Shown here: positions 1-64,000 of the stretch, one piece after another | Numbering within the stretch: position 1 is the stretch's first letter | Layout: each line of letters opens with the position of its first letter | Source of the DNA: Deltaproteobacteria bacterium | GTDB lineage: Bacteria; Desulfobacterota; Desulfobaccia; Desulfobaccales; Desulfobaccaceae | DNA length: 64,000 nt | Direction: 5' to 3' | Assembly (NCBI GenBank): GCA_019309545.1 | Contig: JAFDGA010000023.1 | Span: 1,320-65,319, forward strand | Translations under genes and position numbers: made by a program | The notes under the pieces: model-generated | What the model saw: the letters and a program-made list of their open reading frames with translations, nothing else | What the model was told of the DNA's origin: nothing | Databases searched by the model: none

Positions 1-4
1 AATC

Positions 5-1186
5 ATGCCGACTCGAACCCCGATGGAAGTGTCGATCGCGGTGGCCAAAGCCGTGCAGCAAGCCGATGTCGATGTCATTGCGGCTTACCCCATTACTCCG
101 CAGACCCATATCGTGGAGCACTTGTCCGAACTGGTGGCTAATGGTGAGCTACAGGCCAACTTTATGAATGTCGAATCGGAACATTCAGCCATCAGCGCCA
201 TGGTCGGGGCTGCAGCCGCCGGGGCCAGCACCTTTACCGCCACCAGTTCCCAGGGGTTGGCGCTGATGCACGAAATTCTCTTCATTGCCTCCAGCCTGCG
301 GTTGCCTATCGTCATGGTGGTCGCCAACCGCGCCTTATCGGGGCCGATCAGCATCTGGAACGATCACAGCGATATCATGGCGGAACGGGACATCGGCTGG
401 ATTCAGGTCTTTTGTGAAAACGGTCAAGAGGCCTATGACTCTATCCTGCACGCCTTTCGGGTAGTGCGCGATCCCCATGTGCTGTTACCTATGGTGGTTA
501 ATATTGATGGCTTTAATCTGACCCATGTCATCGAACCGATCTATCTCTTTGACCAAGAAGAACTGGGTGATTATCTGCCGGAACACCGTCAGCAATTGAA
601 ACTGGATATCGACCATCCGGTGACTATGGGGCCGGTAGGCATCCCCGAGGTCTATACCGAAGCCAAAAAGCAGGTAGAAGACGCCTTGGTCAACTCGAAA
701 CAGACCATCCTGGCTGCCTGGCAGGAATTTGCCCGCCGTTTTGGCCGGACTTATGCTCCGATTGAAGCCTATCGGGTGGAAGGTGCCAAGATTCTGCTGA
801 TGACCATGGGGGTCATCAGCCGCACCGCCATGGGCGCGGTGGATCGTCTGCGGGAGAGGGGGAAGGCAGTGGGCCTGATCCGCTGCCGGCTGTGGCGGCC
901 GTTTCCGTTGCCGGAGTTTCGGGAGGCAGTGCGCCAGGCCAGCATTATTGCCGTGGTCGATCGCCATATTTCCCTGGGAGCCCACTCCGGGCCGGTGTGT
1001 CAGGAAGTGCGGTCGGCGCTCTATACCTTGCCGAACCGCCCCCAGGTATTTGGTTTTGTGCTGGGTTTAGGGGGCCGCGATGTTACCGTGCACGACTTCT
1101 TTGAGATCGTCGAACTGTCCGAACAATACGCCAGCCAAGGCCCTCCAGCCTCGGAATACACCCACATCGGCCTGAGGGAAGTATAA
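5..1186 (+). CDS. 2-oxoacid:ferredoxin oxidoreductase, alpha subunit (PorA/VorA-type)
   Basis: 393-aa ORF with conserved OFOR alpha-subunit blocks ([32 protein letters not shown]). Its TAA stop overlaps the ATG of the beta-subunit ORF (TAATG, 1184-1188). Substrate specificity is not decidable from sequence alone. Confidence 0.85.
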
Positions 1187-2229
1187 TGGAAACCGCACTG
1201 GATACTTTTGAGAAATTTGATCCGCAGCACTTGCCGGAGTTTGAGCCGCTGGCCCCGGGACACCGAGCCTGTCAGGGTTGCGGCGAAGTGTTGGCCCTCA
1301 GATTGGCGGCCAAGGCGTTGGGGCGGGAAATGATAGTGGTCAGCGCTACCGGCTGTATGGAAATCATCTCCTCGGCCTATCCCCAGACCGCCTGGCGGGT
1401 CCCCTGGCTGCATGTGGCCTTTGAGAACGCCGCGGCGGTGGCAAGTGGGGTTGAGGCAGCACTGCGCATCATGAAGGGAAAAGGCAAGATCACCCGGGAT
1501 GATATTCCCATCCTGGCCGTGGCCGGGGACGGCGGCACCGCCGATATCGGCCTCCAGGCCCTGTCCGGGGCATGGGAACGCGGCCATAACTTTATCTATC
1601 TCTGTCTAGATAACGAAGCCTACATGAATACCGGTATTCAGCGTTCCAGCCTGACCCCCTACGGCGCCGCTACCACCACTTCACCTCCTGGTAAATTATC
1701 GATTGGCGAAGGCCATTTCAAAAAAGATCTGCCGGCTATTGCCGTGGCCCACAAAATCCCTTACGTCGCCACCGTCAATCCGGCCTACTATCTCGACCTG
1801 ATGAACAAGGTGAAAAAGGCCGCGCTGATCCAGGGACCGGCGTATCTCCATGCCTTTTCTCCCTGTCCCACCGGGTGGCGACACGAGGGCCGCTATGCCG
1901 TGAAAATCGCCCGCCTGGCGGTTCAGACCCGGGTGTTCCCGTTATACGAAGTAATCAACGGCAAGTACTTCTTGAATCGCAAGGTCACCAAGCCCAAGCC
2001 GGTGCGGGAATACCTGAAGCTGCAAAGACGCTTTGCGCATCTGACCGAAGAGGACATTGAGATCATCCAGGAAAACGTCAATAATGAATATGACCGTCTT
2101 CTGAGACTGAGCGAGGAGGTTGATCTCGAAACCAAACTTACTACCAGTTTCCAGCAATACCTCGATCAACTCAAGCAGCAGATGGATGAGGCCTATAAGA
2201 AACTGCGGGAGGAATTTCAACATACCTGA
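1186..2229 (+). CDS. 2-oxoacid:ferredoxin oxidoreductase, beta (TPP-binding) subunit
   Basis: 347-aa ORF. N-terminal CQGCG cysteine cluster and TPP motif [11 protein letters not shown]...[10 protein letters not shown] are typical of OFOR beta subunits. It carries an extra ~45-aa charged helical C-terminal tail. Confidence 0.85.
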
Positions 2230-2287
2230 CAGCTAAGACTGGACGCACGGCTTCTAAAAATTTAATGTTTAAAAAGGAGATATAAAG

Positions 2288-3355
2288 ATGACCACCAAAG
2301 AAAGGCTTTACCTGTTAAGTTTTCAGGAGATCAGCCGGGCCGTCAGTTCCACCCTGTCGGTGCACGAGGTCATGGAGTTGATCGTCAACAAGATGACCGA
2401 GGTGATGAATCTCAAGGGTTGCACCATCCGCCTGGTCAACCCCCGGACCAACACCCTGGAATTGATGGCTTCTACCGGCATCAGTGAAAAATACCTGCAT
2501 AAAGGGCCGGTGGATATGGATAAGAGTGTCGCCGAGGCCTTAAGCGGCCGCCCGGTGGCGATTTATGATGCTACTAGCGATCCCCGCATGCAGTACCCTC
2601 AGGAGGCCAAAGAGGAAGGCATCGCCACCCTGGTGGCCATTCCCATTCTGGTAAAAGGCCAGGTTATCGGGGTCATGCGGCTGCTGACCTCAGAGCCCCG
2701 GGAATTTACCATGGATGAAGTGGAATTTGCCTGCGCGGTGGCCGAACTGGGGGGTCAGGCGATCATTAACGCCCAGATGTACGAAGCTCGTCTCAAAGAA
2801 CTGGAGTTGCTGAAAGCCCTGCAACAGGTCTCCAAGGCCATTAATTCCACCCTGGAAGTGCAGAAGATCCTCCATCTCTTAGTTAAGACTGCGACTACCG
2901 CCCTGGATATCAAGGCCGCGGCGGTGCGGCTCTTGGATGAAAAACGCCGCCGGATGGAGCTGGTCGCCAGTTACGGTCTGAGCGACCGCTATATCAACAA
3001 GGGCCCGGTTGAAGCCGATAAATCGATTGCCGAGGCCATGACCGGCAAAGCAGTGTCTATGTATGACGTCTCTTCCGATCCCCGGGCCCAGTATCCTCAG
3101 GCCTGCGCCGAGGAAGGCATCAGCTCCATCCTTTCAGTCCCGATCAGCCTGAAGGGTAATGTTATCGGAGTGTTGCGCATTTATAGCAGCGAACCCCGGG
3201 ATTATTCCGAAGATGAAATTACCTTCATTTCTTCCCTGGCCGAGCAAGCCGCCCTGGCCTTGGAGAACGCCCGCATGTATCAGAAACTTAAAGGCGAACA
3301 CGAGGAGATCATGAGCGATCTCTATCGCTTTACCGGTTTTACCCGCAGTATTTAG
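2288..3355 (+). CDS. tandem GAF-domain protein without recognisable output domain
   Basis: 355-aa ORF built from two internally similar halves (GPVDMDKSVAEALSGRPVAIYDATSDPRMQYPQEAKEEGIA vs GPVEADKSIAEAMTGKAVSMYDVSSDPRAQYPQACAEEGIS). The pattern is GAF-like. AGGAGA RBS about 7 nt upstream of the ATG; TAG stop. Confidence 0.65.
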   Translation: MTTKERLYLLSFQEISRAVSSTLSVHEVMELIVNKMTEVMNLKGCTIRLVNPRTNTLELMASTGISEKYLHKGPVDMDKSVAEALSGRPVAIYDATSDPRMQYPQEAKEEGIATLVAIPILVKGQVIGVMRLLTSEPREFTMDEVEFACAVAELGGQAIINAQMYEARLKELELLKALQQVSKAINSTLEVQKILHLLVKTATTALDIKAAAVRLLDEKRRRMELVASYGLSDRYINKGPVEADKSIAEAMTGKAVSMYDVSSDPRAQYPQACAEEGISSILSVPISLKGNVIGVLRIYSSEPRDYSEDEITFISSLAEQAALALENARMYQKLKGEHEEIMSDLYRFTGFTRSI

Positions 3356-3473
3356 ATCATAAGGACTAGGGGCTGATTTTAGCGCCGCGGCCCCTGGCCC
3401 GACTTATCGAGGCTGATCTAGGAAGGAGCTATCCATCCTCGTTTTCCAAGTCTAGCAATTTTTATTTAACTAT

Positions 3474-4568
3474 CTAGAATTTTCCCCCTAGGGGCGTGGC
3501 ATAGCCGGTAAGTTCGACATAGCCCTGGCCGCTCACCGGTTGGCCGAATCTGGTGCCGATGACCCGGACGCTTCCCTCCCAGTAAGTGATCCGGGTGCTC
3601 AGAGTGGTCACCAGTTCCTGGTCGGCGACCGTGGGAGTGATTTTCAGTTTGTAGCCCGACTGTGGAATGGCAATCTGCCAGCCCGCCGGGTAGCGGGCCC
3701 CGGAATGCCGGGATTGCCAGGTAGCCGTGGTTCGGACCTGAAAATCCGCCAATTTCAGATGGCGGCCGCGACCCTGGGCATCGACCAGGGTCCCGGAAGA
3801 ATGGGGATCAACACCTCCGTCCCGGTGGCGCAGCAGATATAGCATAATCTCCTGCCCGTCCGCGAGTTGCAGGGCGAACCAGTCCCAACCCACCTGGTAG
3901 TCTTTCAGATGGCTGCTGCTGAACTCATGATCCATCCAGCTCTCACCCCGGACCGGAATAGTGCGGCCATGATAAGTCAATTGGCCCTGGGTGGCCAGAC
4001 GGGTAAAGGAATAATAGTGGCTGGCAAACCCGGCTCCTTCGGCCTTCTGGCTGATATTGTCGGCGCCGTGCACCACTAAAGGCTTTTCCGGGCTGAGCGA
4101 CAGCGCCAGGGTTAATTCCGGCGATCGGGCCTGTAGTTGGTGAATCTGACCGTGGAGTTTGACCTGCCAATCATTGATCCACACCCGGTAGCGGTCGGTA
4201 GCCGCCCCCGACATGCCCAGCGCCCCCCGGCCCACCTTTTCCTTATAAAAAAAAGTTCCCCGGTTAATATCGGTCAGGGCCAGATGGGCAAAATAAAGCG
4301 TGTGCAATGCCCAGGCGGAGCGGGCCTCAGGATCCGGTTTCTTCAAACCCACCCGGAAAAAGGTCAGCTCGTAACCGAACCGTTCGCCACCATCAATGGC
4401 TTCCAGATGACCGGTGTAATACCACCACTCAGTCTTAAAATCAGGATGCGCGGCGTGATCTTGGGGAAATTGAAAGGGCCGCCCCGGCAAGGCCATCTTA
4501 AAATCGCCCCCAGCAGCCAGGGCCACCCAGCCTAGGACCAGAATTAGCGCGGCGATCAAGGCGCCCAT
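3474..4568 (-). CDS. CrtC/AttH-like lipocalin-domain protein (hydroxyneurosporene-synthase-like family), membrane anchored or secreted
   Basis: The track ORF 3474-4760 is trimmed to ATG 4568 (MGALIAALILVLGWVALAAG hydrophobic N-terminus), because the longer version overlaps the preceding gene. FPQDHAAHPDFKTEWWYYTGHL and YELTFFR blocks are characteristic of this family. TAG stop. Confidence 0.6.
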   Translation of the reverse strand: MGALIAALILVLGWVALAAGGDFKMALPGRPFQFPQDHAAHPDFKTEWWYYTGHLEAIDGGERFGYELTFFRVGLKKPDPEARSAWALHTLYFAHLALTDINRGTFFYKEKVGRGALGMSGAATDRYRVWINDWQVKLHGQIHQLQARSPELTLALSLSPEKPLVVHGADNISQKAEGAGFASHYYSFTRLATQGQLTYHGRTIPVRGESWMDHEFSSSHLKDYQVGWDWFALQLADGQEIMLYLLRHRDGGVDPHSSGTLVDAQGRGRHLKLADFQVRTTATWQSRHSGARYPAGWQIAIPQSGYKLKITPTVADQELVTTLSTRITYWEGSVRVIGTRFGQPVSGQGYVELTGYATPLGGKF

Positions 4569-4569
4569 A

Positions 4570-5316
4570 CTAAACAGCCCTGGCCGACGGGTCCCACCGC
4601 AAGTTATTCTCCCCCGCCTGTTTGTAATCACCGGCCTGCTCATAGTTGAGCTTGAGACCGCGGTATAGCTCTTCGACGCGGGCATAGTCTTGCCCGCGAA
4701 CATGGGACTTCGGATCGAGGCGATAAGTAAGCCGCCTCCAGATGAAGGGTTCTTTATCACGTAATAAGACCTCGATATACCGCCTCTCGGCCATGTAAAG
4801 AATGCCAGGAGATATTCTTGACTTCTAGGCGCCCCATATCGGTGCCGGAGAATTCAGCCTCGGCCAGCGACAGGTCTTGAAATAGCACACCCCTGGTTCC
4901 CGGTCAAAGGCAAGGTTACGGAAATCGGCCTGAAAAGGCCTATTAGAATGAAAAATTGCTCGATCAGTAAATTTTGCGATCCTAAATCCAGCCACACCAT
5001 TAAATTTGGTCACCATAAAGTTAGCTGTACCAGCAAATTCGGCCTACCCAAAGTAAGCCGCAGCAAATTCGGTCTCCCTAAATTTGGCTGATTTGTCGCA
5101 TACTTGCCCAGCAAAAGAGACCGGGCCAGAGAAGAAGACTCCCCTAAAATCATAGTCTGCCGTTGAGAGTTTCTCCTGAAGCGCGGGGTCAAAGGCAGTG
5201 CCATCTTTATCCGGCTGCCGGGAGTGGAGGATACACAACCCCTCGGTATCGGATGCCAAGGCAGGCAATTGGCACTTGATCATGGGTTTTCTTTGGTGGA
5301 TCTGGCAGATTATCAA
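4570..5316 (-). pseudogene. pentapeptide-repeat protein interrupted by two in-frame TAG codons
   Basis: ORFs 5044-5316, 4825-5016 and 4570-4794 share one reading frame and are separated only by TAG at 5044-5046 and 4825-4827. A Cys/His-rich N-terminus is followed by A(D/N)(L/F)xx-type repeats that run straight through the first TAG (AKFRETEFAAAYFG*AEFAGTANFMVTKFNGVAGFRIAKFTDRAIFHSNRPFQADFRNLAF). Confidence 0.6.
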
Positions 5317-5320
5317 AATC

Positions 5321-6211
5321 TCAGCTCAGATAACGATCCAAGCCCTCCTTGAAAGAGATCGGTTCAAGGCCGAAGTCCTGGTAGAAGGCGGTCGGGTCGC
5401 AGGTGCTGCCTTCCAAGAGCATGCGAATCTGGCCGGGGGTCAGCGGGAACCAGGCAAAGCGGCCCAAATAACCGGCCAGCCAGTGCATCATCCCCACCGG
5501 CAGGTGCACCTTGAAGACCCAGCGGTGTAATACCTGGCCCAGGGTATTGATGACTTCATTGAAAGTCAGCGGTTCCGGGCCGCCGACGTCATAGATGCGG
5601 TTTTCGGTGGCAGGCTTTTCCAGGGCCAGGGCAAAGGCTTGGGCCATGGTCCACACCGGCACCGGCTGCATCTGATAGCGGCCATCGCCGATGATCGGCA
5701 CGATCCGATGGGTCTTGATCTGGCGGACAAACAGATTGATCGACTGGTCCTCTGGGCCGTAAATCACCGATGGCCGGAAAATGGTATAGGTCAGGCCCGA
5801 ACCTTGGACATATTCATCGGCCCGGTAGTTGGTGACATGGTAAGGATCAGCAGGAGCGGGGCGAGCTCCCAGGGCGCTCATGTGCAGATAGCGCTGTACT
5901 CCCGCGGCCTGGGCGGCCTCCACCACGTGCTGGGTGGCGTCCTGGTGGAGCTTTTCAAAGGTCACCCCGCGTCCGGGAAATTCCCGGATGATTCCCACCA
6001 AATGGATAACCGCATCACAGTCTTTGACCGCGGGCGGCAAGGTGTCGGGGTGGGTAACGTCGCCCGGGGCTACCTCTACCTGATTGAGCGCTTTTAATTT
6101 TTTCTCGGAGCCTCGGCGCAGCAGACACCGGACCCGGTGCCCCCGGGCCAATAATTCGGCGACCACCTGATTGCCGACAAATCCGCTGCCACCGGTGACC
6201 AGAACCAGCAT
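5321..6211 (-). CDS. NAD(P)H-binding atypical SDR (NDUFA9/NmrA-like) family protein
   Basis: 296 aa. N-terminal Rossmann motif VLVTGGSGFVGNQVV; length and layout typical of this SDR subgroup. Confidence 0.75.
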   Translation of the reverse strand: MLVLVTGGSGFVGNQVVAELLARGHRVRCLLRRGSEKKLKALNQVEVAPGDVTHPDTLPPAVKDCDAVIHLVGIIREFPGRGVTFEKLHQDATQHVVEAAQAAGVQRYLHMSALGARPAPADPYHVTNYRADEYVQGSGLTYTIFRPSVIYGPEDQSINLFVRQIKTHRIVPIIGDGRYQMQPVPVWTMAQAFALALEKPATENRIYDVGGPEPLTFNEVINTLGQVLHRWVFKVHLPVGMMHWLAGYLGRFAWFPLTPGQIRMLLEGSTCDPTAFYQDFGLEPISFKEGLDRYLS

Positions 6212-6231
6212 AGGTACCCTCCCGTTTAATG

Positions 6232-6612
6232 TCAGGTTTCCAGCACCACCACCGCCACCCCGTACTCGCCCTCGTCGCTCAGGGTAACCAGCATCGCCCG
6301 GATACCGGCCTGCTGGCAGAGCTCAGCGGCTCGGCCGTAGATCCGCAAATCCGGTCGCCCGGAAGGGGCTGGCACCACCTCTACCTCCCGCCAGCGAATG
6401 CCATTCTGCCGCAGACCCACCCCCAGGGCTTTGGAAAAGGCCTCTTTGGCCGCAAAACGCAGCGCCAGATTGCTCTTCGGTCTAGCCCGTGCCTGGCAGT
6501 AGGCGATTTCTTGGGGGGTGAAGACCCGTTTCAGAAAACGGTCCCCAAATCGGGTCACGGTGGCGGCCAGACGCGAGATTTTGACCAGATCAACCCCGAT
6601 ACCGTAGATCAT
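6232..6612 (-). CDS. acpS: holo-[acyl-carrier-protein] synthase
   Basis: 126 aa. MIYGIGVDLVKISR N-terminus and FAAKEAFSKALG block are typical of AcpS-type 4'-phosphopantetheinyl transferases. Confidence 0.85.
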   Translation of the reverse strand: MIYGIGVDLVKISRLAATVTRFGDRFLKRVFTPQEIAYCQARARPKSNLALRFAAKEAFSKALGVGLRQNGIRWREVEVVPAPSGRPDLRIYGRAAELCQQAGIRAMLVTLSDEGEYGVAVVVLET

Positions 6613-6634
6613 AATTTGTTATCCATATTCTGTC

Positions 6635-6658
6635 GGGGCCACCCGCCGGGTCGCCCCC
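6635..6658. repeat. short GC-rich hairpin repeat (GGGGCCACCCGCCGGGTCGCCCC type)
   Basis: Shares the 17-mer ACCCG(C/G)CGGGTCGCCCC with 34634-34663. Located between the lon stop and the acpS start. Confidence 0.45.
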
Positions 6659-6662
6659 AGTA

Positions 6663-9068
6663 TTACCCCAGTTTCGGGGGATGATTGCTGAAGGCAATCT
6701 CCAAAACCTGGTCCATCCGCTCCACCAGGTGAAACTTAAGCCGCTTTTTTACATTCTCGGGTATCTCTTCGAGATCTTTGTCATTCCGGGCCGGGAGGAT
6801 AATCTCCCGAAGACCGGCGCGGTGCGCCGCCAGCACCTTGTCCTTAATGCCGCCGACCGGCAGGACATGGCCCCGCAAGGTAATCTCGCCGGTCATGGCC
6901 AGCCCCTTTTTTACCGGCCGGTCAGATAACAGTGATACCAGGGCGGTGAGCATTGCCACTCCGGCGGAAGGACCGTCCTTGGGGATGGCCCCGGCCGGGA
7001 CATGGATATGGATATCGGTTTTGTCGAAGAAATCCTCGGCCACCCCTAAATAAGGGCCGCGGGCCCGGATATAGCTCAGGGCAGCATCGGCCGATTCTTT
7101 CATAACCTCCCCCAGTTGCCCGGTGAGTTTGAGGCGGCTGTTGCCTGGCATGCGCAGGGCTTCAATAAACAGGATTTCTCCGCCGGTCGGGGTCCAGGCC
7201 AGACCGGTTGCCACTCCCGGTTCGGGATGTTCCAGGGCTGGCTCCCGGTAGAAGCGCAAAGGCCCCAAATAGGCTGGAATCTCGGCTTCGGTAATCCGCT
7301 TCTGGGTGCAAAGGCCCTCAGCGATTTCCCGGGCGACGCCCCGGCAGAGGGCGGCAATCTCCCGCTCCAGGTTCCTCAACCCGGCCTCTCGGGTATATTC
7401 GGCGATCACCCGCCGCATGGCCTCGGGGGTAATCTCCAGTTGCTCGGGTTGCAGGCCGTGGGCCGCCAGTTGCCGAGGTAGCAGGTAATCATAGGCAATC
7501 TGCAGTTTCTCCTCTTCGGTATAGCCCGGCAGTTCCAGGACTTCCATACGGTCCCGCAAGGCTGGAGGGATGGTGTCCAGCATGTTGGCGGTGGTGAGAA
7601 ACATCACCTTCGACAGGTCAAAGCCGACTTCCAGATAATGGTCGGAAAAGGAGAAATTCTGTTCCGGGTCCAGGACCTCGAGCAGTGCCGAGGATGGGTC
7701 GCCCCGGAAATCGGCGCCGATTTTGTCGATTTCATCCAGGATAAACACCGGGTTGTTGCTACCGGCGCGGCGGATGCTCTGGATGATGCGCCCTGGCAAG
7801 GCCCCCACGTAGGTCCGCCGGTGGCCACGGATCTCAGCTTCATCCCGAACGCCGCCCAGAGACATACGGACAAACTTGCGGCCCAAGGCCCGGGCAATGG
7901 ATTTCCCTAGCGAGGTCTTGCCGGTGCCGGGCGGCCCCACAAAACAGAGGATCGGCCCCTTCATGTCGGGCTTCAGTTTGCGCACCGCCAGATATTCCAG
8001 GATGCGCTTTTTGACCTTTTCTAGGTCATAGTGATCTTCATCCAGAATGCGGCGGGCCTGCTGCAGATCCAAGTTGTCTTCGGTGGCCACATTCCAGGGT
8101 AACTCGATCATCCACTCCAGATAAGTACGGATGACCTGATGATCGGGAGAGGTGGGCGGGATCCGGCTGAGGCGGTTCAGCTCGCGCTCGGCCTCCTTGA
8201 AGGCCGCTTCCGGGAGCTGACTATCTTCCAGCCGGGTCCGCAGTTCCTCAATTTCCCGGGTGCGGTCATCGACCTCGCCCAGCTCTTTCTGGAGGGCCTT
8301 GATCTGTTCCCGGAGGTAGTAATCCCGTTGTGCTTTATCTATCTCCCCTTTGACCTGGTTCTGGATTTTTTTGCCCAACTCGAGGATCTCCATCTCTCGA
8401 TTAACCAGGCTCAAAACCTTGCGCAGGCGTTCCTTGACGTCGATGGTTTCCAGCAGATTCTGTTTATCGTTCTTGGCAATATTCATGCTGCCGCCGATGA
8501 CATCGGCAAGGACCCGAGGATCATCGATCTCCCGAACCATGGCCCCCAGTTCCGTAGGCAGATAGGGCGACAGCTCCAACATTTTCAGAAACAGGCCCTT
8601 GACGTTGGAGACCATGGCTTCGATCTCCATGTCGGACTCAAAGTCCTCAGAGATCGGCGTCACCCGGGCCTGTAAATAAGGTTCCTGGGCCACCACCTCT
8701 TCCACCCGGAAACGATACAGCCCCTGAATCAACAGACGCAACACATCGTCCTGGGTTTTGCCCATCTTTAAGATTACCGCGGCGGTGCCGACTTTATGAA
8801 GATTTTCCAGGGTCGGGGCCTCTATGGTGGGTTGGCGGCTGGCCAGGATGCCAATGATTTTATCTTTTAGTAGGGTTTCATCCACTAGATGCTGGGCTGA
8901 GTCCTCCCACACCGTCAACGGGATTACCACCCGAGGAAAGAGCACCAGCTCGTTCATGGGCAGAATGGGCAATAACCGGGAGGCCTCGGCCTCAGTGGCC
9001 GCAGGGATTTCCGGTAGCGCCGATTCTGTCTTTAAGTTTTTCGGTAAGCTCATATTAATATTTTCCAT
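6663..9068 (-). CDS. lon: ATP-dependent Lon protease (endopeptidase La)
   Basis: 801 aa. Lon N-domain, AAA+ Walker A GPPGTGKTS, and C-terminal protease domain with PKDGPSAG catalytic-serine block. Confidence 0.95.
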   Translation of the reverse strand: MENINMSLPKNLKTESALPEIPAATEAEASRLLPILPMNELVLFPRVVIPLTVWEDSAQHLVDETLLKDKIIGILASRQPTIEAPTLENLHKVGTAAVILKMGKTQDDVLRLLIQGLYRFRVEEVVAQEPYLQARVTPISEDFESDMEIEAMVSNVKGLFLKMLELSPYLPTELGAMVREIDDPRVLADVIGGSMNIAKNDKQNLLETIDVKERLRKVLSLVNREMEILELGKKIQNQVKGEIDKAQRDYYLREQIKALQKELGEVDDRTREIEELRTRLEDSQLPEAAFKEAERELNRLSRIPPTSPDHQVIRTYLEWMIELPWNVATEDNLDLQQARRILDEDHYDLEKVKKRILEYLAVRKLKPDMKGPILCFVGPPGTGKTSLGKSIARALGRKFVRMSLGGVRDEAEIRGHRRTYVGALPGRIIQSIRRAGSNNPVFILDEIDKIGADFRGDPSSALLEVLDPEQNFSFSDHYLEVGFDLSKVMFLTTANMLDTIPPALRDRMEVLELPGYTEEEKLQIAYDYLLPRQLAAHGLQPEQLEITPEAMRRVIAEYTREAGLRNLEREIAALCRGVAREIAEGLCTQKRITEAEIPAYLGPLRFYREPALEHPEPGVATGLAWTPTGGEILFIEALRMPGNSRLKLTGQLGEVMKESADAALSYIRARGPYLGVAEDFFDKTDIHIHVPAGAIPKDGPSAGVAMLTALVSLLSDRPVKKGLAMTGEITLRGHVLPVGGIKDKVLAAHRAGLREIILPARNDKDLEEIPENVKKRLKFHLVERMDQVLEIAFSNHPPKLG

Positions 9069-9115
9069 TTAACTTGATAATCTCGTATTAAGGAAGCCAG
9101 GGAGCGCATCCTGCA

Positions 9116-9562
9116 CTATTCTTCCTTTACGGGAATGGTTTTAGCCGGAGAAGGCCGACGGAAGGGCAGGCGCACTTCCAGGATGCCGTTATTATATTCC
9201 GCCCGAACCTGGCTCTCCTCAATTAATTTCGGAATCTGAAAGGTCCGGTCAAACAGGCCGTAGTCTATTTCCAGTTGCAAAAACCGCTGGACTGGATCAT
9301 TGGTAAAGAACCGCCGCCGACCGCTGATGTTTAACTGCTGTTGGTTCAGGGTAAGAGACAATTCCTCCTTAATTACCCCGGCCAGTTCCATGCGCAGGAC
9401 CATTTCGTCGGGAGTTTCGTAAACATCGACCGCGGGTCGGAACCGAGGCAGGGGTGAAGCTACAAAGGGATTCACCGGACCGAACAGGTTTTCCATCATC
9501 CGGCGCATCTGCTCTTCCAAGCGCTCAAAATCCTTGGCAATGCGAATTCTAATGGAGCCCAT
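9116..9562 (-). CDS. Hsp20/alpha-crystallin family small heat-shock protein
   Basis: Alpha-crystallin-type core (VDVYETPDEMVLRMELAGV ... AEYNNGILEVRLP). Start moved to ATG 9562, which has a GAGGAG RBS 7 nt upstream. Lies immediately upstream of lon on the same strand. Confidence 0.85.
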   Translation of the reverse strand: MGSIRIRIAKDFERLEEQMRRMMENLFGPVNPFVASPLPRFRPAVDVYETPDEMVLRMELAGVIKEELSLTLNQQQLNISGRRRFFTNDPVQRFLQLEIDYGLFDRTFQIPKLIEESQVRAEYNNGILEVRLPFRRPSPAKTIPVKEE

Positions 9563-9740
9563 CGAGGCTCTCCTCACAAATTATTTTCCCATTTTAAGGT
9601 GACCGCAGGCCGCAGCCGAGAGTCAATCATCGGAATTGAATTAATGTTAAGGCAGGATAACTCTTTTGTAAAGAGTAAGTTAAGGTTTTTGGCGGGCGAC
9701 AAATTTTCCCTGATAATCAAAGGCAGCAAAATTGGGGCTA

Positions 9741-10601
9741 CTAACAGAGAGAGGATAAGGCCTTGAATACAAAACTAAACCGGGGCACCCCCAGGGCCTC
9801 AGCGATAGGACGACATTTGGCTTGCAGGAGAAAAAAGATCCGGGGATCGTCGAGATGAGCAAGGGTTTCAAAATGCCCCATACCTTTGGCAAGGATCAGG
9901 TCGGCGGCATCATAATGCTGGCGGAACTCGGGGCTGGCCTCGTCCAGCACCAGCCCGACCATAGGTGCTCCGCTATCCACCACCGGCTCCAGGTCCGGCG
10001 CCAGTCCGGAAGCCAATAGATCATTCCGGCTCAGATCGTTCTGGATGGGGCCTCCTTTCACCACATAGATTACCTGCCAGCCCTGTTGTCTAAGCCCGCG
10101 TACCAGTGGCAGGTCGAAGAACTGTTCTCCGGCATTGTCGGCCAGATACAGCATCACCCCGGGGCGGGCCAGACGGGCTTGGAACAACTCCAGGTCAGAG
10201 TCCACCAACTTCACCGGGCCGGCCAGCTCCTGCATGATTTCGTTGCCGGAGCGGAAAAAATCGATACCATTGCCAATAACCGCTAGCGACAACAGGGAAG
10301 ACAGATCACGGCCCCAGTGCGGGATAATCTGGGCGGAGAACCGCCGCATCACCTCGGTCTCAGAAGACTTGGACGCGGCAAACGGGTCCGGATTGCCGGT
10401 AAGATCTTTGAGGACCTGATGAAACTGATTGGCAATCACCGCGGGAATCGCCCCTGGCAAAAACTGGCGGTCAAGGATCTCCTGGGCCTGCTGCCGGGCC
10501 TGGGCCTGCAAAAAGGGATCAGCAGTGGCCAATTCCACGGTCAGATCGATCAGCCGCTGCAAACAAGGATAACATTCCGGTTGCACACTCATCCGAGCCA
10601 T
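9741..10601 (-). CDS. DUF89 / ARMT1-like damage-control phosphatase family protein
   Basis: 286 aa. N-terminal CYPCLQR motif and overall layout are typical of the DUF89 family. Confidence 0.65.
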   Translation of the reverse strand: MARMSVQPECYPCLQRLIDLTVELATADPFLQAQARQQAQEILDRQFLPGAIPAVIANQFHQVLKDLTGNPDPFAASKSSETEVMRRFSAQIIPHWGRDLSSLLSLAVIGNGIDFFRSGNEIMQELAGPVKLVDSDLELFQARLARPGVMLYLADNAGEQFFDLPLVRGLRQQGWQVIYVVKGGPIQNDLSRNDLLASGLAPDLEPVVDSGAPMVGLVLDEASPEFRQHYDAADLILAKGMGHFETLAHLDDPRIFFLLQAKCRPIAEALGVPRFSFVFKALSSLC

Positions 10602-10756
10602 GTCGCCGACCTCCTGGACAGATCAATTATCGCCCTCCCGGACCCTGGTAGTCAAGAGAGTGAGTCCGGGAAAAGACTTCCTAGGAATTGAGGGGAAAAT
10701 CAGATCAGCCGATTTATTTGCTAATTGGGGCTGAAAACGGTAAATTGATCTAAGAT

Positions 10757-11386
10757 ATGGCACGCGTGATAAGCTGGCATTCACCGGAAGATCGCGCCTT
10801 ACTCCAGGAGGCGCTGGAGATATTGCGAGCCGGGGGAGTGGTCGCCTGTCCAACCGAGACCTATTATGGTCTGGCGGTTGATGCCTTTCAGGAGGCAGCC
10901 CTGAACCGGGTTCTGGCCATCAAGGGTCGGGCTCAGAGCAAACCGCTTTTGGTATTGGTGGCCGATGTTCAGATGGTGGAACAGGTGGCGTTGAGAGTGC
11001 CTTCCGTGGCGCTCCAACTGATGGCCCGGTTCTGGCCCGGTCCCCTGACCCTGATCCTGCCGGCCAGCCCGTCCCTTCCGCGTCAGTTAACGGCCGGGAC
11101 TGGAACTATTGGGGTGCGGCAATCCAGCCATCCCCTGGTCCGCAACCTGACTACGGCTTATGGTTCACCCTTGACCGGCACCAGCGCCAACCGTTCCGGC
11201 CAACCGCCCTTAGTTACGGCGATTGAAGTGGAAAGAGAGATGGGAAGCGAATTGGCGCTGATTCTGGACAGCGGCCCCTGTCCCGGCGGCTGGCCTTCCA
11301 CGGTGTTGGATGTGACACAACAGCCCCCCCGGCTGGTGCGTCCAGGCGCTATAGCCTCTTCCGCCCTGAAGGAGTATCTTATCTGA
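10757..11386 (+). CDS. tsaC: L-threonylcarbamoyladenylate synthase (YrdC/TsaC family)
   Basis: 209 aa. PTETYYGLAVDA, KGRAQSKPL, FWPGPLTLIL and TSANRSGQP blocks are diagnostic of the YrdC/Sua5 domain. Confidence 0.85.
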   Translation: MARVISWHSPEDRALLQEALEILRAGGVVACPTETYYGLAVDAFQEAALNRVLAIKGRAQSKPLLVLVADVQMVEQVALRVPSVALQLMARFWPGPLTLILPASPSLPRQLTAGTGTIGVRQSSHPLVRNLTTAYGSPLTGTSANRSGQPPLVTAIEVEREMGSELALILDSGPCPGGWPSTVLDVTQQPPRLVRPGAIASSALKEYLI

Positions 11387-11418
11387 TTCAGTAATTTATT
11401 AATTCCAAAGGGATAAAT

Positions 11419-12396
11419 ATGCAAGTTGATAAAGAACCGGTAGTCATCGGAGTAGATTTGGGGGGCACTAACCTCCGTCTGGCTCTGGTCACCGGCCAGG
11501 GTGAGATCCGGGACCGGCAAGCTTTTCCTACTCCCAAAGGCCGGGGCGCTCAGGTCCTGCTGGAGAAACTGGCAGAGGCAATCACTACTATGGCCCGGAA
11601 AACCCAGAATCAGAGCATTCAGATTCAGGCGGTCGGTATGGGCGTCCCCGGTCGGGTGCTGCCTGAAGAAGGTCGGGTAATTTTTTCTCCTAATCTGCCT
11701 GAACTAAATGGCTATCAATTGGGCGCCGCGGCCCGGGATTTGCTCCCTTGGCCGCTGGTCATGGATAATGATGCCAATATCTTTACCCTGGGTGAGCAAT
11801 GGCTGGGGGCCGGGCAGGGTAGGGCAAATATTTTAGGGATCACCCTGGGTACCGGCGTGGGCGGCGGGTTGGTGCTCAACGGCAAGATATGGCCTGGAGA
11901 AGCTGGGTCCACGGCGGAAATCGGCCATATTACCATTGATCCCCAGGGCGAGGTCTGCAACTGTGGCAACCGGGGCTGTCTGGAAACCCTGGCTTCCGCA
12001 CCCTGGACTGTGGCCTGGGTCAAGGCCCGTCTGGCCGCCGGTGAATCTTCCTGTTTACGGGCCAGTTGGGAACAGGATCCGGAAAGTCTGGGCGGCCGTC
12101 AGTTGCAACAGGCCGCCGAGGCCGGAGATGCGCTGGCGCAAGCTGCCTTTAACCGGGTGGGCCGAGCCTTGGGTCAGGCTGTTACTGATGTGGTTCACCT
12201 CATGGGGCTCTCCCTGGTAGTCATCGGCGGCAAATTCAGCCTGGCCTGGGATCAGTTTATCGGCTCCTTAGAGGATGAACTAGATCACCGTCTGACCCTT
12301 TTTCCCCGTCGGCAACTACAGGTGGTCCCGGCCACGTTGGGGGACAACGCCGGACTCTTGGGCGCGGCCAGACTGGCCTGGGACAAGGTCCCATGA
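11419..12396 (+). CDS. ROK-family sugar kinase (glucokinase-like)
   Basis: 325 aa. N-terminal ATP motif GVDLGGTNLRLA and ROK zinc motif GHITIDPQGEVCNCGNRGCLE. Confidence 0.8.
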   Translation: MQVDKEPVVIGVDLGGTNLRLALVTGQGEIRDRQAFPTPKGRGAQVLLEKLAEAITTMARKTQNQSIQIQAVGMGVPGRVLPEEGRVIFSPNLPELNGYQLGAAARDLLPWPLVMDNDANIFTLGEQWLGAGQGRANILGITLGTGVGGGLVLNGKIWPGEAGSTAEIGHITIDPQGEVCNCGNRGCLETLASAPWTVAWVKARLAAGESSCLRASWEQDPESLGGRQLQQAAEAGDALAQAAFNRVGRALGQAVTDVVHLMGLSLVVIGGKFSLAWDQFIGSLEDELDHRLTLFPRRQLQVVPATLGDNAGLLGAARLAWDKVP

Positions 12397-12440
12397 CGAG
12401 CGGAGGTTAAAGGCGCAGAGGTTATCAGCCCCCTGGCTAC

Positions 12441-12707
12441 CTATGATTTTCTAAAAAACAGACAAAAATCGTCTACTAAGGAGTCAATATCGTATCTGGT
12501 CCAGGGGGGGAGATTTAGCGAACCTGCTAATTCCGGAGGTGGGGAAGGTTTAGGAAAGTGAACATTCAAAACTTGTAGCAGGTCTTCCGCCGACATTTTC
12601 TGGTAAAGCTGGCTCATGGTTATTACCAGCTCAAAATGTTCATGGAATAACCAATGATTATACGGGCGCATGCCATCTTCCCCATGACTTTTGAGCCAAT
12701 TTACCAT
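12441..12707 (-). CDS. hypothetical protein
   Basis: 88-aa ORF with no motif I recognise. Coding status rests only on ORF length and position. Confidence 0.3.
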   Translation of the reverse strand: MVNWLKSHGEDGMRPYNHWLFHEHFELVITMSQLYQKMSAEDLLQVLNVHFPKPSPPPELAGSLNLPPWTRYDIDSLVDDFCLFFRKS

Positions 12708-12859
12708 AAGTCTGGGTCAAAACGCAAACTCTCGGTCGCAACCCGTCCCCTTAACCTCAGTCCATTTAGCCCCTACCGATACCTCGCCTCAGCTTATTGC
12801 CTTCTTTACGACTGCCACTAATACCGATTAGCTTTCAAATGAGTAATTTTATCCTTTAT

Positions 12860-12902
12860 CCCCTCTCCCCCCCTGGCGGGGGAGATGGCGAGGGTGAGGG
12901 GG
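12860..12902. repeat. GC-rich imperfect palindromic element (CCCCTCTCCCC...GGGGGAGA...GAGGGGG type)
   Basis: Self-complementary C-run/G-run element in a non-coding region. A related copy is at 62667-62707. Confidence 0.5.
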
Positions 12903-13093
12903 CATTTTAGCTCTTTGATCGCAACTTGGTATAAGTATTTAGAAACAAGGTTATTAAATTTAAGTAGTTTGGCATTAAAGTTGCATATAAAGGGCCCGAA
13001 AGGGTCATTTTGGTGAGGATTAGTGTGGTTACTGGTTATGCTATAGCGGCCTTCATGGGAACCACAACGGTTCAACCCCTGGAACTGGTCAGC

Positions 13094-13143
13094 CCTGACC
13101 GACGCCCTTCCAGGTCTGGAAGGGTTAAGAAGCATCGGTCAGG
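13094..13143. other. nested 50-nt stem-loop in a long non-coding region
   Basis: CCTGACCGA..CCCTTCCAG-GT-CTGGAAGGG..TCGGTCAGG: outer 9-bp and inner ~8-bp helices read directly from the sequence. Function unknown. Confidence 0.4.
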
Positions 13144-13671
13144 TCTATCTGGAAATGTTCAATGTTATGGCGGTCCAGGGATTGGTCAATTTGCCAGGCC
13201 TAAAATAATTTTTAAGGTGTTAAAGTAACACCATGATATTGACGATAAGAAGCTTAGGGAAATGTGAGGTATCGAGGCGTTTTGAGGTTTTGAGGCCCAG
13301 GGTTTCAGAGCTGACCCGGCGGGGGAAGGAGACCACCATGATGCCGCCCAGGTCAATAATCCTGGATGATCTGGCCCACAGATTGTTTGCGAAGGGAGAA
13401 ACCCTGATATAGAGCAGGCGTTTTAGGGATTTCGCTTAAAACCGGTAACTTATCAACCAGAAACCCAAACTAATTCACCAGACCGGTTAGAACCTAGTGT
13501 TAGCCAGGTAGAGGGCTACAAGCTGTCGGTTACCATGCAAAAATTAACCTTAACCAGGTTGCTTTTCAAACAACTCAGCTTTCTTCTATCAAGGAAGAGG
13601 AATTCTGGTCTGGTAGAATTTTTCTAATTTTGGTAGGATGAAAATGCTGGCAGTTGCCAAGGAAGGGCATC

Positions 13672-13905
13672 GTGCTGATTTTTACGAGAAAAATTGGAGA
13701 AACCATCCGGATCGGAGATAATATCCGGATAAGGGTGGTGGAAATCAAGGGAAAACAGGTCCGGATAGGGATAGAAGCACCCCCAAATGTGGTTGTGCAC
13801 CGGGAGGAAATCTATCTGAAAATCATTGAAGAAAATCTTCAAGCTGCGGATGTCGAAGGCATTGATCTAAATGAGGTTACCAATCTGTGGAGGTCAGAGA
13901 AGTAA
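13672..13905 (+). CDS. csrA: carbon storage regulator CsrA
   Basis: [48 protein letters not shown] is the canonical CsrA core. GTG start at 13672, preceded by AAGGAAGGG. Confidence 0.9.
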
Positions 13906-13931
13906 ATTCTGCCGGCAATAAGCAGAAATTT

Positions 13932-14372
13932 ATGGAAGACGCATTCTCCGTAGAGACCAACCATTTTGGTACTATCAATGTGGCCCGGGACCAGATCATT
14001 ACTGTACCTCAAGGATTACTGGGATTCCCTGATTGTCAGCGTTTTATTCTGATAGAACACCAAAAGGAATCGCCCTTCCACTGGTTCCAATGCCTAGATA
14101 ACCCGGGACTGGCTTTTGTAATCATTGATCCCCGGTCTATTGTATCTGATTACCGGATTGGTCGATTAAATAGTTATTTAAGAGAACTCGGGGCAGAGAG
14201 TGCTGATGACCTGCAGGTCTTTGTTATCGTTACCATTCCCCGGCAGCGTCCCCAGGAGATGACGGCCAATCTTTTGGGACCCTTGTTAATCAACACCAAA
14301 AATCGACAGGCCAAACAGGTCGTCCTCGATATTCCCCGGTTATCACATCAGTACCGGATCATCAAGCGATAA
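13932..14372 (+). CDS. fliW: flagellar assembly factor FliW (CsrA antagonist)
   Basis: FGTINVARDQIITVPQGLLGFPDCQRFILIEHQKESPFHWFQCLDNPGLAFVIIDP matches the FliW pattern. The gene follows csrA. Start could alternatively be GTG 13887. Confidence 0.85.
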   Translation: MEDAFSVETNHFGTINVARDQIITVPQGLLGFPDCQRFILIEHQKESPFHWFQCLDNPGLAFVIIDPRSIVSDYRIGRLNSYLRELGAESADDLQVFVIVTIPRQRPQEMTANLLGPLLINTKNRQAKQVVLDIPRLSHQYRIIKR

Positions 14373-14472
14373 TCAGATACGGGATAAGAAAGCCATCGCA
14401 AACGGCCCGATTCCGATCGAGAGTAGAAGGATTATATTGTTGCCCCCGCTGATCCCGATCCCGCCGCGGATT

Positions 14473-17271
14473 TTAATCTCCCTCTGGCTCAGGTGGTGGG
14501 GGAGCAGCTTTCCCTGGGCGCTTGGCCCCAAGTTCTTCTAAGACTGCTTGCAAGCTTTGCATTTCTTCCCCAAAGCCTTTCCAATTGCCGGTTTTTAGAT
14601 ATTTTTGGGCCTGGCGTAAATGACTGAGCGCCTGAGCCGGATCTCTGGTCAACAGGGTCGAAGGTTGGACCTCGGTAGGTAACGAAGGGGTAGCCAATTT
14701 AGTGCCGACCTTTTTTAATGCTTCTGCCAAAGTGTCGCCAAATACCAACTGTGGTCCATTAACCACCACTACTTTTTTGAGTTCCGGCATCTGGGACTGG
14801 CTGGATACCAAAAAAAGCGGCTCGACATAAAGTAGAGAATCTTTGATTGGGAGGGCCAGTAGATCGCCGCGCAGCACCCGAGAACCTCTCTGACCCCAAA
14901 GAGTCATGAGACGGGAGATTTCCGGATTCTGATTAATCCGGGCCTCAATTTGCATAGGGCCATAAATCAATTTGTCTTTAGGGAAGGTATAAATCAACAT
15001 CTGACCATAATTTGGTGGATCACACCTGGCTGCCAGCCAACTCACCATATTTTTCTTTCTAACCGGAGTATAAGGCAGTAATAATAGAAACTCCTCCTGG
15101 GACTCCTGAGGCAGGTGCATGACCATATAATAGGGCTCAAGAAATTGTTCCTGATCTTCATAGATTTCGGAAGGGAAATCCCATTGATCTTCCCGGTTAT
15201 AGAATACCTGTGGATCTTGCATGTGGTAGGTGCGGAAGATGGCGGCCTGCACATAGAAAAAGCCCACTGGGTAGCGGATATGGCTCTTCAGATGATCGGG
15301 CATGGCCTCAAAAGGCCGGAAGAGTGTGGGGTAGATCTGACGCCAGGTGGCGGTTAGGGGTTCCTGCGGGTCCATCAGGTAAAATGTGATCTGACCATTA
15401 TAGGCGTCGACCACTACTTTAACACTGTTTCGGAGATAATTAAACCTGCCCTGCTGGGCAGCAAAGGGAGAGGAATAAGGGTAACGAGAGGTTTGGGTGT
15501 AAGCATCCAGAAACCAGAACAGGCGGCCCTGGGAAATTACCGGATAGGGCTGGGCATCGAAGCTTAGAAAAGGCGCCAGCGTCTGTGCCATTTCGTTTAC
15601 CGTCCGCCGCATCAGAATGCGGGTGTCTGCTCCCAGATAGCTCGAGAGAATGATTTTCAAATCCCCAAATTTTAACGCCATCAGCAAGCGTCTGGAGAAG
15701 CTGTCCAATTTGACCCCCCCAGAACCCTGATAATGGGTATATCGGTTTACATCTCCCGCCGGGAAGTCAAATTCTTCGGTTTTGGTATTGACCAGGACAT
15801 ATTCTTTAGTCAGGGTGCCAAAGTAGATTTCTGGGCGCTCCAGTTTGAACTCTTCCTTACCAACCGGCGGCAGGTCTTTTAGCCAGAATTCCGGCATGCC
15901 GGTAGGAGTAACTTGATTCACCGGGCTCAGACAGACCCCATAGCCATGGGTAAACTTTAACCGCTCATTGACCCAGGTCCGGGCTTCCAGAGACAGTTGG
16001 CTGATGGCCAGCTCGCGCGGCGACAGCATCACCTGGCGGAGTTCCCCCTCCACCCGATAGCGATCTACTGCTACCAAAGGAAATTCATAATAGGGGCGGA
16101 TTTCCTGAAGTTGCTTGTAGGTGCTCAATATCGGCCGTTTATCCCAGACCTTGATGTTTTTTAGGGTCCCCTGGGCCGCGGCTAGATCTGCGCTGGTCAA
16201 GGTATCGCGGGCCGGATAGCTGACTTCTTGGATCTGATCCAGACCATAGGCCAGACGGGTGTATTTTATGTTGTGCTGAATATAAGGGTTTTCTTTGAGA
16301 AGCTCGTTGGGTTTTACCAGAAAGTTTTGAAGCAAGGCAGGATAGAGATTTAATCCCAGAATGGCCACCACCACGGTGGAAATCAGGCCGCTCAGGGTGA
16401 GACGATAGGCAGGTCGCCATAGATTAGCAAAAACCAGCCCCACCGTAATCAAGGCCAATAAGGTGACCACCGGGTAAATGGTCAAGACCCCTTTATCTTC
16501 GGCATATCCGGCTCCAAAGAAGATACTATGATCCTGATAAAGCACTTGGTAGCGATTCAGCCAGAACAGCCAGGTAAACACCAGGAGCAAAATACCCCCT
16601 AGGATCAAAAGATGCTTTTGGACGCGGGGGTCCAGATATAGATGATGGGTGTCGGGGCTATAAAAAATGGCCTGGTTCTGGACATATTTGATCAACACCA
16701 ACAAGACGACAGCAATTCCGGCCAGCAATAGGTCCCCGGCAATGGCTCGATAAAAAGGCAATTTAAAAATATAAAAGGCAACGTCCTGATAGAAAACCGG
16801 GTCTTGAACGCCAAAATTTTGGCCATTCCAGAACATCAGGATGGTTTGCCATTCCCGTGCCGCCAGACTTCCGGCCACATACGTGAAAAGGCCCAGACCT
16901 CCCCACAAGGCGTATTTTAAAGATTGCTGGATTCCTGCCAAAGCCGAGAGTGATATGCTGAAAGACGATCCCCGCGGTCGAGGACCGCGCGGGGAGAAGC
17001 GTTGGGCCAGATAAAGGTTTAAAATGGCCAATAGAAAGAAAAAGGCGCCTCCCAACACGGCCGCCAAGCTCTGCGCCCCCAGGGTTATCAGATAGACTCG
17101 AAGATATCCTAGAGAATCGAACCACAGCCAATTAACCAGGAAATCCACGGCAAACAGCAACAGGAACAGTAACAGTCCCAGGGCGATGAACAGGCCAATA
17201 AGCAGTTTCCGCAGCCCGCGGTAGTCTTTCCAGTTATCCGGGTAACGCCTCACCTTATAAGTCCTCGACAC
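14473..17271 (-). CDS. UPF0182-family large integral membrane protein
   Basis: 932 aa. Multi-TM N-terminal third (FLVNWLWFDSLGY motif) followed by a large soluble region, as in the UPF0182 family. GTG start. Confidence 0.7.
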   Translation of the reverse strand: MSRTYKVRRYPDNWKDYRGLRKLLIGLFIALGLLLFLLLFAVDFLVNWLWFDSLGYLRVYLITLGAQSLAAVLGGAFFFLLAILNLYLAQRFSPRGPRPRGSSFSISLSALAGIQQSLKYALWGGLGLFTYVAGSLAAREWQTILMFWNGQNFGVQDPVFYQDVAFYIFKLPFYRAIAGDLLLAGIAVVLLVLIKYVQNQAIFYSPDTHHLYLDPRVQKHLLILGGILLLVFTWLFWLNRYQVLYQDHSIFFGAGYAEDKGVLTIYPVVTLLALITVGLVFANLWRPAYRLTLSGLISTVVVAILGLNLYPALLQNFLVKPNELLKENPYIQHNIKYTRLAYGLDQIQEVSYPARDTLTSADLAAAQGTLKNIKVWDKRPILSTYKQLQEIRPYYEFPLVAVDRYRVEGELRQVMLSPRELAISQLSLEARTWVNERLKFTHGYGVCLSPVNQVTPTGMPEFWLKDLPPVGKEEFKLERPEIYFGTLTKEYVLVNTKTEEFDFPAGDVNRYTHYQGSGGVKLDSFSRRLLMALKFGDLKIILSSYLGADTRILMRRTVNEMAQTLAPFLSFDAQPYPVISQGRLFWFLDAYTQTSRYPYSSPFAAQQGRFNYLRNSVKVVVDAYNGQITFYLMDPQEPLTATWRQIYPTLFRPFEAMPDHLKSHIRYPVGFFYVQAAIFRTYHMQDPQVFYNREDQWDFPSEIYEDQEQFLEPYYMVMHLPQESQEEFLLLLPYTPVRKKNMVSWLAARCDPPNYGQMLIYTFPKDKLIYGPMQIEARINQNPEISRLMTLWGQRGSRVLRGDLLALPIKDSLLYVEPLFLVSSQSQMPELKKVVVVNGPQLVFGDTLAEALKKVGTKLATPSLPTEVQPSTLLTRDPAQALSHLRQAQKYLKTGNWKGFGEEMQSLQAVLEELGAKRPGKAAPPPPEPEGD

Positions 17272-17543
17272 TTATCGACTTAAGCTGCTTCAGGTTTATC
17301 CCTTTTGGTTTCCAAGCCGAACAACCCCAATAATAAGCTACCACTGTTATTTAATATCTTACCAGAAAGCCGGAAATCGAAAACCTAAAACGGTATAATA
17401 TCTTAAAATTCCATACCATTTTTTGTAAGTTTAGAAAATTCATAACAAAATGGGCAAGTATCTCTACCTGCCCATGCCGCTCCTGTTTTAAGTCTTGGTT
17501 TATCAATCAATCTGAAATGTCGCCGGGGGCAATGGTGCCAATT

Positions 17544-19394
17544 TCAGACCAACCGGCATACCCCCGCCCGGCATTTTTTCTCCCTGATATGCTCCTCGAA
17601 TTCCGGGCGGAAAAGTTTTAAGGCGCTCATCAAGGGGCCGGGCGCGGTCTGCCCCAGCGGGCAGAACGAAGCGTCTACCATGGTGGCCGCTAGGCGCTCT
17701 AGAAAGGCCAGATCATCTTCTTTGCCCTGGCCCTGGCAGATGCGGGTCACCGTTTCTAAAATGCGGGGCGTTCCTTCCCGGCAGGGAGTGCACTGGCCGC
17801 AGGATTCGTGAGCGAAAAATTTCGCTACCGAACGGATAAAATCTACCACACAGACACTTTCATCCATCACCAACATGGTGCCTGAACCCAGGGCGCCCCC
17901 GACTTGAGCCAGCGAGGCCAGATCCATCGGCAGGTCCAGGGCGTCGGCCGTCACCAACCCGGCGGAGGCGCCGCCGGTCTGACACATCTTGAACTTGCTG
18001 CCGTCGCGCAGGCCGCCGCCATATTTGTCGATTAATTCCCGCAAGGTAATGCCCACCGGGACTTCAACGATCTGTGGGGTCTTGACGTGGCCGATGATCT
18101 GATAAATCTTGGTGCCGGTGGTATTCTCGGTTCCCAAGGATTTATACCACTCGCCGCCCCGGTTGATGATGGCCGGAACACTGGCCAGGGTCTCGACATT
18201 GTTGACAATAGTAGGTTTATGCCACAGCCCAGCGACACCGGGGAAGGGCGGTTTAGCCCGCGGATAACCGCGATGGCCCTCAATCGATTCAATCAGCGCG
18301 GTTTCCTCCCCACAGACATAAGAGCCAAAGCCGGAGCGGACTTCGATATCAAAGGAGAAATCAGTGCCAAACAGTTTTTCTCCCAGATATCCCTTGGCCC
18401 GCGCCTGCTCAATGGCATTTTGCAGCCGGTACTTGGAGAGATAATATTCACCCCGCACATAAATGAAACCTTTACTGGCGCCGACCGCATACCCCGCGAT
18501 GGCCATGCCTTCCAGCACCTTATGGGGGTCGCCCTCCATGATGTAGCGGTCTTTGATGGTGCCGGGCTCGCCTTCATCGGCGTTGCAGATGATATATTTG
18601 GGGGTAACGGTAAGCGGCCGGGTAAAGGACCATTTCATCCCACAAGGGAAACCGGCGCCGCCCCGGCCCCGCAGCCCCGAAGCTTTGACCTCCTCGACTA
18701 CTGCCTCCGGGGTCATGGTAGTGACCGCCTTCTTTAACGCGCTATAGCCGCCTTTGGCCAGATAGTCTTCAAGGTTCATGGGATCGATAACCCCAACGTT
18801 GTTTAGCACCACCAGTTCATGCGGACTCTGTTTGTACTTGCGAAAATCATTGGTAGTATAAGGTAATTGCCTATAATCTACCACTTTGCCCCCCCGGTAA
18901 TCATTGAGCACCTGCTTAACCTTATCCCGGGTCAGGTTGCCGAACACCACTTCGTTGATCTGCATGGCCGGGGCCACCTCGCAGACTCCCAGGCAAGCCG
19001 TCAGTTCTAAAGTAAACAGGCCATCGGTGGTAGTCTCCCCGACCCCGACGCCCAACTCTTCCTTCAGCACCTGAAGGATATTTTCAAAGCCGTTGACATG
19101 GCAGGGCGGGGATTCGCACATCCGAATAATATATTTGCCTTTGGGGGTCCAGGCATACATGGAATAAAAACTCATGGTCCCAAAGACTTCACTAGCGGGA
19201 ATATTTAGACCAGCGGCGATGCGGTCCTGGACCGCCACCGGCAGGTAACCTATAAGGTTCTGGGCCTCTTGCAGGACTGGCATTAAGGCCCCGGGTTGAT
19301 CCTGATAACGGGCGATAATAGCCTCAAGCTTGTTCCATACCTCCGGGCTAATGTCGACTGCCGTTTGACTGGCACTGTGAGAATGGTGGATCAT
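17544..19394 (-). CDS. NuoE-NuoF fusion protein (NAD(P)H-binding flavo-iron-sulfur subunit of formate dehydrogenase/hydrogenase-type complexes)
   Basis: 616 aa. N-terminal thioredoxin-like 2Fe-2S module (CESPPCHVNG...CLGVCEVAP), then NuoF core with GRGGAGFP FMN/NAD motif and ESCGQCTPCREG 4Fe-4S motif. Directly downstream of fdhA. Confidence 0.85.
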   Translation of the reverse strand: MIHHSHSASQTAVDISPEVWNKLEAIIARYQDQPGALMPVLQEAQNLIGYLPVAVQDRIAAGLNIPASEVFGTMSFYSMYAWTPKGKYIIRMCESPPCHVNGFENILQVLKEELGVGVGETTTDGLFTLELTACLGVCEVAPAMQINEVVFGNLTRDKVKQVLNDYRGGKVVDYRQLPYTTNDFRKYKQSPHELVVLNNVGVIDPMNLEDYLAKGGYSALKKAVTTMTPEAVVEEVKASGLRGRGGAGFPCGMKWSFTRPLTVTPKYIICNADEGEPGTIKDRYIMEGDPHKVLEGMAIAGYAVGASKGFIYVRGEYYLSKYRLQNAIEQARAKGYLGEKLFGTDFSFDIEVRSGFGSYVCGEETALIESIEGHRGYPRAKPPFPGVAGLWHKPTIVNNVETLASVPAIINRGGEWYKSLGTENTTGTKIYQIIGHVKTPQIVEVPVGITLRELIDKYGGGLRDGSKFKMCQTGGASAGLVTADALDLPMDLASLAQVGGALGSGTMLVMDESVCVVDFIRSVAKFFAHESCGQCTPCREGTPRILETVTRICQGQGKEDDLAFLERLAATMVDASFCPLGQTAPGPLMSALKLFRPEFEEHIREKKCRAGVCRLV

Positions 19395-19462
19395 TTTCTG
19401 CCTCCATATGGTCTATGGTCTGCAAGGGCGCGGCCGGGCCACGCCCTTGGGGGCCAATAATG

Positions 19463-22156
19463 TTAGCCTTTTTGAATCTGCACGGCGCAGACCTTGTATT
19501 CCGGGATTTTGGCCACGGGGTCGAAGGCGGCGATGGTGAGTTTGTTGGCCGCGGCCTCGCCATAGTGGAAGGGCACGAAGATGGTGCCGGGAATGGCCTT
19601 GGCCGAGATCTGGGCTTTGGCGGTGATTTCGCCGCGGCGGGAGCGCACCTTGACTCGGTCGCCCTCGCCAATGCCATAGCGGGCGGCATCTTCCGCAGCC
19701 AGCTCCACGAAACACTCCGGGGCCTTTTCCACCAGGCCCGCGGCCCGCCGGCTCATGGTGCCGGTATGATACTGGTACAGCACCCGGCCGGTGGTCAGGG
19801 TCAAAGGATATTCCGCATCAGGCAGCTCGGCCGGTTCGCGATGCTCAATGGCAAAGAACTGGCCGAGGCCGCGGGCGAATTTATCCTTATGGAGATATTT
19901 GGTGCCGGGATGATCGGTGGTGGGGCAGGGCCATTGCAGGCCGCCCTCGGTTTCCAGGCGGGCATAGGTGATGCCGGCATAGGAGGGGGTCACCTGGCGC
20001 AGCTCGTTAAAGATGGCCTCGGCATTGGCATAGTCCATGTCATACCCCAGCCGCCGGGACAGGTCGCAGATAATCTGCCAATCCGGACGCGACTGGCCCA
20101 CCAGGGGAACCGCCCGGCGGATCAGGGCCACCCGGCGCTCGGTATTGCTAAAAGTGCCCTCTTTTTCGGCAAACGAGGCCGCCGGCAACACCACATCGGC
20201 CAACTGCGCGGTCTCGGTCAGAAAGATGTCCTGCACCACCAGAAAATCCAGTTTCTTTAAAGCCGCGACCGCATGGTCGGAGTCGGGATCGGAAATTACC
20301 GGGTTCTCCCCCATGATATACAGGGCTTTGAGCTTGCCTTCGGGTATGGCGGGCAGCATGTCGGTCATGGTCATCCCCACATAATCCGGCAGGCCGGTAA
20401 CCCCCCAAGCATCCTCCATCTTCTTCCGGTTGGCCGGGTCGGTGACCGCCTGGTAGCCGGAGAAGACATTGGGCAGGCCGCCCATGTCGCAGGCCCCCTG
20501 GACATTGTTCTGGCCCCGCAGCGGATTGACGCCGCCGCCTTCAATACCGACATTGCCGCAGAGCATGGCCAGATTGGCCAGGGATTTGACGTTGTCGGTG
20601 CCGACGGTGTGCTGGGTGATGCCCATGGTATAGACGATGGCTGCGGCCGGGGCAGTGGCATAAAGCCGCGCTACCCGGCGCAACTGGTCGGCGGGGACGC
20701 CGCTGATCTGTTCGACATATTCCGGGGTGTATTTGGCCACCGTGGCTTGCAGGGCCTCAAAGCCCTCGGTGCGGGCGGCAATGTAGTCCTTGGCGTGGAG
20801 ATTTTCTTGAATGATGATATTCATCAGGCCATTGATCACCGCGATATCGGTGCCGGGGCGGTGGCGTACCCAGATATTGGCATGCCGTACCAAGTCGATG
20901 CGCCGCGGATCAATGACGATCAAGGTTTTATGCTTCAGGCGGGCTGCCCGTTTGATGCGGGCGGCGATCACCGGATGATTCTCTGTGGTGTTGGAGCCGA
21001 TCACCAGGATACAGTCGGTGTCTTCCAGCTCAGCAATGGAGTTGGTCATGGCTCCGGAGCCAAAGGCGGCGGCCAGACCGGCCACCGTGGAGCTGTGTCA
21101 GAGACGGGCGCAGTGATCGACGTGGTTGGTGCCGATCACCGCCCGCATGAATTTCTGAAACAGGTAGTTTTCTTCGTTGGTGACCCGGGCCGAACACCAG
21201 CCGCCGATCTTGTCGGCCCCGTCTTTTTCCTTGATTTTCTTGAGGCGTTGGGCCACCCGGTCCAGGGCCTCATCCCAACTGGCCTCCCGGAAGCTACCGT
21301 TCTCTTTGATCAACGGCGTGGTGAGGCGGTCGGGATGGTGCACAAAGCCCCAGCCAAAGCGGCCTTTGACGCACAGCCGGCCCTCGTTGGGAACCTCATC
21401 AGCGCCAGTCACCTTGACTATGCGACCGTCCTTGACCTGCAGGTCGATCTGGCAGCCTACCCCGCAATAAGGGCAGGTGGACCGGACCTTAGTACGCTCC
21501 CAGGGCCGCCCCTGAAAGCGGGCCGCCTTGTCCAGCAAGGCCCCTACCGGACAGGCCTGCACGCACTCCCCGCAAAAGACGCAATCGGCGTCGATATAAG
21601 GATAATCTCCGCGGGCGACGATCTTGTTGTGCGAGCCGCGGTAGCCGATGTCGATGGCCAGATTGACCTGGCGCTCGCAACAGGCCCGCACGCAACGGCC
21701 GCACATAACGCACTTGGAAAAATCCCGCACGATCATACTATTATTGTCTTCATAATAATACGCCGTGTCGGGGGGGTTGGCAAAGCTGGGGGTCGGCACC
21801 TGGTAGCGATAGGCCAAGGCCTGCAATTCGCATTCCCCATTGGCTTCACAGATCAGGCAGTTATGATTGCCGGAGGCCAGCAGCAGTTCGATGACCATCT
21901 TGCGGGCCGCGACCACCCGTTCCGACTCGGTCTGAACCACCATGTTGGCGGCGGCCTGGGTGGAGCACGCCGGCAGCAGGGTGCGGGCCCCCTCGACTTC
22001 GACTACGCAGACCCGGCAGGAGCCGGTGGGGGTGGTGCCTTTCAGGTAACACAGGGTGGGGATGTCAATTCCCGCCCCCCGGGCCGCCTCCAGGATGGTC
22101 TGGCCCGGCGTGAATTCTACGGTTTGTCCATTTATACTTAGAGTTGAATTGGCCAT
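19463..22156 (-). CDS. fdhA: formate dehydrogenase alpha subunit, selenocysteine-containing (NuoG-like Fe-S N-terminus plus molybdopterin domain)
   Basis: ORFs 21098-22156 and 19463-21085 are in the same frame and joined by TGA at 21098-21100. The junction reads [28 protein letters not shown], the conserved Sec/Cys active-site context of FDH-H-type enzymes. N-terminus carries 2Fe-2S and 4Fe-4S motifs. Confidence 0.9.
21068..21086 (-). promoter_or_regulatory. SECIS hairpin for Sec insertion in fdhA
   Basis: On the mRNA strand, GGUGGCC-GGUCU-GGCCGCC forms a 7-bp stem with a GGUCU loop. It starts 11 nt after the UGA, which is the spacing and loop type of bacterial fdh SECIS elements. Confidence 0.6.
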
Positions 22157-22349
22157 GCCTCTTGAACCTCCATCTCAAGGTGGGCGAATAACACTATCTG
22201 AGGCTATTAATCCTTTATGCATCTTATATAAGGCAATATGTGAAAGTCAACACATAAATGTCTCAATATTTTATGTCTTTTATGGCATAAACGGGAAGCC
22301 TATATAAAAAAATTGGAAATCTGGAAAGGATTTGGCTTAGATGGGTTGA

Positions 22350-22484
22350 TTACCAGGAAGATGTTGGAGGGAAACCAAGCTTTTCCGATCTGGACGGCGC
22401 AGACCCCCAAGCATCCTCCAGGATGGTCTGGCCCGGCGCAAATTCTACGGTTTGTCCATTTATACTTGGAGTTGAATTGGCCAT
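22350..22484 (-). other. 44-codon upstream ORF created by the fdhA 5' duplication
   Basis: ATG 22484 to TAA 22350-22352 encodes MANSTPSINGQTVEFAPGQTILEDAWGSAPSRSEKLGFPPTSSW. The first 23 residues match FdhA except L6P and T15A. GGAG lies 11 nt upstream. Expression is unknown. Confidence 0.4.
22415..22484 (-). repeat. 70-nt duplicate of the fdhA 5' coding end (original at 22087-22156)
   Basis: Direct comparison gives 67/70 identical bases (differences at 3 positions), same orientation, about 330 nt upstream of the real start. Confidence 0.85.
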
Positions 22485-22915
22485 CGAAGGTCCCACTCCA
22501 TTTGCTATGGGTGGTTAACCCTGGGTTTAGAGCCATTTAAATAAAACGGCAAAAAAACGAAAATCAAAGAAGAGCTTAATCAGGAATGATCATATAGGGC
22601 ACCCCCGGATTAGGCGGGTGGGAAGTTGCGACTCTTACTTTTTTGTCGATTTTGCCATAGGTATCGATAGGTTGCCTTGAAAAGATCATTAATAAGGCTC
22701 AACCGGTTAGGAAAAAGACTTGTAAACCACAAAATATAATAACAGCTGTATTTAAAAAGCTTGACAAATAAATGAATTTTATGGCAAACTACTCCAAAAT
22801 CAAAGCACTACAAGTTGGGAGGTGATATCTGGCGGCAATCCAGTCGAAGGCAGAGATTTGCGCGGCGATGGAGGGTTGGAAGAAATGTAAAGGAACAGTA
22901 ACCAAGGAGGGACAA

Positions 22916-23368
22916 ATGAACAGGAAGTTAATACTGTTGGCAACCTTGATCGGTTTTGTCTTTTGCGCCAGTTTGGCTTTTGCCCAAGCCACCCCCGACG
23001 ATGCCAAAGACTGGGTAGTAAAGGCGGTTGCCTTTTACAAAGCCCAGGGAAAAGATAAGGCGCTGGCGGCATTCAAGGATCCCAAAGGCGATTTTGTCAA
23101 AGACGACCTATATATCTATGTCTTGGATGCCAACGGTAAGATGATCGCCCATATCAATCCGAAATTGATAGGCACAGATTTTCTCACCGTTAAAGATGCT
23201 GACGGCAAGATCTTTGCCAAAGAGATCGTCGAGACCGCCAAGGCCAAAGGTAGCGGTTGGGTGGACTACAAGTGGGCCCACCCCCAGACCAAAAAGGTGG
23301 AACCGAAAACCGTTTATTTTGAAATGGTCGATGATGTAATTATTTGCAGCGGGGCCTATAAGAAATAA
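22916..23368 (+). CDS. secreted single-Cache-like domain protein
   Basis: Start set at ATG 22916 (GGAGGG RBS). Signal peptide MNRKLILLATLIGFVFCASLAFA. Core blocks YIYVLDANGKMIAH and GSGWVDYKWAHP resemble Cache_2/sCache sensor domains, with no transmitter attached. Confidence 0.55.
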   Translation: MNRKLILLATLIGFVFCASLAFAQATPDDAKDWVVKAVAFYKAQGKDKALAAFKDPKGDFVKDDLYIYVLDANGKMIAHINPKLIGTDFLTVKDADGKIFAKEIVETAKAKGSGWVDYKWAHPQTKKVEPKTVYFEMVDDVIICSGAYKK

Positions 23369-23386
23369 GCAATTGTCAAAACTGTG

Positions 23387-23422
23387 GTGGCCGACCGGAA
23401 CAGAGCCGGTTTGGCCACTTTT
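23387..23422 (+). terminator. intrinsic terminator after the Cache-domain gene
   Basis: GTGGCC-g-ACCGG aacagag CCGGT-tt-GGCCAC followed by TTTT. Confidence 0.6.
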
Positions 23423-23631
23423 AAGACCCGAACCCAATTTAACCGGCCTCCGTGGTGGCCCGGAGAAAATATTCCCTCTCCCTCTCCCCAGCTCTGGCAA
23501 ATTAGCAGGCCAGAGAAGTCCTCGGTATTGTGCCCACCAAACCCGGTAGGGGCGGTTTACCCACCGCCCCTCGCCCCCTTTTTTACTTTGGTAAGCCTGG
23601 TGCCCAAAGGGGTCCAGATTTCCCTTTCCCC

Positions 23632-24879
23632 TCAGAGCCGCTGGTCGCGGCTGGCGTCGTAAAATATATTGTCTGGCTCCTGCTGGCCCAGCACCCGGCG
23701 GTAGGCCTCCACCATAAAGCCGGCGATGATCTGGTTGGTCATGATTACCGCGGGATCGGGACGGTACTGGCAAGAGGCCCGGGGGTGCGAGTGGGGGGCC
23801 GTCCGGCGCTGGCGCACGATCTCCGCCAACCCCAGCAGTTCCGCCGGGGTCCGGGTATGGCGGGCCGGATCATAAACCACCACCTGACCGGCGGCGACAT
23901 CGCTGCCGCCGCTGATCAGGATTTTCTGGTGAGCTTTACATAATTCACTCAGAATGATCCTAGTCTCAAAATTATCGACCCCGTCAAAAATTATCTGGTA
24001 CGGGGAGATATCGGTTTCCTGGTCTAAGGCGACCGGGAGGAACCGGCTATTGAGGCCGAACAACCGGTTCAGGCGGGCCGACAGAGCTTGGGCCTTGTTT
24101 TTCCCCAGGCCCTGGGAGAGAAACACCTGGCGGTTTAGATTGGTCATCTCCACCACATCCGCATCCATAAAGGTGAGGTTCGTCGCGCCCAGCAAGGCCA
24201 GCCCCAAGCCGATAAAATTGCCTAAAGCCCCGGCCCCCACCACACAGAGGGGGGGATGGCAGCGCGGGAGCGGCAGTGGCGGTCGCGCATAGGCAATCAC
24301 CTCTGGCGATACCGGCTGCCCCATGAGGATATTCTTGGTCTCTTCCAAGGCCAGCCCGGCAATGATGATGTTTAGCACGTCGTCATCAAAAGGCGCGGCG
24401 GGCAGGTTGCGGGGGGACAGCAACTGCTCCAGTTCCTGCCATTCCCGCCCCTTCAGATAAGTAAAGACCTTGAAGCCTTGCTGATCAGCCTGCTGGTAAG
24501 GGAAGCCGCGGATCACCGGCCGGGGGGCGCGGCCGTCTTGAGCCAGCAATAATTTGTTGGCCAACCCGTACTGACTGAGATCCACCAGCACCTGGCAACC
24601 AGTAAATAGGTCCTCCAGCACCGGGTGGGTGAAGTATCCGGGCAGATGGACCAGGCGCAGGTCAGGATTGACTTGGCGCCCAATGTCGATCAGGTGCGGC
24701 TCCAGACGGGGGGCGATGACTACTAGTTGATTCAGCCCCAGGGCCGCGGCCGACATCACGTACAGCGAGGCCAGGCGATCATCGTCGCCGACCACGCCGA
24801 TCCGGGCCGCCGCAAGTACCGCTTGATTCCAACCCGGGATGCGCAGTTGTCGATCCAGTCTTACCGACGTCGGCCGCAT
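23632..24879 (-). CDS. E1-like (ThiF/MoeB/UBA family) adenylyltransferase with tandem degenerate + active adenylation domains
   Basis: 415 aa. Residues ~205-415 carry the intact motifs VVGAGALGNFIGLGL, TNLNRQ and DNFETR. Residues ~8-200 repeat the E1 N-terminal pattern (RQLRIPGWNQAVLAAARIGVVG), but the glycine loop is replaced by GDDDRLAS. Its ATG overlaps the JAB stop (TAATG). Confidence 0.8.
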   Translation of the reverse strand: MRPTSVRLDRQLRIPGWNQAVLAAARIGVVGDDDRLASLYVMSAAALGLNQLVVIAPRLEPHLIDIGRQVNPDLRLVHLPGYFTHPVLEDLFTGCQVLVDLSQYGLANKLLLAQDGRAPRPVIRGFPYQQADQQGFKVFTYLKGREWQELEQLLSPRNLPAAPFDDDVLNIIIAGLALEETKNILMGQPVSPEVIAYARPPLPLPRCHPPLCVVGAGALGNFIGLGLALLGATNLTFMDADVVEMTNLNRQVFLSQGLGKNKAQALSARLNRLFGLNSRFLPVALDQETDISPYQIIFDGVDNFETRIILSELCKAHQKILISGGSDVAAGQVVVYDPARHTRTPAELLGLAEIVRQRRTAPHSHPRASCQYRPDPAVIMTNQIIAGFMVEAYRRVLGQQEPDNIFYDASRDQRL

Positions 24880-25676
24880 TACAATATTTCCAGCTTTTCC
24901 AGCTTATAGGTGATGGGATTGATTTTTTCCTTGACTTCCCCGGCCAAAGCGGCCAGTTCAACCGGCGTCAGGGACTGGCCATTGTCCACCAGGACGATCT
25001 CGGCGTTTTGGTGGCTCACCGTGGTCTGGCCCGAGAGGATGGCCCGCCGCTTGTAATAGATCTGCTGCTGATGCCAGCCCTCGTCGCCGATGACGATGCC
25101 GTAACTGAACCCACCGTAAATGGTTTCCAGGATCCGGGCTTGGGCCACCGGGACATCAGTAATCAGCGAGACGCTGCCTTGGGCTAAATCGGGCTCGGCG
25201 AACCGGTCGGCCACCAACAGGGTCAAGTCCTTGATCAAAATTTCTTTCTTGGCGATGGGCTTCTTAGAGAGGGCGGTGACATAATCGAGCACAGTGAGGT
25301 GATTCTGCTCATCAATGGCGGAGAAAGCATGGAACTCGAGTTCGCCATGCGAGTGAATCCAGCCGTTGATAAAGCGGTCGGCGGCCAGGGTTTCCTGAAA
25401 AGCGGCGATTTTCTCCGGGTCGATGCTGGTGTACTCCAAGACATTCTGTTCATTTTTGGGCAAGCCGATATCGATAATGAGCTCCGGGTTATCCCGCCGG
25501 GCCAGGGTATAGCCGTACCATTCATAACTGCTGTGGTGGATGGCTCCCACCAATTCGTTGATCTTAAAGGCCTTGGAGCGGGCGTAAGAGGTCATAGGAA
25601 TTTCCTGGGGCAAGGAGTCCAGGATGATCTCTTGCGCCACTGGGCGTTGCAGTTGTGACAGGCTTTTAAATCTCAA
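24879..25676 (-). CDS. JAB/JAMM (MPN+) metallopeptidase
   Basis: 265 aa. WIHSHGELEFHAFSAID (H-x-H-x8-S-x2-D) with a Glu (SSYEWYG) about 56 residues upstream fits the JAMM zinc site. The TTG start overlaps the AAA+ stop (TTGA); an alternative ATG is at 25595. The C-terminal ~125 aa are unassigned. Confidence 0.7.
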   Translation of the reverse strand: MRFKSLSQLQRPVAQEIILDSLPQEIPMTSYARSKAFKINELVGAIHHSSYEWYGYTLARRDNPELIIDIGLPKNEQNVLEYTSIDPEKIAAFQETLAADRFINGWIHSHGELEFHAFSAIDEQNHLTVLDYVTALSKKPIAKKEILIKDLTLLVADRFAEPDLAQGSVSLITDVPVAQARILETIYGGFSYGIVIGDEGWHQQQIYYKRRAILSGQTTVSHQNAEIVLVDNGQSLTPVELAALAGEVKEKINPITYKLEKLEIL

Positions 25677-26776
25677 TTTAATTTCATCCTGACATATCGC
25701 TCATCCACTACCAGCTTGCCAGTATGGCTGCCGGGCAGCCGGAACATATCCTCAAATAACACCCGGTGGATGATACTGATCAGGCCGCGAGCCCCGGTGC
25801 GTTCTTGTTTGGCCCGCTGGGCGATCACCTTCAAGGCATCGTCGACAAAGGTCAGCTCGATGCCCCAGGCCTTGAGGTCGTTGATATAGGCGCGCAGCGG
25901 ACTGTCTTCGCTTCTAATCATGATTTCCTGGAGTTCTTGCGTGGTTAATAAGTCATAGACAATTCTCACCGGAAAGCGGCCCATGAGTTGTCGTTCCATG
26001 CCAAATACTACCAGGTCCTCGGTCAGGAGATGATCCTGCCAATTGCCGCCGAAGCCATGGCGCTCCATCCGTTTTTCGACAATGGCGTCGAGCTTCTCGT
26101 AAACCCCGCCGGCAATGAAAAGCACGTGTTTGGTGGACAGGGTGATTCTTTCCTTGCCCATCTCAATGGTATTTTCCACTCCCTCCACCAGCTTTAAGAG
26201 GCCTTTCTGAACGCCGCGGCCCGATACATCCCGGTAGGCCACGTTCTCAGTGGCGATTTTGTCAACCTCATCGAGATAGACTATGCCCATCTGGGCCAAA
26301 TGAGGGTTGCCGGCGGCGGCGACCAGTAGGTCGGCCAGGATATCGCTGGTGTTCTGTCCGACATAGCCGGTTTCACTGAATTTGGTTAAATCTTCGACCA
26401 CAAAGGGAACCCCCACCAGTCCCGAGGCGGTTTCGCAGGTGTAAGTTTTGCCGCAGCCGGTGGGCCCGATCATTAACAGGTTGGCCTTGGGAGTTCGGGT
26501 GTGGCGCAGGGCGGCGCCGATGTCACCGCCGTCTTCGGCCAACATCTCTTTGAGGGCGTTGCCTAAGCGTTTATAGTGGAAGGCAATGGCGGTGGCGATA
26601 ATCTTCTTGCCTTTTTCCTGGCCGATCACAAACCGATCTAAATGCGCCTTAAAATCAGCCGGGGTTTTATCAAATTCGACGACCTGTTGAATGGCCTCGA
26701 GAGTTTGAGCTTCTCGTTGTTGCTCAATTTTCTCTTTGATCCGCCGCCGGCTTTCCTCTGATAATCTATCAAACAT
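25673..26776 (-). CDS. ClpX-family AAA+ unfoldase paralogue lacking the N-terminal zinc-binding domain
   Basis: 367 aa, collinear with the ClpX AAA+ module. Motifs: FVIGQEKGKK, Walker A GPTGCGKT, pore-1 loop TGYVGQN, Walker B IVYLDEVDK, DVSGRGVQKGLLKLVEG, sensor region TGARGL. There is no C4 zinc finger and no RKH loop. The IGF-loop position is shortened to RHGFGGN. Confidence 0.85.
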   Translation of the reverse strand: MFDRLSEESRRRIKEKIEQQREAQTLEAIQQVVEFDKTPADFKAHLDRFVIGQEKGKKIIATAIAFHYKRLGNALKEMLAEDGGDIGAALRHTRTPKANLLMIGPTGCGKTYTCETASGLVGVPFVVEDLTKFSETGYVGQNTSDILADLLVAAAGNPHLAQMGIVYLDEVDKIATENVAYRDVSGRGVQKGLLKLVEGVENTIEMGKERITLSTKHVLFIAGGVYEKLDAIVEKRMERHGFGGNWQDHLLTEDLVVFGMERQLMGRFPVRIVYDLLTTQELQEIMIRSEDSPLRAYINDLKAWGIELTFVDDALKVIAQRAKQERTGARGLISIIHRVLFEDMFRLPGSHTGKLVVDERYVRMKLN

Positions 26777-26846
26777 AGTTCACCAAATATTGTTTTAGCT
26801 TTGTGTTAAATATTCGTTTATCCGGGATGACCGGCCTTTTCTGGCG

Positions 26847-27278
26847 TTAGGCTCGGCCTGGTCCCCGGAGTCGCTTCCGCTGCCACAGGGTGAGAAAATG
26901 GAAGCGGCCCAGTAGTTCCGGGTTAAGAGCCGGATTTAATTTAAACAGCGGTCCACACAGCAGAATCTCGGCTGGGGAGTGCACGAACTGCAGGTAAGGA
27001 TTGTTGACTGCCGCGATAATTGCCATGGTCACTTGATATTCCGGGGCAGTACCCAGAGCAAACAGCGGAGGTTGGAAAAAAGCTTTGTTTGGCACCGGCT
27101 CGTGTGCAAAGATTTCCACCGGCCACTGCTCTAAGGGCTGATCGAGGAGGGCGACAAAGCTGTTCCCCAAGCCATAGGCCTTTACTAAAGTGCATATTCT
27201 GGTAAAAAGGCTGCATTGAAAAGGCGGTTTGTTTTTTCTCTGCGCCCTTTCCCCTCTTATTTGCTGCAATAGGGCCAT
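26847..27278 (-). CDS. hypothetical protein (operon-embedded, 143 aa)
   Basis: Its ATG lies 1 nt after the stop of the upstream 384-aa ORF (TGAtATG). I recognise no motif. Coding is inferred from the tight coupling within the cassette. Confidence 0.5.
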   Translation of the reverse strand: MALLQQIRGERAQRKNKPPFQCSLFTRICTLVKAYGLGNSFVALLDQPLEQWPVEIFAHEPVPNKAFFQPPLFALGTAPEYQVTMAIIAAVNNPYLQFVHSPAEILLCGPLFKLNPALNPELLGRFHFLTLWQRKRLRGPGRA

Positions 27279-27279
27279 A

Positions 27280-28434
27280 TCAGGTGTATCTGTTTTTTAC
27301 CTCGACCTGCCCGGAGACAATTTTGGGATGATCGGCGGAAATCCGGTAATCATCGAAATCGACGGTCCGAACATGCTGAGTTATGCGATCCAGACTGTGA
27401 TAACCGTTGCGGCGGCGACTGTTGTAACCATAATACAGGGCGTTAATGCCTTCCTCCAGGGCCTGGATGACATTTTCGGCAGTAAAGTTTTTGGTTGTCT
27501 CGTAATCGCCGGTGCAGATTTTCTGCCAGGAAGCGTAGCCGAACAGGAAGGGGTGTTTATATCTTTCCAGCACCAGGGGCTGTAGACCGGCCAGAGTGGA
27601 AACCGCCACCCGACAGTCGGGGAATAGATAAAAGCGACCATAGTAATCTTTGAGGACATATTCGCCGATGTGTTTATAGATGATGTATTCGTTGCTGAAG
27701 CCGGTTTTAAAAAACCCGAAGCCATCCACCTCTAATGAACCTTGCCGGGCTAGGGCGAGGAGAATTGGGAGATAAGTACTTTGGGTCCGGACCAGCTGTT
27801 GTCGTTCCGCCAGCGCCTGTCGGAGACGATCTCTTTCCTGATCAATTATATATTTTTCCAAAGCCAGGCGAAACCACTCGTACAACTGTGGGGCCAACAT
27901 CAAACCTTCTAAAGGTTCGGGTCTGGTTGCCGCAGTGGCTTCAAGCCTTGTCACTAAATTTTGCAGTAATTCTAAATCCAGCAGCTTATCTACCTTTTGG
28001 TCATCGATTTTGGAGATTTCCAGCTTCTCCCGCAGCAAATCCATTATTTCTGTTTCGGTAAGTGGTATTCTCTTTAAACCGGCTTTTCTTCTCAAAAAGT
28101 GGGGCATTACCTCGAAAATTATGGTTCTGACCTGACTATCGATAGGTAGATCATTGATCTCCGGATCATGGCCAAATTTCTGTAAACCGGCCCGCCGCAG
28201 TTGCTGATAGGAGGTGGGGTGGATTTTTTCGTAGTTTTCCACCAGGGAGGCCAAACTCAAGGTTTTGACAAACAGCTTTCCCGCCCTGGCAATTAGGGGG
28301 CTACCAGGGGGTGGCGTGAACTGACCATCCGAGTTCTGAACTTCGCAAGCTATTTCCGGATCAAACAGTAGTGGTAGATAGATAAAGCCGCCTTCTATGA
28401 CAATCTCAAGATTTGATTCCAGCAACTGTTGCAT
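27280..28434 (-). CDS. hypothetical protein with candidate E2-like (UBC-fold-like) C-terminal region
   Basis: 384 aa. Residues ~235-345 read as strand-rich segments (FYLFPDCRVAVS, PLVLERY), then HPF (294-296), then Cys307 (QKICTG; codon 27514-27516) 10 residues later, then a helix (TAENVIQALEEGINALYYG). This is the order seen in E2 catalytic cores. It is pattern-level evidence only. Confidence 0.45.
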   Translation of the reverse strand: MQQLLESNLEIVIEGGFIYLPLLFDPEIACEVQNSDGQFTPPPGSPLIARAGKLFVKTLSLASLVENYEKIHPTSYQQLRRAGLQKFGHDPEINDLPIDSQVRTIIFEVMPHFLRRKAGLKRIPLTETEIMDLLREKLEISKIDDQKVDKLLDLELLQNLVTRLEATAATRPEPLEGLMLAPQLYEWFRLALEKYIIDQERDRLRQALAERQQLVRTQSTYLPILLALARQGSLEVDGFGFFKTGFSNEYIIYKHIGEYVLKDYYGRFYLFPDCRVAVSTLAGLQPLVLERYKHPFLFGYASWQKICTGDYETTKNFTAENVIQALEEGINALYYGYNSRRRNGYHSLDRITQHVRTVDFDDYRISADHPKIVSGQVEVKNRYT

Positions 28435-28478
28435 TACTGACTGCTCCAGTAATGGCAGACAATAATCATAGTTTAAGG

Positions 28479-29291
28479 CTAGTTTAAAGTTAACCTCATC
28501 ATATAGAAACTATCATTATTTTCATGATCGAGGGAAAGCACCTTCATAATTTGAAAGCCCAGGCGCTCATAGAGTTTTACTGCGCCGATCTTAACCAGCT
28601 CAACGTCTAATTCTACATATTTAACCTTTTTTTGCTTGAAGTTAGCGATACAGTTTTCAATTAACGCCGTCGCGATGCCCTTCCCTCGATGCTCGGGATG
28701 CACTGCGATCCTCAAGATCACCGCTCGGTGGCCTAGTTCACAGATACAGCCGATCAGGTAGCCTAAAATTTCTGTTGTTTCAAATATATAAAATAAGTGG
28801 TTCAGGGCCTGGCGAAAATTATGGTATTCCCAGAAGTCCAGGAAGGATAGCCGATCGATTTCCAGGACTTTATCCAGATCGCTCTCCGTAGCCATGCGGA
28901 TGTAATTACTGTAATTGCGATAAGGTCTACCTCCTTCTTGAGGTTTGATGGCCCGCACCGGCACGTAGAGATATTGTTCTCCGACTTCAGTTTCCTGCAC
29001 TTCGGCATAATCTCTAGCCTTGCCGTCAACCTCTCGACCTCTGCAGAGCAACTTGCCACCGGCCAACTGTCTTTTAATGTCTTCAAGGACTTGTTGTTCT
29101 TCGATGCTCCAATTGGTTTTACTTAAGGTTTCTTCACACAGCTTCCGGAGCGGTTTACCCTCGTAACTGCCGGGCTCGAAAATCTCGATTAACCCTTCTC
29201 CGGCCTGTCCCGGCATGATTTCGATCACCAATGATTGCGGCTGTGCCCGTTCAGCCGGTTGCTCAGCTTTCTTTGATTCTATTTCGGTCAT
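28479..29291 (-). CDS. fusion protein: N-terminal ubiquitin-like (beta-grasp-like) module ending in Gly-Gly + C-terminal RimI-like GNAT acetyltransferase
   Basis: 270 aa. Residues ~135-270 are a clear GNAT (ILRIAVHPEHRGKGIATALIE, VELDVELVKIGAVKLYERLGF). Residues ~20-121 show a Ub-like pattern (LVIEIMPG..GLIEIFEPG, long helix, KLLCRGREVDGKARDYAEVQ, YLYVPVRAIKPQEGG) with GG at residues 120-121 (28929-28934). AAGAGG RBS. Confidence 0.6.
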   Translation of the reverse strand: MTEIESKKAEQPAERAQPQSLVIEIMPGQAGEGLIEIFEPGSYEGKPLRKLCEETLSKTNWSIEEQQVLEDIKRQLAGGKLLCRGREVDGKARDYAEVQETEVGEQYLYVPVRAIKPQEGGRPYRNYSNYIRMATESDLDKVLEIDRLSFLDFWEYHNFRQALNHLFYIFETTEILGYLIGCICELGHRAVILRIAVHPEHRGKGIATALIENCIANFKQKKVKYVELDVELVKIGAVKLYERLGFQIMKVLSLDHENNDSFYMMRLTLN

Positions 29292-29474
29292 ATTTTGGCC
29301 TCTTAATTATAAAGCTAATTTTGCTCCGGGCCGGGGGACCCAAGACCGCCTGGCCCCAAAGCCATTTTTCTAAACCTAAATAATATCTCCCTTTCAAAAC
29401 TGCTTCGCCTCTGTTTAAGATATCCTATCTAGTTTCCTTAAAGCTACTGGGAAAACTGTATTTAGTTTACTGCT

Positions 29475-30476
29475 TCAGTTAGTGAATTTAAACTCTCCCC
29501 GCCCCAGCAGATCATGCAAATGGATGATACCCACCACCCGCAGTTGTTGGTCTACCACCGGCAAAACCGTAATGGCCTGGTGTTCCATCAGTTCCAGGGC
29601 CTGCGAGGCCAAGGCCTCGGGGCTGATGGTCTGGGGGGATGGCGTCATGATCTCCTGAACCTTTTTATCTAATAGATTACTAAATTTTTTCAAGGCCCGA
29701 CGTAGATCCCCGTCCGTAATAATTCCTTGCAGAATCTGCTGATCGTCCACTACCAGGGTGGAGCCAAGGCGTTTTTTATCCATTTCGACAATGGCTTCCC
29801 GCAGGGACTGTCCGGGGCGACTCAAGGGCAGGCGGTCGCCACTGAGCATTACCTCGGAAATGGCCAGGGACAGGCGCGCCCCCAGGCTGCCGCCGGGATG
29901 GAAGCGACGGAAATCGCTGGATTTGAAACCGCGCTGGGTGAGCAGAGCCACGGCCAGGGCATCGCCCATGGCCAGCGCCGCGGTGGTGCTGGCAGTGGGC
30001 GCCAACCCCAGCGGACAGGCCTCCCGGGGAACGCCGACATCGATGACCACCGCACTGTGTTGGGCCAGGGTTGAGTGCCGCCGTCCGGTCAGGGCGATTA
30101 GAGGGACCCCCAGACGCTCAATACTAGGGAGCAGGATGGTCAATTCATTGGTCTCACCGCTGTTTGACAAAGCCAGAACCACATCTTGGGCCGATACCAT
30201 TCCCAGATCGCCGTGCATGGCTTCCACCGGGTGTAAAAACAGAGCCGGAGTGCCGGTTGAATTAAAGGTGGCTACCAACTTCCGGGCCACGATCCCGGAC
30301 TTTCCTATACCGGTCACTATTAACCGCCCCTTAGCTTTAAGGATCACCTCCACGGCCCGGATGAATTGGTGATCGAGCTTCTGGATCAGGCCGGAGATGC
30401 CCTCTGCCTCAATGGTTAGAACTTCCCGGGCTAGCTGCAGCAGACCATCGGTTTTCCGTTGCTTGGGCAGTACCAT
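29475..30476 (-). CDS. kdsD: arabinose-5-phosphate isomerase (KpsF/GutQ/KdsD family; SIS + CBS pair)
   Basis: 333 aa. SIS motif VTGIGKSGIVARK and SNSGETNE, followed by a C-terminal CBS pair. Confidence 0.85.
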   Translation of the reverse strand: MVLPKQRKTDGLLQLAREVLTIEAEGISGLIQKLDHQFIRAVEVILKAKGRLIVTGIGKSGIVARKLVATFNSTGTPALFLHPVEAMHGDLGMVSAQDVVLALSNSGETNELTILLPSIERLGVPLIALTGRRHSTLAQHSAVVIDVGVPREACPLGLAPTASTTAALAMGDALAVALLTQRGFKSSDFRRFHPGGSLGARLSLAISEVMLSGDRLPLSRPGQSLREAIVEMDKKRLGSTLVVDDQQILQGIITDGDLRRALKKFSNLLDKKVQEIMTPSPQTISPEALASQALELMEHQAITVLPVVDQQLRVVGIIHLHDLLGRGEFKFTN

Positions 30477-30528
30477 GTAAAAGCAGTGGTCAGTGAACCA
30501 AAACCAACATTCTTCGCAAAGATAACTA

Positions 30529-31608
30529 TTAATCCGCCTTGTCAGGGCCGGTTGCCGGCTCTCCGAGCATAATGGTGTCTTTACCCCGGTCTTTACTGGA
30601 ATACATGGCCTGATCGGCTAACAGTAATAGGGTCTGCTTATCGGTAGCGTCATATGGCAAGGTAGCAATTCCATAACTGGCAGTAAGAGCCAGATTTAAG
30701 CCTTCCTCAGGAAGGAAACGGCTCTGATTAAGCGTTTCCCGTAATTGGCACACAAAGTCATAGGCCCTCTCCTTGCTCTGGCCCGGCAGCAGAATGATGA
30801 ATTCGTCCCCCCCGTAGCGGATCAGACTGTCGCTGGGGGACAATAAGGAGCCAATAACCCTGGCAATTTCTTTAAGGACCTTGCTTCCCTGGAGATGCCC
30901 ATAACGGTCCACCACCTTTTTAAAGTCGTCGATATCCAGAAATACTACCGAGAGTTCAGAGTTATCGCTAAGGACCTGGCAGACCAGTTTATCCAGGTGC
31001 CAGGTGAGGTAGCGGGTATTGAAGTAGCCGGTGACATCATCGATGAAGGCTTCCACCTGAAGCTTTTGAAAATTACGGACATTATCTACCGCAATGGCGA
31101 CGTAGTCGGTCAGGATGGCTAACAGGGGGAGATATTTTTTGCGGAAGAAGTTTTCGTTGTCCAGGTTGACCACCTCAATCACCCCGATCGCCTGTCCCCG
31201 GATGATGAGCGGCAAACAGATGATAGAGCGGGTTGCAAAGCCGGTGAGTTCATCGACCTTGGGGCAGAAGCGTTTATCCTGGCGGGCGTTCCTGATAAAA
31301 ATCGGTTCACCCGTCTGGGCTACTGTGCCGGCAATGCCTTCCCCGATTTTAAGCCGGAGATGGCGAACTTTTTCCAGATCAAGGCCCACAGCCACCGAAA
31401 AATAGAGTTCCTGGCCTTGGGGATCAATCAGCAAGAGGGACCAATTGCTGGCCGGGACCAGGGCATTGATCCGCTCCAACACCGCGGTCAGCAGGGTTTC
31501 CATATCAAAGGTGCTGACCAGAGTCTTGGAAATCTCAATACAGGTCAGCAGTCGCTCTACTTGGTTTTTGTCCGTAAAAGAATCTAACAACTCTTTACTC
31601 CTGACCAT
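30529..31608 (-). CDS. GAF-domain diguanylate cyclase (GGDEF)
   Basis: Start set at ATG 31608 (GGGAGG RBS). GAF-like N-half, then a GGDEF domain with an intact RYGGDEF active-site motif. Confidence 0.85.
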   Translation of the reverse strand: MVRSKELLDSFTDKNQVERLLTCIEISKTLVSTFDMETLLTAVLERINALVPASNWSLLLIDPQGQELYFSVAVGLDLEKVRHLRLKIGEGIAGTVAQTGEPIFIRNARQDKRFCPKVDELTGFATRSIICLPLIIRGQAIGVIEVVNLDNENFFRKKYLPLLAILTDYVAIAVDNVRNFQKLQVEAFIDDVTGYFNTRYLTWHLDKLVCQVLSDNSELSVVFLDIDDFKKVVDRYGHLQGSKVLKEIARVIGSLLSPSDSLIRYGGDEFIILLPGQSKERAYDFVCQLRETLNQSRFLPEEGLNLALTASYGIATLPYDATDKQTLLLLADQAMYSSKDRGKDTIMLGEPATGPDKAD

Positions 31609-31784
31609 GGATGCCTCCCAAGTCTTGCTGAATTTTACCTGAAGTGGTAAAAATTGCAAGTGAATTTAGGAATGACCCAGGATGCCGAGGCACGGAGAAA
31701 ATTATTGTTAGGGTTCAGTTATTAATTGACCTTAACCGGGTATCCGGATAAACTGCGATTAGCAAGTCTAAATAGGAGGACAAA

Positions 31785-32267
31785 ATGCCGGCGAAGCTGT
31801 TAATTCCTCTTGATGGCTCGGAAGCGTCTCATCGCGCGGTAGAATATGTGGCCAATACTTTTGGCCAGACTCCTGGTGTAGAGGTCAGATTGCTCCATAT
31901 TCTTGCCGGTACTCCCCCGGCCTTTTGGGATGATGGCCATATCTTAGACAATAAAGAACGCCAGGCCCGTCAGAATCTGATTGCTAATTGGCAAAGCGAA
32001 CAGGAAAAAAAATGGCAGGGCCTGTTTGCCCAGGCCCGGGATAGATTGATTCAGGGCGGCATGACCCCTGAGGCCATCAGCACCAAGTTCATGCCCAAGT
32101 ACTTCGACGTGGCCGAAGATATCCTGGCCGAGGCCGATGCCGAAGGTTATTCGACCATCGTCATGGGCCGCCGGGGTTTAACCGGAGCTCAAAAAGTGTT
32201 GTTGGGCAGTGTTTCCAGCAAGGTGGTGCACCGCGCCAAAGGCATTGCTGTCATTATCGTGGACTGA
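31785..32267 (+). CDS. universal stress protein (UspA family)
   Basis: 160 aa. C-terminal ATP-binding-type block VMGRRGLTGAQKVLLGSVSSKVV. Collinear paralogue of 36458-36940. Confidence 0.8.
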   Translation: MPAKLLIPLDGSEASHRAVEYVANTFGQTPGVEVRLLHILAGTPPAFWDDGHILDNKERQARQNLIANWQSEQEKKWQGLFAQARDRLIQGGMTPEAISTKFMPKYFDVAEDILAEADAEGYSTIVMGRRGLTGAQKVLLGSVSSKVVHRAKGIAVIIVD

Positions 32268-32308
32268 AACCACCTCCGGAGATCTTCGAGGGCTGCCTGA
32301 GCTCGACC

Positions 32309-33181
32309 TTAGGCTTTCCGCCGACAACGCATTTCAATATAGTTATCATTCAGATAACGGGCTAAGGTGAAGTCTCGGGCGGCCTCTTCCTGGTTAATGA
32401 TAATGCCCTGGGAGGTCAACTCCTTGGTGATCAGAGCCGGGTCATGTCCGGCAAACAGCCGGGTGATGACCTGATGCATGGTCCCGACCGAAACATTGCC
32501 TCGGGGCGGCAACTCCCGGGTAACGTCGTTCTTGATGCGGTGAAACAGGAAATCCACCAGGTAATCCCCGGCCGGACTGCTGAACCGTACTACCTTCTCT
32601 TCTTCAATCCCCTCGTTTAGGATCTCCTGCGGCACGTAGCGATCCAGGATCCAAGCGGTTAAATTCAGGTAAGAAGAAAGCAGGATGGCAACCATATCAT
32701 AATGATCTAGGGGGCGTTGTTCATCCTGTTCGACCCGGCTGGTGCCAAAGCGCCGAAAGCGGTATTCCTGAGCATTTTCATCCCGACTGACCAATAAATC
32801 AATCCCCACCGTGCCTATGGAGCAGGACAGATTAATGGTGTGATCAGCCGCAACCGGAACGCCATAGCGGGATAATTTGGTTAGGATCAGACCATGGCGA
32901 TGCCCTAACAGCACCCGTCGGATCAGGGCTTGCATGATATAGGGGGTAACATTATATTTGGCGGATAAGGCTAAAGAAGTCAACTGCTGAACCGTCATCT
33001 GAATAAAATAATCTGGGGGATAGAGCTCGAAATTTAGGGTTTCAAACTCCCCGGGTTTGCGACTATACCGTCTCCAGATCTCTTGCCAGCGATGATCCTT
33101 AACCAGTTCCAAGACTTCGATCAGGTCATAAGAATCCAGTTCCCGATTTTCCGCTTCTTCCACCAGACATTTGGCAGCCAT
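32309..33181 (-). CDS. hypothetical protein
   Basis: 290-aa ORF; no motif recognised. Confidence 0.45.
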   Translation of the reverse strand: MAAKCLVEEAENRELDSYDLIEVLELVKDHRWQEIWRRYSRKPGEFETLNFELYPPDYFIQMTVQQLTSLALSAKYNVTPYIMQALIRRVLLGHRHGLILTKLSRYGVPVAADHTINLSCSIGTVGIDLLVSRDENAQEYRFRRFGTSRVEQDEQRPLDHYDMVAILLSSYLNLTAWILDRYVPQEILNEGIEEEKVVRFSSPAGDYLVDFLFHRIKNDVTRELPPRGNVSVGTMHQVITRLFAGHDPALITKELTSQGIIINQEEAARDFTLARYLNDNYIEMRCRRKA

Positions 33182-33296
33182 AGCATCCTCCCAGTAATCC
33201 AGTTAGATTTAACAATAAAATAACTATCTTCTTCGTTCAGTGCAACCTTATCGGCTAGCGCGATTATCCGGCTACCATCCGCTATTAAACCAAAAT

Positions 33297-33869
33297 TTAC
33301 TGTTTCCTGAGGACCAGCGCATAGTAGTGCGGACGGCGTTCCTGACGTTGGACCTCTACCAGTCCCAGCGGCTGGGCCAGAACCAGGATGTCTTCCGGAG
33401 ATAAACGCACCTTTGGCGGTGGGCCTTTGGAACTCTCTTCTTTGGGCCACTCGATTACCAGAATCCGGCCTCCTGAGGCAACCAGGTTATCGGCCAAGGC
33501 CAGCAATTGGGCGGGCTCTTTGACTTCATGTAAGACAAAGGCCAGCAACACCCAGTCTACCGGTGATTGCCGGGGCAGTTCGTAGTCCGGGCCCGGGAAA
33601 ATCTCGACGTTGGCGAGGCCTTGGGCGGTTACTACGTCCTGAACCGCGGCCAGCATTTCGGGTTGGATATCAGTGGCCAGCACTTTACCCTCAGGTCCGA
33701 CCAGTTGAGCTGCCGGGACGGTAAAAAACCCGGTGCCGCAGCCGATGTCAAGCAGGGTCTGTCCGGCGGTTACTCCGGCCCACGCCAACAGTTCTTGGGG
33801 TCGGGTATTTTGGTACCGGGCTGGACTATCCAGCACGTGTTTCTTGGCAGGATCGAATCGATGTACCAT
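33297..33869 (-). CDS. class I SAM-dependent methyltransferase
   Basis: 190 aa. SAM motif I LLDIGCGTGFFT and a typical post-I/II layout. Confidence 0.75.
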   Translation of the reverse strand: MVHRFDPAKKHVLDSPARYQNTRPQELLAWAGVTAGQTLLDIGCGTGFFTVPAAQLVGPEGKVLATDIQPEMLAAVQDVVTAQGLANVEIFPGPDYELPRQSPVDWVLLAFVLHEVKEPAQLLALADNLVASGGRILVIEWPKEESSKGPPPKVRLSPEDILVLAQPLGLVEVQRQERRPHYYALVLRKQ

Positions 33870-33913
33870 GAGGAACCTTAGAATTTAATCTATAAGATCA
33901 CCTTCTGTCAATG

Positions 33914-34561
33914 CTAAGGCCGTTTGCCAATCTGAGCATCGAGCAACGATCTCAGCAGAGTGACAAGGCCTTGCAATTGCTCTTTTATTCGCCAGGCCTG
34001 TTCCCGAACAGTCCTGGTCAGGGTGGAATCACGGATTATACTGAGGTTAGAGAAGATATTGATTAAGGCCCCCTGAACTACGGCCTCTGCCAGAAAGGCC
34101 ATGACTCCGACATCGGCCAGGGTGACCGGGTAGCCTTGTTCAGCCAGGAGCGCAGCCCCCTGGAGCAGTTCTAACCCCCGGTGGGCCATCCCTAATGGTG
34201 GTTCGCAAGCCTTAAGAAACGCGGCATCGAGAGCCTGGCGGCGGCTGAGGCTTTGTTCGGCGGTGTGACCAGGCAGACGTTGGGCCTGCACTACAGCCTG
34301 ATAGGCCAAGGCATCGGCATCCAGAAAATTCAGGAAGGCAGACTGATGCTCCTTGATTTTATCCAAAAATTCTCCATCCCGCTGGTCATCGCCATGGTGC
34401 CGGGGGTTTTTTAAGCTAAGTTGAGTGGCCAGAGATCCCAGAGCCGCAGCCAAGGCTCCGGCCAGGGCGACTGCACAGCCTCCGCCCGGTAGGGGGTTGG
34501 CCTCTGCCAGGCGCTCCACAAAGCTTTGTATGGGCCATTCAGGGAATTTGGGAGATTCCAT
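33914..34561 (-). CDS. cyclodeaminase/cyclohydrolase family protein (FTCD C-terminal domain-like, folate-linked)
   Basis: Start set at ATG 34561 (MESPKFPEW). FVERLAEANPLPGGGCAVALAGALAAALGSL is the family signature. The longer track ORF runs through a GC-rich palindromic repeat. Confidence 0.7.
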   Translation of the reverse strand: MESPKFPEWPIQSFVERLAEANPLPGGGCAVALAGALAAALGSLATQLSLKNPRHHGDDQRDGEFLDKIKEHQSAFLNFLDADALAYQAVVQAQRLPGHTAEQSLSRRQALDAAFLKACEPPLGMAHRGLELLQGAALLAEQGYPVTLADVGVMAFLAEAVVQGALINIFSNLSIIRDSTLTRTVREQAWRIKEQLQGLVTLLRSLLDAQIGKRP

Positions 34562-34633
34562 GCGCGTCAGTTTTTTGATTTGAGTCTTAACACTTGACCC
34601 AGAATTTATTATGGTCGTTTCGGTAATTGTATG

Positions 34634-34663
34634 GTAGGGGGGAACCCGGCGGGTCGCCCCTAC
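34634..34663. repeat. short GC-rich hairpin repeat (GTAGGGGGGAACCCGGCGGGTCGCCCCTAC)
   Basis: Outer stem GTAGGGG/CCCCTAC and inner ACCCG/CGGGT. Related to the element at 6635-6658. Lies just upstream of the cyclodeaminase-family gene. Confidence 0.45.
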
Positions 34664-34828
34664 GCCAGCCGATCTTTGGGCCACACTGATTGGTTTCTGG
34701 GGCCCAAGCCAAGATTCATTAATTTTACCATCAAGACCCCAAGATACCAAGGGTAATAAAAGCTGGGCCAGGTTTGTATCTTGACCATTGGGGCGGTTTT
34801 GGTTATGTTGGTAATCGAGAGGAATCTG

Positions 34829-35161
34829 ATGAAACGCTCCCTGATTGCCTTGTTGCTTTCGGCGCTGGTCTTTCCGGGACTGGGGCAGATCTATAACCGG
34901 GACCTGAAAAAGGGTCTTTGTCTGATCCTTTTGGCTAGCCTGGGGGTTACGGTGATTTTCCTGGGAGGGCTGATTCTATTAAACTACGAATACGCCGCGA
35001 TTTATCCCGCCCCGTTAACTAAGCCAATGTTCCAGGAGATGGTGATTAAAATTTTACAACACCCGTTGATTCTGATTGCCCTCAGTCTATTTTTAGGGGT
35101 CTGGGTTTATGCGATCCTGGATGCCTTCCGCACCCCTTTGAGACAGCCACTGCAGGAGTAA
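34829..35161 (+). CDS. small membrane protein (two or three TM helices)
   Basis: Start at ATG 34829 (GAGAGGAA RBS). Hydrophobic segments LIALLLSALVFPGLGQIY, LILLASLGVTVIFLGGLILL and LILIALSLFLGVWVYAIL. Confidence 0.5.
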   Translation: MKRSLIALLLSALVFPGLGQIYNRDLKKGLCLILLASLGVTVIFLGGLILLNYEYAAIYPAPLTKPMFQEMVIKILQHPLILIALSLFLGVWVYAILDAFRTPLRQPLQE

Positions 35162-35163
35162 GT

Positions 35164-36006
35164 ATGGGAACAATCGATCTATTCTGGATCTTTCTGATGG
35201 TCATGGCCCTGCAACCGCTTATCCGCCAGAAATTCCTGGTGATGTCCAGACAACGATTGCTGGCCCGTTTAGAGAAGGCCCGGCAATCCCGGGTGATCAT
35301 GATGATCCACCGCATGGAGACCATGAGCCTGCTGGGCTTTCCGATCGTGCGGTATATCGACGTCAATGATTCTGAGGAAGTCATCCGGGCCATCCACCTG
35401 ACCGACCCTGAGGTCCCGCTGGATTTAGTGCTACATACCCCGGGCGGCTTGGTGTTGGCTTCGCTGCAGATCGCTCGGGCGATCCACCGACATCCTGGCA
35501 AGGTTACGGTCTTTGTGCCCCATTACGCTATGTCGGGAGGCACGCTGATCGCCTTGGCCGCGGATGAAATTGTCATGTGTGAACATGCGGTGTTGGGGCC
35601 GGTTGATCCCCAGTTGGGTCAATATCCGGCTGCCTCGCTGTTAAAGGCGGTAGCCCGCAAGCCGGTGGCCGAAGTGGATGATCAAACTCTGATTCTGGCC
35701 GATCAGGCTGAAAAAGCTATCTGGCAGGTACATACTAGTGTCCGGGAGTTGCTGGCCGACAAGTTCCCCACCGATAAGGCCGATGAGTTGGCCAAGCTGT
35801 TGACGGAAGGCAAGTGGACGCACGATCATCCCATCACCTTTAAGGCAGCCCAGGAAATGGGACTGCCGGTGAACAGCGAGATGCCGCAGGAAATCTTTCA
35901 ACTCATGGGACTCTATCCCCAGCCGGTGCGTCATCAGCCCACGGTAGAGTATCTCCCCATCCCCCGGCGGTTTGACCGGCGGGGTTCGAAATCAACCGGA
36001 GCATAA
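35164..36006 (+). CDS. SDH-family Clp-fold serine proteinase
   Basis: 280 aa. LDLVLHTPGGLVLASLQIARAIHRHPGKVTVFVPHYAMSGGTLIALAADEIVM matches the ClpP-fold SDH (serine dehydrogenase proteinase) family, with an N-terminal TM anchor. Confidence 0.7.
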   Translation: MGTIDLFWIFLMVMALQPLIRQKFLVMSRQRLLARLEKARQSRVIMMIHRMETMSLLGFPIVRYIDVNDSEEVIRAIHLTDPEVPLDLVLHTPGGLVLASLQIARAIHRHPGKVTVFVPHYAMSGGTLIALAADEIVMCEHAVLGPVDPQLGQYPAASLLKAVARKPVAEVDDQTLILADQAEKAIWQVHTSVRELLADKFPTDKADELAKLLTEGKWTHDHPITFKAAQEMGLPVNSEMPQEIFQLMGLYPQPVRHQPTVEYLPIPRRFDRRGSKSTGA

Positions 36007-36339
36007 ATGCGGCAATACTTATTAGATGAGATCAGCAAGGCCGATATTCCGCGCATTAAAAGCTATCTCAACGAACATGCCATACCGGCCCGATTGGAGG
36101 GCATCTGGTGGGTAGACCTGCAGGACGACCTGCTCAACGAGATGCAATATGCCCATCGGGAATACCAACCGTTTTGTTTTGCCATTGAATTAGGGGATAA
36201 ATTTATCAAGTTCGAATTTCTTATCCGCAGTCGGATGTACATGCGTTGCCCCTGTACCGGCTATGCCAACCGCCAGCAGCGGGATTTTATCATGAGGTTT
36301 GCCGATCGCCTGGTAGAAGAACTGGCCCTGCGAACTTGA
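36007..36339 (+). CDS. hypothetical protein
   Basis: 110-aa ORF starting immediately after the stop of the protease gene (TAAATG). No motif recognised. Confidence 0.45.
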   Translation: MRQYLLDEISKADIPRIKSYLNEHAIPARLEGIWWVDLQDDLLNEMQYAHREYQPFCFAIELGDKFIKFEFLIRSRMYMRCPCTGYANRQQRDFIMRFADRLVEELALRT

Positions 36340-36457
36340 CAACCACTTTTCCGGTATTAAGATTTTAATTATAAAAAGGTGTCCTCCTGGGGCTAGTAGA
36401 AAGGCTCGTGTTTATTAAGGCTACCCTGACAAATAGGTTTATGATGAGGAGGATGAT

Positions 36458-36940
36458 ATGCCAGCAAAAATTCTGATCGGTTTGGACGCCTCTGATAATG
36501 CCCGGCGGGCAGTGGCTTATGTGGGCAAAGCCTTTGGCCAGAATCCAGAGGCCCAGGCAACTCTGTTCCATGTCCTGCCCGGTTTACCCCCCAAGTTTCT
36601 GGAGGAGGGCCGCATCTTAACCCCGGAGGAAAAACAAGCCCGGAACCAGATGATCGCCAATTGGGAGAAGGAACAAGAAAAGGCCTGGGAAGAAGTCTTT
36701 AACGAAGCCAAAAAGACCTTAATCAACCATGGCTTCAAGCCGGAGGCGATTCAAATCAAATCCGTCCCCCAACACCTGGATGTGGCCCAGGAGATTTTGG
36801 ATGAAGCCGAAGCCGGAGGCTATACCACGGTAGTCCTGGGCCGACGCGGCCTGTCGCCGATCAAAAGGCTGCTCTTGGGCAGCGTATCCCGCAAGGTGAT
36901 GGAGTACGGCGGAAAATTTTCGGTAATTGTCGTAGATTGA
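36458..36940 (+). CDS. universal stress protein (UspA family)
   Basis: 160 aa. Same length as 31785-32267 and alignable with it end to end (MPAK(I/L)LI.LD.S......AV.YV...FGQ.P ... GRRGL....K.LLGSVS.KV). Confidence 0.8.
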   Translation: MPAKILIGLDASDNARRAVAYVGKAFGQNPEAQATLFHVLPGLPPKFLEEGRILTPEEKQARNQMIANWEKEQEKAWEEVFNEAKKTLINHGFKPEAIQIKSVPQHLDVAQEILDEAEAGGYTTVVLGRRGLSPIKRLLLGSVSRKVMEYGGKFSVIVVD

Positions 36941-37111
36941 GCTTTCTGGGACTGAGGCCCGGTGGCACTTAAGAACCTTATGAGATTGGGGGCAGGCCAT
37001 TGTCCCTGCCCTTAGAAAAACTTGATAACCCCCCTAGTGGACGGGCCCGGAGATCCGTATCCAGGCAAGTTGGTCTGCAGCCAGCGAATTTCTAACCAAG
37101 TGTGTCTGGGT

Positions 37112-37828
37112 TTAACGGTCTTTTAAAAGTTCAGAGACCGTCAGGCAACGAAAGCCTCGTCTCTGAATATGCGGCAGTAAAATGCGCAGGGCCTCCACGG
37201 TGGGCTGACGGTTGGCATTGTCGTATTCATTATTGTCGTGAAAGATTACGATAGCTCCATTTTTTAGATCATTAAGCACCCGGTTAACGATGGTTGCGGC
37301 GGGGTAGCCCTGCCAGTCACCGGAATCGACACTCCACAAGATAATCTTGCGCCCCGTGCTTTCCACATAGGCAATTACCTTCTGGGATAACTCACTATAT
37401 GGCGGACGGAACAGCCCATTTAATCCAACCCCGAGGCGGGTCAGCAAATATTTGGTCTTTTCCACTTCCCATGCCAAAGTAGTCTGGTTTACTTGGACCA
37501 GATGCGGGTGGCTATAGGTATGGTTGCCGATTTCGTGTCCTTCCGCTACCAGGGCCTGGACCAATTGGGGGTAGCGCTGAGCATGGCGGCCCAGCAGGAA
37601 AAAGGTGGTGTGAATCTTATGTTTCGCCAGTAAAGCGAGAATCTGGGGAGTGAACCGGGCTGAAGGCCCGTCATCAAAGGTGAGTGCAATAACCGGGCGC
37701 GACTCATCACCATGCTGGTAAATAATTCCCGGCAAGGGGAAAAAGTACTCGGTTAGAGGCGACCCCAACCATAACAGGAGCACGAGACCCACAAGAAGCC
37801 AGAATCGACGAGTAGGGTTAAAAATCAA
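37112..37828 (-). CDS. polysaccharide deacetylase (NodB-homology domain) family protein
   Basis: 238 aa. N-terminal TM anchor; NodB motifs ALTFDDGP and HTYSHP. Confidence 0.8.
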   Translation of the reverse strand: MIFNPTRRFWLLVGLVLLLWLGSPLTEYFFPLPGIIYQHGDESRPVIALTFDDGPSARFTPQILALLAKHKIHTTFFLLGRHAQRYPQLVQALVAEGHEIGNHTYSHPHLVQVNQTTLAWEVEKTKYLLTRLGVGLNGLFRPPYSELSQKVIAYVESTGRKIILWSVDSGDWQGYPAATIVNRVLNDLKNGAIVIFHDNNEYDNANRQPTVEALRILLPHIQRRGFRCLTVSELLKDR

Positions 37829-37913
37829 GGTTTTTCCGGAAATTCTACGTATCAGGCAGCCCCCACTTAGATTGATTCTGCTCTTCCGTAGCGGTTACGG
37901 CGAGGAAGGATTT

Positions 37914-39674
37914 TCAATACTTTTCTATTTCTCGACGAAACACTGCCTTATTATAGGCAGCCACCACATCCTTTTCATTTACTGTGCCGATTACCTTCCG
38001 GGGATGGTCGTCTGCCACCACGGGGAGTTGAGCAATCTGCCGGCTGCCCATTTTCTCTAAGGCCACTTGGAGGTTATCCGAAGGCCGGATGGTAATGACG
38101 TCGGGGGTAGCCACGTCTTTCGCAATAATTAGACCTTGCAGGCTTTCTTCCTGGAGCAGCGGGCGGATATCGCGGAAGGAGATAATCCCCGTCAATTCCC
38201 CGTTTTCATTGATTACATGCAGATAGGAAACATCGCGGGCTTTGAGATTATTAAGGATATCTCTCAGTGGCATGCTTTCCGGAATGCTTACTACCTGCTT
38301 TCTCATGACGTCTCGTACCTGGATGGTTTGCAGGATACCCTGTTCCCAGCCGCGCGAAATGTCAATCCCCCGGCGCAATAGCTTGATGGTATAGATAGAA
38401 CCGCGCTTCAGGGAAGTAGTAATAATAGTACTGAGAATACAGGAAATCATCAAGGGCAGGATGATTTTATAAGTGGCAGTGAGCTCGAAGATAATCAGTA
38501 TGGCGGTAATAGGGGCGTGGGTAGTTCCGGCCACCACGGCACCCATGCCCACCAGGGCGTAGGCACCGGAACTGGCGGTAAGTGCCGGGAAAAGCTCATG
38601 CAGGCCCCAGCCGAGAAAGCCGCCGGTCATGGCTCCGATAAACAAGGAAGGCGCAAATATCCCTCCCGAGCCGCCGCTGCCAATAGTAATTGAGGTGGCC
38701 AGGATTTTGATAAAGACCAAAGTAAGGAGCAACAGGGCGGGCAACTGATTTTTGAGTGACAGGTTGATCGACCCGTAGCCTACCCCGAATACATGGGGCC
38801 ATTTTACGAGCAGGCAGCCAAGCAGGAGACCACCCAAGGCCGGCTTGAGATACTCCGGAATCTTTAATTCCTCAAAAAGATCTTCACACTTATACAGGAG
38901 GATAATAAATAACAGGGCAATCAGGCCAGCCACGATGCCTAACAAAGTATAGAACAGGAATTCCCACAGGGAGATCAACTTGTAAGCAGGGATGATAAAG
39001 GCTGGAAAATCGCCCAGATAGTAGCGGGAGATGGCGGTGGCGGTTACCGAGGAAAGAACCACCGGGGAAAAGGTGGCCAAGCCAAAATCCCCCAAGAGGA
39101 CCTCTACGGCAAACAGGACGCCGGCAATCGGCGCATTGAAGGTGGCCGCAATCCCGGCCGCGGCGCCACAGCCCACCAGGGTCCGTTGTCGCAGGTGGGG
39201 GACCTTCAGTATCTGGGCCAGAGTGGAGCCAATGGCGGAGCCGATCTGGACAATAGGACCTTCCCGACCCACAGAACCACCAGAACCGATGCAAATCCCG
39301 GAGGCCAGGATTTTGACCAGAGAAACCCGCGGTCGGATGACACCCCCTCTGAGTGCCACCGCTTCCATGACTTCCGGCACCCCGTGGCCTTTGGCTTCAC
39401 GAGCCCCAAAGTAAACAATGGGACCTACCAGGAGACCGCCCAGGGCGGGAAGGCCGATTTTGAGATAAACCGGCAGGCGGTGAGCAAAGGTCAAGATGTC
39501 CTGCGTGTTCTGATAAAAGCAGTATTGCGCCACTTTAATGGCCAAGCGAAACAGGAGTGCCCCGTAACCGGCGAAAATTCCAATGAGAATAGCCAGAAGC
39601 GAGAGATAAACATGGGGGTGGGGACGCCATCGGCTCAGAGCTTGGGTAATTTTCTGATAGGCTGCGGTCGCCAT
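37914..39674 (-). CDS. ClC-family chloride channel/antiporter with C-terminal CBS pair
   Basis: 586 aa. ClC signature blocks GHGVPE, GREGPIVQIG and GGIFAPSLFIG, with two CBS repeats at the C-terminus. Confidence 0.85.
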   Translation of the reverse strand: MATAAYQKITQALSRWRPHPHVYLSLLAILIGIFAGYGALLFRLAIKVAQYCFYQNTQDILTFAHRLPVYLKIGLPALGGLLVGPIVYFGAREAKGHGVPEVMEAVALRGGVIRPRVSLVKILASGICIGSGGSVGREGPIVQIGSAIGSTLAQILKVPHLRQRTLVGCGAAAGIAATFNAPIAGVLFAVEVLLGDFGLATFSPVVLSSVTATAISRYYLGDFPAFIIPAYKLISLWEFLFYTLLGIVAGLIALLFIILLYKCEDLFEELKIPEYLKPALGGLLLGCLLVKWPHVFGVGYGSINLSLKNQLPALLLLTLVFIKILATSITIGSGGSGGIFAPSLFIGAMTGGFLGWGLHELFPALTASSGAYALVGMGAVVAGTTHAPITAILIIFELTATYKIILPLMISCILSTIITTSLKRGSIYTIKLLRRGIDISRGWEQGILQTIQVRDVMRKQVVSIPESMPLRDILNNLKARDVSYLHVINENGELTGIISFRDIRPLLQEESLQGLIIAKDVATPDVITIRPSDNLQVALEKMGSRQIAQLPVVADDHPRKVIGTVNEKDVVAAYNKAVFRREIEKY

Positions 39675-39901
39675 TATTTAGTAGAGATTAGCCCCTAGGC
39701 TGACTGTTACCAGCTGATTTTTTTCCACCCAGAACGCCGGACTATGGAGAACCTTAGGAAAAGCCAGGGTTGGCTATGAATATAGCACCTCCTGGCCTGG
39801 TTCAAAACCCTGGTCGGTTATTCTTCTTATCAATTCTGGCTCCCAGGGGCTTTCGGGGTCATGGGCGGGATAGGGCTCAATTCCCATAAGCAGCTATTAA
39901 A

Positions 39902-41686
39902 TCAGATCTCAATCTTACGGTAATAATAGCTGATAATATCCCGTTTGGATAACATGGTAATAATATGATCGGGATTTTCTTCTTTAACTACTGGAAGTTC
40001 ATCCACGTTCAGCTCAGTCAATTTCATCATGGCCTGGTTCAGAGTCTCATTCCAGAAGACCCGGATCACATTGGGATTGGCTACGTCTTTGGCGACGATC
40101 AGATTGGAAACGGACTCCTCAAACAGGATTTCCCGAATATCGTTGATCGACAGAATGCCAGTCATCTTCTTCTGATCATCCACCACAGGAAAATAATGAT
40201 CAGGAGAGATGGTTACTATTCGGACCAGTTGCTCGAATGGCATGGACTCGGGAATCAGTTCCACCGGACGATGATTGATAGCCTGATAGACATACAGGCG
40301 ATCCAGCAGGCCGGAGGCGAAACGCCGAAAATGGGTTGGGGAAGACAAGCGGGTAGGGAGTTGTTTTTCATAAAGATTGGTGTGCCACAGGCAAAGAAAA
40401 GTGATAGTGGAGACCAGCATTAAGGGCACTAACAGGGTGTAACTACTGGTCATCTCAGACAACATGATGATAGCCGAAATGGGAACCTTGGCCACTCCAG
40501 CATAAAATCCGCCCATGCCGATCAGCAGATAAGAGGCTGGATGGATTACCCATTGCGGAGCCAATTGGTGACCCAATGTCCCAAAAGCCCCGCCCAACAT
40601 CGCCCCCATGAACAAAGAAGGCCCAAAGACGCCGCCGCTGCCGCCGGAGCTGAGGGTGAAAGAGGTAACGATAATTTTCAGGATGGCCAGAATAAGCATG
40701 GTATGCCAGAGAAAATGGCCCTCCAAAGCCCACTGAATCCAGCCATAGCCGCCGGCCATAATCTGTGGAAAGAAGAAGGCCACGCAACCCACCAGAAAAC
40801 CTCCTAACGCGGGCTTGAGAAGGTCGGGAATGGGAAGTTTGGCAAAAAAGTAATCCCGCATCCCATAAAAAAACCGGACGTAAAAAAAACCGATTAGGGC
40901 ACAAACCAACCCAAATATGGTGCAGGGTACCAACTCGATCGGTAAAGAGATCTCCGCAGATTGGGGAAAAACTACCGGCCCATGGATATAGAAGCTGGTA
41001 AAAATGCAATAAGCAATGATGGAAGAGGTAAGGCAGGGCAGAATGGCCTCAAACTCGAATTCGGTCTCGGCATAGAGGACTTCCGCCGCAAATAGCGCCG
41101 CGCCCAGGGGGGCCCGAAAAATTGCTCCCAGTCCGCCGGCCGCGCCCGCCAACATCAAGATTCGTCGTTCCCGGGGTCTTAGTTTAAAAACCGTGGCGAT
41201 AAAGTAGCCAAACCCAGAACCGATTTGGGAAATAGGGCCTTCCTTGCCAGCGGAACCACCGCTACCGATGGTTATGGCGGATGAGAGAATTTTTATAAAC
41301 GGTACCCGGGTGCGGGTTACTCCGCCTCGATAATGGTAGGCTTCCAGCATGGCATCGGTGCCGTCACCTTTGGTTTCGGGAGCAATCAGAAAAACCAGCA
41401 GACCCGAAATCAGTCCCCCCAGCGTTGGAACCACTAAGAATAGCCAATGCCCCCAAGGGAGAGATGAACTACCTGGGGGTAGTCCGAAGGGCAATGGTGT
41501 CGGTTCAATGTAGTTGGTGGGCAGTTCGATGGAATAATGCAGAATCAGATGCAACAGCCAATCAAAGACAATGGCCCCCACGCCGGCCACCACCCCGATG
41601 GCGGCACTGAACAGCGGCCAACGTAACCGGCGTTGCCATTCAGGGATTTTCTGGATTTTCCTCCAAAACGCTTTAAATTTTCCCAA
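39902..41686 (-). CDS. ClC-family chloride channel/antiporter with C-terminal CBS pair (paralogue)
   Basis: 594 aa. Blocks GKEGPISQIG and GGVFGPSLFMG, with a CBS pair at the C-terminus. The first selectivity-filter block diverges (GDGTDA). Confidence 0.85.
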   Translation of the reverse strand: MGKFKAFWRKIQKIPEWQRRLRWPLFSAAIGVVAGVGAIVFDWLLHLILHYSIELPTNYIEPTPLPFGLPPGSSSLPWGHWLFLVVPTLGGLISGLLVFLIAPETKGDGTDAMLEAYHYRGGVTRTRVPFIKILSSAITIGSGGSAGKEGPISQIGSGFGYFIATVFKLRPRERRILMLAGAAGGLGAIFRAPLGAALFAAEVLYAETEFEFEAILPCLTSSIIAYCIFTSFYIHGPVVFPQSAEISLPIELVPCTIFGLVCALIGFFYVRFFYGMRDYFFAKLPIPDLLKPALGGFLVGCVAFFFPQIMAGGYGWIQWALEGHFLWHTMLILAILKIIVTSFTLSSGGSGGVFGPSLFMGAMLGGAFGTLGHQLAPQWVIHPASYLLIGMGGFYAGVAKVPISAIIMLSEMTSSYTLLVPLMLVSTITFLCLWHTNLYEKQLPTRLSSPTHFRRFASGLLDRLYVYQAINHRPVELIPESMPFEQLVRIVTISPDHYFPVVDDQKKMTGILSINDIREILFEESVSNLIVAKDVANPNVIRVFWNETLNQAMMKLTELNVDELPVVKEENPDHIITMLSKRDIISYYYRKIEI

Positions 41687-41850
41687 ATTAGCCTTTGCTC
41701 CGTTATTCCAGCCATCTACCGCTCACCTTCAAATCTTATCGGAATTTTCCGAAAAGAACAAGTAATTAGGGGGAGGTCTCGCCTAGGCGAAAGGAGACTA
41801 GTCACGATTAGTAGCTTTGTGGTCAGAGGAACCCAGGTAGCGGTCCGGGC

Positions 41851-43518
41851 TTAATCGAGAGCGAAAGTATATTTTTGTTCAGCTTTAGGCACGTACCACT
41901 TGATGAAATTGTAATCAATCCCGGCCGGCGCCGGTTTAATCCCCCGGAAGCGGCGGTGTACCACTGGCAAGGCGTCGGGTACGAACAGGAAAGTATAAGG
42001 CTGGTCCCGGGCCAGTATTTCCTGGAATTCAAAGTAATATTGCCGCCGTTGCTGGCGGTTGAAGGTATGACGGCCTTTCTCCAGCAGAACGTCAACCTGG
42101 GGGTTCTGATAATGGATAAAATTCAACTCCCCGGGTCGGATTTTAGAAGAATGCCAGATATCAAAAACATCCGGATCCTGGCCGGTGGTCCAGCCCAGCA
42201 GCACGGCCTCGAAGCGGCGCTTGTTGATAAATTCCTTAAGAAAAGCCGCCCACTCCACGGTACGGATGTTAACCCGGATACCGATTTCTTTCAGTCGCCG
42301 CTGAATGATCTCGGCGGTGTGGGCCCGGATAGTGTTACCCTGGTTGGTAAGAATGGTGAACTCAAAAGGTTGCCCGTCTTTTTCCAGCCATCCCTGAACG
42401 TTGGGCTGCCAGCCCGCCGCCGCCAGCAGGGCCTTGGCCTTCTCGGGATCGTAAGGAAATTTGGGCACGTCGGGATTATAAAACCAGGTGCCGGGTTTGT
42501 AGGGGCCGGTGGCCACCTGACCCAGCCCCATCAGCACGCCATCGATAATTTCTTGTTTATTGATGGCGTGGGTTAAGGCCTGCCGCACCCGCCGATCAGC
42601 AAAACGGGGGTCAGTGAGGTTGTAACCCAAATAGGTATAAGAAAAGGATAAGTATCGATATTTGTTGTACATTTCTTTAAAACGGCGATATTCGGTCTGG
42701 CGGCTGTACTGTAGCGGGGTCAGGCCCATGCGGTCGATATTACCGGCTTTTAGTTGCAGAAACATGGCAGCCGGATCCGGGATGATCATATAAATATAGC
42801 CATTCAGATAGGGGCGTCCTTCAAAATAGCGGGGATTATGAGCGAGGATAATCCGATCGCCGGTTCGCCATTTCTTGAAAATATACGGCCCGGTGCCGAT
42901 CGGGTGGCGGCTCAGGGGTGATTGGGTGATGTCTTTACCTTCCAGGAGATGCCGGGGTAAGATGGCCAATCCCCAACTGCTCAGGGCCGGGGCAAAGGGC
43001 CGGGGATAAGTTACCCGGAAAGTGAGGTCATCCAGAACCTCAGCCCTTTTGACCTGTTTATAATCCCCAGAGTAGGCCGTGGGAGTCTGGGGATCGACCA
43101 TTACCCGGTAGGTGAATAACACGTCGGACGCGGTAAATGGATGCCCGTCGTGCCATTTCACCCCGGGGCGCAACTTAAAAGTGATGGTCAGGCCGTCCGG
43201 GGAAATCTCCCAGCTTTCGGCGAGATCCCCGACCAGATTCAACTCGCCGTCATATTTTACCAGGCCATTATAGACCAGACCACAAATGCCGTGGGAAGCC
43301 GAATCAGACGCCAAGGGCGGGATGAGATTGCTGGCGTCGCCGATGGAGCCATCGATAAGTATGTCACCGTAGGCCGGGCCGGTATCTGGTCCGCCATAAC
43401 GCTGGGGTTCCTCACCCGGCGGTTGGCAGGCCACCAAAAGCAGTCCCAAGAAAAATATTATCCCTAAGCTGTTGATTTTTAAGAACTGGATAATCCTCCC
43501 CTTGCATTGCATGCCCAT
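41851..43518 (-). CDS. ABC transporter substrate-binding protein, family 5 (peptide/nickel type), lipoprotein
   Basis: 555 aa. Lipobox LLLVAC and typical SBP_bac_5 layout. No permease or ATPase genes are adjacent. Confidence 0.8.
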   Translation of the reverse strand: MGMQCKGRIIQFLKINSLGIIFFLGLLLVACQPPGEEPQRYGGPDTGPAYGDILIDGSIGDASNLIPPLASDSASHGICGLVYNGLVKYDGELNLVGDLAESWEISPDGLTITFKLRPGVKWHDGHPFTASDVLFTYRVMVDPQTPTAYSGDYKQVKRAEVLDDLTFRVTYPRPFAPALSSWGLAILPRHLLEGKDITQSPLSRHPIGTGPYIFKKWRTGDRIILAHNPRYFEGRPYLNGYIYMIIPDPAAMFLQLKAGNIDRMGLTPLQYSRQTEYRRFKEMYNKYRYLSFSYTYLGYNLTDPRFADRRVRQALTHAINKQEIIDGVLMGLGQVATGPYKPGTWFYNPDVPKFPYDPEKAKALLAAAGWQPNVQGWLEKDGQPFEFTILTNQGNTIRAHTAEIIQRRLKEIGIRVNIRTVEWAAFLKEFINKRRFEAVLLGWTTGQDPDVFDIWHSSKIRPGELNFIHYQNPQVDVLLEKGRHTFNRQQRRQYYFEFQEILARDQPYTFLFVPDALPVVHRRFRGIKPAPAGIDYNFIKWYVPKAEQKYTFALD

Positions 43519-43579
43519 TCATGTACCATATACTGGTTTAGAAGACAAGGGCGAGGCGGGCCGGCGGATTAAATTTCCC

Positions 43580-43608
43580 TTGCCAATTCCGGATAGTTTG
43601 GATAAATT
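43580..43608 (+). promoter_or_regulatory. sigma70-type promoter of tRNA-Pro
   Basis: TTGCCA-N17-TAAATT, ending 8 nt before the mature tRNA 5' end. Confidence 0.55.
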
Positions 43609-43616
43609 TAACCTGT

Positions 43617-43693
43617 CGGGACGTGGCTCAGCCTGGTAGAGCACAGCGTTCGGGACGCTGGGGTCGCTGGTTCAAATCCAGTCGTCCCGACCA
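43617..43693 (+). tRNA. tRNA-Pro (anticodon CGG)
   Basis: Manual cloverleaf: acceptor CGGGACG/CGTCCCG, D-stem GCTC/GAGC, anticodon stem CAGCG/CGCTG with loop TTCGGGA, T-loop TTCAAAT, encoded CCA. Confidence 0.9.
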
Positions 43694-43768
43694 TTTCTCA
43701 TAATTCAGCAGTTCCTGCCTGTTCTATCTTTAACACTATCGACCACAATTTCTGGACTTGGAAAACGA

Positions 43769-44494
43769 CTATCTCGGGGCACGGGGTTTGCGCCCATAAA
43801 ACAGGTAGGCCACGCCCCCGGTCAGGGGTTGGCTTTGGACCTGTTCAAAATCGGCCCGCTGAAGCTCGCGACCGAATTCCGAAGCGGTCGGAAAAGCACC
43901 TATCGATTCCACCAGGTAACGGTAGGCAAACCCCAAGGGTGACAGCAGGCGGCCCAACAGGGGTAAAATGTGGTGCAAATACCAACGATAGAGAACCAGG
44001 AAATAACCGGTTTGGGGCGGCACGAACTCCAGGATGGCAATTTGACCCCCTGGTTGCAAAATACGCTTGATCTCGGTCAAAGCGGCAGCGCGGTCCAAGA
44101 GGTTGCGGATGCCGAAGGCCATAGTCACCGCGTTAAACTGTTCGTCCCGGAAGGGCAGGGCGTAAGCGTCGGCGGCAATCAGGGCGATAGAGACCGGGCT
44201 AGGGGAAGCGGCTAATTTGGCCTGGCCCTGGCGCAGCATTGCCAGGCTGAAATCTAGCGCCACGATCTTACCTAGCGGGAAATTGCGGCTCAGTTCCAGG
44301 GCAACGTCCAGGGTCCCGGCCGCCAGATCCAGCACCCACGGAGATGGCGGTAGATTCAGACCCCGGACCAGGGCCCGCCGCCACCCGACATCCCGGCGCA
44401 GACTGAGGATCCGGTTGAGCCGATCATACCAGGGGACGATCCCGGAAAACATCCGTTCAATGTGCTTCCCCCAATCGCTCCTCGGTTCTGACAT
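43769..44494 (-). CDS. ubiE: demethylmenaquinone/ubiquinone methyltransferase (UbiE/MenG family)
   Basis: Start set at ATG 44494. MFSGIVPWYDRLNRILSLRRDVGWRR and VLDLAAGT blocks are typical of UbiE/MenG. Confidence 0.8.
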   Translation of the reverse strand: MSEPRSDWGKHIERMFSGIVPWYDRLNRILSLRRDVGWRRALVRGLNLPPSPWVLDLAAGTLDVALELSRNFPLGKIVALDFSLAMLRQGQAKLAASPSPVSIALIAADAYALPFRDEQFNAVTMAFGIRNLLDRAAALTEIKRILQPGGQIAILEFVPPQTGYFLVLYRWYLHHILPLLGRLLSPLGFAYRYLVESIGAFPTASEFGRELQRADFEQVQSQPLTGGVAYLFYGRKPRAPR

Positions 44495-44726
44495 CACTAT
44501 CCCCCTGAACAGGACCAGCCTTATTGTGGCCTGTGGACCGACGTCTGTCAACCACGTTACCCAACCATTACCTTGTTCAACTTTGAAGAGACAAAATCCG
44601 CTGGGAGTGCAAATTTATGATTGTAAAATATGCATTAATTTTGTTTAATGGAAAAAATATTATTAAATCATCATTGACAGGCTAAGAGCAATACGGTTAC
44701 ACTACCAAAAAGAAAGGAGGCGAGAC

Positions 44727-44954
44727 ATGCGTAAAATTCTGGCTTTATTGATGGCAGCGCTATATCTATCCGTTTTACCCTTAACTATCGGATGCCAGCA
44801 GAAGCCGGCCGAGAAACCCAAGGCTGAGAAGCCGGCCGCGGAACCCAAGGCTGAAAAGCCGGCCGCGGTAGAACCGGCCAAACCGACCGCTCCGGAACCG
44901 GCTCAGCCGGCAGAGGAGAAGCCGGCCGAGGAACAGCCCAAAACCGAAAAGTAA
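44727..44954 (+). CDS. small low-complexity lipoprotein (Pro/Ala/Glu/Lys repeats)
   Basis: AGGAGG RBS and signal peptide with lipobox LTIGC. The mature part is (A/E)(E/K)PKAEKPAA-type repeats, encoded by a 27-nt tandem duplication. Confidence 0.5.
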   Translation: MRKILALLMAALYLSVLPLTIGCQQKPAEKPKAEKPAAEPKAEKPAAVEPAKPTAPEPAQPAEEKPAEEQPKTEK

Positions 44955-45163
44955 AATTAGGGAAAATCTTCAAGGCGTAGTGTTGCTCAAGGGGCCCGGT
45001 CCGGGCAGTGGTTCCGGAGACGGGCCTCAATTCTTTTCCGTTCCTCTCTACCATCCCTCGATTTCGCCGGGCTGACCAGGATATTAAAGCTTTTTTCGGT
45101 TGACGTGGAGGGTTATTTGCTGCTAATTAATGAAAAAAAGAACAAGGAAAGGAGAATTCCCCC

Positions 45164-46057
45164 ATGACTGCCAAGCTGATAAAAGGTGCTGAGGTGGCAG
45201 CACAGATCCGCGAGGAATTAAAAAAAGAAGTAGAAGAGTTGAAATCCAAACATAATGTCACCCCGGGTCTGGTGACCATTCTGGTCGGGGAGGACCCGGC
45301 CTCGGTCAGTTATGTTACCGCCAAACAGAAAACCTCCCATGAACTGGGCTTTTACTCTATCCAGGACAATCAGCCCCCTGATATTACCGAAGAACAACTA
45401 CTGGCCCTGATCGACAAATATAACAAGGATCCGAAGATTCACGGGATTTTAGTTCAGCTGCCCTTACCCAAACATATCGACTCCAATAAGGTGCTCTATG
45501 CAATCGACCCCGACAAAGACGTCGATGCCTTCCATCCGGTCAATGTGGGGCGTTTGTGCATCGGTACCGGCATCTTTCTGCCCTGCACCCCGGCAGGCTG
45601 CAAAGAGCTGATCAATCGGGGTTACGGCGATCCTAAAGGCAAAGAACTGGTAGTGGTCGGCCGCTCCAATATCGTCGGCAAACCCATGGTTAACATCATG
45701 TTGCAGAAAGCCCCCGGGGCTAATGCCACTGTAACCGTAGTACATACCGGCACGCCCCCAGAGAAAATCATCGAGCACTGCCGCCGGGCCGATATCCTGG
45801 TGGTGGCCGCCGGCGTCCCCAAGTATGTCAAAGGCGACTGGGTCAAGGAAGGAGCCTGTGTCATCGACGTCGGCGTCAACCGCATCGGCGTCACCGAATC
45901 CGGCAAGGCTAAACTCTGCGGCGATGTCGATTTTGACGAAGTCAAGGAAAAGGCTAGTTGTATCACCCCAGTGCCCGGTGGCGTCGGCCCCATGACCATC
46001 ACCATGCTGATGAGCAACACTGTAATGGCGGCCAAACATGCGGCGGGGATAGTTTAA
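45164..46057 (+). CDS. folD: bifunctional methylenetetrahydrofolate dehydrogenase / methenyltetrahydrofolate cyclohydrolase
   Basis: 297 aa. Canonical FolD blocks (GLVTILVGEDPASVSYV, GILVQLPLP, VVVGRSNIVGKP, TPVPGGVGPMT). Confidence 0.95.
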   Translation: MTAKLIKGAEVAAQIREELKKEVEELKSKHNVTPGLVTILVGEDPASVSYVTAKQKTSHELGFYSIQDNQPPDITEEQLLALIDKYNKDPKIHGILVQLPLPKHIDSNKVLYAIDPDKDVDAFHPVNVGRLCIGTGIFLPCTPAGCKELINRGYGDPKGKELVVVGRSNIVGKPMVNIMLQKAPGANATVTVVHTGTPPEKIIEHCRRADILVVAAGVPKYVKGDWVKEGACVIDVGVNRIGVTESGKAKLCGDVDFDEVKEKASCITPVPGGVGPMTITMLMSNTVMAAKHAAGIV

Positions 46058-46083
46058 GGTTTAACCAGAGCAAAGACTATTCA

Positions 46084-46117
46084 CGGGGGCAAGCCAGCAG
46101 TTGCTTGCCCCCGTTTT
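46084..46117 (+). terminator. intrinsic terminator after folD
   Basis: CGGGGGCAAGC-cagcagtt-GCTTGCCCCCG (11-bp perfect stem) followed by TTTT. Confidence 0.8.
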
Positions 46118-46217
46118 GGTTAGAGGTTAGCTGCCTAAATCAGCCAAGGATTTTCCGAGGTGTTGATTTTTGACCCCCCCAACAGCCAGCGCAACTTTAA
46201 GGCTTAACCTCCAGGCT

Positions 46218-46559
46218 TTAATCGGGCCCCAACAGAGCCGGAGCCGGACGATGGAGCGGGGCCAGGCCGGTCCTGCGGCCTAGGGCGGTGATCCAATGGA
46301 TCCCCGGCGTCGCCCCGGCCGGCACCGTTATCATATTAATGAACTTGCCGACATCGGTAGTGGCCGCCAAGACCAGAGCGGTGGTGCTGAGCTAGATATC
46401 AACCACCTCGTTATTACCAAAGGCGGTGCCGGTCACCTGCACTGCCGACTAGGGCGGCCCCACGGCGGGGGAGCGCGTTAAAGTCGGGGCTGCCGCCGCT
46501 GCCAGCAGCAGGACCAGCAAAATTACCAGTTAAATGCCCAACAATCCCCAAAATGTTAA
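46218..46559 (-). pseudogene. remnant of a small secreted Ig-like/TIG-like domain protein with three in-frame stops
   Basis: A single frame reads ...WGLLGI*LVILLVLLLAAAAAPTLTRSPAVGPP*SAVQVTGTAFGNNEVVDI*LSTTALVLAATTDVGKFINMITVPAGATPGIHWITALG.... The stops are TAA 46530-46532, TAG 46449-46451 and a second TAG. No start codon is retained. Confidence 0.3.
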
Positions 46560-47125
46560 CCGTTGTATCTGCCTGTCCTGCTCTTTAGGGAATAAGCCCC
46601 GCGTACCTCCTTTAAAGCCTCGATCAGGGCCTCTACCGGGCTGGCGCGGCGCTGCCGGGCCATCAGGTGGACAATGACCTCGGTATCCATGGTGGATTGA
46701 AAAATAGAGCCTTGCTGCTCTAGACGTTGGCGCAGTTCCTGGGCGTTGACCAGGTTGCCGTTATGCCCGATAGCCATGGTCTGACCGGCATGATGGACCA
46801 CGAAGGGTTGGGCGTTGACCACAAGCGATGACCCCGTGGTGGAATAGCGGACATGGCCGATAGCCAGGTGTCCCTTCAGTACCTCAAGGGCCCGGGGGTG
46901 GAAAACTTCCGAGACCAGTCCCATGCCTTTATGCTGCCGCACCTGCTGTCCATCCGCAGTAACAATGCCGCAGGATTCCTGACCGCGATGCTGCAGGGCA
47001 TACAGGCCAAAATAGGTCAATCGGGCCGCATCGGCATGGCCGTAGAGGCCGAAGACGCCGCAGTACTCCCGAGGGCGGTGGTTGGCCCGGTTTATGAGAT
47101 TTAAGCTAAGGGCGCGTTTGGGCAT
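46556..47125 (-). pseudogene. purF: amidophosphoribosyltransferase (PurF) 5' fragment, truncated inside the glutaminase domain
   Basis: A propeptide plus the CGVFGLYGH catalytic Cys, followed by GLYALQHRGQES and GHVRYSTTG blocks, are PurF-typical. The ORF stops after ~189 aa (EVRGAYSL then unrelated KSRTGRYNG*). No PRTase domain follows in any frame. Confidence 0.7.
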
Positions 47126-47396
47126 GTTAACCAGAGTATGAAGCCCTCAAAAGTTAGATGAGGTTATTAGCTACCTGCCGTGATTCTCACTAAAACTGCC
47201 AGAGCTTCCGAGTAATGCAAAAATAACTGACTGGAAAATATGAAAGGTTGACAAGATGGCAGCGTGACCAATTATAATCGAAATATAAATGGTTTTCCCA
47301 GGCAAGTCAATGATCATTGAACTGATTATTAGGCGTTATACGCTGGTCGGCCTGCCTTATTTGCGGTTTTGCTGTATGCCTGTATCAATTTATCCA

Positions 47397-47425
47397 TTGA
47401 AATTGTGAGTCGGCAGCATTATAAT
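47397..47425 (+). promoter_or_regulatory. candidate sigma70 promoter
   Basis: TTGAAA-N17-TATAAT read directly from the sequence, about 190 nt upstream of the 47616 ORF. Confidence 0.45.
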
Positions 47426-47615
47426 GCAAAGGTGGGTTTCAGGTGGTAAATCAATAATACTTCAGTGAGATCGGCGACCCCAGTTCTCCACGGTGGGGAA
47501 TCGGCAGGGGTGGAAAAGGAGGTGGTGCCTCAACCAGCGAGATCAGAATTACGCAGTTATAAGAGCAAGGAACAAGAGATGATCGGTTAAAACCACCATA
47601 AAGGAGACAAGCGAC

Positions 47616-47948
47616 ATGATGAGAAAAGTGATCTTAGGCCTCATCCTGGCTGTGGTAGCTGTAATGCTTATCGCCTCTGGCGCTATGGCGGCCAAATTAC
47701 TCTGCATCTCGAAGGAGACACACCAAGGCGATCAGACGGTGGCCTCCTGTCTGGCTAAAGGGGATGAATTCGCCATTGTTGATGACCATGGCATCGTGCA
47801 CGTTTTAACCCCCCGGGAGGTGGAACTAACCAAAGCCTTTAATCCCCAGGTTTTTGAGCAGCGGGCCTTCAGCATCCGATATCGCGAACTGGCCCCGGAG
47901 CTGAAAATCTTTGGGAAAACCATCCGTCCCGCCCACGAGAAAAAATAA
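47616..47948 (+). CDS. small secreted hypothetical protein
   Basis: 110 aa. AAGGAG RBS and signal peptide MMRKVILGLILAVVAVMLIASGAMA. No recognisable domain. Confidence 0.5.
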   Translation: MMRKVILGLILAVVAVMLIASGAMAAKLLCISKETHQGDQTVASCLAKGDEFAIVDDHGIVHVLTPREVELTKAFNPQVFEQRAFSIRYRELAPELKIFGKTIRPAHEKK

Positions 47949-48287
47949 AACCAATTTTCCTCTGGGGGAGGGTAAAGGCTTCTTAACCCTCCTCTCATTT
48001 GAGACTTGCCCGCCAGTATTAAGAGCTTTGACCAATTGTACTCCTGACCGGCCTGGCTCAGGCCGGATTGGAACGTGTCAGCAGCCCGGCTCGCCGTGAT
48101 GACCGCAACAGTTCCGGCGGTTTTTGATTTTCAGCCAGTTATTGCGCCACAGCAGGCGCAATTTCATGGACCAGGGAAGCGGCCCCCGGAGATTGGTGAA
48201 AAACGCACCGGGACTAGGCCGATATTTGTTGCCGGCGCACATTTAAAATACCCGATCCAAGTCTAGAGTTGATAGTAGGGCCAGAAA

Positions 48288-51536
<3,249 letters not shown>

Positions 51537-51613
51537 AGACTGTTAATTTATGGATTGACATATTACACTTGACCTCAAGTGATGGAGATTAAACAGCGCT
51601 CCACCGAGATTCT

Positions 51614-52825
51614 TTAATCGTACCGTTTTAGAAGGTGGACAGTGTCCCCCTGACGGGCTAGGGACAGGGATTGACTTAAGTTTATCAACTGCTCGGCTCG
51701 CCAGGTCCAGGAGCGCTCCCGGCCGTGCGCCTCGGCCGCACGCACCATCTGCACAAACCGCTCCTCATCCGCGAAAATCCGTTTGATGGCCTGGGTTAAA
51801 CTCTGGACGTCGTCGGGTTGAAAGAAAAAGGCATCCTCACCTTCGGACAGCAGCAGCTCAGTGGTAGGAAGCCGGGAGGCCAGCACCGGCAGGCCAAAGG
51901 ACTGGTAATCACCAAGCTTGGCGGGCGAGGTTAAATTTCTAGTATAGAAGGTATCTTTGAGGGGCAGGACCCCGACACTGGCCTGGGTAGCGCAGATCCG
52001 GTATAGTTCCGCCGGAGGCAGTGAACCCATGAATCTTACCCGCCCCGTTAATCCCAGGCTGTCAATTTCCTGGCTCACCGTGGCATTGGCCGTCCGGCTG
52101 CTGCCGCCGATAATCAACAGAGTGATGCCCGGATCAACCCCGGTTAAGGCTTGCAAGAGGGTCTTGATTCCCTTGCCCATCGAAAAGGTCCCGATATAAA
52201 CTAGGGTGCGCTTCTTGAATTTCTCCGCCGCCGACAGGCTGGGCCGGGGGCGGGTCCCCAGAGGCAGCACCGTCTTAGGGAGGTTCGAAAAGACCTCCTG
52301 GTAAAGCTGGGCCTGAGGAGCCGTGATACAGACCAACATATCAAGATATTTGCAAAAAAGGCGTTCCAACAAGTAATTTTTCTTTTCTTCCAGGCTTAAT
52401 CTTAAACCTGCGGCCCGGAGGCGGGGAAGATTGGCATAGGCATGGTGAACTTCCAAAAAAATCCGCGCCCGCCCCCAGAACTTCAGAAAAACCATGTAGG
52501 GCAGCATGCCGCTATCCCGGCTTAAAATATTCATTGGTTCTCGGGCAAAGCGCCGTGACCTGGATCTAATAAAAGGATAAAGAAAAATGGGTAAGCTGGA
52601 AGAAACTCTACCAAGACAGAATCTATCAATTACCCTGACGGTGAGGCGAGGATGGGGTTCCAGGCCATAGTGCTGGCGCATATCGGCCCGCCAGTCCTGG
52701 GTTTGCCCGGCAACCACGAACTCCACCCGCTCGCCGGCCTCGGCCAGACCATAAGCGCTTTGCAGGCTGATATTGACCATGGCCCGGTTAGTTAACCAGG
52801 GACGCTTATTAATGATCAGCCACAT
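51614..52825 (-). CDS. glycosyltransferase (GT-B fold, GT4-like)
   Basis: 403 aa. C-terminal half has the GT4-type nucleotide-sugar binding pattern (VYIGTFSMGKG..., SPAKLGDYQSFGLPVLASR). Sits between carA and carB. Confidence 0.7.
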   Translation of the reverse strand: MWLIINKRPWLTNRAMVNISLQSAYGLAEAGERVEFVVAGQTQDWRADMRQHYGLEPHPRLTVRVIDRFCLGRVSSSLPIFLYPFIRSRSRRFAREPMNILSRDSGMLPYMVFLKFWGRARIFLEVHHAYANLPRLRAAGLRLSLEEKKNYLLERLFCKYLDMLVCITAPQAQLYQEVFSNLPKTVLPLGTRPRPSLSAAEKFKKRTLVYIGTFSMGKGIKTLLQALTGVDPGITLLIIGGSSRTANATVSQEIDSLGLTGRVRFMGSLPPAELYRICATQASVGVLPLKDTFYTRNLTSPAKLGDYQSFGLPVLASRLPTTELLLSEGEDAFFFQPDDVQSLTQAIKRIFADEERFVQMVRAAEAHGRERSWTWRAEQLINLSQSLSLARQGDTVHLLKRYD

Positions 52826-52906
52826 GGTCTGCCATAACCGTATAAATAATCTGGGTAAGAATAGCTCACCTTCGACCCCCTGAGTAACCCAGGCCAGGAG
52901 GTTATA

Positions 52907-54022
52907 TTATTTTAAGATCTTAATAAATTCATCAAAAAGATATCCAGCGTCATGTGGACCGGGGCTGGCTTCGGGGTGGTATTGGACCGAAAAGGCCTGA
53001 AGGCGGCGGTGACGCAGCCCTTCCAGGGTGCCGTCGTTGAGATTGATGTGGGTCAGCTCCACCTCCGGGTCGGGGATGGAATCACTGTCGACCGCAAAGC
53101 CGTGGTTCTGTGAAGTGATCTCCACCCGGCCGGTGAGCAGGTTTTTCACCGGCTGGTTGGCCCCGCGGTGGCCGAATTTGAGCTTGAAGGTGCGGCCGCC
53201 CAGGGCCAGGCCCAGGAGCTGGTGCCCCAGGCAGATACCGAACAAGGGCCTCACTCCCAGACATTGACGCGTGTTTTCAATAGCATAGGTGACTACCGCC
53301 GGATCGCCCGGACCGTTGCTGAGGACAATCCCGGCGGGCTCCAGGGCCAGAATTTCTGCTGCCGGGGTCATGGCCGGGACCACCAGAATTTCCATACCCC
53401 GTTCAGCCAGGCGGCGCAAGATATTAAATTTGACGCCGAAATCATAGGCGATGATCTTGGGGTGGCGACGCTGCGCCCAGAGGGTGGACAAATCCAAGGC
53501 AGGCGGTGGCGCGGCCTCCGGCCACCAATAGGGTGCAGCACAGGTGACATATCGGACCAGATCCAGGCCCTCCATCCGGGGCAGTTGTCGGGCTCGCCGG
53601 ATCAGTGATTCCGGATCCAGGTCCTCGGTGGAAATTATGCCGCGCATGGCCCCGACTTCGCGTAGGTGCTTGGTCGCCGCCCGGGTATCGAGGCCTTCAA
53701 TGCCCAGGACGCGATTTTGCTTCAGATAGGCGGCCAAATCGCCCTGGGACCGCCAATTGGAAGGGTAGGGGTGATACTCCTTGACGATGAAGCCCTCAAC
53801 CTGAACCCGAGAGGACTCAATATCCTCAAGATTGACGCCGTAGTTGCCCATTAGGGGATAGGTCATGGTGACGATCTGTCCCTTGTAGGACGGATCGGTC
53901 AGAATCTCCTGATAGCCGGTCATGGAGGTGTTAAATACCACCTCACCGGTGGCTTCCCCAGGGCCAGTAAAGGAGCGGCCCGATAAGACCAGGCCATCTT
54001 CCAGGGCTAAATATGCTCTCAT
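52907..54022 (-). CDS. carA: carbamoyl-phosphate synthase small (glutaminase) subunit
   Basis: 371 aa. CarA N-domain ([40 protein letters not shown]) and triad glutaminase (GICLGHQLL). Confidence 0.95.
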
Positions 54023-54288
54023 TTACTGGTTAACCGAAATTAATTATAGATATTATTCCGAGCATCTAAAAGGTTAACTTTTAGAGGAGGGGACCGGGGG
54101 ACCGCTGGCTCCCCGCCCTTCCCTCAAGCTGTTTATTTTAACCCCAATTCATTCATTTTATGACCTGAGTAATAAATTAAATTACCTTTTATATCATTTA
54201 TTTTTAGATTTCCAAACTTTTCCCTGCTGGAGTCTGTTACCGTGAACAGCGGCGGGCTGACAAAAATTTCCGTGGCATAAATTTTTGC

Positions 54289-54317
54289 TTGACATGGTGC
54301 TAAAATTTTGATTAATA
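54289..54317 (+). promoter_or_regulatory. candidate promoter of the aromatic amino-acid operon
   Basis: Perfect -35 TTGACA at 54289-54294. A weak -10 (TTAATA/TAATAA) follows after 17-18 nt, about 35 nt upstream of the leader-peptide RBS. Confidence 0.35.
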
Positions 54318-54350
54318 AATTCGGTATAAATAGTCGAGGAAAAGAAGAGC

Positions 54351-54437
54351 ATGGACGCTGATCGGGCCGGGAGAAACGTTAGCTGTTATTATTACTTTTG
54401 GCCCTGGACCTGCGCCTCGACTTTTAAAAGCAAATAG
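54351..54437 (+). CDS. attenuator leader peptide rich in aromatic codons
   Basis: 28-codon ORF MDADRAGRNVSCYYYFWPWTCASTFKSK with a GAGGA RBS. Six of seven consecutive codons (54387-54407) are Tyr/Phe/Trp. It is followed by alternative antiterminator and terminator structures. Confidence 0.65.
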   Translation: MDADRAGRNVSCYYYFWPWTCASTFKSK

Positions 54438-54474
54438 CCAATAAAAACAGTGACTTTTAAAAGCCGTGGCGCAG
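54410..54474 (+). promoter_or_regulatory. candidate antiterminator helix of the aro leader
   Basis: 54410-54430 (CTGCGCC-t-CG-a-CTTTTAAAAG) pairs with 54454-54474 (CTTTTAAAAG-c-CG-t-GGCGCAG), giving 19 bp with two 1x1 mismatches. The 3' arm contains the whole 5' half of the terminator stem. The 5' arm lies between the aromatic codons and the leader stop codon. Confidence 0.55.
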
Positions 54475-54498
54475 CACAGGCGACCACGGCTTTTTTAT
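54459..54498 (+). terminator. intrinsic terminator (attenuator) in the 5' leader of the aro operon
   Basis: AAAAGCCGTGG(CGC)...(GCG)aCCACGGC followed by TTTTTTATTATT, located 55 nt upstream of the first structural gene. Confidence 0.75.
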
Positions 54499-54553
54499 TA
54501 TTCCAGGTCGTGATTAGCCTGGCTACCAGACCCCGGTTCGAGGAGGAGAGCAA

Positions 54554-55348
54554 ATGATTGGCAAACAGATTCGCATGGAACGCATTATTAATCGGGAGAC
54601 TGGGCGCACAGTGGTGGTTCCCATGGATCATGGGGTCACCGTGGGTCCCATCGAGGGTTTAATTGACATGAAGACCACCGTAGATCAGGTAGCCCTGGGC
54701 GGTGCCAATGCCATTGTCATCCACAAAGGCCTGGTCGGGACTGGCCATCGCCGCCGGGGCCGGGATGTGGGACTGATTATTCATTTATCGGCTTCCACCA
54801 GCCTGTCGCCTTTTCCGCATGCCAAGACTTTGGTCTGCAGTGTCGAGGAGGCCATCAAGTTGGGGGCGGATGCGGTTTCCATCCACGTCAATATCGGGAA
54901 CGGCATGGAACGGGATATGCTGACCGATCTGGGCCAGGTCGCGCAAGAGGCCCACGATTGGGGCATGCCGCTGTTGGCGATGATCTACCCCCGGGGAGAA
55001 AAAATCTCGGATGAGTACGAGCCCCGGGTCATCAAACACGCTGCCCGTTTAGGCGCGGAATTAGGGGCGGATTTAGTCAAGGTATCCTATACCGGGTCGG
55101 TGGAGAGCTTCCGGGAAGTGGTGGCTGGCTGTCCGGTGCCGGTGGTGATTGCCGGCGGTCCCAAGATGACCTCGGACCGAGACATCCTGGAAATGGTCAA
55201 AGGCTCGATCGAAGCCGGCGGTGCTGGGGTGTCCATTGGCCGCAATGTCTTCCAACACCGGGAGCCGAGTCGGATGGTGGGGGCCATCAGTCTGCTGGTG
55301 CATGAAAACAGCACGGTGGAGGAGGCCCTGTCCTTTCTGCAAACCTAA
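54554..55348 (+). CDS. 2-amino-3,7-dideoxy-D-threo-hept-6-ulosonate synthase (AroA', DhnA-type class I aldolase family)
   Basis: 264 aa. [25 protein letters not shown] and LVKVSYTG blocks match the MJ0400-type aldolase family. It is followed directly by DHQ synthase II. Confidence 0.8.
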
Positions 55349-55364
55349 TGATCAGGGAGCAAAG

Positions 55365-56357
55365 ATGAAACAGGCATGGGTAAAGGTTGATCCCTGGGAT
55401 AAAAAGCGGGTTACCACTGCCCTGGAAGGTGGGGCCGACGCGGTGCTGGTGCCGGGCGGCTACGCCGATGAGGTCCGGGCTTTGGGGCGCCTCCAGGTAG
55501 TTGCTCCGGATGGCGATCTGATCCCAGGACAGGACGTCCATACTATTACGCTGACTAGCATGGAAGACGAAGCGGAGGTCATTCGACTTTCTCAGAGCGG
55601 CCCGGTAATCGTGCAATGTTCTGATTGGACGATCATTCCTTTGGAAAATCTGGTAGCCCGCTCCGCTAATCTCTTTGTCGAGGTCACCAATGCTGAAGAT
55701 GCCCGCACCTTTTTGGGAATTTTGGAGCGAGGCGTGGATGGGGTGGTGATTACCACCCCCGAGATGTCGGAAGTGAAGAAGATTTTACGGGTGGTTAAGG
55801 AGATTTCCCCGCCAGTTGAATTAACCGTAGCCCAAATCACCCAGATCAAGCCGCTGGGGATGGGCGATCGGGTCTGTGTGGATACCTGCACCAACATGGG
55901 CAAAGGGGAGGGTATGCTGATCGGCAACTCTTCCGCGGCCCTATTTCTGGTCCACGCCGAGTCCCTGGAAAACCCCTATGTGGCGCCTCGGCCTTTCAGG
56001 GTTAATGCTGGTCCGGTTCACGCCTATATCCGGGTTCCGGAGGGCAAAACCCGCTATCTGGGGGAACTGGCCGCCGGAGATGAAGTGTTGATCGTCAACC
56101 ATACCGGCCGCACTTTACCAGCGGTGGTGGGCCGGATAAAATTGGAAAAACGGCCGTTGATGCTGGTTGCTGCCAGTTGCGGCGGACAGGAGTTCAGCAC
56201 CGTGGTCCAGAATGCCGAGACCATTCGACTCACTCAACCGGGGGGCGAGGCAATTTCCGTAGTGCATCTTAAGCCCGGAGATGAAGTGCTGGTGGCCTTG
56301 GAAGAGGCTGGCCGCCACTTCGGCTATAAAGTTAGTGAGACCATAATTGAGAAATAG
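55365..56357 (+). CDS. 3-dehydroquinate synthase II (AroB', archaeal type)
   Basis: Start at ATG 55365 (GGGAG RBS). MKQAWVKVDPWDKKRVTTALEGGADAVLVP and the rest match the MJ1249-type DHQ synthase II family. Confidence 0.85.
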   Translation: MKQAWVKVDPWDKKRVTTALEGGADAVLVPGGYADEVRALGRLQVVAPDGDLIPGQDVHTITLTSMEDEAEVIRLSQSGPVIVQCSDWTIIPLENLVARSANLFVEVTNAEDARTFLGILERGVDGVVITTPEMSEVKKILRVVKEISPPVELTVAQITQIKPLGMGDRVCVDTCTNMGKGEGMLIGNSSAALFLVHAESLENPYVAPRPFRVNAGPVHAYIRVPEGKTRYLGELAAGDEVLIVNHTGRTLPAVVGRIKLEKRPLMLVAASCGGQEFSTVVQNAETIRLTQPGGEAISVVHLKPGDEVLVALEEAGRHFGYKVSETIIEK

Positions 56358-56360
56358 ACT

Positions 56361-57446
56361 ATGACCGACAAGCAAACCCTACGGCAGCAGATTGACGCCT
56401 TAGATGAACAATTGGTTTCTCTGCTCAATCAACGCCAGGCCTTAGCTCGGACCATCGGCGAGATCAAAAACCAGCAGAGCCTGGAGACCCTGGATCCGGA
56501 GCGGGAACAACAGGTCCTGTCCCATTTGCAGCAATGCAATACCGGGCCACTCAGCCAAGAGGCCTTGAATAACATTTTCCGGGAGATCATCTCTGCGGCC
56601 CGGCAGATTCAGATGCCCTTGAAGGTGGCTTTTTTGGGACCCGAAGCGACCTTTACCCATCTGGCGGCGATTAAAAAATTTGGCCGCAGCAGCCATTTCG
56701 GACCATTGCCGACTATCCAGGAGGTATTTTTCGAGGTGGAAAAAGGTAAGTACCATCTAGGGGTAGTTCCTATTGAAAATTCTACCGAGGGGGTAGTCAA
56801 CGATACCCTGGACCTGTTCGTGGAGACGTCGCTCAAGGTCTGTGGGGAGGTCTATTTGGAGATTTCGCATGATCTGATCTCCCGCACCGGTCAGCGCCAG
56901 GACATTGAAATAATCTATACCCACCCGCAGGCCTATGCCCAGTGCCGACAATGGCTCCGGACCCACCTCCCGGAAATTCCGGTCATGGATGTGCGCTCCA
57001 CCGGCGTGGCCGCACAGAAGGCCGCCCAGAACCCTAATTCGGCGGCCATTGCCAGTTCTTTTGCGGCCTCTCTCTACAATCTTCGGGTGGTCGAACCCCG
57101 CATTGAGAATCATCGGGGTAATGCCACCCATTTCTTTATTATCGGGCCGCAGAGCCAGGCTCCTACCGGGGCCGACAAAACCTCAATAATCTTTGGGGTC
57201 GATGACGTGCCCGGGGCCTTGTATAGTATGTTGCGACCGCTGGCCGAACGCCGCATCAACATGACCCGCATTGTTTCCCGACCCATTAAGACGGTGGCCT
57301 GGCGCTACCTCTTTTTCGTTGACCTGGACGGCCATCGGGATGAAGAGCCGGTTAAGGGGTGCCTGGCAGAAATGGAGCGACTGAGTGTGTTCTTTAAGGT
57401 TATGGGCTCATTCCCGCGCTCGGAAGTGGTTGAGAAGATCAGTTGA
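56361..57446 (+). CDS. pheA: bifunctional chorismate mutase / prephenate dehydratase (P-protein)
   Basis: 361 aa. N-terminal CM_2 helix bundle (LRQQIDALDEQLVSLLNQR), PDT domain (VAFLGPEATFTH, IENSTEGVV) and a C-terminal ACT domain. Confidence 0.9.
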   Translation: MTDKQTLRQQIDALDEQLVSLLNQRQALARTIGEIKNQQSLETLDPEREQQVLSHLQQCNTGPLSQEALNNIFREIISAARQIQMPLKVAFLGPEATFTHLAAIKKFGRSSHFGPLPTIQEVFFEVEKGKYHLGVVPIENSTEGVVNDTLDLFVETSLKVCGEVYLEISHDLISRTGQRQDIEIIYTHPQAYAQCRQWLRTHLPEIPVMDVRSTGVAAQKAAQNPNSAAIASSFAASLYNLRVVEPRIENHRGNATHFFIIGPQSQAPTGADKTSIIFGVDDVPGALYSMLRPLAERRINMTRIVSRPIKTVAWRYLFFVDLDGHRDEEPVKGCLAEMERLSVFFKVMGSFPRSEVVEKIS

Positions 57447-58120
57447 GTAGGCTAAAAATCTGCGTGCCGGTCATTGAGCGGAGTAACCAGGCCGCGGCCC
57501 AAGCCCTGAAACAGATTGCCGCGCGGGGCTATGTGGCTGAACTGCGGGTAGATTATTTGGCGCAGCCCGATTTGCCTTGGTTATTAGAGGCCCGTCCGGG
57601 CCCGGTGATCGTCACTAACCGGCTGCCGCAGGAGGGCGGCCAATGGCAGGGGTCCGAAACGGACCGGCAACGCCTGCTGGAGGAGGCCCTGGAACTGGGA
57701 GTGGAATACCTGGATGTCGAACTACAGGCCGAAACCCAATGGCGGGATGACCTGCTGGCCCGGCGGGGTTCCACCCGGATTATCCTGTCATGGCATGACT
57801 TCCAGGGGACGCCGGAAACCACCAGGTTAGAGGATATCCTGGCGGAGCAGATGCAGCAAAACGCTGACCTGGTTAAGCTGGTCACTCTGGCCCGGAAATC
57901 CGAGGATAACCTGCGGGTGCTGTCCCTGATACCTCAGGCCCATGGAGCGGGCCAGGAGATCATCGCCTTCTGCATGGGCCCTTTAGGAAAGTTTTCCAGG
58001 GTCATTGCCCCTTTGCTGGGCAGCTATCTGACCTTTGCCACCCTGGCAGCGGGCCGGGAATCGGCTCCCGGACAATTGACCGTCTCAGAGGTGGAAGCCA
58101 TCTGGGGGATCTTGGCATGA
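57443..58120 (+). CDS. aroD: type I 3-dehydroquinate dehydratase
   Basis: 225 aa. Typical type I DHQase layout (AELRVDYL, ILSWHDFQGTP, KLVT). Overlaps pheA by 4 nt. Confidence 0.85.
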   Translation: MSRLKICVPVIERSNQAAAQALKQIAARGYVAELRVDYLAQPDLPWLLEARPGPVIVTNRLPQEGGQWQGSETDRQRLLEEALELGVEYLDVELQAETQWRDDLLARRGSTRIILSWHDFQGTPETTRLEDILAEQMQQNADLVKLVTLARKSEDNLRVLSLIPQAHGAGQEIIAFCMGPLGKFSRVIAPLLGSYLTFATLAAGRESAPGQLTVSEVEAIWGILA

Positions 58121-58935
58121 TTGATGGCAACACGAAAGTTTTTGGCATATTGGGCCAGCCCGTCGGTCACTCCTTAAGTCCGGCCATGCACAATGCCGCA
58201 TTTCAGACCCGCGGAGTTAATGCCGTCTATGTGGCCTTTCCGGTGCAGAATCTGGAGCAGGCGGTCCTAGGGCTTAGAGGCCTCGATATCGGCGGGGTCA
58301 GCGTTACCATCCCCTTCAAAGAAGCGATCATACCGCTGTTGGACGACATTGACGCCAAGGCCGCGGCCATGGGCGCAGTGAATACGGTGATCAATCAGCA
58401 GGGGCGGCTTCAAGGTTGCAATACCGATTACCTGGGGGCGATCGCCGCCCTGAAAGATCGGACTGAAATCAAGGGGCAGCATTTCCTGCTGCTGGGAGCC
58501 GGAGGTGCCGCCCGGGCCATAGCCTTCGGGATCATCGAAGCCGGAGGACAGGTCACGATCACCGATATCGACTGGGACCGGGCCCAGACCCTGGCCCGGG
58601 AACTACAGGTGGAATCTATTGCCTTACATGATCTGGCCCACTGCCCGGCAGCGATGTTAATAAACGCTACCCCGGTGGGTATGGCCCCCGCTACGGAAGA
58701 GATACCCATTGCTCCAGAATTATTAGGGCGCTTTTCCCTGGTCATGGATATCGTTTACCGGCCCCTTAAGACCCGGCTTTTGCAGGAGACCGAGGCCCGC
58801 GGCGGCCAGACCATCGACGGCCTCCAGATGCTAATCTATCAGGGGGTTGTCCAGTTTGAACTGTTTACCGGTCGATCCGCGCCGGTGGAGGTCATGCGGC
58901 AGGCCGCCTTGGCGGCCCTGTCCGTTAAATCTTAA
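58117..58935 (+). CDS. aroE: shikimate dehydrogenase
   Basis: 272 aa. GILGQPVGHSLSPAMHNAAF, VTIPFKEA, NTD and GAGGAARA motifs. Overlaps aroD by 4 nt. Confidence 0.9.
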   Translation: MIDGNTKVFGILGQPVGHSLSPAMHNAAFQTRGVNAVYVAFPVQNLEQAVLGLRGLDIGGVSVTIPFKEAIIPLLDDIDAKAAAMGAVNTVINQQGRLQGCNTDYLGAIAALKDRTEIKGQHFLLLGAGGAARAIAFGIIEAGGQVTITDIDWDRAQTLARELQVESIALHDLAHCPAAMLINATPVGMAPATEEIPIAPELLGRFSLVMDIVYRPLKTRLLQETEARGGQTIDGLQMLIYQGVVQFELFTGRSAPVEVMRQAALAALSVKS

Positions 58936-59041
58936 CGAACAATCTTAACGAATCTTGGCGGCCCTGTACCTCGATGGTCGATTTTTTACCATCGAGATCC
59001 CAAGACCCAGAAAAAGCACTGAGTGAGAATTGTATCTACCT

Positions 59042-60310
59042 ATGGCTATGGAGACTAAACCGATTGACCGAGTCGAGGCAACCATTACTTTGCCCGGTTC
59101 GAAAAGTTTTACGCACCGGGCCTTAATTGCTGCCAGCCTGGCGGATGGGGCCAGTACCTTGTACAATCCCTTACAGGCCGAAGATACCTTGCTGACTGCT
59201 CAGGCTCTGAAGCAATTGGGGGCGCAGATCGACTGGCAGGGTCATCAATGTCGGGTGCTGGGCACCGCCGCGGTTCTAAAGGTGCCTGATAATCCTATTT
59301 ATTTAGGTGATTCAGGTACTTCCATGCGTCTTTTGACCGCATTGGTGGCATTAGGACAGGGCCGCTACCGCCTGTTGGGATCAGAGCGACTTAACCAGCG
59401 GCCTATCCAGGATCTGTTGGACGCGCTCACCCCCTTAGGGGTCGAAGCGTTCTGCGAAGCGGGCAACGGCTGTCCGCCGGTGGCCGTCAACGCCCGTGGT
59501 CTGGCCGGGGGACCGACCCGGGTGGCCGGCCAGGTCAGCAGCCAGTTTCTTTCGGCCATTTTGCTGATCTCCCCTTTTGCCCATAAAGATGTGGAAGTGG
59601 AAGTGATCGGCGAACTGGTATCCCGGCCTTATGTGGATATTACCCTGGAGGTGATGTCGGCCTTTGGCATTGCTTACTTCCGCAAAAACTACCAGTTTTT
59701 CAGTATTCCGGCTGGCCAGCGTTACCAGGCCCGCACTTATGAAATTGAAGGCGATGCCTCCAGTGCCTCTTATTTTCTGGGCGCCGCGGCGATCACCGAA
59801 GGTCGGGTAAAAATCACCAATCTTAAGGCCCCTTCCTGCCAGGGGGATGCCCGGTTTATCCAAATTTTGGAACAAATGGGTTGCCAAATTGAACAAACCC
59901 CCAACGGCCTGGTTCTGCAAGGTCGGCCGCTTAAGGGGATAACGGTAAACATGGCCGACATGCCCGATTTAGTGCCTACCCTGGCGGTAGTGGCGGCTTT
60001 TGCCCAGGGGGAGACGACTATCACCGGGGTGGCGCACCTGCGGCATAAGGAATCCAACCGTCTTCAGGCCGTTACCACTGAATTGACCAAGATCGGCATT
60101 GCCGCCCGGGAAACTCCGGAAGGTCTGGCCATCCAGGGGGGGCATCCTCACGGTGCCGCCATTGAAACCTATAATGATCACCGTATCGCCATGAGCTTTG
60201 CCCTGGCAGGCCTGAGAGTCCGGGGGATCATCATTACCAACGAAGGATGCGTGGCCAAATCGTTCCCGGAATTCTGGGAGTATTTTGACAGATTGACGGC
60301 TACAAATTAA
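59042..60310 (+). CDS. aroA: 3-phosphoshikimate 1-carboxyvinyltransferase (EPSP synthase)
   Basis: LPGSKSFTHRALIAA, GDSGTSMRLL and NDHRIAMSFA motifs. Start placed at ATG 59042; TTG 59030 is also possible. Confidence 0.93.
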   Translation: MAMETKPIDRVEATITLPGSKSFTHRALIAASLADGASTLYNPLQAEDTLLTAQALKQLGAQIDWQGHQCRVLGTAAVLKVPDNPIYLGDSGTSMRLLTALVALGQGRYRLLGSERLNQRPIQDLLDALTPLGVEAFCEAGNGCPPVAVNARGLAGGPTRVAGQVSSQFLSAILLISPFAHKDVEVEVIGELVSRPYVDITLEVMSAFGIAYFRKNYQFFSIPAGQRYQARTYEIEGDASSASYFLGAAAITEGRVKITNLKAPSCQGDARFIQILEQMGCQIEQTPNGLVLQGRPLKGITVNMADMPDLVPTLAVVAAFAQGETTITGVAHLRHKESNRLQAVTTELTKIGIAARETPEGLAIQGGHPHGAAIETYNDHRIAMSFALAGLRVRGIIITNEGCVAKSFPEFWEYFDRLTATN

Positions 60311-60456
60311 ATCAAGGTTCCTGGCAAGTTCTTAATCTTGGGTTGCTGTTTAACGCCTGATCTTAGAAAATCCTATAAGCCGCGGGGTGATTCCCACTTC
60401 CAATTAGGATTGAATGTTCTGAAGACTCTATCACCGCGGGTGCTCCCGGTCTCAAT

Positions 60457-61707
60457 TTGGAAGCCACATCCCATAAAAACTCTAATGTTCCCCGGGCCAT
60501 CCTGATTCTTACCGGCCTCAATCTGCTGGATTATCTCGACCGCTATGTCATCGCCGCTCTGGCCAGTCCAATCAAGCTGGAGTTGGGGCTGTCAGATCGT
60601 GCCTTTGGGTTGTTGGGCACCGCTTTTTTTCTGGTTTATCTAATTTCCTCGCCGGTGTTCGGGTATCTGGGGGATCGTTGGGGGCGGATTCGCTTGATGG
60701 CCACCGGCGCCGGCCTTTGGAGTCTGGCCACCAGCCTGGCGGCTTGGATCAGTACCTATACCGGCCTGCTGGTTGCCCGGGGATTGGTGGGGCTGGGAGA
60801 AGCCTCGTTCGGCACCCTGGCTCCGGCTTATCTGGCTGATATTCTTCCTATATCGCGGCGGGCCCGCTATCTCGGCCTGTTCTACGCCACCATCCCGGTG
60901 GGTGCGGCGCTGGCCTATTATTTCGGTGGTCTGGTGGGTCACCGTTGGGGCTGGCGCTGGGCTTTTTTGCTTGCCGGGTTGCCGGGACTGGGGCTGGCCC
61001 TGTTGATTTTTACTCTTCCTCAACAATCAGCTCCCACCGGTCCGGATTTCGAGCACTACCCTAAAGGCGGCTTCCGGCAGCCTTTGGCAATGGCCCTGGA
61101 ACTATGGCGCATTCCTACCTTTCGTCGAGTCACCCTGGGTTACGGGCTGCTCACTTTTGCCCTGGGCGGCCTGGCTTTTTGGATGCCTCGTTTTCTGGAG
61201 ATGCACAAGGGGCTGAGTTTCAAAGAAGCCAATCTGTTGATGGCCTTGGCTACCACTATTGCGGGCGGGCTGGGGACGCTGGCCGGGGGTCTGGGAGGAG
61301 ATTGGCTGTTCTCTATCAGCCGCCGGGCACACCTCTGGGTCGGGGGCCTGGGAGTGCTGGCTGCTTTGCCCTTCGGGGCGCTGGCCATTTTTTCCACCCA
61401 ACCCCTGTTTTATGGATTAGGACTGTTTGCCGCCTGTTTTTTACTTTTTCTCAATCCCGGGGTGCTGACCACAGTGATCGTCAGCGTTGCCGGGGTCAGC
61501 CGCCGGGCCACCGCCTTGGCTTTAAATATCATTATTATCCACCTGGTGGGAGATGTACCATCGCCGTTTCTAATCGGCTGGCTCTCCGACCTGGCCGGTT
61601 TACAATATGGCGTATCATTAGCCCTGCTAGCTCTGGCCGGTAGCGCCGGCCTTTTGCTTTCCGGTATCGCAGTGGTGGCGCCAGACCTGGCCCGGGCCGG
61701 AGAATGA
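60457..61707 (+). CDS. MFS transporter
   Basis: 416 aa, ~12 predicted TM segments. MFS loop 2-3 motif GYLGDRWGRIR. TTG start as given in the ORF track. Confidence 0.8.
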   Translation: MEATSHKNSNVPRAILILTGLNLLDYLDRYVIAALASPIKLELGLSDRAFGLLGTAFFLVYLISSPVFGYLGDRWGRIRLMATGAGLWSLATSLAAWISTYTGLLVARGLVGLGEASFGTLAPAYLADILPISRRARYLGLFYATIPVGAALAYYFGGLVGHRWGWRWAFLLAGLPGLGLALLIFTLPQQSAPTGPDFEHYPKGGFRQPLAMALELWRIPTFRRVTLGYGLLTFALGGLAFWMPRFLEMHKGLSFKEANLLMALATTIAGGLGTLAGGLGGDWLFSISRRAHLWVGGLGVLAALPFGALAIFSTQPLFYGLGLFAACFLLFLNPGVLTTVIVSVAGVSRRATALALNIIIIHLVGDVPSPFLIGWLSDLAGLQYGVSLALLALAGSAGLLLSGIAVVAPDLARAGE

Positions 61708-61717
61708 AAATGAATAG

Positions 61718-61909
61718 TCAATCGGTAAAGGGAGCCTGGTGGCGTTCTCGATACCTGATGGTCGATTGTAAACGCGCCACCAATTCATAGGGAAGGGAAA
61801 CCATTTGAGGGGCTTCGTACTCTTCGCTCAGGATGGCATTGATTACCATCAATCTGCGGCTTGACGGGATATGGTGTAAAATTCTTTCCAACTCTTTAAT
61901 CTCGAGCAT
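61718..61909 (-). CDS. hypothetical small protein
   Basis: 63-aa ORF 22 nt downstream of the PqqD-like gene; no motif recognised. Confidence 0.35.
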   Translation of the reverse strand: MLEIKELERILHHIPSSRRLMVINAILSEEYEAPQMVSLPYELVARLQSTIRYRERHQAPFTD

Positions 61910-61931
61910 GTTTTTATCTCCACCAGGAGGG

Positions 61932-62210
61932 TTAATGTCGACAGACTAGCTCCAGCATGACCTTTTCGGCAAATTGTTCGACAATCACTTGTACTTCAGA
62001 GGATAAATCTTCTCTCCGCCCATATATCGAACCCAGCAGTCGAACAATATCTGCCAAGGTATAGACACCCGTACAACACTCCCAAACCAGCAATGCGGCC
62101 GGGTTAAGCAGATGCACTTCCTCCGTCCGGGGATTATAAAGGACGGCACCCTGTTCCATCTGATGCAGACAGATATCCGCTTTCTTTAACGGCACCTGGT
62201 TTGAATTCAT
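61932..62210 (-). CDS. PqqD-family protein (RiPP recognition element-like)
   Basis: 92 aa. GAVLYNPRTEEVHLLNPAALLVWECCTGVYTLADIV follows the PqqD/RRE pattern (beta strands then winged-helix). Confidence 0.55.
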   Translation of the reverse strand: MNSNQVPLKKADICLHQMEQGAVLYNPRTEEVHLLNPAALLVWECCTGVYTLADIVRLLGSIYGRREDLSSEVQVIVEQFAEKVMLELVCRH

Positions 62211-62429
62211 AATCTGCTACCTGGATTGAATCGATGTAAATTGAGAACCTTGAATGATAATTGTGCAATCTTTGTACCAATCTATATGATCATATGGTAA
62301 ACTCTCCGCCGGTGGTCTATTTTGGCAATGAGTCTCAGAGAAATTTTTAGTCCAGGTTAAAACTTTGTACCCGGCAGGCCTCTTAGCCACACGCCAAGTT
62401 ATCCTATCCTTTAATTTTGACTGCCTCTC

Positions 62430-62458
62430 TTGACAGCCTTTCTGGTTAAAGATATATT
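62430..62458 (+). promoter_or_regulatory. sigma70-type promoter of initiator tRNA
   Basis: TTGACA-N17-TATATT, ending 13 nt before the tRNA 5' end. Confidence 0.65.
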
Positions 62459-62471
62459 AAAAACATAAAGA

Positions 62472-62548
<77 letters not shown>

Positions 62549-62559
62549 AGGCTATACCA

Positions 62560-62590
62560 GGACTTAGTTTTTTACTAAGTCCTTTTTAAT
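62560..62590 (+). terminator. intrinsic terminator after tRNA-fMet
   Basis: GGACTTAGT-ttttt-ACTAAGTCC (9-bp perfect stem) followed by TTTTTAATTTT. Confidence 0.8.
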
Positions 62591-62666
62591 TTTATCCCCC
62601 TTCATACCTCCTGGCTCATCAGCAAAATACCAATTATAGTAGTTCTCAAAAATCTCTTCTTATAAG

Positions 62667-62707
62667 ATCCCTTCTCCCCTTGCGGGGAAAAGGTTGGGAT
62701 GAGGGAT
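62667..62707. repeat. GC-rich imperfect palindromic element (related to 12860-12902)
   Basis: ATCCCTTCTCCCCTTGCGGGGAAAAGGTTGGGATGAGGGAT has the same C-run/loop/G-run architecture as the element at 12860-12902. Confidence 0.45.
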
Positions 62708-62754
62708 GAATAAGAAATTATTTTCGAGAATGTCTATAAAAGCAGAAGGAGCGC

Positions 62755-62832
62755 ATGGTGCAACATTTTTACAAGGCTGACCCGGCTTACGGGCAGGGTG
62801 TGGCCCAGGGCTTGGGACTGCCCTTGCCGTAG
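62755..62832 (+). pseudogene. possible C-terminal remnant of a monofunctional catalase gene
   Basis: 25-codon [28 protein letters not shown]. The F(Y)KADP.YG.GVA.GLGL pattern resembles the extreme C-terminus of clade-3 catalases (from memory). A stop codon lies just upstream, so no catalase body is present. Confidence 0.3.
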
Positions 62833-63281
62833 CTGGGTAGCGGTTGTTAACCACGGCTTTTTCTTCGAGCCGGGCGGTGACCGATACCGCCCCGCTCCCT
62901 TTGGTATTGGCGGCCCGCCTCCGGCCCTAACCTGGCGGTGCCAATCAAAGCCGCCTAAGCCCCTTGACCACGCCTAACATGGGCAGTGGCAAAACAGGGT
63001 TAGGGGATTAAGCGAAGTAAAAAAGTCTGGATAATTCGATAGATGTCTAAAAAGTGATCACTCTCTACAATATCTGGACAGGTTAAAAAAGATTGATTAA
63101 GGTTTATCTGTAGTATCGGATAACCACCAAAGGAACCTTTCGGGGTTAGCCTATCCATCCCCATCCCATTTCCCTTACCGCTAAGGAATAATAGCCACAT
63201 CCTCATAGTCAAAGTTAAATTGCTAACCCGGAGCCGGAAGCACCAGCGGTCTAAAACGGTTATTGACTCTGACTTAAAATT

Positions 63282-63296
63282 TGGCACAAGCATTGC
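63282..63296 (+). promoter_or_regulatory. sigma54 -24/-12 core motif
   Basis: TGGCAC-aagca-TTGC is an exact match to the TGGCAC-N5-TTGC core. It lies in AT-rich non-coding DNA ~630 nt upstream of the tadE-like gene. Confidence 0.4.
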
Positions 63297-63707
63297 GACA
63301 ATTAACGCTTACGAGATTCCAAATTATAAAAGTAATTACTGTTATGGTGGGATGCCAGGTTTACCGCTCCTCACTGGGGCAATGCGGTAGACAGGATAAT
63401 CGGGTCAGGGATAGTTCAGGTTATTAGACATCTTGTTTAGATTTTGAAACAAAAATTAACAACTATATCGATCCATTAAGTTTAAAAAATATTATGTAAA
63501 GATTTTTGAAAATAATTGCTCAAGTTTATAACTTTATTATAAAGTATTAATAGTAAGGGCCATACAATTTCAATTTCAATAAACTCAGCACCGAATACCG
63601 AATATTCAGAATGGCTCAATTTTCAAGTTTTTAATAATTGATACCGATTAGTAGGTTGAGCCCAAAAATTAAGGTTACCGCAGATACAAATTAGGTCCTG
63701 GTACCTA

Positions 63708-63736
63708 TTGACAAAGGCTTGGCAATTCTTAATATA
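63708..63736 (+). promoter_or_regulatory. candidate sigma70 promoter upstream of the tad genes
   Basis: TTGACA, then a 16-17-nt spacer, then TAATAT/AATATA. Confidence 0.35.
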
Positions 63737-63874
63737 GGCATAAAAGTTGATAAGAGGCAGCTTGGGGCAAAAAAGGAGAATTTGAAAAATAATCTTGGGA
63801 AATTTAATTATATGACCTTAAAAGGCCGTATTGACGGAATTTTTGAGGCCGGAAAAACTTCTCTGGCCTGAGTG

Positions 63875-63908
63875 AATTTCATGGTCCGGTCAATTTCATG
63901 GTCCGGTC
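63875..63908 (+). repeat. perfect tandem duplication of a 17-mer (AATTTCATGGTCCGGTC x2)
   Basis: Read directly: copies at 63875-63891 and 63892-63908, ending 1-2 nt before the AGGAGG RBS of the tadE-like ORF. Confidence 0.9.
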
Positions 63909-63924
63909 AAGGAGGTTGAACTGT

Positions 63925-64000
63925 ATGATAAAAAAGCTATTGAAAGATAAACGGGGCGTCGCCGTGGTGGAAATGGCCATCGTCCTGCCCCTGTTGCTCT
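63925..64000 (+). CDS. TadE/TadG-like Flp-pilus assembly protein (5' end only; continues beyond window)
   Basis: AGGAGG RBS. MIKKLLKDKRGVAVVEMAIVLPLLL matches the TadE-like N-terminal pseudopilin motif (G-x4-E-hydrophobic helix). Confidence 0.55.
   Translation, partial: MIKKLLKDKRGVAVVEMAIVLPLLL

Follow-up and report, generated by a model that had tools for sequence, protein, structure and literature searches.

Here, we describe a conserved and apparently undescribed prokaryotic operon, which we read with moderate confidence as a ubiquitin-like protein-tagging pathway that carries its own unfolding motor. No description of this system was found in the searchable literature. The operon lies within the window, the whole 64,000-nt stretch of deltaproteobacterial DNA that was analysed, and consists of six minus-strand open reading frames (in transcription order 28479-29291, 27280-28434, 26847-27278, 25673-26776, 24879-25676 and 23632-24879), the first four of which are separated by 44, 1 and 70 nt, while the last three overlap by 4 nt and then 1 nt. 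The first-pass annotation had proposed a cassette of an E1, a JAB peptidase, a GG-terminated tag and a ClpX-type unfoldase, and this proposal is supported by motifs, co-conservation and the predicted fold. Its coordinates, strand and spacers match the ORF list exactly, every motif that it cited (E1, JAMM, AAA+, GG end) was recovered by translation, and the flanking genes are as it described: the cassette is preceded by an SIS+CBS (KdsD-like) gene and followed by a sCache_2 gene convergent with it. The cassette contains the following features.

28929..29291, minus strand: ubiquitin-like module, residues 1-121 of protein 1 (homologues, GG motif, AF2/Foldseek)
28479..28928, minus strand: linker and RimI-like GNAT, residues 122-270 of protein 1 (Pfam Acetyltransf_1)
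27280..28434, minus strand: p2, 384 aa, signature protein and candidate E2-like conjugating enzyme (invariant motif, weak E2 fold matches)
26847..27278, minus strand: p3, 143 aa, unknown fold (homologues in 38/41 loci)
25673..26776, minus strand: ClpX-family AAA+ unfoldase (NF003745, Walker A/B, GYVG)
24879..25676, minus strand: JAMM/JAB metallopeptidase with an extra C-terminal domain (invariant motif, weak Prok-JAB)
23632..24879, minus strand: two-domain E1 (Pfam ThiF, invariant motifs and Cys370)

Conservation of the six-gene set

All six families occur together, in nearly fixed order, in 34 of the 41 species-representative genomes with adequate flanking DNA, and the set is therefore more than a chance neighbourhood. 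The same set is also found in metagenomic loci. Lack of co-conservation in related genomes would have refuted the earlier proposal; the cassette is in fact shared by Desulfobacterota, Methylomirabilota, Binatia, Acidobacteriota and Acidithiobacillales, and homologous cassettes are found in archaea. The archaeal contigs encode homologues of the ubiquitin-like protein (Ubl), p2, JAB, the two-domain E1 and p3 (which there comes after the E1), with or without a ClpX-like ATPase, and their neighbours include EF-1alpha, S10, TFIIB, aIF5A, L37ae, prefoldin and aRF1.

In the window, the start codon of the JAB gene overlaps the stop codon of the ATPase gene. Judged from tblastn-aligned gaps in relatives, the ATPase stop overlaps or abuts the JAB start in 55 of 56 bacterial loci (at most 2 nt apart; the gap is 2 nt in 48 and -1 nt in 7), and the two genes appear to be translationally coupled. 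The ATPase is missing from some cassettes (L015, L078, L080 and the archaeal L091 and L094), which indicates that the tag pathway can exist without it. In L015 and L078, p3 is missing along with the ATPase. The position of Cys109 in p3 is occupied by C, S or A among homologues, so that there is no invariant nucleophile, and no Pfam or PDB match was obtained. It is probable that p3 is a non-catalytic adaptor.

The proposed ubiquitin-like tag and its enzymes

The tag module of protein 1 begins with about 20 disordered residues, continues with a beta-grasp-like core, and is closed at residue 121 by KPQEGG (28929-28946, by translation). The module of ~100 residues is 57-85% identical between phyla, and 611 homologues were found with identities of 63-71%. 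Of 120 tag homologues, 119 have the motif (K/R)PQEGG, with non-conserved tails of 0-76 aa behind it; the motif also occurs in 79/79 genome loci, in 4 of which the protein stops exactly at GG. Archaeal tags have QEGG, EEGG or EKGG and then short tails. As judged from sequence, a GG followed by a variable tail is the pattern of a ubiquitin-like precursor; together with the invariant JAMM, E1 and cysteine residues described below, it further supports the tagging reading. The partners fused after the GG vary (GNAT, Zn-ribbon-like module). In protein 1 it is a GNAT domain at residues 130-250 (Pfam Acetyltransf_1, E 7e-18; TIGR01575 rimI, 61 bits, under the 86.4-bit cut-off), presumably set free by cleavage after G121. 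The fusion is kept in L005-L009; in L019, L047 and L081 the orthologous GNAT has its own gene, placed between those of JAB and E1.

That the tag folds as a beta-grasp, another point on which the first-pass annotation could have failed, is suggested by a confident Ubl-like AF2 model (pLDDT 83, with residues 21-115 at ~90 and predicted in the order beta-beta-alpha-alpha-beta-beta-beta), although the fold matches are weak. SUMO is the top Foldseek match, and Atg8, Atg12, Ufm1 and other Ubl/beta-grasp domains are also matched, none of them individually significant (best E 0.078, probability 0.77). With a median identity of 63% in the tblastn loci, compared with 67% for the ATPase, 56% for the E1 and 44% for p2, the tag is among the most conserved components of the cassette.

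The JAMM motif, HSHGELEFHAFSAID, is located at 25311-25355 by translation, and E52, H108-S-H110, S119 and D122 are all invariant in 32 sequences. The match of protein 5 to Pfam Prok-JAB is weak (E 0.004), and this model is matched by 15 of the 32 family members (best E 5e-4). The E1 carries GAGALG (24220-24237), NLNRQ (24127-24141) and DNFETR (23959-23976), and matches Pfam ThiF at residues 212-402 (E 1e-27). Its C-terminal half (23635-24279) is a ThiF-type adenylation domain, which we call active, with Cys370 in ASCQY (23764-23778). The N-terminal half (24280-24879) is a degenerate adenylation-like domain that keeps RLDRQ, its glycine loop now being GVVGDDDR, and aligns in register with the C-terminal half over 160 columns, if weakly (P 0.046). 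All 32 sequences compared share GxGxxG, NLNRQ, D302 and C370. A cysteine in the crossover loop is also found in ThiF and MoeB, both of them sulfur-carrier E1s, so that Cys370 is no proof of thioester-based conjugation.

As for the conjugating enzyme, we propose p2 as a candidate E2 on suggestive evidence only, namely a universal motif and weak E2-like fold hints. The first-pass annotation named no E2, and the proposal comes from the present analysis. At least 693 homologues of p2 were found. Its conserved C-terminal domain spans residues ~176-384 (27283-27909) and contains YKHPF (27547-27561) and Q-K-I-C307-T-G (27508-27525); H294, P295 and C307 are among 33 invariant columns in the alignment. 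Distant and archaeal relatives keep only Y-x-HPF…Q-x-IC-L-G and the next helix, and C274 varies. No sequence match was found in Pfam, NCBIfam, PADLOC or PDB. E2 enzymes make up 7 of 50 Foldseek matches, none significant, and profile comparison (hhalign probability 0.3%) does not support the assignment either.

Protein 4 is an AAA_2/ClpX protein (NF003745, E 8e-80, but 268.6 bits against a cut-off of 359 bits), in which translation shows Walker A GPTGCGKT, Walker B VYLDEVDK, the pore loop GYVG (26357-26368) and an intact sensor-2 motif. Its alignment with ClpX begins at ClpX residue 67 and has deletions of 6 aa at RKH and 14 aa at IGF; the protein thus has no zinc-binding domain and lacks the RKH loop as well as the IGF loop with which ClpX docks ClpP. 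Among 121 sequences (120 homologues and the window protein), all of about 367 aa, GYVG is present in 120, and the IGF motif is found in 0/120 homologues. No ClpP or HslV homologue lies within the window or any fetched locus, and no protease partner has been identified. Neither an experiment nor a complex prediction stands behind a link between the tag and the ATPase.

Other readings of the cassette

An antiviral system of the Bil or type II CBASS kind, in which the Ubl is put on a phage protein and the ClpX-like ATPase is the effector that dismantles the tagged viral structure, is unlikely but has points in its favour. The parts list of Ubl, JAB and E1 with inactive and active adenylation domains is Bil-like (PMC11601596). 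The ThiF domain is matched by the PADLOC E1-E2 and BilD models (the latter weakly, E 0.0016) and by NCBIfam 6A-MBL cap2_3, and an MBL-fold protein is often linked, which recalls the MBL part that the name 6A-MBL implies for that system. Two copies occur in one Binatia MAG. The presence in both domains of life, together with a count of only 112 among 185,579 species genomes in a pattern-limited scan, fits horizontal spread, and a sporadic distribution also fits an accessory or defence function. Against this, the Ubl is highly conserved between phyla, whereas defence Ubls are described as structurally diverse (PMC11601596), and PADLOC matched nothing beyond the generic E1 domain, leaving p2, p3 and JAB without a match. 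The cassette is absent from the plasmid, phage and IMG/VR collections searched (2.9 million viral contigs), and upstream GAF-GGDEF and KdsD synteny is common to the window and L005, whose p2 is 64% identical. In the loci examined, the cassette sits among metabolic or housekeeping genes, without CapH/CapP, BrxR, nuclease, TIR or similar genes, and it is not accompanied by genes for sulfur transfer, proteases, defence or mobile elements. We infer that a role in proteostasis or regulation is more likely than one in immunity.

It is also conceivable, though we hold it to be quite improbable, that the ATPase works with p2 and p3 as a dedicated machine which remodels or assembles specific clients. 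The Ubl would then be an activated cofactor or adaptor without broad conjugation to proteins; in a variant, it might be joined to a single partner, to a lipid or to a small molecule. Candidate clients are a co-travelling MBL-TPR protein and four Cys-rich small proteins, linked on either strand in roughly 40% of loci (MBL-TPR in 16/41, s139 in 15/41 and s161 in 13/41 loci with enough flank). The differing partners after the GG and the undemonstrable E2 homology of p2 would agree with such a machine. However, the six core genes are all kept in the window and its clade, where no MBL-TPR or Cys-rich genes occur within 64 kb. Maintaining an invariant E1 active site, JAMM site and GG end would be costly for a mere adaptor, and a tag so highly conserved suggests that it has many interaction partners. 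Least credible to us is a pathway in which the tag acts as a sulfur carrier, as in CysO/Mec+ or QbsE/QbsD: the bared GG is adenylated and its thiocarboxylate donates sulfur to a cofactor, amino acid or natural product. JAB-type processing does bare a C-terminal glycine for the E1 in CysO and Qbs as in our scheme, and an E1, a JAB and a GG-terminated small protein are also the signature of such systems (Iyer et al. 2006, PMC1779556). By score, ThiF and MoeB are the nearest NCBIfam matches of the E1, with its cysteine in the same place. Yet the MoeB/ThiF/UbaA equivalog scores all fall far below cut-off (ThiF 70 against 275 bits, MoeB 68 against 266 bits), which counts against the sulfur-transfer alternative raised in the first-pass annotation. 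A rhodanese domain is missing from the E1. The cassette contains no sulfur-transfer partner, rhodanese, MoaE, ThiG and CysM types included, which sets it apart from CysO/Mec+ and QbsE/QbsD; neither such partners nor cysteine desulfurase or biosynthetic genes are evident among the genes catalogued for the cassette and related loci. The tag, with ~100 residues, an extra helix and a disordered N-terminus, is unlike the compact ThiS/MoaD, and the ClpX-like ATPase, p2 and p3 would be left unexplained.

Known systems and a proposed mechanism

The tagging reading finds its nearest parts list in Bil type I/II operons, which encode the Ubl BilA, the E2 BilB, the JAB BilC and the E1 BilD and no E3 (PMC11601596). 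Bil and the cassette share a Ubl with C-terminal glycine, a JAB/JAMM enzyme, an E1 with inactive and active adenylation domains, a separate E2-type protein and the lack of an E3. Bil has neither an AAA+ ATPase nor p3, and its E1 has an inserted mobile CYS domain, which is absent from the cassette E1, where Cys370 is at the crossover-loop position. Further contrasts with Bil are the lack of any detectable relationship between p2 and the known E2 families, the high conservation of the tag and a context that is not defence-like. The bacterial E1/E2/JAB enzymology is common to CBASS and Bub as well; type II CBASS Cap2/Cap3 has no free Ubl, the CD-NTase itself being conjugated, and Bub (6E/DUF6527) involves oxyesters and a DUF6527 serine protease, and as a system lacks catalytic cysteines, unlike the cassette with its conserved E1 Cys370 and p2 Cys307.

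The Pup-proteasome system of Actinobacteria (Pup, PafA, Dop, Mpa/ARC, 20S) follows the same logic, in that the genes for a small tag, its ligase and an enzyme that removes it are found together with one for a dedicated AAA+ unfoldase, and both tags have a disordered end that could start translocation. Pup is ligated via a glutamate side chain by the glutamine-synthetase-like PafA/Dop, with no E1 and no JAMM; it is intrinsically disordered rather than a beta-grasp, and Mpa, unlike the cassette ATPase, is not ClpX-like but a member of the classical AAA clade. Pup has a proteasome as partner; none was found for the cassette. Archaeal SAMP/UbaA/HvJAMM1 shares the GG-terminated beta-grasp tag, ThiF-type E1 and JAMM protease, and AAA+ machines handle the tagged proteins (PMC4895103). 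The SAMP genes are scattered and double as sulfur carriers, with no E2-like partner; UbaA has a single adenylation domain, and the ATPases (PAN, Cdc48) are neither encoded with the tag system nor ClpX-like.

The cassette ATPase resembles ClpX in its collinear AAA+ domain, Walker A/B, GYVG pore-1 loop, sensor-2 GARGL and small C-terminal domain. It differs in having no N-terminal C4 zinc-binding domain, a deleted RKH loop and an IGF region 14 residues shorter, and it is encoded with E1/JAB where ClpX is encoded with ClpP. By analogy only, the gene coupling parallels Rpn11-Rpt of the 26S proteasome, in which a JAMM deubiquitinase is coupled to an AAA+ translocase. The cassette ATPase belongs to the ClpX/HslU clade, not Rpt/PAN; physical association of JAMM and ATPase is hypothetical, and no peptidase chamber is known.

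We suggest that the tag is first made as a precursor, in the window fused to the RimI-like acetyltransferase, and infer that the JAMM enzyme would cleave behind the invariant KPQEGG to bare the C-terminal glycine. The single-chain E1, with its degenerate and active adenylation domains, could then adenylate this glycine, probably holding the tag on Cys370. By an inferred thioester transfer p2 would probably receive it on Cys307 in an E2-like manner and hand it on to target proteins, a conjugation likewise inferred. The ClpX-type ATPase, presumed hexameric and unable to dock ClpP, may engage the tagged proteins and unfold or extract them, probably with help from p3; its recognition of the tag, and the tag dependence of unfolding, are inferences. 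The JAMM enzyme, apparently translationally coupled to the ATPase, would probably recycle the tag in the way that Rpn11 does at the proteasome. Such a scheme suggests a prokaryotic "tag, then unfold" pathway, akin to the logic of the ubiquitin-proteasome system.

Anatomy and occurrence of the cassette

The six genes of the cassette are packed on the minus strand of the window with spacers of 44 nt, 1 nt and 70 nt followed by a 4-nt overlap and a 1-nt overlap, in transcription order. The first-pass annotation had described six minus-strand ORFs with these coordinates and spacers, and the ORF list reproduced them exactly.

Genes of the cassette in transcription order (ORF list), with the median identity of relatives to each window protein (tblastn)
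28479-29291, minus strand: protein 1, ubiquitin-like (Ubl) module and GNAT domain; 63% for the Ubl module
27280-28434, minus strand: protein 2 (p2), 384 aa; 44%
26847-27278, minus strand: protein 3 (p3), 143 aa; 42%
25673-26776, minus strand: protein 4, ClpX-like ATPase (Pfam/NCBIfam AAA_2/ClpX); 67%
24879-25676, minus strand: protein 5, JAB/JAMM (weak Prok-JAB match); 57%
23632-24879, minus strand: protein 6, E1 (ThiF at residues 212-402); 56%

All the motifs on which that annotation rested were recovered by codon translation, namely GAGALG, NLNRQ and DNFETR in the E1, HSH-x8-S-x2-D in the JAMM peptidase, GYVG and Walker A/B (GPTGCGKT, VYLDEVDK) in the ATPase, and the Gly-Gly end of the N-terminal module of protein 1, where KPQEGG ends at residue 121. 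The flanks were also as described, with a KdsD-like gene (SIS+CBS) upstream, together with GAF-GGDEF and Usp genes, and a convergent sCache_2 gene downstream, together with a formate-dehydrogenase-like gene. The upstream GAF-GGDEF and KdsD genes are common to the window and the related locus L005, which has a p2 of 64% identity. Scanned for promoters and terminators, the cassette yielded no more hits than shuffled sequence did. At 19463-22156 (minus strand), a molybdopterin enzyme resembling formate dehydrogenase alpha (2Fe-2S, 4Fe-4S, Molybdopterin and Molydop_binding domains) is read as two ORFs with a single in-frame TGA at about 21095-21097 (...HCARL-TGA-HSSTVAGL...), which in all likelihood encodes selenocysteine rather than marking a pseudogene.

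Homologues of p2, every one annotated as hypothetical, number at least 693 in a 90%-clustered protein collection, and a genome scan found relatives in 112 species genomes. We fetched three metagenomic contexts and loci from 80 species-representative genomes (numbered with the prefix L) and screened all of them by tblastn with the six window proteins. The six families occur together in 34 of the 41 genome loci with enough flanking DNA, so that the co-conservation expected of a genuine six-gene set is borne out. The commonest gene order is Ubl-p2-p3-ATPase-JAB-E1, and the E1 is relocated upstream of the Ubl gene in 27 of 61 loci with an E1 match. In 55 of 56 loci the aligned end of the ATPase lies no more than 2 nt from the start of JAB, which fits the stop/start overlap in the window. 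By the median identities, it is the tag and the motor that are under the tightest constraint.

The cassette is found mainly in Desulfobacterota (Desulfobacca, Desulfobacterales, Syntrophobacterales) and also in Methylomirabilota, Binatia, Acidobacteriota and Acidithiobacillales; one cultured strain, Desulfoferrobacter suflitae DRH4 (L082), carries it. One Binatia MAG (M3-S_metawrap_bin.153) has two separate copies of the whole cassette (L011 and L012). A p2 homologue of 48% identity (P0118) was deposited under a Nitrososphaera sp. MAG, which may reflect an error of binning or may be one more case of the bacterial-type cassette in archaea.

Starting from distant p2 relatives, we found homologous cassettes on AT-rich contigs (L087-L094), which we take to be archaeal on the basis of their neighbouring genes only: TFIIB in L088, aIF5A, L37ae, prefoldin and aRF1 in L091, and EF-1alpha and S10 in L094. 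When archaeal contigs were scanned with HMMs built from the bacterial families, p2 was matched in all of them, the Ubl module in L094 (E 2e-24), L093 (4e-8) and L090 (3e-4), JAB in L094 (1e-42) and L090 (5e-30), and the full-length two-domain E1 (1e-110) and p3 (1e-4) in L094. The archaeal tags end in RPQEGG|YLC, KQEGG|AYLI, EKGG|AYYRLSA and EEGG|KGF, the bar marking the position behind Gly-Gly. ClpX-like ATPases that score under the ClpX cut-off and lack IGF are present in L087, L088, L090 and L093. No ATPase was found in L091 and L094, which suggests that it is a frequent, not an obligatory, member of an older Ubl-p2-JAB-E1-p3 core. Natural variants without the ATPase are thus seen in archaeal L091 and L094 and also in bacterial L015, L078 and L080; in L015 and L078, p3 is lost jointly with it and JAB directly follows p2. 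In addition, L093 encodes a tandem pair of p2 paralogues and a JAB protein of 839 aa, and a Ser/Thr kinase lies nearby in L091 and L093.

The tag, its fusion partners and linked genes

For residues 1-121 of protein 1, 611 homologues of 63-71% identity were found, most of them stand-alone proteins of 121-140 aa. Of the best 120 homologues, 119 contain the motif (K/R)PQEGG, and their tails behind GG are 0-76 residues long and have no mutual similarity, three of the proteins stopping exactly at GG. In the genome loci, the motif was found in 79 of 79 complete Ubl ORFs, four of which end at GG. Where a JAMM peptidase and an E1 are encoded alongside, an invariant GG with disposable extensions is the classical mark of a ubiquitin-like protein that undergoes processing.

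Support for the predicted beta-grasp fold of this module is only moderate. An AlphaFold2 model built on a 41-sequence alignment (pLDDT 83, pTM 0.74) has a disordered N-terminus (residues 1-15 with pLDDT below 50) and a core in the order beta(21-27)-beta(34-38)-alpha-alpha-beta-(short helix)-beta-beta(106-115). Yeast SUMO was the top match in a Foldseek search of the PDB (probability 0.77, E 0.078), and further beta-grasp matches include Atg8/LGG-2, Atg12, T. brucei SUMO, the Ubl domains of USP7 and UAF1, Ufm1, PI3K RBD, SSL7 and EccD. No match in this search reached E 0.001, and all had E above 0.05. The fold assignment is thus consistent, not proven: of the beta-grasp proposed in the first-pass annotation, the order of elements and the resemblance to SUMO stand, and statistical significance is lacking.

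The GNAT domain of protein 1 (residues 130-250) is RimI-like, scoring 61 bits against a cut-off of 86. It is fused behind GG in the window clade (L005-L009), and in three other loci the same subfamily has a gene of its own, located between those of JAB and E1. That it occurs both fused and separate suggests a recurrent accessory rather than an accident of fusion. An association of ThiS-family Ubl and GNAT genes has been described in Halobacteria (Makarova & Koonin 2010). The other kind of fusion partner is a Zn-ribbon-like module of 57 aa (CPxC…C-x-H), which adjoins the Ubl or is fused directly behind Gly-Gly in loci of Methylomirabilota or Binatia type.

Several other genes accompany the cassette. 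A GloB-like protein of metallo-beta-lactamase fold fused to TPR repeats (MBL-TPR) is present in 16 of the 41 loci with enough flank, and is accompanied by four small Cys-rich proteins (161, 127, 99 and 139 aa) without a Pfam or NCBIfam match; MBL-TPR and all four Cys-rich proteins are absent from the 64-kb window. A helical protein of 90-110 aa with a conserved (W/F)-G-x-P-H-G terminus and no family match adjoins the E1 or sits between p2 and p3 in 17 of the 41 loci, and is missing in the window clade. A second small GG-terminated protein (L001 5207-5506, ...AKGG*) was considered as a second modifier and rejected, as its other homologues end in ...KKEV and the GG is not conserved.

Accessory genes in related loci
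L019 5589-6068; L047 13870-14505; L081 13943-14401: stand-alone GNAT (Methylomirabilota-type loci)
L001 7792-7965; L003 7339-7926: Zn-ribbon-like module
L001 4136-7336; L003 4031-7284: MBL-TPR and Cys-rich genes
L021, L022, L037, L039, L040, L043, L063, L070, opposite strand: MBL-TPR and Cys-rich genes
L001 9261-9596; L017 5831-6100; L043 7982-8251; others: helical 90-110-aa protein

Enzymes, candidate E2 and motor

The C-terminal domain of the 415-aa E1 matches Pfam ThiF (E 1e-27, residues 212-402). Its invariant positions in 32 sequences include G215, G217, G220, N247-Q251, K262, D302 and Cys370 (ASCQY), the last in a short crossover-loop segment, corresponding in position to the crossover-loop cysteine of ThiF and MoeB. 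Neither an inserted mobile domain with a catalytic cysteine (CYS domain) nor, in Pfam/NCBIfam scans, a rhodanese domain was found. The N-terminal half (residues 1-200) has no Pfam match; it keeps RLDRQ, with R7, R10 and Q11 invariant, has GVVGDDDR in place of the glycine loop, and has lost the NLNRQ segment. The two halves align in register over 160 columns, weakly (hhalign P 0.046, probability 1.2%). On these weak statistics, the protein looks like a pseudo-dimer of an inactive and an active adenylation domain, as in BilD and eukaryotic E1s. Uba1, Uba4, Cap2 and MoeB were roughly equidistant from it in a PDB search, and its NCBIfam equivalog scores for MoeB, ThiF and UbaA are all far under cut-off (TIGR02356, 70 bits against 275; NF004281, 68 against 266). 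With these scores and no rhodanese domain, the view that it is not a MoeB/ThiF sulfur-transfer enzyme is upheld.

In JAB, residues E52, H108, S109, H110, S119 and D122 are invariant in a 32-sequence alignment. Pfam Prok-JAB is matched by 15 of the 32 members, with a best E of 5e-4 and all below the gathering score, and a PDB profile search returned no useful match.

Neither p2 nor p3 has a match in Pfam, NCBIfam or PADLOC. An alignment of 37 p2 sequences has 33 invariant columns, mostly in the C-terminal 150 residues, including D273, C274, Y292-K-H-P295, Q304, I306, C307 and a cluster of Y335, Y337, R340, R342, G344 and H346. A profile search of 1.84 billion representatives found 201 relatives, some of the distant ones 430-540 aa long and matching through the C-terminal domain only. 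Across 97 diverse members, Y-x-HPF is kept, followed 10-13 residues on by Q-x-I-C-(L/M)-G and then a helix, and Cys274 is Ala or Leu in many of them. Because the motif persists and Cys274 is replaced, Cys307 is the likely nucleophile of p2, as far as an alignment can tell.

The signature of UBC domains is HPN…G-x-I-C-L, which the Y-x-HPF…Q-x-IC-L-G pattern of p2 resembles. In an AF2 model (pLDDT 79), the elements of p2 follow one another as they do in E2s: a long helix, a beta-meander, an HP loop and the Cys, with another helix behind it. Seven of the top 50 Foldseek matches of the full-length model are E2 enzymes (among them UbcH5, Rad6, UBE2G2 and a Leishmania E2), none of them significant, and nothing significant was found against either PDB or BFVD. 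When p2 was compared by hhalign with an alignment of eight approximate eukaryotic E2 sequences, the probability was 0.3% with the close family and the 97-sequence alignment alike; the nonsignificant register places YxFPxCRV on YPFKPPKV, HPF on HPN and ICL on ICL. Neither UQ_con nor Prok-E2 came up when the 37 members were scanned against Pfam at E ≤ 10, and a PDB profile search found nothing. Since the profile comparison is not significant, the role of an E2 is our best guess for p2, not a finding.

The HSPAEILLC motif of p3 had raised the suspicion that p3 is an E2; the Cys of this motif gives way to S or A in some homologues, which leaves no invariant nucleophile, and p3 is taken to be a non-catalytic partner. 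The p3 profile (window 26847-27278, minus strand, residues 10-58) weakly matches ribosomal protein L20 in the PDB (E 0.0026 and 0.019), and the probable reason is that both are basic and helical in composition.

The ATPase shares with ClpX the AAA+ module, the GYVG pore-1 loop, Walker A/B and sensor-2, yet it fails three defining features, namely the C4 zinc-binding domain, the IGF loop and the NCBIfam equivalog score. Its best PDB matches are ClpX chains (E about 1e-58), and it scores 268.6 bits against a cut-off of 359 for NF003745 (E 8e-80) and 235.5 against 370.75 for TIGR00382. The alignment starts at ClpX residue 67, which implies that the zinc-binding domain is absent, and the first 37 residues form a helix-like segment devoid of Cys. 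There are deletions of 6 residues at the RKH loop and 14 residues across the IGF loop. Comparison with 120 close homologues, nearly all of 367 aa and annotated automatically as "ClpX" or "AAA family ATPase", showed that GYVG and GARGL (sensor-2) are each present in 120 of the 121 sequences including the window protein, and that the Walker motifs are conserved. IGF is found in none of the 120 homologues, and the residual residues vary (GFGG, GLEG, GFQG). No ClpP or HslV gene was found in any fetched locus or the window by tblastn with approximate queries, and no clpP lies within 10 kb. Judged by its sequence, the ATPase is ClpX-like and cannot be a component of ClpXP.

A putative tagging pathway and its alternatives

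To our knowledge, every bacterial E1/JAB/Ubl system described so far serves as a sulfur carrier or a sparse antiphage module, none has been reported with an unfoldase of its own, and Pup is the one bacterial tag coupled to an unfoldase, by unrelated chemistry. We regard the cassette as a ubiquitin-like system of new architecture with new component families. The mechanism we find most likely, with reasonable though incomplete confidence, is a tagging pathway equipped with its own unfoldase. What we have established is confined to anatomy, conservation, motifs and predicted folds, and each biochemical step is inferred from the roles of these families elsewhere. The JAMM peptidase would cut the precursor behind GG, and the E1 would adenylate the glycine of the tag, probably forming a thioester on Cys370. 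The tag could then be taken by p2 on Cys307 and passed to targets, covalent conjugation being itself an inference. A hexamer of the ClpX-like ATPase, together with p3, would engage the tagged proteins for unfolding or extraction, and the disordered N-terminus of the tag could be the initiation site, as in Pup. Finally, the JAMM peptidase, apparently coupled to the ATPase in translation, may strip the tag, like Rpn11 on the proteasome.

The closest described systems are the Bil operons, which comprise a Ubl, an E2, a JAB and an E1 of IAD-AAD-CYS type (PMC11601596). The logic of the cassette is the same, with the differences that it adds the ATPase and p3, lacks the CYS domain and any detectable BilB-type E2, and is without a defence context: its neighbours are metabolic or housekeeping genes, and JAB, like p2 and p3, has no PADLOC match. 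It could be argued that the cassette is a Bil-like antiviral system with the ATPase as effector. We consider this unlikely in view of the extreme conservation of the tag, the non-defence neighbourhoods and the absence of the cassette from mobile elements, as searches of PLSDB plasmids, INPHARED phages and IMG/VR contigs turned up no relative of p2. It is less likely again that the cassette is a client-specific remodelling machine whose tag is not conjugated broadly, given that the window clade has no linked MBL-TPR and Cys-rich genes.

A sulfur-carrier pathway, the other setting in which E1, JAB and Ubl are found together, appears to us the least probable, and very improbable in itself. It would leave the ATPase, p2 and p3 unexplained, and the sulfur enzymes were not seen in the examined loci: MoaE, ThiG, CysM and desulfurase were absent from the window cassette in Pfam/NCBIfam scans, and from the Pfam-listed genes of the metagenomic loci and the tblastn-catalogued families of the 80 genome loci, in neither case with direct queries for these enzymes.

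In overall logic, a tagging pathway with its own unfoldase is closest to Pup-Mpa and SAMP/proteasome, from which the cassette differs in chemistry or organisation. The Pup system uses PafA/Dop as ligase and depupylase, and Pup is disordered and ends in GGQ or GGE. In contrast, the tag of the cassette is predicted to be folded, with GG before its tail, and no PafA/Dop domains were found in Pfam/NCBIfam scans of the six proteins. The fusion precursors of the tag are reminiscent of ubiquitin-ribosomal-protein fusions. In the literature, including Iyer et al. 2006, Makarova & Koonin 2010 and the 2023-2024 Corbett-lab Bub/Ubl preprints, no E1/JAB/Ubl cassette with a ClpX-like ATPase was found, subscription-only papers being outside the scope.

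The cassette would be the first non-eukaryotic case in which E1-type tagging is directly tied to both an AAA+ unfoldase and a JAMM recycler. It is chromosomal and conserved in Bacteria and Archaea, and combines a two-domain E1 with a new family of candidate E2s and a ClpX-type motor independent of ClpP; at least three wholly unannotated protein families (p2, p3 and the helical 90-110-aa protein) are defined by it. The questions of how the recognition of tags by unfoldases evolved, what a relative of ClpX does without ClpP, and whether anaerobic Desulfobacterota, Methylomirabilota and some archaea have a ubiquitin-like form of proteostasis are made testable. We raise only tentatively, as a possibility, that the cassette is a housekeeping "tag, unfold, de-tag" pathway common to bacteria and archaea, in which a eukaryote-style two-domain E1 and a new E2-like family put a strongly conserved beta-grasp tag on proteins destined for a ClpX-clade unfoldase that forms with the JAMM peptidase a minimal lid/base-like module without ClpP. 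If this is true, it would be a third prokaryotic system of tag-dependent unfolding besides Pup and SAMP, and a natural model for how ubiquitin-type tagging was first coupled to AAA+ machines.

Follow-up and report, generated by a model that had tools for sequence, protein, structure and literature searches.

Introduction

E1 enzymes that carry an inactive adenylation domain (IAD) and an active adenylation domain (AAD) in a single chain have long been regarded as a eukaryotic hallmark. The related MoeB, ThiF and UbaA enzymes have one domain per chain, and their homodimers contain CxxC zinc sites and a pair of active sites. The closest described counterpart of the present locus is found in the Bil (Bacterial ISG15-like) systems, whose E1, BilD (PDB 8tyz/8tz0), has an IAD-AAD-CYS architecture (PMC10557695). 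In BilD, a mobile helical CYS domain of about 80 aa is inserted in the crossover loop, together with a four-Cys zinc site (PMC10557695). BilD thus represents one bacterial case of a tandem E1, within a defence system. A second group is formed by the Bub E1s (BubCD/BubBD), which carry a fused JAB or E2 domain, have a DUF6527 partner and use a crossover-loop tyrosine to form an oxyester (PMC11601596). Iyer et al. 2006 makes no mention of an AAA+ protein or a tandem E1. Here we describe a tandem E1 gene and its operon in a bacterial genome of Desulfobacterota; "the window" refers to the whole 64-kb stretch of DNA that was analysed.

The tandem E1 and its conservation

The E1 gene lies at 23632..24879 on the minus strand and encodes a protein of 415 aa with an ATG start, in which an inactive and an active adenylation domain follow each other. 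The initial annotation had proposed two E1-type repeats in one 415-aa chain, and this reading is supported: the open reading frame is real, the profile of the N-terminal half leads to MoeB and the C-terminal half is a ThiF domain; the orientation had to be corrected to the minus strand. There are 872 homologues of the protein, and the best 120 of these 872 are all about 413 aa long. Conservation was assessed in an alignment of 42 homologous sequences with identities of 55–83%. Invariant residues are R7, R10, Q11, I14, G16, W17, G31 and D34 in the N-terminal half, and G215, G217, A218, G220, D239, D241, N247-Q251, K262, D299, V301, D302 and C370 in the C-terminal half. Moreover, the two halves are conserved alike, with a mean pairwise identity of 0.66 and 0.67, respectively. 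The motifs quoted in the initial annotation were recovered at their expected places, namely RLDRQLRIPGW (aa 7-17) and IGVVGDDDRLAS (aa 27-38) in the N-terminal half, and GAGALG (aa 215-220), NLNRQ (aa 247-251), DNFETR (aa 302-307) and RASCQY with Cys370 in the C-terminal half. Judged from the aligned sequences, they are not chance occurrences.

The IAD (24280..24879, minus strand; aa 1-200) is E1-like. In a profile search against PDB sequences, its sole significant match was E. coli MoeB (1jw9_B, E 2.3e-4), with profile positions 4-158 covering MoeB residues 10-186, a span that includes the RYNRQ motif at one end and the TVFTY strand at the other. The HMM of this half scores MoeB at 18.9 bits, and no match was found among Pfam, NCBIfam or PADLOC models. 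The N-terminal helix RLDRQLRIPGW (24829..24861, minus strand) carries the candidate arginine finger R10, which pairs with R14 of the MoeB RYNRQ motif in the profile alignment. A degenerate nucleotide loop, GDDDRLAS (24766..24789, minus strand; aa 31-38), sits where GxGxxG is expected. It pairs with the GLGGLG loop of MoeB and is itself highly conserved (G31, D34 and S38 in 42/42 sequences, D32 in 41/42). In the alignment of the N-half profile to MoeB, this half is devoid of the GxGxxG loop, the ribose Asp, NLxRQ, the Lys and DxxDN...R. These results support an E1-type adenylation domain that appears to have lost nucleotide binding and kept the RxxRQ helix. An unrelated N-terminal fold, which the initial annotation had named as a refuting outcome, did not emerge, as the profile of this half leads to MoeB and the full-length model to tandem E1s. 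When the two halves were compared by hhalign, they were colinear over 156 columns with weak support (E 0.066), and the N-half HMM gave the protein's own C-half a score below 0 bits; therefore, a recent internal duplication is not claimed.

The AAD (23635..24249, minus strand; aa 211-415) contains the only part of the protein that matches Pfam ThiF (PF00899), at aa 212-402 (E 1.3e-27; 97 bits, the cut-off being 28.1). Its features, all on the minus strand, include the ATP-binding glycine loop GAGALG (24220..24237; G215, G217, A218 and G220 invariant) and the invariant E1 phosphate-binding motif NLNRQ (24127..24141), which pairs with NLQRQ of MoeB. DNFETR (23959..23976) contains the Mg/ATP aspartate D302 and pairs with DCTDNVAVR of MoeB, and N303, F304, E305 and R307 are conserved in at least 90% of the 42 sequences. 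The ATP/Mg site of this domain is complete, consisting of GxGxxG, the ribose Asp D239, NLxRQ, K262, D302 and R307. A counterpart of the RYxRQ helix is absent from the AAD: the C-half HMM scores MoeB at 63.9 bits with an alignment that begins only at MoeB residue 30, whereas the N-terminal half aligns from MoeB residue 10. Because the AAD has the catalytic residues yet no RxxRQ helix, the two halves appear mutually dependent. The C-terminal ATP site probably depends on Arg10 of the N-terminal helix for its completion, a role that we infer for this residue, whereas the IAD of BilD does give Arg9 to the AAD site.

The crossover loop (23749..23871, minus strand; aa 337-377) is about 41 aa long and has no inserted CYS domain; in the AlphaFold (AF2) model it forms two short helices only, with pLDDT below 50 at aa 361-374. 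Cys370 (23770..23772, minus strand), invariant in 42/42 sequences, falls in this least confident stretch of the model. Its counterpart is kept in two distant variants of the operon, whose E1s read PQSCILAPQPSV (L087) and NAGCIYQPDPSV (L088). Both the invariance and the flexibility of the loop are consistent with Cys370 being a candidate thioester cysteine. A cysteine directly on the crossover loop is also found in UBA5, ATG7, MOCS3 and UbaA, and its place at the end of the loop resembles, by positional comparison, that of Cys187 in MoeB and Cys184 in ThiF. The acyl acceptor is not certain, because Tyr372 is conserved in 39/42 sequences and Bub E1s form their oxyester on a crossover-loop tyrosine.

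Whole-protein architecture

The structure prediction suggested earlier as a check was carried out, and the AF2 model of the full-length E1 is confident (pLDDT 85.4, pTM 0.90) and superposes on single-chain E1s. With this model as a Foldseek query, the best 50 matches listed were all tandem E1s, headed by the single-chain IAD+AAD enzymes UBA7, UBA6, UBA1 and bacterial BilD (UBA7, 8oif_A: E 8e-17, TMq 0.66; BilD, 8tyz_A: E 5e-15). A TMq of 0.66 exceeds what the C-terminal half alone (49% of residues) could give; therefore, both halves superpose as an E1 pseudo-dimer. Model and sequence together support the 415-aa protein as a single-chain pseudo-heterodimeric E1, in agreement with the likeness to the IAD/AAD pseudo-dimer of UBA1-type enzymes that had been put forward for it.

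Compared with the eukaryotic E1s (UBA1, UBA6, UBA7; NAE1-UBA3, SAE1-UBA2), the modelled protein shares the IAD/AAD pseudo-dimer with a single active site, but it has 415 aa instead of about 1000 aa. The FCCH/SCCH catalytic cysteine domain, the coiled-coil insert and a ubiquitin-fold domain at the C-terminal end are missing, as the loop spans 41 aa and the chain stops about 7 residues past the last strand. Furthermore, the E1 has no CxxC motif in its sequence and no zinc cysteines. MoeB, ThiF and UbaA are nearest to its AAD in sequence; unlike in these homodimers, a second, catalytically dead domain is fused here and the active domain has no arginine-finger helix of its own. BilD differs in its CYS domain and zinc site; the present E1 instead has a 41-aa loop in which a single Cys is invariant, and it lacks a zinc motif. 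In sequence the two are marginally similar (PADLOC BilD model, 15 bits, E 0.0016, partial), and the PDB sequence matches do not include BilD. The eukaryote-like architecture described by the initial annotation is thus supported. It can no longer be called unique among bacteria, because BilD has been shown to be IAD-AAD-CYS (PMC10557695).

Genes of the operon

The E1 gene is accompanied on the minus strand by several genes. A JAMM/JAB-like peptidase of 265 aa (24879..25676) is encoded as a separate gene immediately upstream, its stop overlapping the E1 start codon (TAATG). The Prok-JAB model matches it weakly (E 0.0043; 17.3 bits against a cut-off of 25), and among 59 orthologues the conservation of its JAMM motif residues, E52, H108-S-H110...S119..D122, is at least 98%. 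The protein at the JAB position of L087 passes Prok-JAB with 34.7 bits, being tied to the 265-aa protein by motif and operon position only. The next gene encodes a ClpX-like AAA+ ATPase of 367 aa (25673..26776), which scores below the cut-off of the NCBIfam ClpX model (268.6 bits against 359, with the alignment starting at model position 37). This protein has conserved Walker A/B motifs and a conserved GYVG pore loop. In comparison with the E. coli ClpX sequence, the zinc-binding domain is absent and deletions are found at the RKH (7 aa) and IGF (15 aa) loops. No protease partner is evident for this ATPase, since it lacks the IGF loop by which ClpP is docked.

A conserved protein of 143 aa, p143 (26847..27278, minus strand), always has the 384-aa gene on one side and the AAA+ gene on the other, and it has no family match in Pfam or NCBIfam. 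The 384-aa protein, p384 (27280..28434, minus strand), is a candidate E2, with an HPF motif at aa 294-296 (27547..27555) and Cys307 (27514..27516). Its AF2 model runs in UBC-like order, i.e. a helix, a beta-meander, the HPF...C loop and a helix. Even when distant relatives are included, a few residues are kept in at least 97% of sequences, among them Y292, H294, P295 and C307 as well as one Gly and one Phe. The genes of these relatives likewise lie between those of a GG-protein and of JAB plus a tandem E1. The statistics of these comparisons are non-significant: Foldseek with the whole p384 model gave an E2 as the best match at E 1.6, and hhalign against six E2 sequences gave E 0.3-0.44. Searches for PDB-sequence matches (phmmer and profile), Pfam scans of p384 family members and distant relatives, and PADLOC models returned no match to p384. 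An E2 role for p384 is therefore treated as a candidate assignment and is unproven.

The remaining partner is a Ubl-like small protein (28929..29291, minus strand; aa 1-121), which ends in ...RAIKPQEGG, the GG lying at 28929..28934. Its 611 homologues are 121-195 aa long and share the invariant residues P117, Q118, E119, G120 and G121, behind which a variable tail extends for 0 to about 70 aa; one homologue, P0263, stops exactly at GG. A PDB profile search and a per-member Pfam scan gave no significant match, nor did hhalign against ubiquitin/NEDD8 and ThiS/MoaD sequences. A beta-grasp fold of this GG-protein is accordingly unproven. In the present genome, a RimI-like GNAT domain (28482..28907, minus strand) is fused in frame behind the GG, with matches to Pfam Acetyltransf_1 (E 6.7e-18) and, below cut-off, to TIGR01575 rimI (61 bits). 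The same Ubl-GNAT fusion is found in the close relatives L006 to L008.

Distribution and variants

The operon was surveyed in 86 E1 loci from Desulfobacterota, Methylomirabilales and Binatia. Ubl was found in 73 of these loci, p384 in 65, p143 in 66, AAA in 65 and JAB in 61, and most of the missing partners fall on short contigs. In most loci, the Ubl-like, p384, p143, AAA+, JAB and E1 genes share one strand. The system reaches 144 species representatives, drawn from Desulfobacterota, NC10 and Binatia, and identity across phyla is 55-60% for E1 and about 65% for Ubl. Flanking genes are housekeeping genes, different from genome to genome. An MBL-fold plus TPR protein that matches Pfam Anti-Pycsar_Apyc1 occurs nearby in 23 loci; MBL-TPR and the other cluster genes p110, p139, p97 and p90 are absent from the 64-kb window. 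The divergent variants L087 and L088 have no AAA+ gene and keep the order GG-protein, p384-like protein, JAB and tandem E1, which matches that of BilA-B-C-D (PMC11601596). When the operon was scanned for promoters and terminators, the counts equalled shuffle expectation. Full-text searches of the literature brought up no description of the operon, although the E1 survey of Burroughs et al. 2009 may mention it.

Proposed pathway and alternatives

A pathway of five steps may be proposed for these genes. The JAMM peptidase would trim the small-protein precursor to expose ...PQEGG, and in the source genome this cut would also free the RimI-like acetyltransferase. The terminal Gly would then be adenylated by E1, and Cys370 on the flexible crossover loop would accept the small protein as a thioester. 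Subsequently, p384 could act as an E2, receiving the small protein on its invariant Cys307 and handing it on to targets. Finally, the conjugates would be handled by the ClpX-like AAA+ protein through unfolding or extraction and by the JAMM peptidase through tag removal. Every step is one that we infer, and those beyond adenylation draw on conserved gene context and invariant residues. Production of the modifier as a fusion has a parallel in eukaryotes, where ubiquitin is made as a fusion to ribosomal proteins. The reading as a whole, a pseudo-heterodimeric E1 with this conjugation pathway, is judged likely.

Archaeal SAMP/UbaA/JAMM with the proteasome and Pup-Mpa-proteasome can be considered functional analogues from prokaryotes, in which a small-protein tag and an enzyme that activates or ligates it are combined with a peptidase for deconjugation and an AAA+ unfoldase. 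They differ in having neither a tandem E1 nor an HPF...C protein, and for unfolding they rely on PAN, Cdc48 or Mpa rather than on a ClpX paralogue.

The GG-protein might instead be activated as a sulfur carrier that, like ThiS, MoaD, CysO or QbsE, would turn into a thiocarboxylate and donate sulfur to a metabolite or tRNA, with the JAMM peptidase only trimming a precursor or adduct like QbsD or Mec+. A JAMM peptidase alongside a small protein ending in GG is also known from sulfur-carrier pathways, the AAD is nearest to ThiF/MoeB models in sequence, and p384 yielded no significant E2 match. However, the NCBIfam scores are far under their cut-offs (TIGR02356, 70 against 275 bits; MoeB, 68 against 266 bits), and the small protein, at about 120 aa, exceeds ThiS or MoaD in size. 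Additionally, the conserved neighbours include neither a rhodanese nor a cysteine desulfurase nor a biosynthetic enzyme; what is conserved there is an AAA+ unfoldase, together with a protein bearing the invariant HPF...C signature. A sulfur-carrier role is hence considered unlikely.

Equally improbable, in our view, is anti-phage defence of the Bil/CBASS/Bub kind, in which the Ubl would be conjugated to phage proteins and the AAA+ protein would be an accessory effector. The core order of Ubl, E2-like, JAB and tandem E1 genes is the same as in BilABCD (PMC11601596), BilD is among the closest structures to the E1 model, the AAD has weak PADLOC matches to E1-E2 (Cap2) and BilD models, and the Anti-Pycsar_Apyc1-matching protein lies near 23 loci. 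In comparison with Bil, the present operon has two additional members, the ClpX-like AAA+ and the 143-aa protein, and it appears to be distributed vertically rather than in the manner of a defence system. The spread over 144 species representatives is coherent by lineage, unlike that of sporadic, fast-evolving defence islands, and the flanks are varying housekeeping genes. Ubl, p384 and JAB have no PADLOC match, the match to the BilD model is partial, and PADLOC assigned neither of the two variant operons to Bil or Bub. With regard to Bub, JAB is a separate gene here, an invariant Cys is present and no DUF6527 match occurs in the operon.

An ordinary homodimeric MoeB/ThiF with an unrelated N-terminal extension, which recognition of aa 212-402 only by Pfam and NCBIfam and the failure of the N-half HMM to score the C-half might suggest, is highly improbable, being contradicted by the profile match to MoeB over the whole domain, by a full-length TMq of 0.66 on tandem E1s that is above the reach of one domain, and by the RYxRQ helix, used in trans by homodimeric E1s, which is missing in the AAD and kept in the N-terminal half.

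Among the conjugation readings, a more specific one is held tentatively, with somewhat less than even confidence. According to it, the tandem E1 would serve an undescribed, vertically inherited bacterial ubiquitin-like conjugation system, with a housekeeping rather than a defence role, conserved across Desulfobacterota, Methylomirabilota and Binatota. The members of this system would be a modifier with a GG tail, sometimes made as a Ubl-GNAT fusion precursor, a minimal E1 of the IAD-AAD type, an E2-like enzyme of a novel HPF...C kind, a JAMM peptidase resembling Rpn11 and a dedicated unfoldase derived from ClpX, forming a bacterial counterpart of ubiquitin/Cdc48-proteasome logic.

Significance

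The present family is the most stripped-down tandem form of E1, consisting of two adenylation domains and a loop cysteine, and it occurs in a large, lineage-coherent group of anaerobic bacteria. The jobs of the MoeB homodimer appear to be divided in it, with the candidate arginine finger in one half and the ATP site in the other, which would offer a clean model for the origin of E1 asymmetry. If the operon conjugates the GG-protein and passes its targets to the ClpX-like unfoldase and the JAMM peptidase, it would represent a tractable bacterial analogue of tag-dependent unfolding.

The E1 gene and its sequence motifs

The open reading frame at 23632..24879 encodes, from an ATG start, the 415-aa protein described in the initial annotation, with its strand now corrected to minus. 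The start codon overlaps the stop codon of the adjacent upstream gene (TAATG), which in turn shares 4 bases with the gene preceding it on the same strand, and thus the E1 gene is the last one of a tightly packed minus-strand operon. All motifs previously quoted are present in the translation and are invariant or nearly so in an alignment of 42 sequences. These are RLDRQLRIPGW (aa 7-17) and GDDDRLAS (aa 31-38) in the N-half (aa 1-200), and GAGALG (aa 215-220), NLNRQ (aa 247-251), DNFETR (aa 302-307) and the Cys370-containing RASCQY in the C-half (aa 211-415). Of the 872 relatives retrieved by a database search, the best 120 are all about 413 aa long and 55-100% identical; they originate from MAGs of Desulfobacterota, NC10 and Binatia, and their annotation goes no further than "ThiF family".

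Elsewhere in the window, a formate dehydrogenase alpha-type gene (19463..22156, minus strand) is read as ORFs of 352 aa and 540 aa parted by a single in-frame TGA (...HCARL-TGA-HSSTVAGL...). The TGA falls at the selenocysteine position of FdhF-type enzymes, so it is probably a Sec codon and the gene not a pseudogene.

The N-terminal half as a degenerate adenylation domain

Coverage of the E1 by Pfam and NCBIfam models is limited to aa 212-402 (ThiF, 97 bits). In a search against all PDB sequences, the sole significant match of the N-half profile was E. coli MoeB (1jw9_B, E 2.3e-4), with an alignment spanning RYNRQ, the Rossmann strands and everything up to the TVFTY strand. The AlphaFold2 model of the full-length protein has a pLDDT of 85.4 and a pTM of 0.90, its low-confidence parts being confined to aa 1-4 and 361-374. 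When this model was compared with the PDB by Foldseek, the top 50 matches were exclusively tandem E1s pairing an inactive with an active adenylation domain (IAD/AAD), including UBA7 (E 8e-17, TMq 0.66), UBA6, UBA1 and bacterial BilD (8tyz_A, E 5e-15). Since the C-half makes up 49% of the chain, a TMq of 0.66 is reached only if the two halves superpose simultaneously, which gives the model the E1 pseudo-dimer arrangement. Three independent lines, namely sequence, structure model and structural comparison, thus show the N-half to be an adenylation domain in degenerate form, and the proposed likeness to an IAD/AAD pseudo-dimer is borne out by the MoeB and tandem-E1 matches alike. The reading of the protein as MoeB with an unrelated N-terminal extension is contradicted by these same matches and by the different points at which the two halves start to align with MoeB.

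The N-half alignment begins at MoeB residue 10, so that its invariant R10 matches MoeB R14 in the RYNRQ arginine-finger helix. The C-half is aligned from MoeB residue 30 only and therefore does not have this helix. In the N-half, the GxGxxG position is occupied by GDxD (G31 in 42/42, D32 in 41/42 and D34 in 42/42 sequences), and neither the ribose Asp nor NLxRQ nor the Mg aspartate, each of them invariant in the C-half, is present. The dead domain is not decaying: it is as conserved as the C-half, with a mean pairwise identity of 0.66 against 0.67. In BilD and eukaryotic E1s, the single active site receives one arginine from the IAD (PMC10557695). The division of features between the two halves matches this, and the corresponding arginine contact may exist here. 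Profile comparison of the two halves was colinear across 156 columns but weak (E 0.066), and the N-half HMM scored MoeB at 18.9 bits and the protein's own C-half below 0; neither gave any sign of a recent internal duplication.

The crossover loop and comparison with known E1s

Cys370, suggested initially as a thioester cysteine, is invariant (42/42) within R-A-S/A-C-x-Y-Q/R-P-D-P. The crossover loop that carries it at its C-terminal end is 41 aa long and is the least confident region of the model. In position, Cys370 probably corresponds to the cysteine that MoeB, ThiF and UbaA-type enzymes have on this loop, an equivalence that is positional because the HMM alignment ends at MoeB residue 168. 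Tyr372 is conserved as well (39/42), and a loop tyrosine oxyester is used by Bub E1s (PMC11601596), so either Cys370 or Tyr372 may accept the acyl group.

The E1 carries no inserted CYS domain, CxxC zinc motif or UFD. A bacterial tandem E1 is already known in BilD (IAD-AAD-CYS; PMC10557695), and the premise that such architecture is restricted to eukaryotes is therefore outdated. Assignment of the window's E1 to BilD, Bub, MoeB/ThiF or canonical E1s fails on the CYS domain, zinc site, fusions, UFD and equivalog scores. The family is best described as the smallest IAD-AAD E1, with its cysteine on the crossover loop.

Operon content and conservation

Upstream of the E1 gene, the same strand encodes a 265-aa JAMM-like (JAB) protein (24879..25676), a 367-aa ClpX-like AAA+ protein (25673..26776), a 143-aa protein (26847..27278), the 384-aa protein p384 (27280..28434) and a 270-aa ORF (28479..29291) with a RimI-like GNAT as its C-terminal half. 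In one scan of the GTDB species representatives, 144 species encoded the E1, and 80 loci were retained. Most of these belong to Desulfobacterales, Syntrophobacterales and Desulfobacca; others come from Binatia, Methylomirabilales, a single Acidobacteriota MAG and a cultured organism, Desulfoferrobacter suflitae DRH4. To count the partners encoded on the E1 strand, 86 loci were searched by tblastn with the proteins of the window. The small protein formed by the N-terminal part of the 270-aa ORF was present in 73/86 loci, followed by the 143-aa protein (66/86), p384 and the AAA+ protein (65/86 each) and JAB (61/86). A further protein, of 110 aa (L002, 4949..5281) and not present in the window, occurs in 47/86 loci, in many of them directly upstream of E1. 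Missing partners were mostly found where contigs are short. The genes come in two orders, circular permutations of one another, and the 143-aa protein lies invariably between p384 and the AAA+ gene. The 143-aa and 110-aa proteins have no detectable family and could be adaptors of the ATPase. Full-text literature searches gave no description of an operon joining a tandem E1 to a ClpX-derived AAA+, and neither did the NCBIfam and PADLOC libraries; an earlier one, in the 2009 E1 survey, is possible.

A second module, not in the window, stands beside the operon in 14-23 of the 86 loci, at times on the opposite strand (L002, 602..3009; L001, L010, L022, L028, L043, L050, L054, L060, L062, L079-L081). 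It comprises an MBL-fold + TPR protein, matched by the Pfam model Anti-Pycsar_Apyc1, together with small proteins of ~139, 97 and 90 aa, all three without family match. Additionally, the Binatia MAG M3-S_metawrap_bin.153 has two complete operon copies on two contigs (L010, L012), with E1s that share 60% and 58% identity with that of the window, representing either paralogous operons or mixed strains.

The small protein, the JAMM-like protein and the AAA+ ATPase

The 611 members of the small-protein family are 121-195 aa long, with an invariant P-Q-E-G-G followed by an unrelated tail of 0 to ~70 residues; one member ends exactly at GG. Such a motif with a variable tail looks like the signature of a ubiquitin-like precursor needing trimming by a peptidase. 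In the window, and likewise in L006 to L008 as its closest relatives, a complete RimI-like GNAT acetyltransferase forms the tail in frame, a fusion that recalls eukaryotic ubiquitin-ribosomal protein fusions. Two NC10 loci (L056, L058) have a separate GNAT gene between JAB and E1.

In the JAMM-like protein, E52 and H108-x-H110...S119..D122 are kept in at least 98% of 59 orthologues. The AAA+ protein, a ClpX paralogue (268.6 bits against the ClpX cut-off of 359), retains Walker A/B and the GYVG pore loop. Docking to ClpP is doubtful, as it has no ClpX zinc-binding domain and carries deletions at the RKH and IGF (ClpP-docking) loops. In 65/86 loci, this ATPase is dedicated to the E1 operon.

A candidate E2

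No match to p384 was found in Pfam, PADLOC or PDB sequences. In its AlphaFold model (pLDDT 81), a long helix is followed by a beta-meander, by a loop bearing the invariant H294-P295-F and C307, and by another helix, a predicted order that is that of the UBC fold minus the last two helices. The top Foldseek match was an E2, as were at least four of the listed matches, none of them significant (best E 1.6). A profile search of 1.84 billion representatives yielded 204 relatives, including proteins of 420-590 aa that have just the C-terminal domain in common. Few residues are conserved in 97% or more of them, among these Y292, H294, P295 and C307 (Y-x-H-P-F...I-C), besides one Gly and one Phe elsewhere. 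Hhalign pairs HPF...C with the HPN...C of E2 sequences, at a non-significant E of 0.3-0.44. An E2 identity for p384 is probable but unproven.

Proposed pathway and divergent cassettes

The best-supported reading is that of a minimal single-chain E1 within a GG-protein activation pathway. The E1 architecture is supported by the predicted model and the sequence; everything beyond it we infer from invariant residues and conserved synteny. The E1 would adenylate the trimmed GG-protein, and Cys370 would carry it before handing it over, with p384 Cys307 as the probable recipient. The JAMM peptidase may serve in precursor processing and/or deconjugation, and the conjugates may be acted on by the ClpX-like ATPase, possibly assisted by the 143-aa protein. 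A sulfur-carrier role for E1 and the GG-protein is less likely, as the conserved neighbours include an unfoldase but neither a sulfurtransferase nor a biosynthetic gene. A defence role is also less likely, since the operon is lineage-coherent, its conservation across phyla is high, and the housekeeping genes at its flanks differ.

Two distant relatives of p384 sit in operons ordered as GG-protein (...EGG plus tail), p384-like protein, JAB and E1. The E1s of these operons are 420 and 500 aa long and likewise combine a degenerate E1 domain at the N-terminus with the loop cysteine. These variants, L087 (Logan SRR7589087) and L088 (GCA_964362835.1), have a long JAB and no AAA+; the L087 operon is followed by genes for a Ser/Thr protein kinase and a cytidylyltransferase-like protein. 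Neither was recognised as Bil in a PADLOC scan. Their shared content defines a core cassette of modifier, HPF...C protein, JAMM and tandem E1, which has the gene order of BilABCD, and suggests a wider superfamily of such cassettes.

Follow-up and report, generated by a model that had tools for sequence, protein, structure and literature searches.

A ClpX-derived AAA+ ATPase in a Conserved Bacterial Gene Cassette with a Predicted Ubiquitin-like Protein, an E1 and a JAMM Peptidase: a Putative Dedicated Unfoldase

Introduction

Ring ATPases which unfold proteins in dependence on ubiquitin-like proteins (Ubls) characterise eukaryotes and archaea, as exemplified by the proteasome and Cdc48/p97; an unrelated tag is used in Pup-Mpa. 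In this latter system, the Pup-Mpa/ARC-proteasome of Actinobacteria, a dedicated AAA+ unfoldase reads a small protein tag by way of its N-terminal helical or coiled-coil region. There is also a precedent for a ClpX-family unfoldase without ClpP, namely yeast Mcx1, a ClpP-independent eukaryotic ClpX which activates ALAS.

In the bacterial systems Bil (BilABCD), Bub types I and II, and CBASS type II with Cap2/Cap3, the gene for a Ubl that ends in glycine is joined by one for a ThiF-type E1 and, as a rule, by one for a JAB/JAMM peptidase (PMC11601603). The CBASS type II, Bil and Bub operons described to date are without a dedicated unfoldase, and in the article on these systems (PMC11601603) the terms "ATPase", "AAA" and "unfold" are absent. 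Iyer (2006) tied ClpS alone to Ubl/E1/JAB operons (PMC1779556). Neither full-text searches of the literature nor Iyer (2006) and the Ubl paper of the Corbett laboratory revealed an operon of this kind which includes a ClpX-like ATPase. Such an ATPase is described here.

Results and Discussion

Identity of the ATPase

The gene is located at positions 25673..26776 of the window, by which the whole analysed stretch of 64,000 nucleotides is meant, on the minus strand, as are all cassette features given below; its product has 367 amino acids. The best matches in a phmmer search against PDB sequences were ClpX chains (E 2.7e-58), with residues 38-361 aligned to ClpX residues 67-402, and identity to canonical ClpX was ~37-40%, end-to-end across the large and small AAA+ domains. 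The cut-offs of the NCBIfam models were not reached, i.e., 268.6 bits were obtained with PRK05342 (ClpX; cut-off 359), 235.5 bits with TIGR00382 (ClpX; cut-off 370.75) and 159.3 bits, in three separate stretches, with TIGR00390 (HslU; cut-off 362). The block VIGQ was found at residues 50-53. Walker A (GPTGCGKT, residues 104-111), the pore-1 loop (GYVG, residues 137-140; 26357..26368), Walker B (IVYLDEVDK, 165-173), pore-2 (RDVSGRGVQ, 182-190), the arginine finger (GRFPV, 266-270) and sensor-2 (TGARGL, 327-332) were invariant in 48 family members. The open reading frame is real, and the description given in the initial annotation, that of a ClpX AAA+ module extending from VIGQ to sensor-2 and keeping the GYVG loop, was correct; the pore is predicted to be competent for translocation. 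Judged from its sequence, the protein derives from ClpX and is an AAA+ motor whose translocation pore is intact, but it is not a ClpX equivalog. By the criteria of model score and I-domain, it does not qualify as HslU either. Genes of this family are annotated as "ClpX" by JGI and as "AAA family ATPase" or "hypothetical protein" by NCBI; the names from both sources are uninformative on the identity of the gene, which should serve as a warning to annotators.

Loss of contact elements

Homology to ClpX begins only with residue 38. The 37 residues before it (26666..26776), which stand in place of the zinc-binding domain of ClpX, are charged, rich in E, R, Q and K, devoid of Cys, Pro and Gly, and weakly conserved across the family. 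C108 and C114 are the sole cysteines of the protein; the C4 zinc-binding domain is thus absent, as had been stated initially. The same holds for the RKH loop, also reported as missing: at the deletion site, EMGKERI (26144..26164), there is a gap of seven residues in comparison with E. coli ClpX and five canonical controls (L068-L072), and the gap relative to E. coli ClpX was present in every family member, with a remnant GKER left. GGRKHP occurs in four of the five controls, and SSKN is found at the RKH site of the remaining one (L071).

The IGF loop has lost 15 of its ~21 residues, and what adjoins the deletion is the remnant RHGFGGNW (residues 239-246; 26039..26062), the register of which differs with the aligner (FGG with HMMER, HG|F with MAFFT). 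Across ~60 species, the tripeptide at the IGF site is HGF, QGF, HGL, QGI, LNV, KKL or another one; HGF is confined to a Desulfobacca-like subclade, and G-[DN]-W is conserved right after the variable positions. Because of this variation there is no conserved ClpP-docking motif. The phrase "IGF reduced to HGF" in the initial annotation is therefore misleading, as the residual docking motif which it implies is not supported. Clefts of ClpP accommodate I268, F270 and V274 of E. coli ClpX, and binding of ClpP is impaired by the substitutions I268L, F270L and V274A and by altered loop length (PMC7112951). Since such milder changes already cripple binding, the earlier view that the protein may or may not dock can be replaced: going by the alignments, the ATPase very probably does not dock onto ClpP. 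These comparisons support the view that the elements by which ClpX contacts substrates, adaptors and ClpP are missing.

Gene neighbourhood and distribution

The ATPase family is large and is found mainly in Thermodesulfobacteriota, Methylomirabilota and Binatia; its cassette was present in ~63 of 185,579 species representatives. Six genes make up this cassette, encoding a Ubl, two proteins designated p384 (384 amino acids) and p143 (143 amino acids), the ClpX-like ATPase, a JAMM peptidase and an E1. Synteny was counted in species-representative genomes. The JAMM gene is directly downstream of the ATPase gene in 58 of 60 loci, and in 48 of those the two overlap by 4 nucleotides. p143 was present in 53/58 loci, p384 upstream in 48/51 testable loci, the Ubl gene in 48/49 loci and the E1 gene in 37/39 testable loci. 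The flanking genes differ between genomes, the cassette being a self-contained module. Identities across orders and phyla amount to 65-75% for the ATPase and 60-70% for the Ubl. The complete genome CP070692.1 (L001/L060) has retained just Ubl, ATPase and JAMM together with a remnant of the E1, which means that this trio can persist without an adjacent E1, p384 or p143.

No clpP was adjacent to the ATPase gene, as noted before; neither clpP nor hslV occurs within the 64-kb window or at a single one of the family loci, adjacent ClpP thus being found in 0/63 of these. Canonical-ClpX control loci had ClpP nearby in 4/5 cases in one set and in 37/80 in another. JAMM, Ubl, p384 and p143 were detected in none of these 80 control loci, which represent canonical ClpX only and had been returned by a metagenome scan with over-generic back-translated patterns of distant stripped-down relatives. 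A ClpP-like protease of the SDH type (35164-36006) was considered as peptidase partner and rejected, since none of the other loci contains it. Predicted promoters and terminators were not more numerous in the cassette than in shuffled sequence. The order of genes kept in ~60 species makes recruitment through a Ubl system a much stronger idea; of the earlier proposal of a specialised unfoldase which is recruited differently, it is this wiring to the Ubl system which would appear to be well founded.

Proteins encoded with the ATPase

The Ubl modifier domain comprises residues 1-121 of an open reading frame of 270 amino acids (28929..29291) and ends with RAIKPQEGG. The terminus PQEGG is invariant in ~50 loci and is followed by 0-45 variable residues, mostly 0-10, or by a GNAT domain. 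An AF2 model (pLDDT 83 overall, >90 in the core) predicts the order strand-strand-helix-helix and then strands, with the structured core starting at about residue 20 and an extra helix. In Foldseek searches with this model the best match was SUMO/Smt3 (E 0.032, probability 0.85), none being found at E ≤ 0.001; the top matches were mostly ubiquitin-like domains, including SUMO, Atg8 and Ufm1, and individually non-significant. With a best E value of 0.032 the assignment of the fold is of moderate strength, and at this level residues 1-121 are predicted to be a ubiquitin-like protein with an exposable C-terminal glycine. A sequence-profile search against PDB sequences gave nothing meaningful. The domain after the Gly-Gly in the window (28479..28928) is a RimI-like GNAT acetyltransferase (Pfam Acetyltransf_1, 6.7e-18; NCBIfam rimI, 1.2e-16, below the cut-off of rimI), which would be freed if the JAMM peptidase cleaves there. 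This fusion is limited to the window and three further loci (L004-L006); in two others (L023, L024) the GNAT is a separate gene.

The JAMM/MPN+ (JAB) metallopeptidase (24879..25676), whose start overlaps the stop of the ATPase gene by 4 nucleotides, carries a C-terminal extension of ~130 amino acids. Its motif E...H-x-H-x(7-8)-S-x-x-D is present, with E52, H108, S119 and D122 invariant and H110 found in 47/48 members. The protein of the window scored 17.3 bits with Pfam JAB/Prok-JAB (gathering cut-off 25), Prok-JAB matched 8/13 members below the gathering score (best E 2.4e-4), and the family profile recovered no JAMM protein from PDB sequences. The E1-like adenylating enzyme (23632..24879) has an active ThiF domain at residues ~212-402 (Pfam ThiF, 97 bits) with the invariant nucleotide-binding motifs G215-x-G217-x-x-G220 and NLNRQ; C314 is present in 43/43 and C370 in 41/43 sequences. 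Its N-terminal half is a degenerate copy, as the two halves align with E 6e-5 over 160 columns (hhalign), indicating a duplicated ThiF domain. The catalytic motifs of ATPase, JAMM peptidase and E1 are intact. Searches of the cassette proteins with Pfam and NCBIfam yielded neither rhodanese nor any further domain for sulfur transfer. In PADLOC, no model was matched by Ubl, p384, p143 or JAMM; the E1 gave generic matches only (best 2.4e-14; BilD 0.0016) and resembles the CBASS E1-E2 and BilD models.

The protein p384 (27280..28434) belongs to no known family; among 693 homologues none was named and none contained a Pfam domain. C274, H294-P295, C307 and H346 are invariant. The AF2 model (pLDDT 81) has, in its C-terminal part, a long helix, a beta-meander, a YKHPF loop with H294-P295, Cys307 and a helix, in this order. 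When the model was compared with PDB structures by Foldseek, E2 chains appeared at ranks 20, 22 and 31 with a non-significant E of ~2.5. Pfam Prok-E2 and UQ_con matched none of 45 members, an hhalign comparison with four eukaryotic E2s was negative, and neither a profile search against PDB nor Foldseek against BFVD gave a significant match. Thus, no E2 was established in the cassette; from its model and invariant residues, p384 could be a candidate for an E2-like or transfer component. Immediately upstream of the ATPase gene, p143 (26847..27278) encodes a small, fast-evolving protein (25-70% identity among loci) with the conserved motifs NPYL and PLF.L, no conserved Cys or His, and no match in Pfam, NCBIfam or PADLOC; it is a candidate adaptor.

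Comparison with known systems

Canonical ClpX (E. coli; PRK05342/TIGR00382) and the present ATPase have in common the AAA+ module, Walker A and B, GYVG, pore-2, Arg finger and sensor-2; they differ in zinc domain, RKH loop, IGF loop, linkage to clpP and model score. With Bil, Bub and CBASS type II the cassette shares the joining of a glycine-ended Ubl, a ThiF-type E1 and a JAMM peptidase; unlike those, it lacks a DUF6527 protease and any E2 that could be recognised as such. The logic of Ubl tag, E1, AAA+ ring and tag-removing JAMM is also that of the 26S proteasome (Rpt1-6 and Rpn11) and of archaeal SAMP/UbaA/JAMM with PAN or Cdc48. However, the ATPase of the cassette comes from the ClpX/HslU clade and not from the classical Rpt/PAN/Cdc48 clade, and no proteolytic chamber is associated with it; the likeness to Rpt/Rpn11 is an analogy, not a homology of assembly. 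Pup-Mpa is similar as a bacterial tagging system with its own AAA+ unfoldase, but Pup is disordered, is ligated by the glutamine-synthetase-like PafA and feeds the 20S proteasome, whereas the Ubl of the cassette is folded, comes with an E1 and a JAMM, and is not accompanied by proteasome genes. Yeast Mcx1 is from another lineage and has no link to a Ubl system.

Proposed function and alternatives

In our estimate, with a probability of roughly 0.55, the ATPase is the dedicated AAA+ unfoldase of the six-gene Ubl cassette and not a partner of ClpP. Its constant company of Ubl, E1 and tag-removing peptidase suggests that the cassette is a previously undescribed bacterial machine for the unfolding of Ubl-tagged proteins. 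The JAMM peptidase would trim the Ubl precursor behind the invariant Gly-Gly, and in the window the fused GNAT would be released as well. The exposed glycine would then be adenylated by the E1, with a thioester as a probable intermediate, possibly on the near-invariant C370, and the Ubl could be handed to target proteins, possibly via p384 with its invariant Cys307 and His294. A hexameric ClpX-like ring would grip the marked protein and thread it through the GYVG pore, perhaps with the aid of p143 and of the charged segment which, at its N-terminus, replaces zinc finger and RKH loops. Removal of the Ubl could take place at the ring by the JAMM, the gene of which is translationally coupled to that of the ATPase, comparable to Rpn11 on the Rpt ring. 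The result would be unfolding, extraction or remodelling, or possibly transfer to another protease; the loss of the ClpP-docking loops points to an outcome other than ClpP-mediated degradation.

Much of this mechanism would apply equally to an anti-phage or conflict system of the Bil/CBASS type II kind, in which the Ubl is put on proteins of an invader and the ATPase unfolds or extracts them; the biological role alone would differ. Such a role is suggested by the self-contained cassette with its changing flanks, the sparse occurrence, the resemblance of the E1 to CBASS E1-E2 and BilD models, and the defensive role of those bacterial Ubl operons with E1 and JAB that are already known (PMC11601603). 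We consider it unlikely, since the PADLOC models were matched by the generic E1 domain alone, the identities of ATPase and Ubl across orders and phyla are unusually high when compared with fast-evolving defence genes, and no phage or mobile-element genes adjoined the cassette in the inspected loci. A sulfur-carrier or biosynthetic pathway, in which E1 and JAMM serve to activate and trim a ThiS/MoaD/CysO-like carrier, would involve no tagging of proteins; the ATPase would remodel a pathway enzyme, for which the remodelling of ALAS by mitochondrial ClpX is a model. In its favour are the lack of a proven E2 after the p384 comparisons and the combination of Ubl, ThiF-type E1 and JAB, which is the classic sulfur-carrier arrangement (PMC1779556). 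Yet neither rhodanese nor cysteine desulfurase, cysteine synthase or another biosynthetic enzyme is encoded in the cassette, the E1 with its duplicated domain is laid out in two domains like those of eukaryotes, and the Ubl, with 121 amino acids, an extra helix and a core from about residue 20, departs from the compact carriers of 66-90 amino acids and has its best structural matches in SUMO, Atg8 and Ufm1, not in ThiS or MoaD. As known carrier pathways also have no place for a pore-competent unfoldase and two more conserved proteins, this explanation is distinctly improbable.

The two remaining explanations have little probability, the latter marginally the less. According to one, a specialised ClpX delivers proteins marked with the Ubl to a ClpP whose gene lies elsewhere and docks via a hydrophobic residue still left in the loop remnant; no family is closer to the ATPase than ClpX, and a hydrophobic F/L/I/V/Y is indeed conserved before G-[DN]-W. 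Against this stand the 15 absent loop residues, the polar or variable equivalent of Ile268, the deletion of the Val274 region, the abolition of ClpP binding in E. coli by far milder changes (PMC7112951) and the lack of linked ClpP in all 63 loci. The other would make the ATPase a chaperone for maturation or recycling, acting on the Ubl precursor (e.g., Ubl-GNAT) or on stalled E1~Ubl and p384~Ubl adducts, not on downstream targets. The smallest retained set, Ubl-ATPase-JAMM, and precursors from which variable tails or a whole enzyme domain must be removed would be in keeping with it, but tails of mostly 0-10 residues hardly require an unfoldase, and in known systems no ATPase takes part in the processing of Ubl precursors by JAMM peptidases.

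Conclusions

The reading as a dedicated unfoldase can be extended, tentatively and with a good deal of doubt, to a self-contained machine for tagging, unfolding and untagging, occurring mainly in Thermodesulfobacteriota and neighbouring phyla. A two-domain E1 would activate a folded, GG-ended Ubl; a ClpX-derived hexamer, whose elements for ClpP and adaptors were exchanged for partners from the Ubl system, would thread the marked proteins; and at the pore, the tag would be stripped off by a JAMM produced in constant proportion to the motor. Bacteria would in that case have arrived independently at the logic of Rpt/Rpn11 or Cdc48, starting from a Clp motor and dispensing with a proteolytic chamber. 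If true, the tag-recognising unfoldase-deubiquitinase module would have its bacterial counterpart in this cassette, which would illustrate the way in which a Clp ATPase can be put to a new use by deletion of its interfaces with ClpP and adaptors. It would also offer a compact system of six genes for the reconstitution of tag recognition, translocation and tag removal.

Identity and distribution of the ATPase

The open reading frame at 25673–26776 (minus strand) encodes a ClpX-like AAA+ ATPase of 367 aa. Its best matches among PDB sequences were ClpX chains (E 2.7e-58), with residues 38–361 aligning to ClpX residues 67–402. The nearest NCBIfam models were ClpX as well; the scores of 268.6 and 235.5 bits fall far short of the curated cut-offs for equivalogs (359 and 370.75, respectively), and HslU was a distant second match with 159 bits. 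Walker A (GPTGCGKT, residues 104–111), the pore-1 loop (GYVG, residues 137–140), Walker B (IVYLDEVDK, residues 165–173), the pore-2 loop (RDVSGRGVQ), the arginine finger (GRFPV) and sensor-2 (TGARGL) are present, and all are invariant across 48 family members; alignment and motifs thus agree with the initial annotation, which had recognized a ClpX-type AAA+ module with a GYVG pore-1 loop. In its working the ATPase resembles a ClpX-family translocase, but it fails as a ClpX on cut-off score, zinc-binding domain, RKH loop, IGF loop and linkage to ClpP.

The family is large and strikingly conserved (more than 120 clusters at 67% identity or higher), and nearly all members have about 367 aa; databases name them "ClpX" (JGI) or "AAA family ATPase" or "hypothetical protein" (NCBI). 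A scan with one genome per species yielded 63 loci, mainly from Desulfobaccales, Syntrophobacterales, Desulfarculales, Methylomirabilota and Binatia, with single loci labelled Acidobacteriota, Nitrospiraceae and others. More distant representatives of 50%-identity clusters (357–428 aa) are stripped down in the same way: they lack a CxxC motif, their RKH and IGF regions are short, and the remnant retains a conserved Trp; a metagenome scan aimed at such relatives returned canonical ClpX only.

Two loci with ATPase identities of 56–60% carry archaeal labels, namely L057, a full cassette (see below) in a MAG labelled Woesearchaeota, and L058, an ATPase with two JAMM genes from a Nanoarchaeota-labelled single-cell genome; mis-binning or contamination could account for them, as could gene transfer into DPANN archaea. 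One Binatia MAG (JBOHVJ01) contains two complete cassettes on different contigs (L010 and L012), whose ATPases are 73% identical to the window protein, due either to duplication or to strain heterogeneity in the bin. A 522-aa ClpX-like protein of 43% identity was found in MAGs labelled archaeal (L064, 2476–4044; L067, 7425–8993). It has an N-terminal extension of about 190 aa, its IGF-loop region is wholly absent, and its neighbours are unknown ORFs and a gene resembling Mrr_cat restriction endonucleases, not a Ubl cassette; the ClpX motor seems to have been repurposed here a second time, in a different way.

Loss of ClpX elements

The only cysteines of the ATPase are C108 and C114, and therefore a C4 zinc finger is lacking. 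Comparison of the family with E. coli ClpX and canonical ClpX proteins from other genomes showed that 7 residues of the RKH loop and 15 residues of the IGF loop are missing in every family member. Both the absent zinc finger and the absent RKH loop had been predicted correctly; the proposal of an IGF loop "reduced to HGF" did not hold, since this tripeptide is limited to a Desulfobacca-like subclade and the position reads QGF, HGL, QGI, LNV, KKL and others elsewhere in the family. Conserved at the remnant are a hydrophobic residue and then x-G-[DN]-W, the register of which against IGF differs between HMMER and MAFFT.

The clefts of ClpP receive I268, F270 and V274 of E. coli ClpX; the substitutions I268L, F270L and V274A cause severe ClpP-binding defects, and altered length of the IGF loop lowers the affinity for ClpP (PMC7112951). 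Since the loop of the ATPase is shorter by 15 of about 21 residues and has neither a counterpart of the Ile nor the region of Val274, docking on ClpP is very unlikely.

The gene cassette

Mapping of the window's neighbouring proteins onto the 63 family loci revealed a cassette with the fixed gene order Ubl (ubiquitin-like protein), p384 (384 aa), p143 (143 aa), ATPase, JAMM peptidase and E1, which in the window occupies 23632–29291 (minus strand) with gaps of 44, 1 and 70 nt and overlaps of 4 and 1 nt. Counting only loci with enough flanking DNA, JAMM lies directly 3' of the ATPase in 58 of 60; p143 is present in 53/58, p384 in 48/51, Ubl in 48/49 and E1 in 37/39 (28 downstream, 9 upstream). 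The ATPase and JAMM genes share a 4-nt stop/start overlap in 48 of these 58 loci, and this near-universal overlap argues for co-translation of a stoichiometric pair. The genes flanking the cassette differ from genome to genome, and it is therefore an autonomous module.

ClpP was found at none of the 63 family loci, and no clpP, hslV or second ClpX-like gene occurs within the 64-kb window, as the initial annotation had noted for an adjacent clpP. In control loci, ClpP adjoins canonical ClpX in 4/5 and 37/80 cases, and JAMM, Ubl, p384 and p143 are absent from all 80 of the latter. A ClpP-like SDH-type serine protease (35164–36006, plus strand; PF01972, E 2e-113) about 6 kb from the cassette is probably unrelated to it, because it occurs in no other family locus. 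The full-length Lon protease at 6663–9068 (minus strand), with LON substrate-binding, AAA and Lon_C domains, is probably the housekeeping Lon of the organism.

A reduced cassette of Ubl, ATPase and JAMM is present on a 4.7-Mb chromosome (CP070692.1; L001, 9334–11901, the same place as L060), immediately preceded by a 35-residue E1 C-terminal remnant, while p384 and p143 are missing from the surroundings; the cassette has either decayed or been pared down to a minimal trio that still functions. On a Desulfobacca acetoxidans-like contig (L002, 12044–12232), a 62-aa Cys-containing ORF (CRSC...CPGW), absent from the window, lies between JAMM and E1.

Components of the cassette

The Ubl domain of about 121 aa always contains RAIKPQEGG and either stops there or runs on for 1–45 unrelated residues. 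The exceptions are the window (28479–29291, minus strand) and the three loci closest to it (L004–L006), where a whole RimI-like GNAT domain is encoded in the same reading frame, after the invariant Gly-Gly. To judge from the sequences, such variable ends are the signature of a precursor that would be trimmed to expose Gly-Gly. In two other genomes (L023, 10176–10592; L024, 9949–10377), a homologous GNAT has its own gene, placed between JAMM and E1; being fused in some loci and separate in these, the acetyltransferase is a recurrent accessory of the cassette. The AF2 model of Ubl is confident (pLDDT >90 over residues 20–115), with strands 21–27 and 34–38, helices 48–57 and 63–76, and strands 80–83, 97–100 and 106–115. 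The top Foldseek match was SUMO/Smt3 (E 0.032, probability 0.85), in a list dominated by Atg8, SUMO, Ufm1, EccD-Ubl, USP7-UBL, elongin B and talin F1 domains. No single match reached E ≤0.001, and thus the case for a ubiquitin-like fold is good, although not proven.

JAMM keeps its catalytic residues (E52, H108, H110, S119, D122), and its matches to Prok-JAB are weak (8/13 members, best E 2.4e-4). The E1 (23632–24879, minus strand) scores 97 bits for a ThiF domain, in which GxGxxG and NLNRQ are invariant; C314 and C370 are conserved as well. Its N-terminal half (residues 1–200) is a degenerate copy of the adenylation domain (201–415; hhalign E 6e-5, 160 columns), with VVGDDD where GxGxxG is expected; this single-chain pseudo-dimer is reminiscent of the inactive and active adenylation domains of eukaryotic E1s.

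The p384 family numbers 693 proteins, which are unnamed and lack a Pfam domain. In the model (pLDDT 81), a long helix, a beta-meander, an invariant Y-K-H294-P-F loop, an invariant C307 and a helix follow each other in the C-terminal part in the same order as in the UBC/E2 core; similarity to E2 was negative or non-significant by Foldseek (PDB and BFVD), Pfam, PDB profile search and hhalign, and for this reason an E2-like role is put forward as a hypothesis only. Residues 10–60 of p384 (27280–28434, minus strand) are modelled as strand-strand-helix-strand-strand and may form another small domain of the beta-grasp-like kind, for which Foldseek gave no support. In the fast-evolving p143 (25–70% identity), the motifs NPYL and PLF.L are conserved, but no Cys or His is; an adaptor role would be suggested solely by the place of its gene, directly before that of the ATPase.

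Proposed mechanism and alternatives

Unfolding or extraction of Ubl-marked proteins by the ClpX-like ring fits best, since a Ubl ending in Gly-Gly, an E1 and a JAMM accompany a pore-competent ring that has lost the three interfaces specific to ClpX (zinc-binding domain, RKH and IGF), and since domain scans of the cassette proteins detected no sulfur-transfer or biosynthetic enzyme. Targets would be conjugated to Ubl, recognized by the ring and then unfolded or extracted; in a complex with the ATPase, JAMM could strip the tag during substrate threading, on the model of Rpn11 at the Rpt ring, and may also mature the Ubl precursor. The products are probably not peptides but proteins that have been unfolded or remodelled, because the ClpP-docking loops are gone and the cassette holds no peptidase partner.

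A Bil-like role in defence, with which the same mechanism would be compatible, is possible but unlikely: the sparse distribution and modular context of the cassette suggest it, but PADLOC recognizes only a generic E1 domain, and defence genes typically show much less conservation than these core proteins. Ubl, E1 and JAB together are the classic arrangement of a sulfur-carrier pathway (PMC1779556); this reading, which accounts for neither the unfoldase nor p384 and p143 and lacks a sulfur-transfer domain, appears improbable. Residual docking on ClpP through the loop remnant, contradicted by the IGF-loop deletion and the missing clpP linkage, is highly improbable. Least probable is a chaperone for the pathway's own components, for which the complete genome with only Ubl, ATPase, JAMM and an E1 remnant (L001/L060) would speak.

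The cassette resembles CBASS type II, Bil and Bub operons, which, as described in PMC11601603, have no AAA+ ATPase; of Clp-type factors, Iyer et al. (2006) mention ClpS alone (PMC1779556). Open-access full texts in PMC and bioRxiv yielded no ClpX-like ATPase tied to a Ubl/E1/JAB operon, although a description may exist elsewhere. The cassette would represent a Ubl operon of bacteria that carries its own unfoldase, derived from ClpX.
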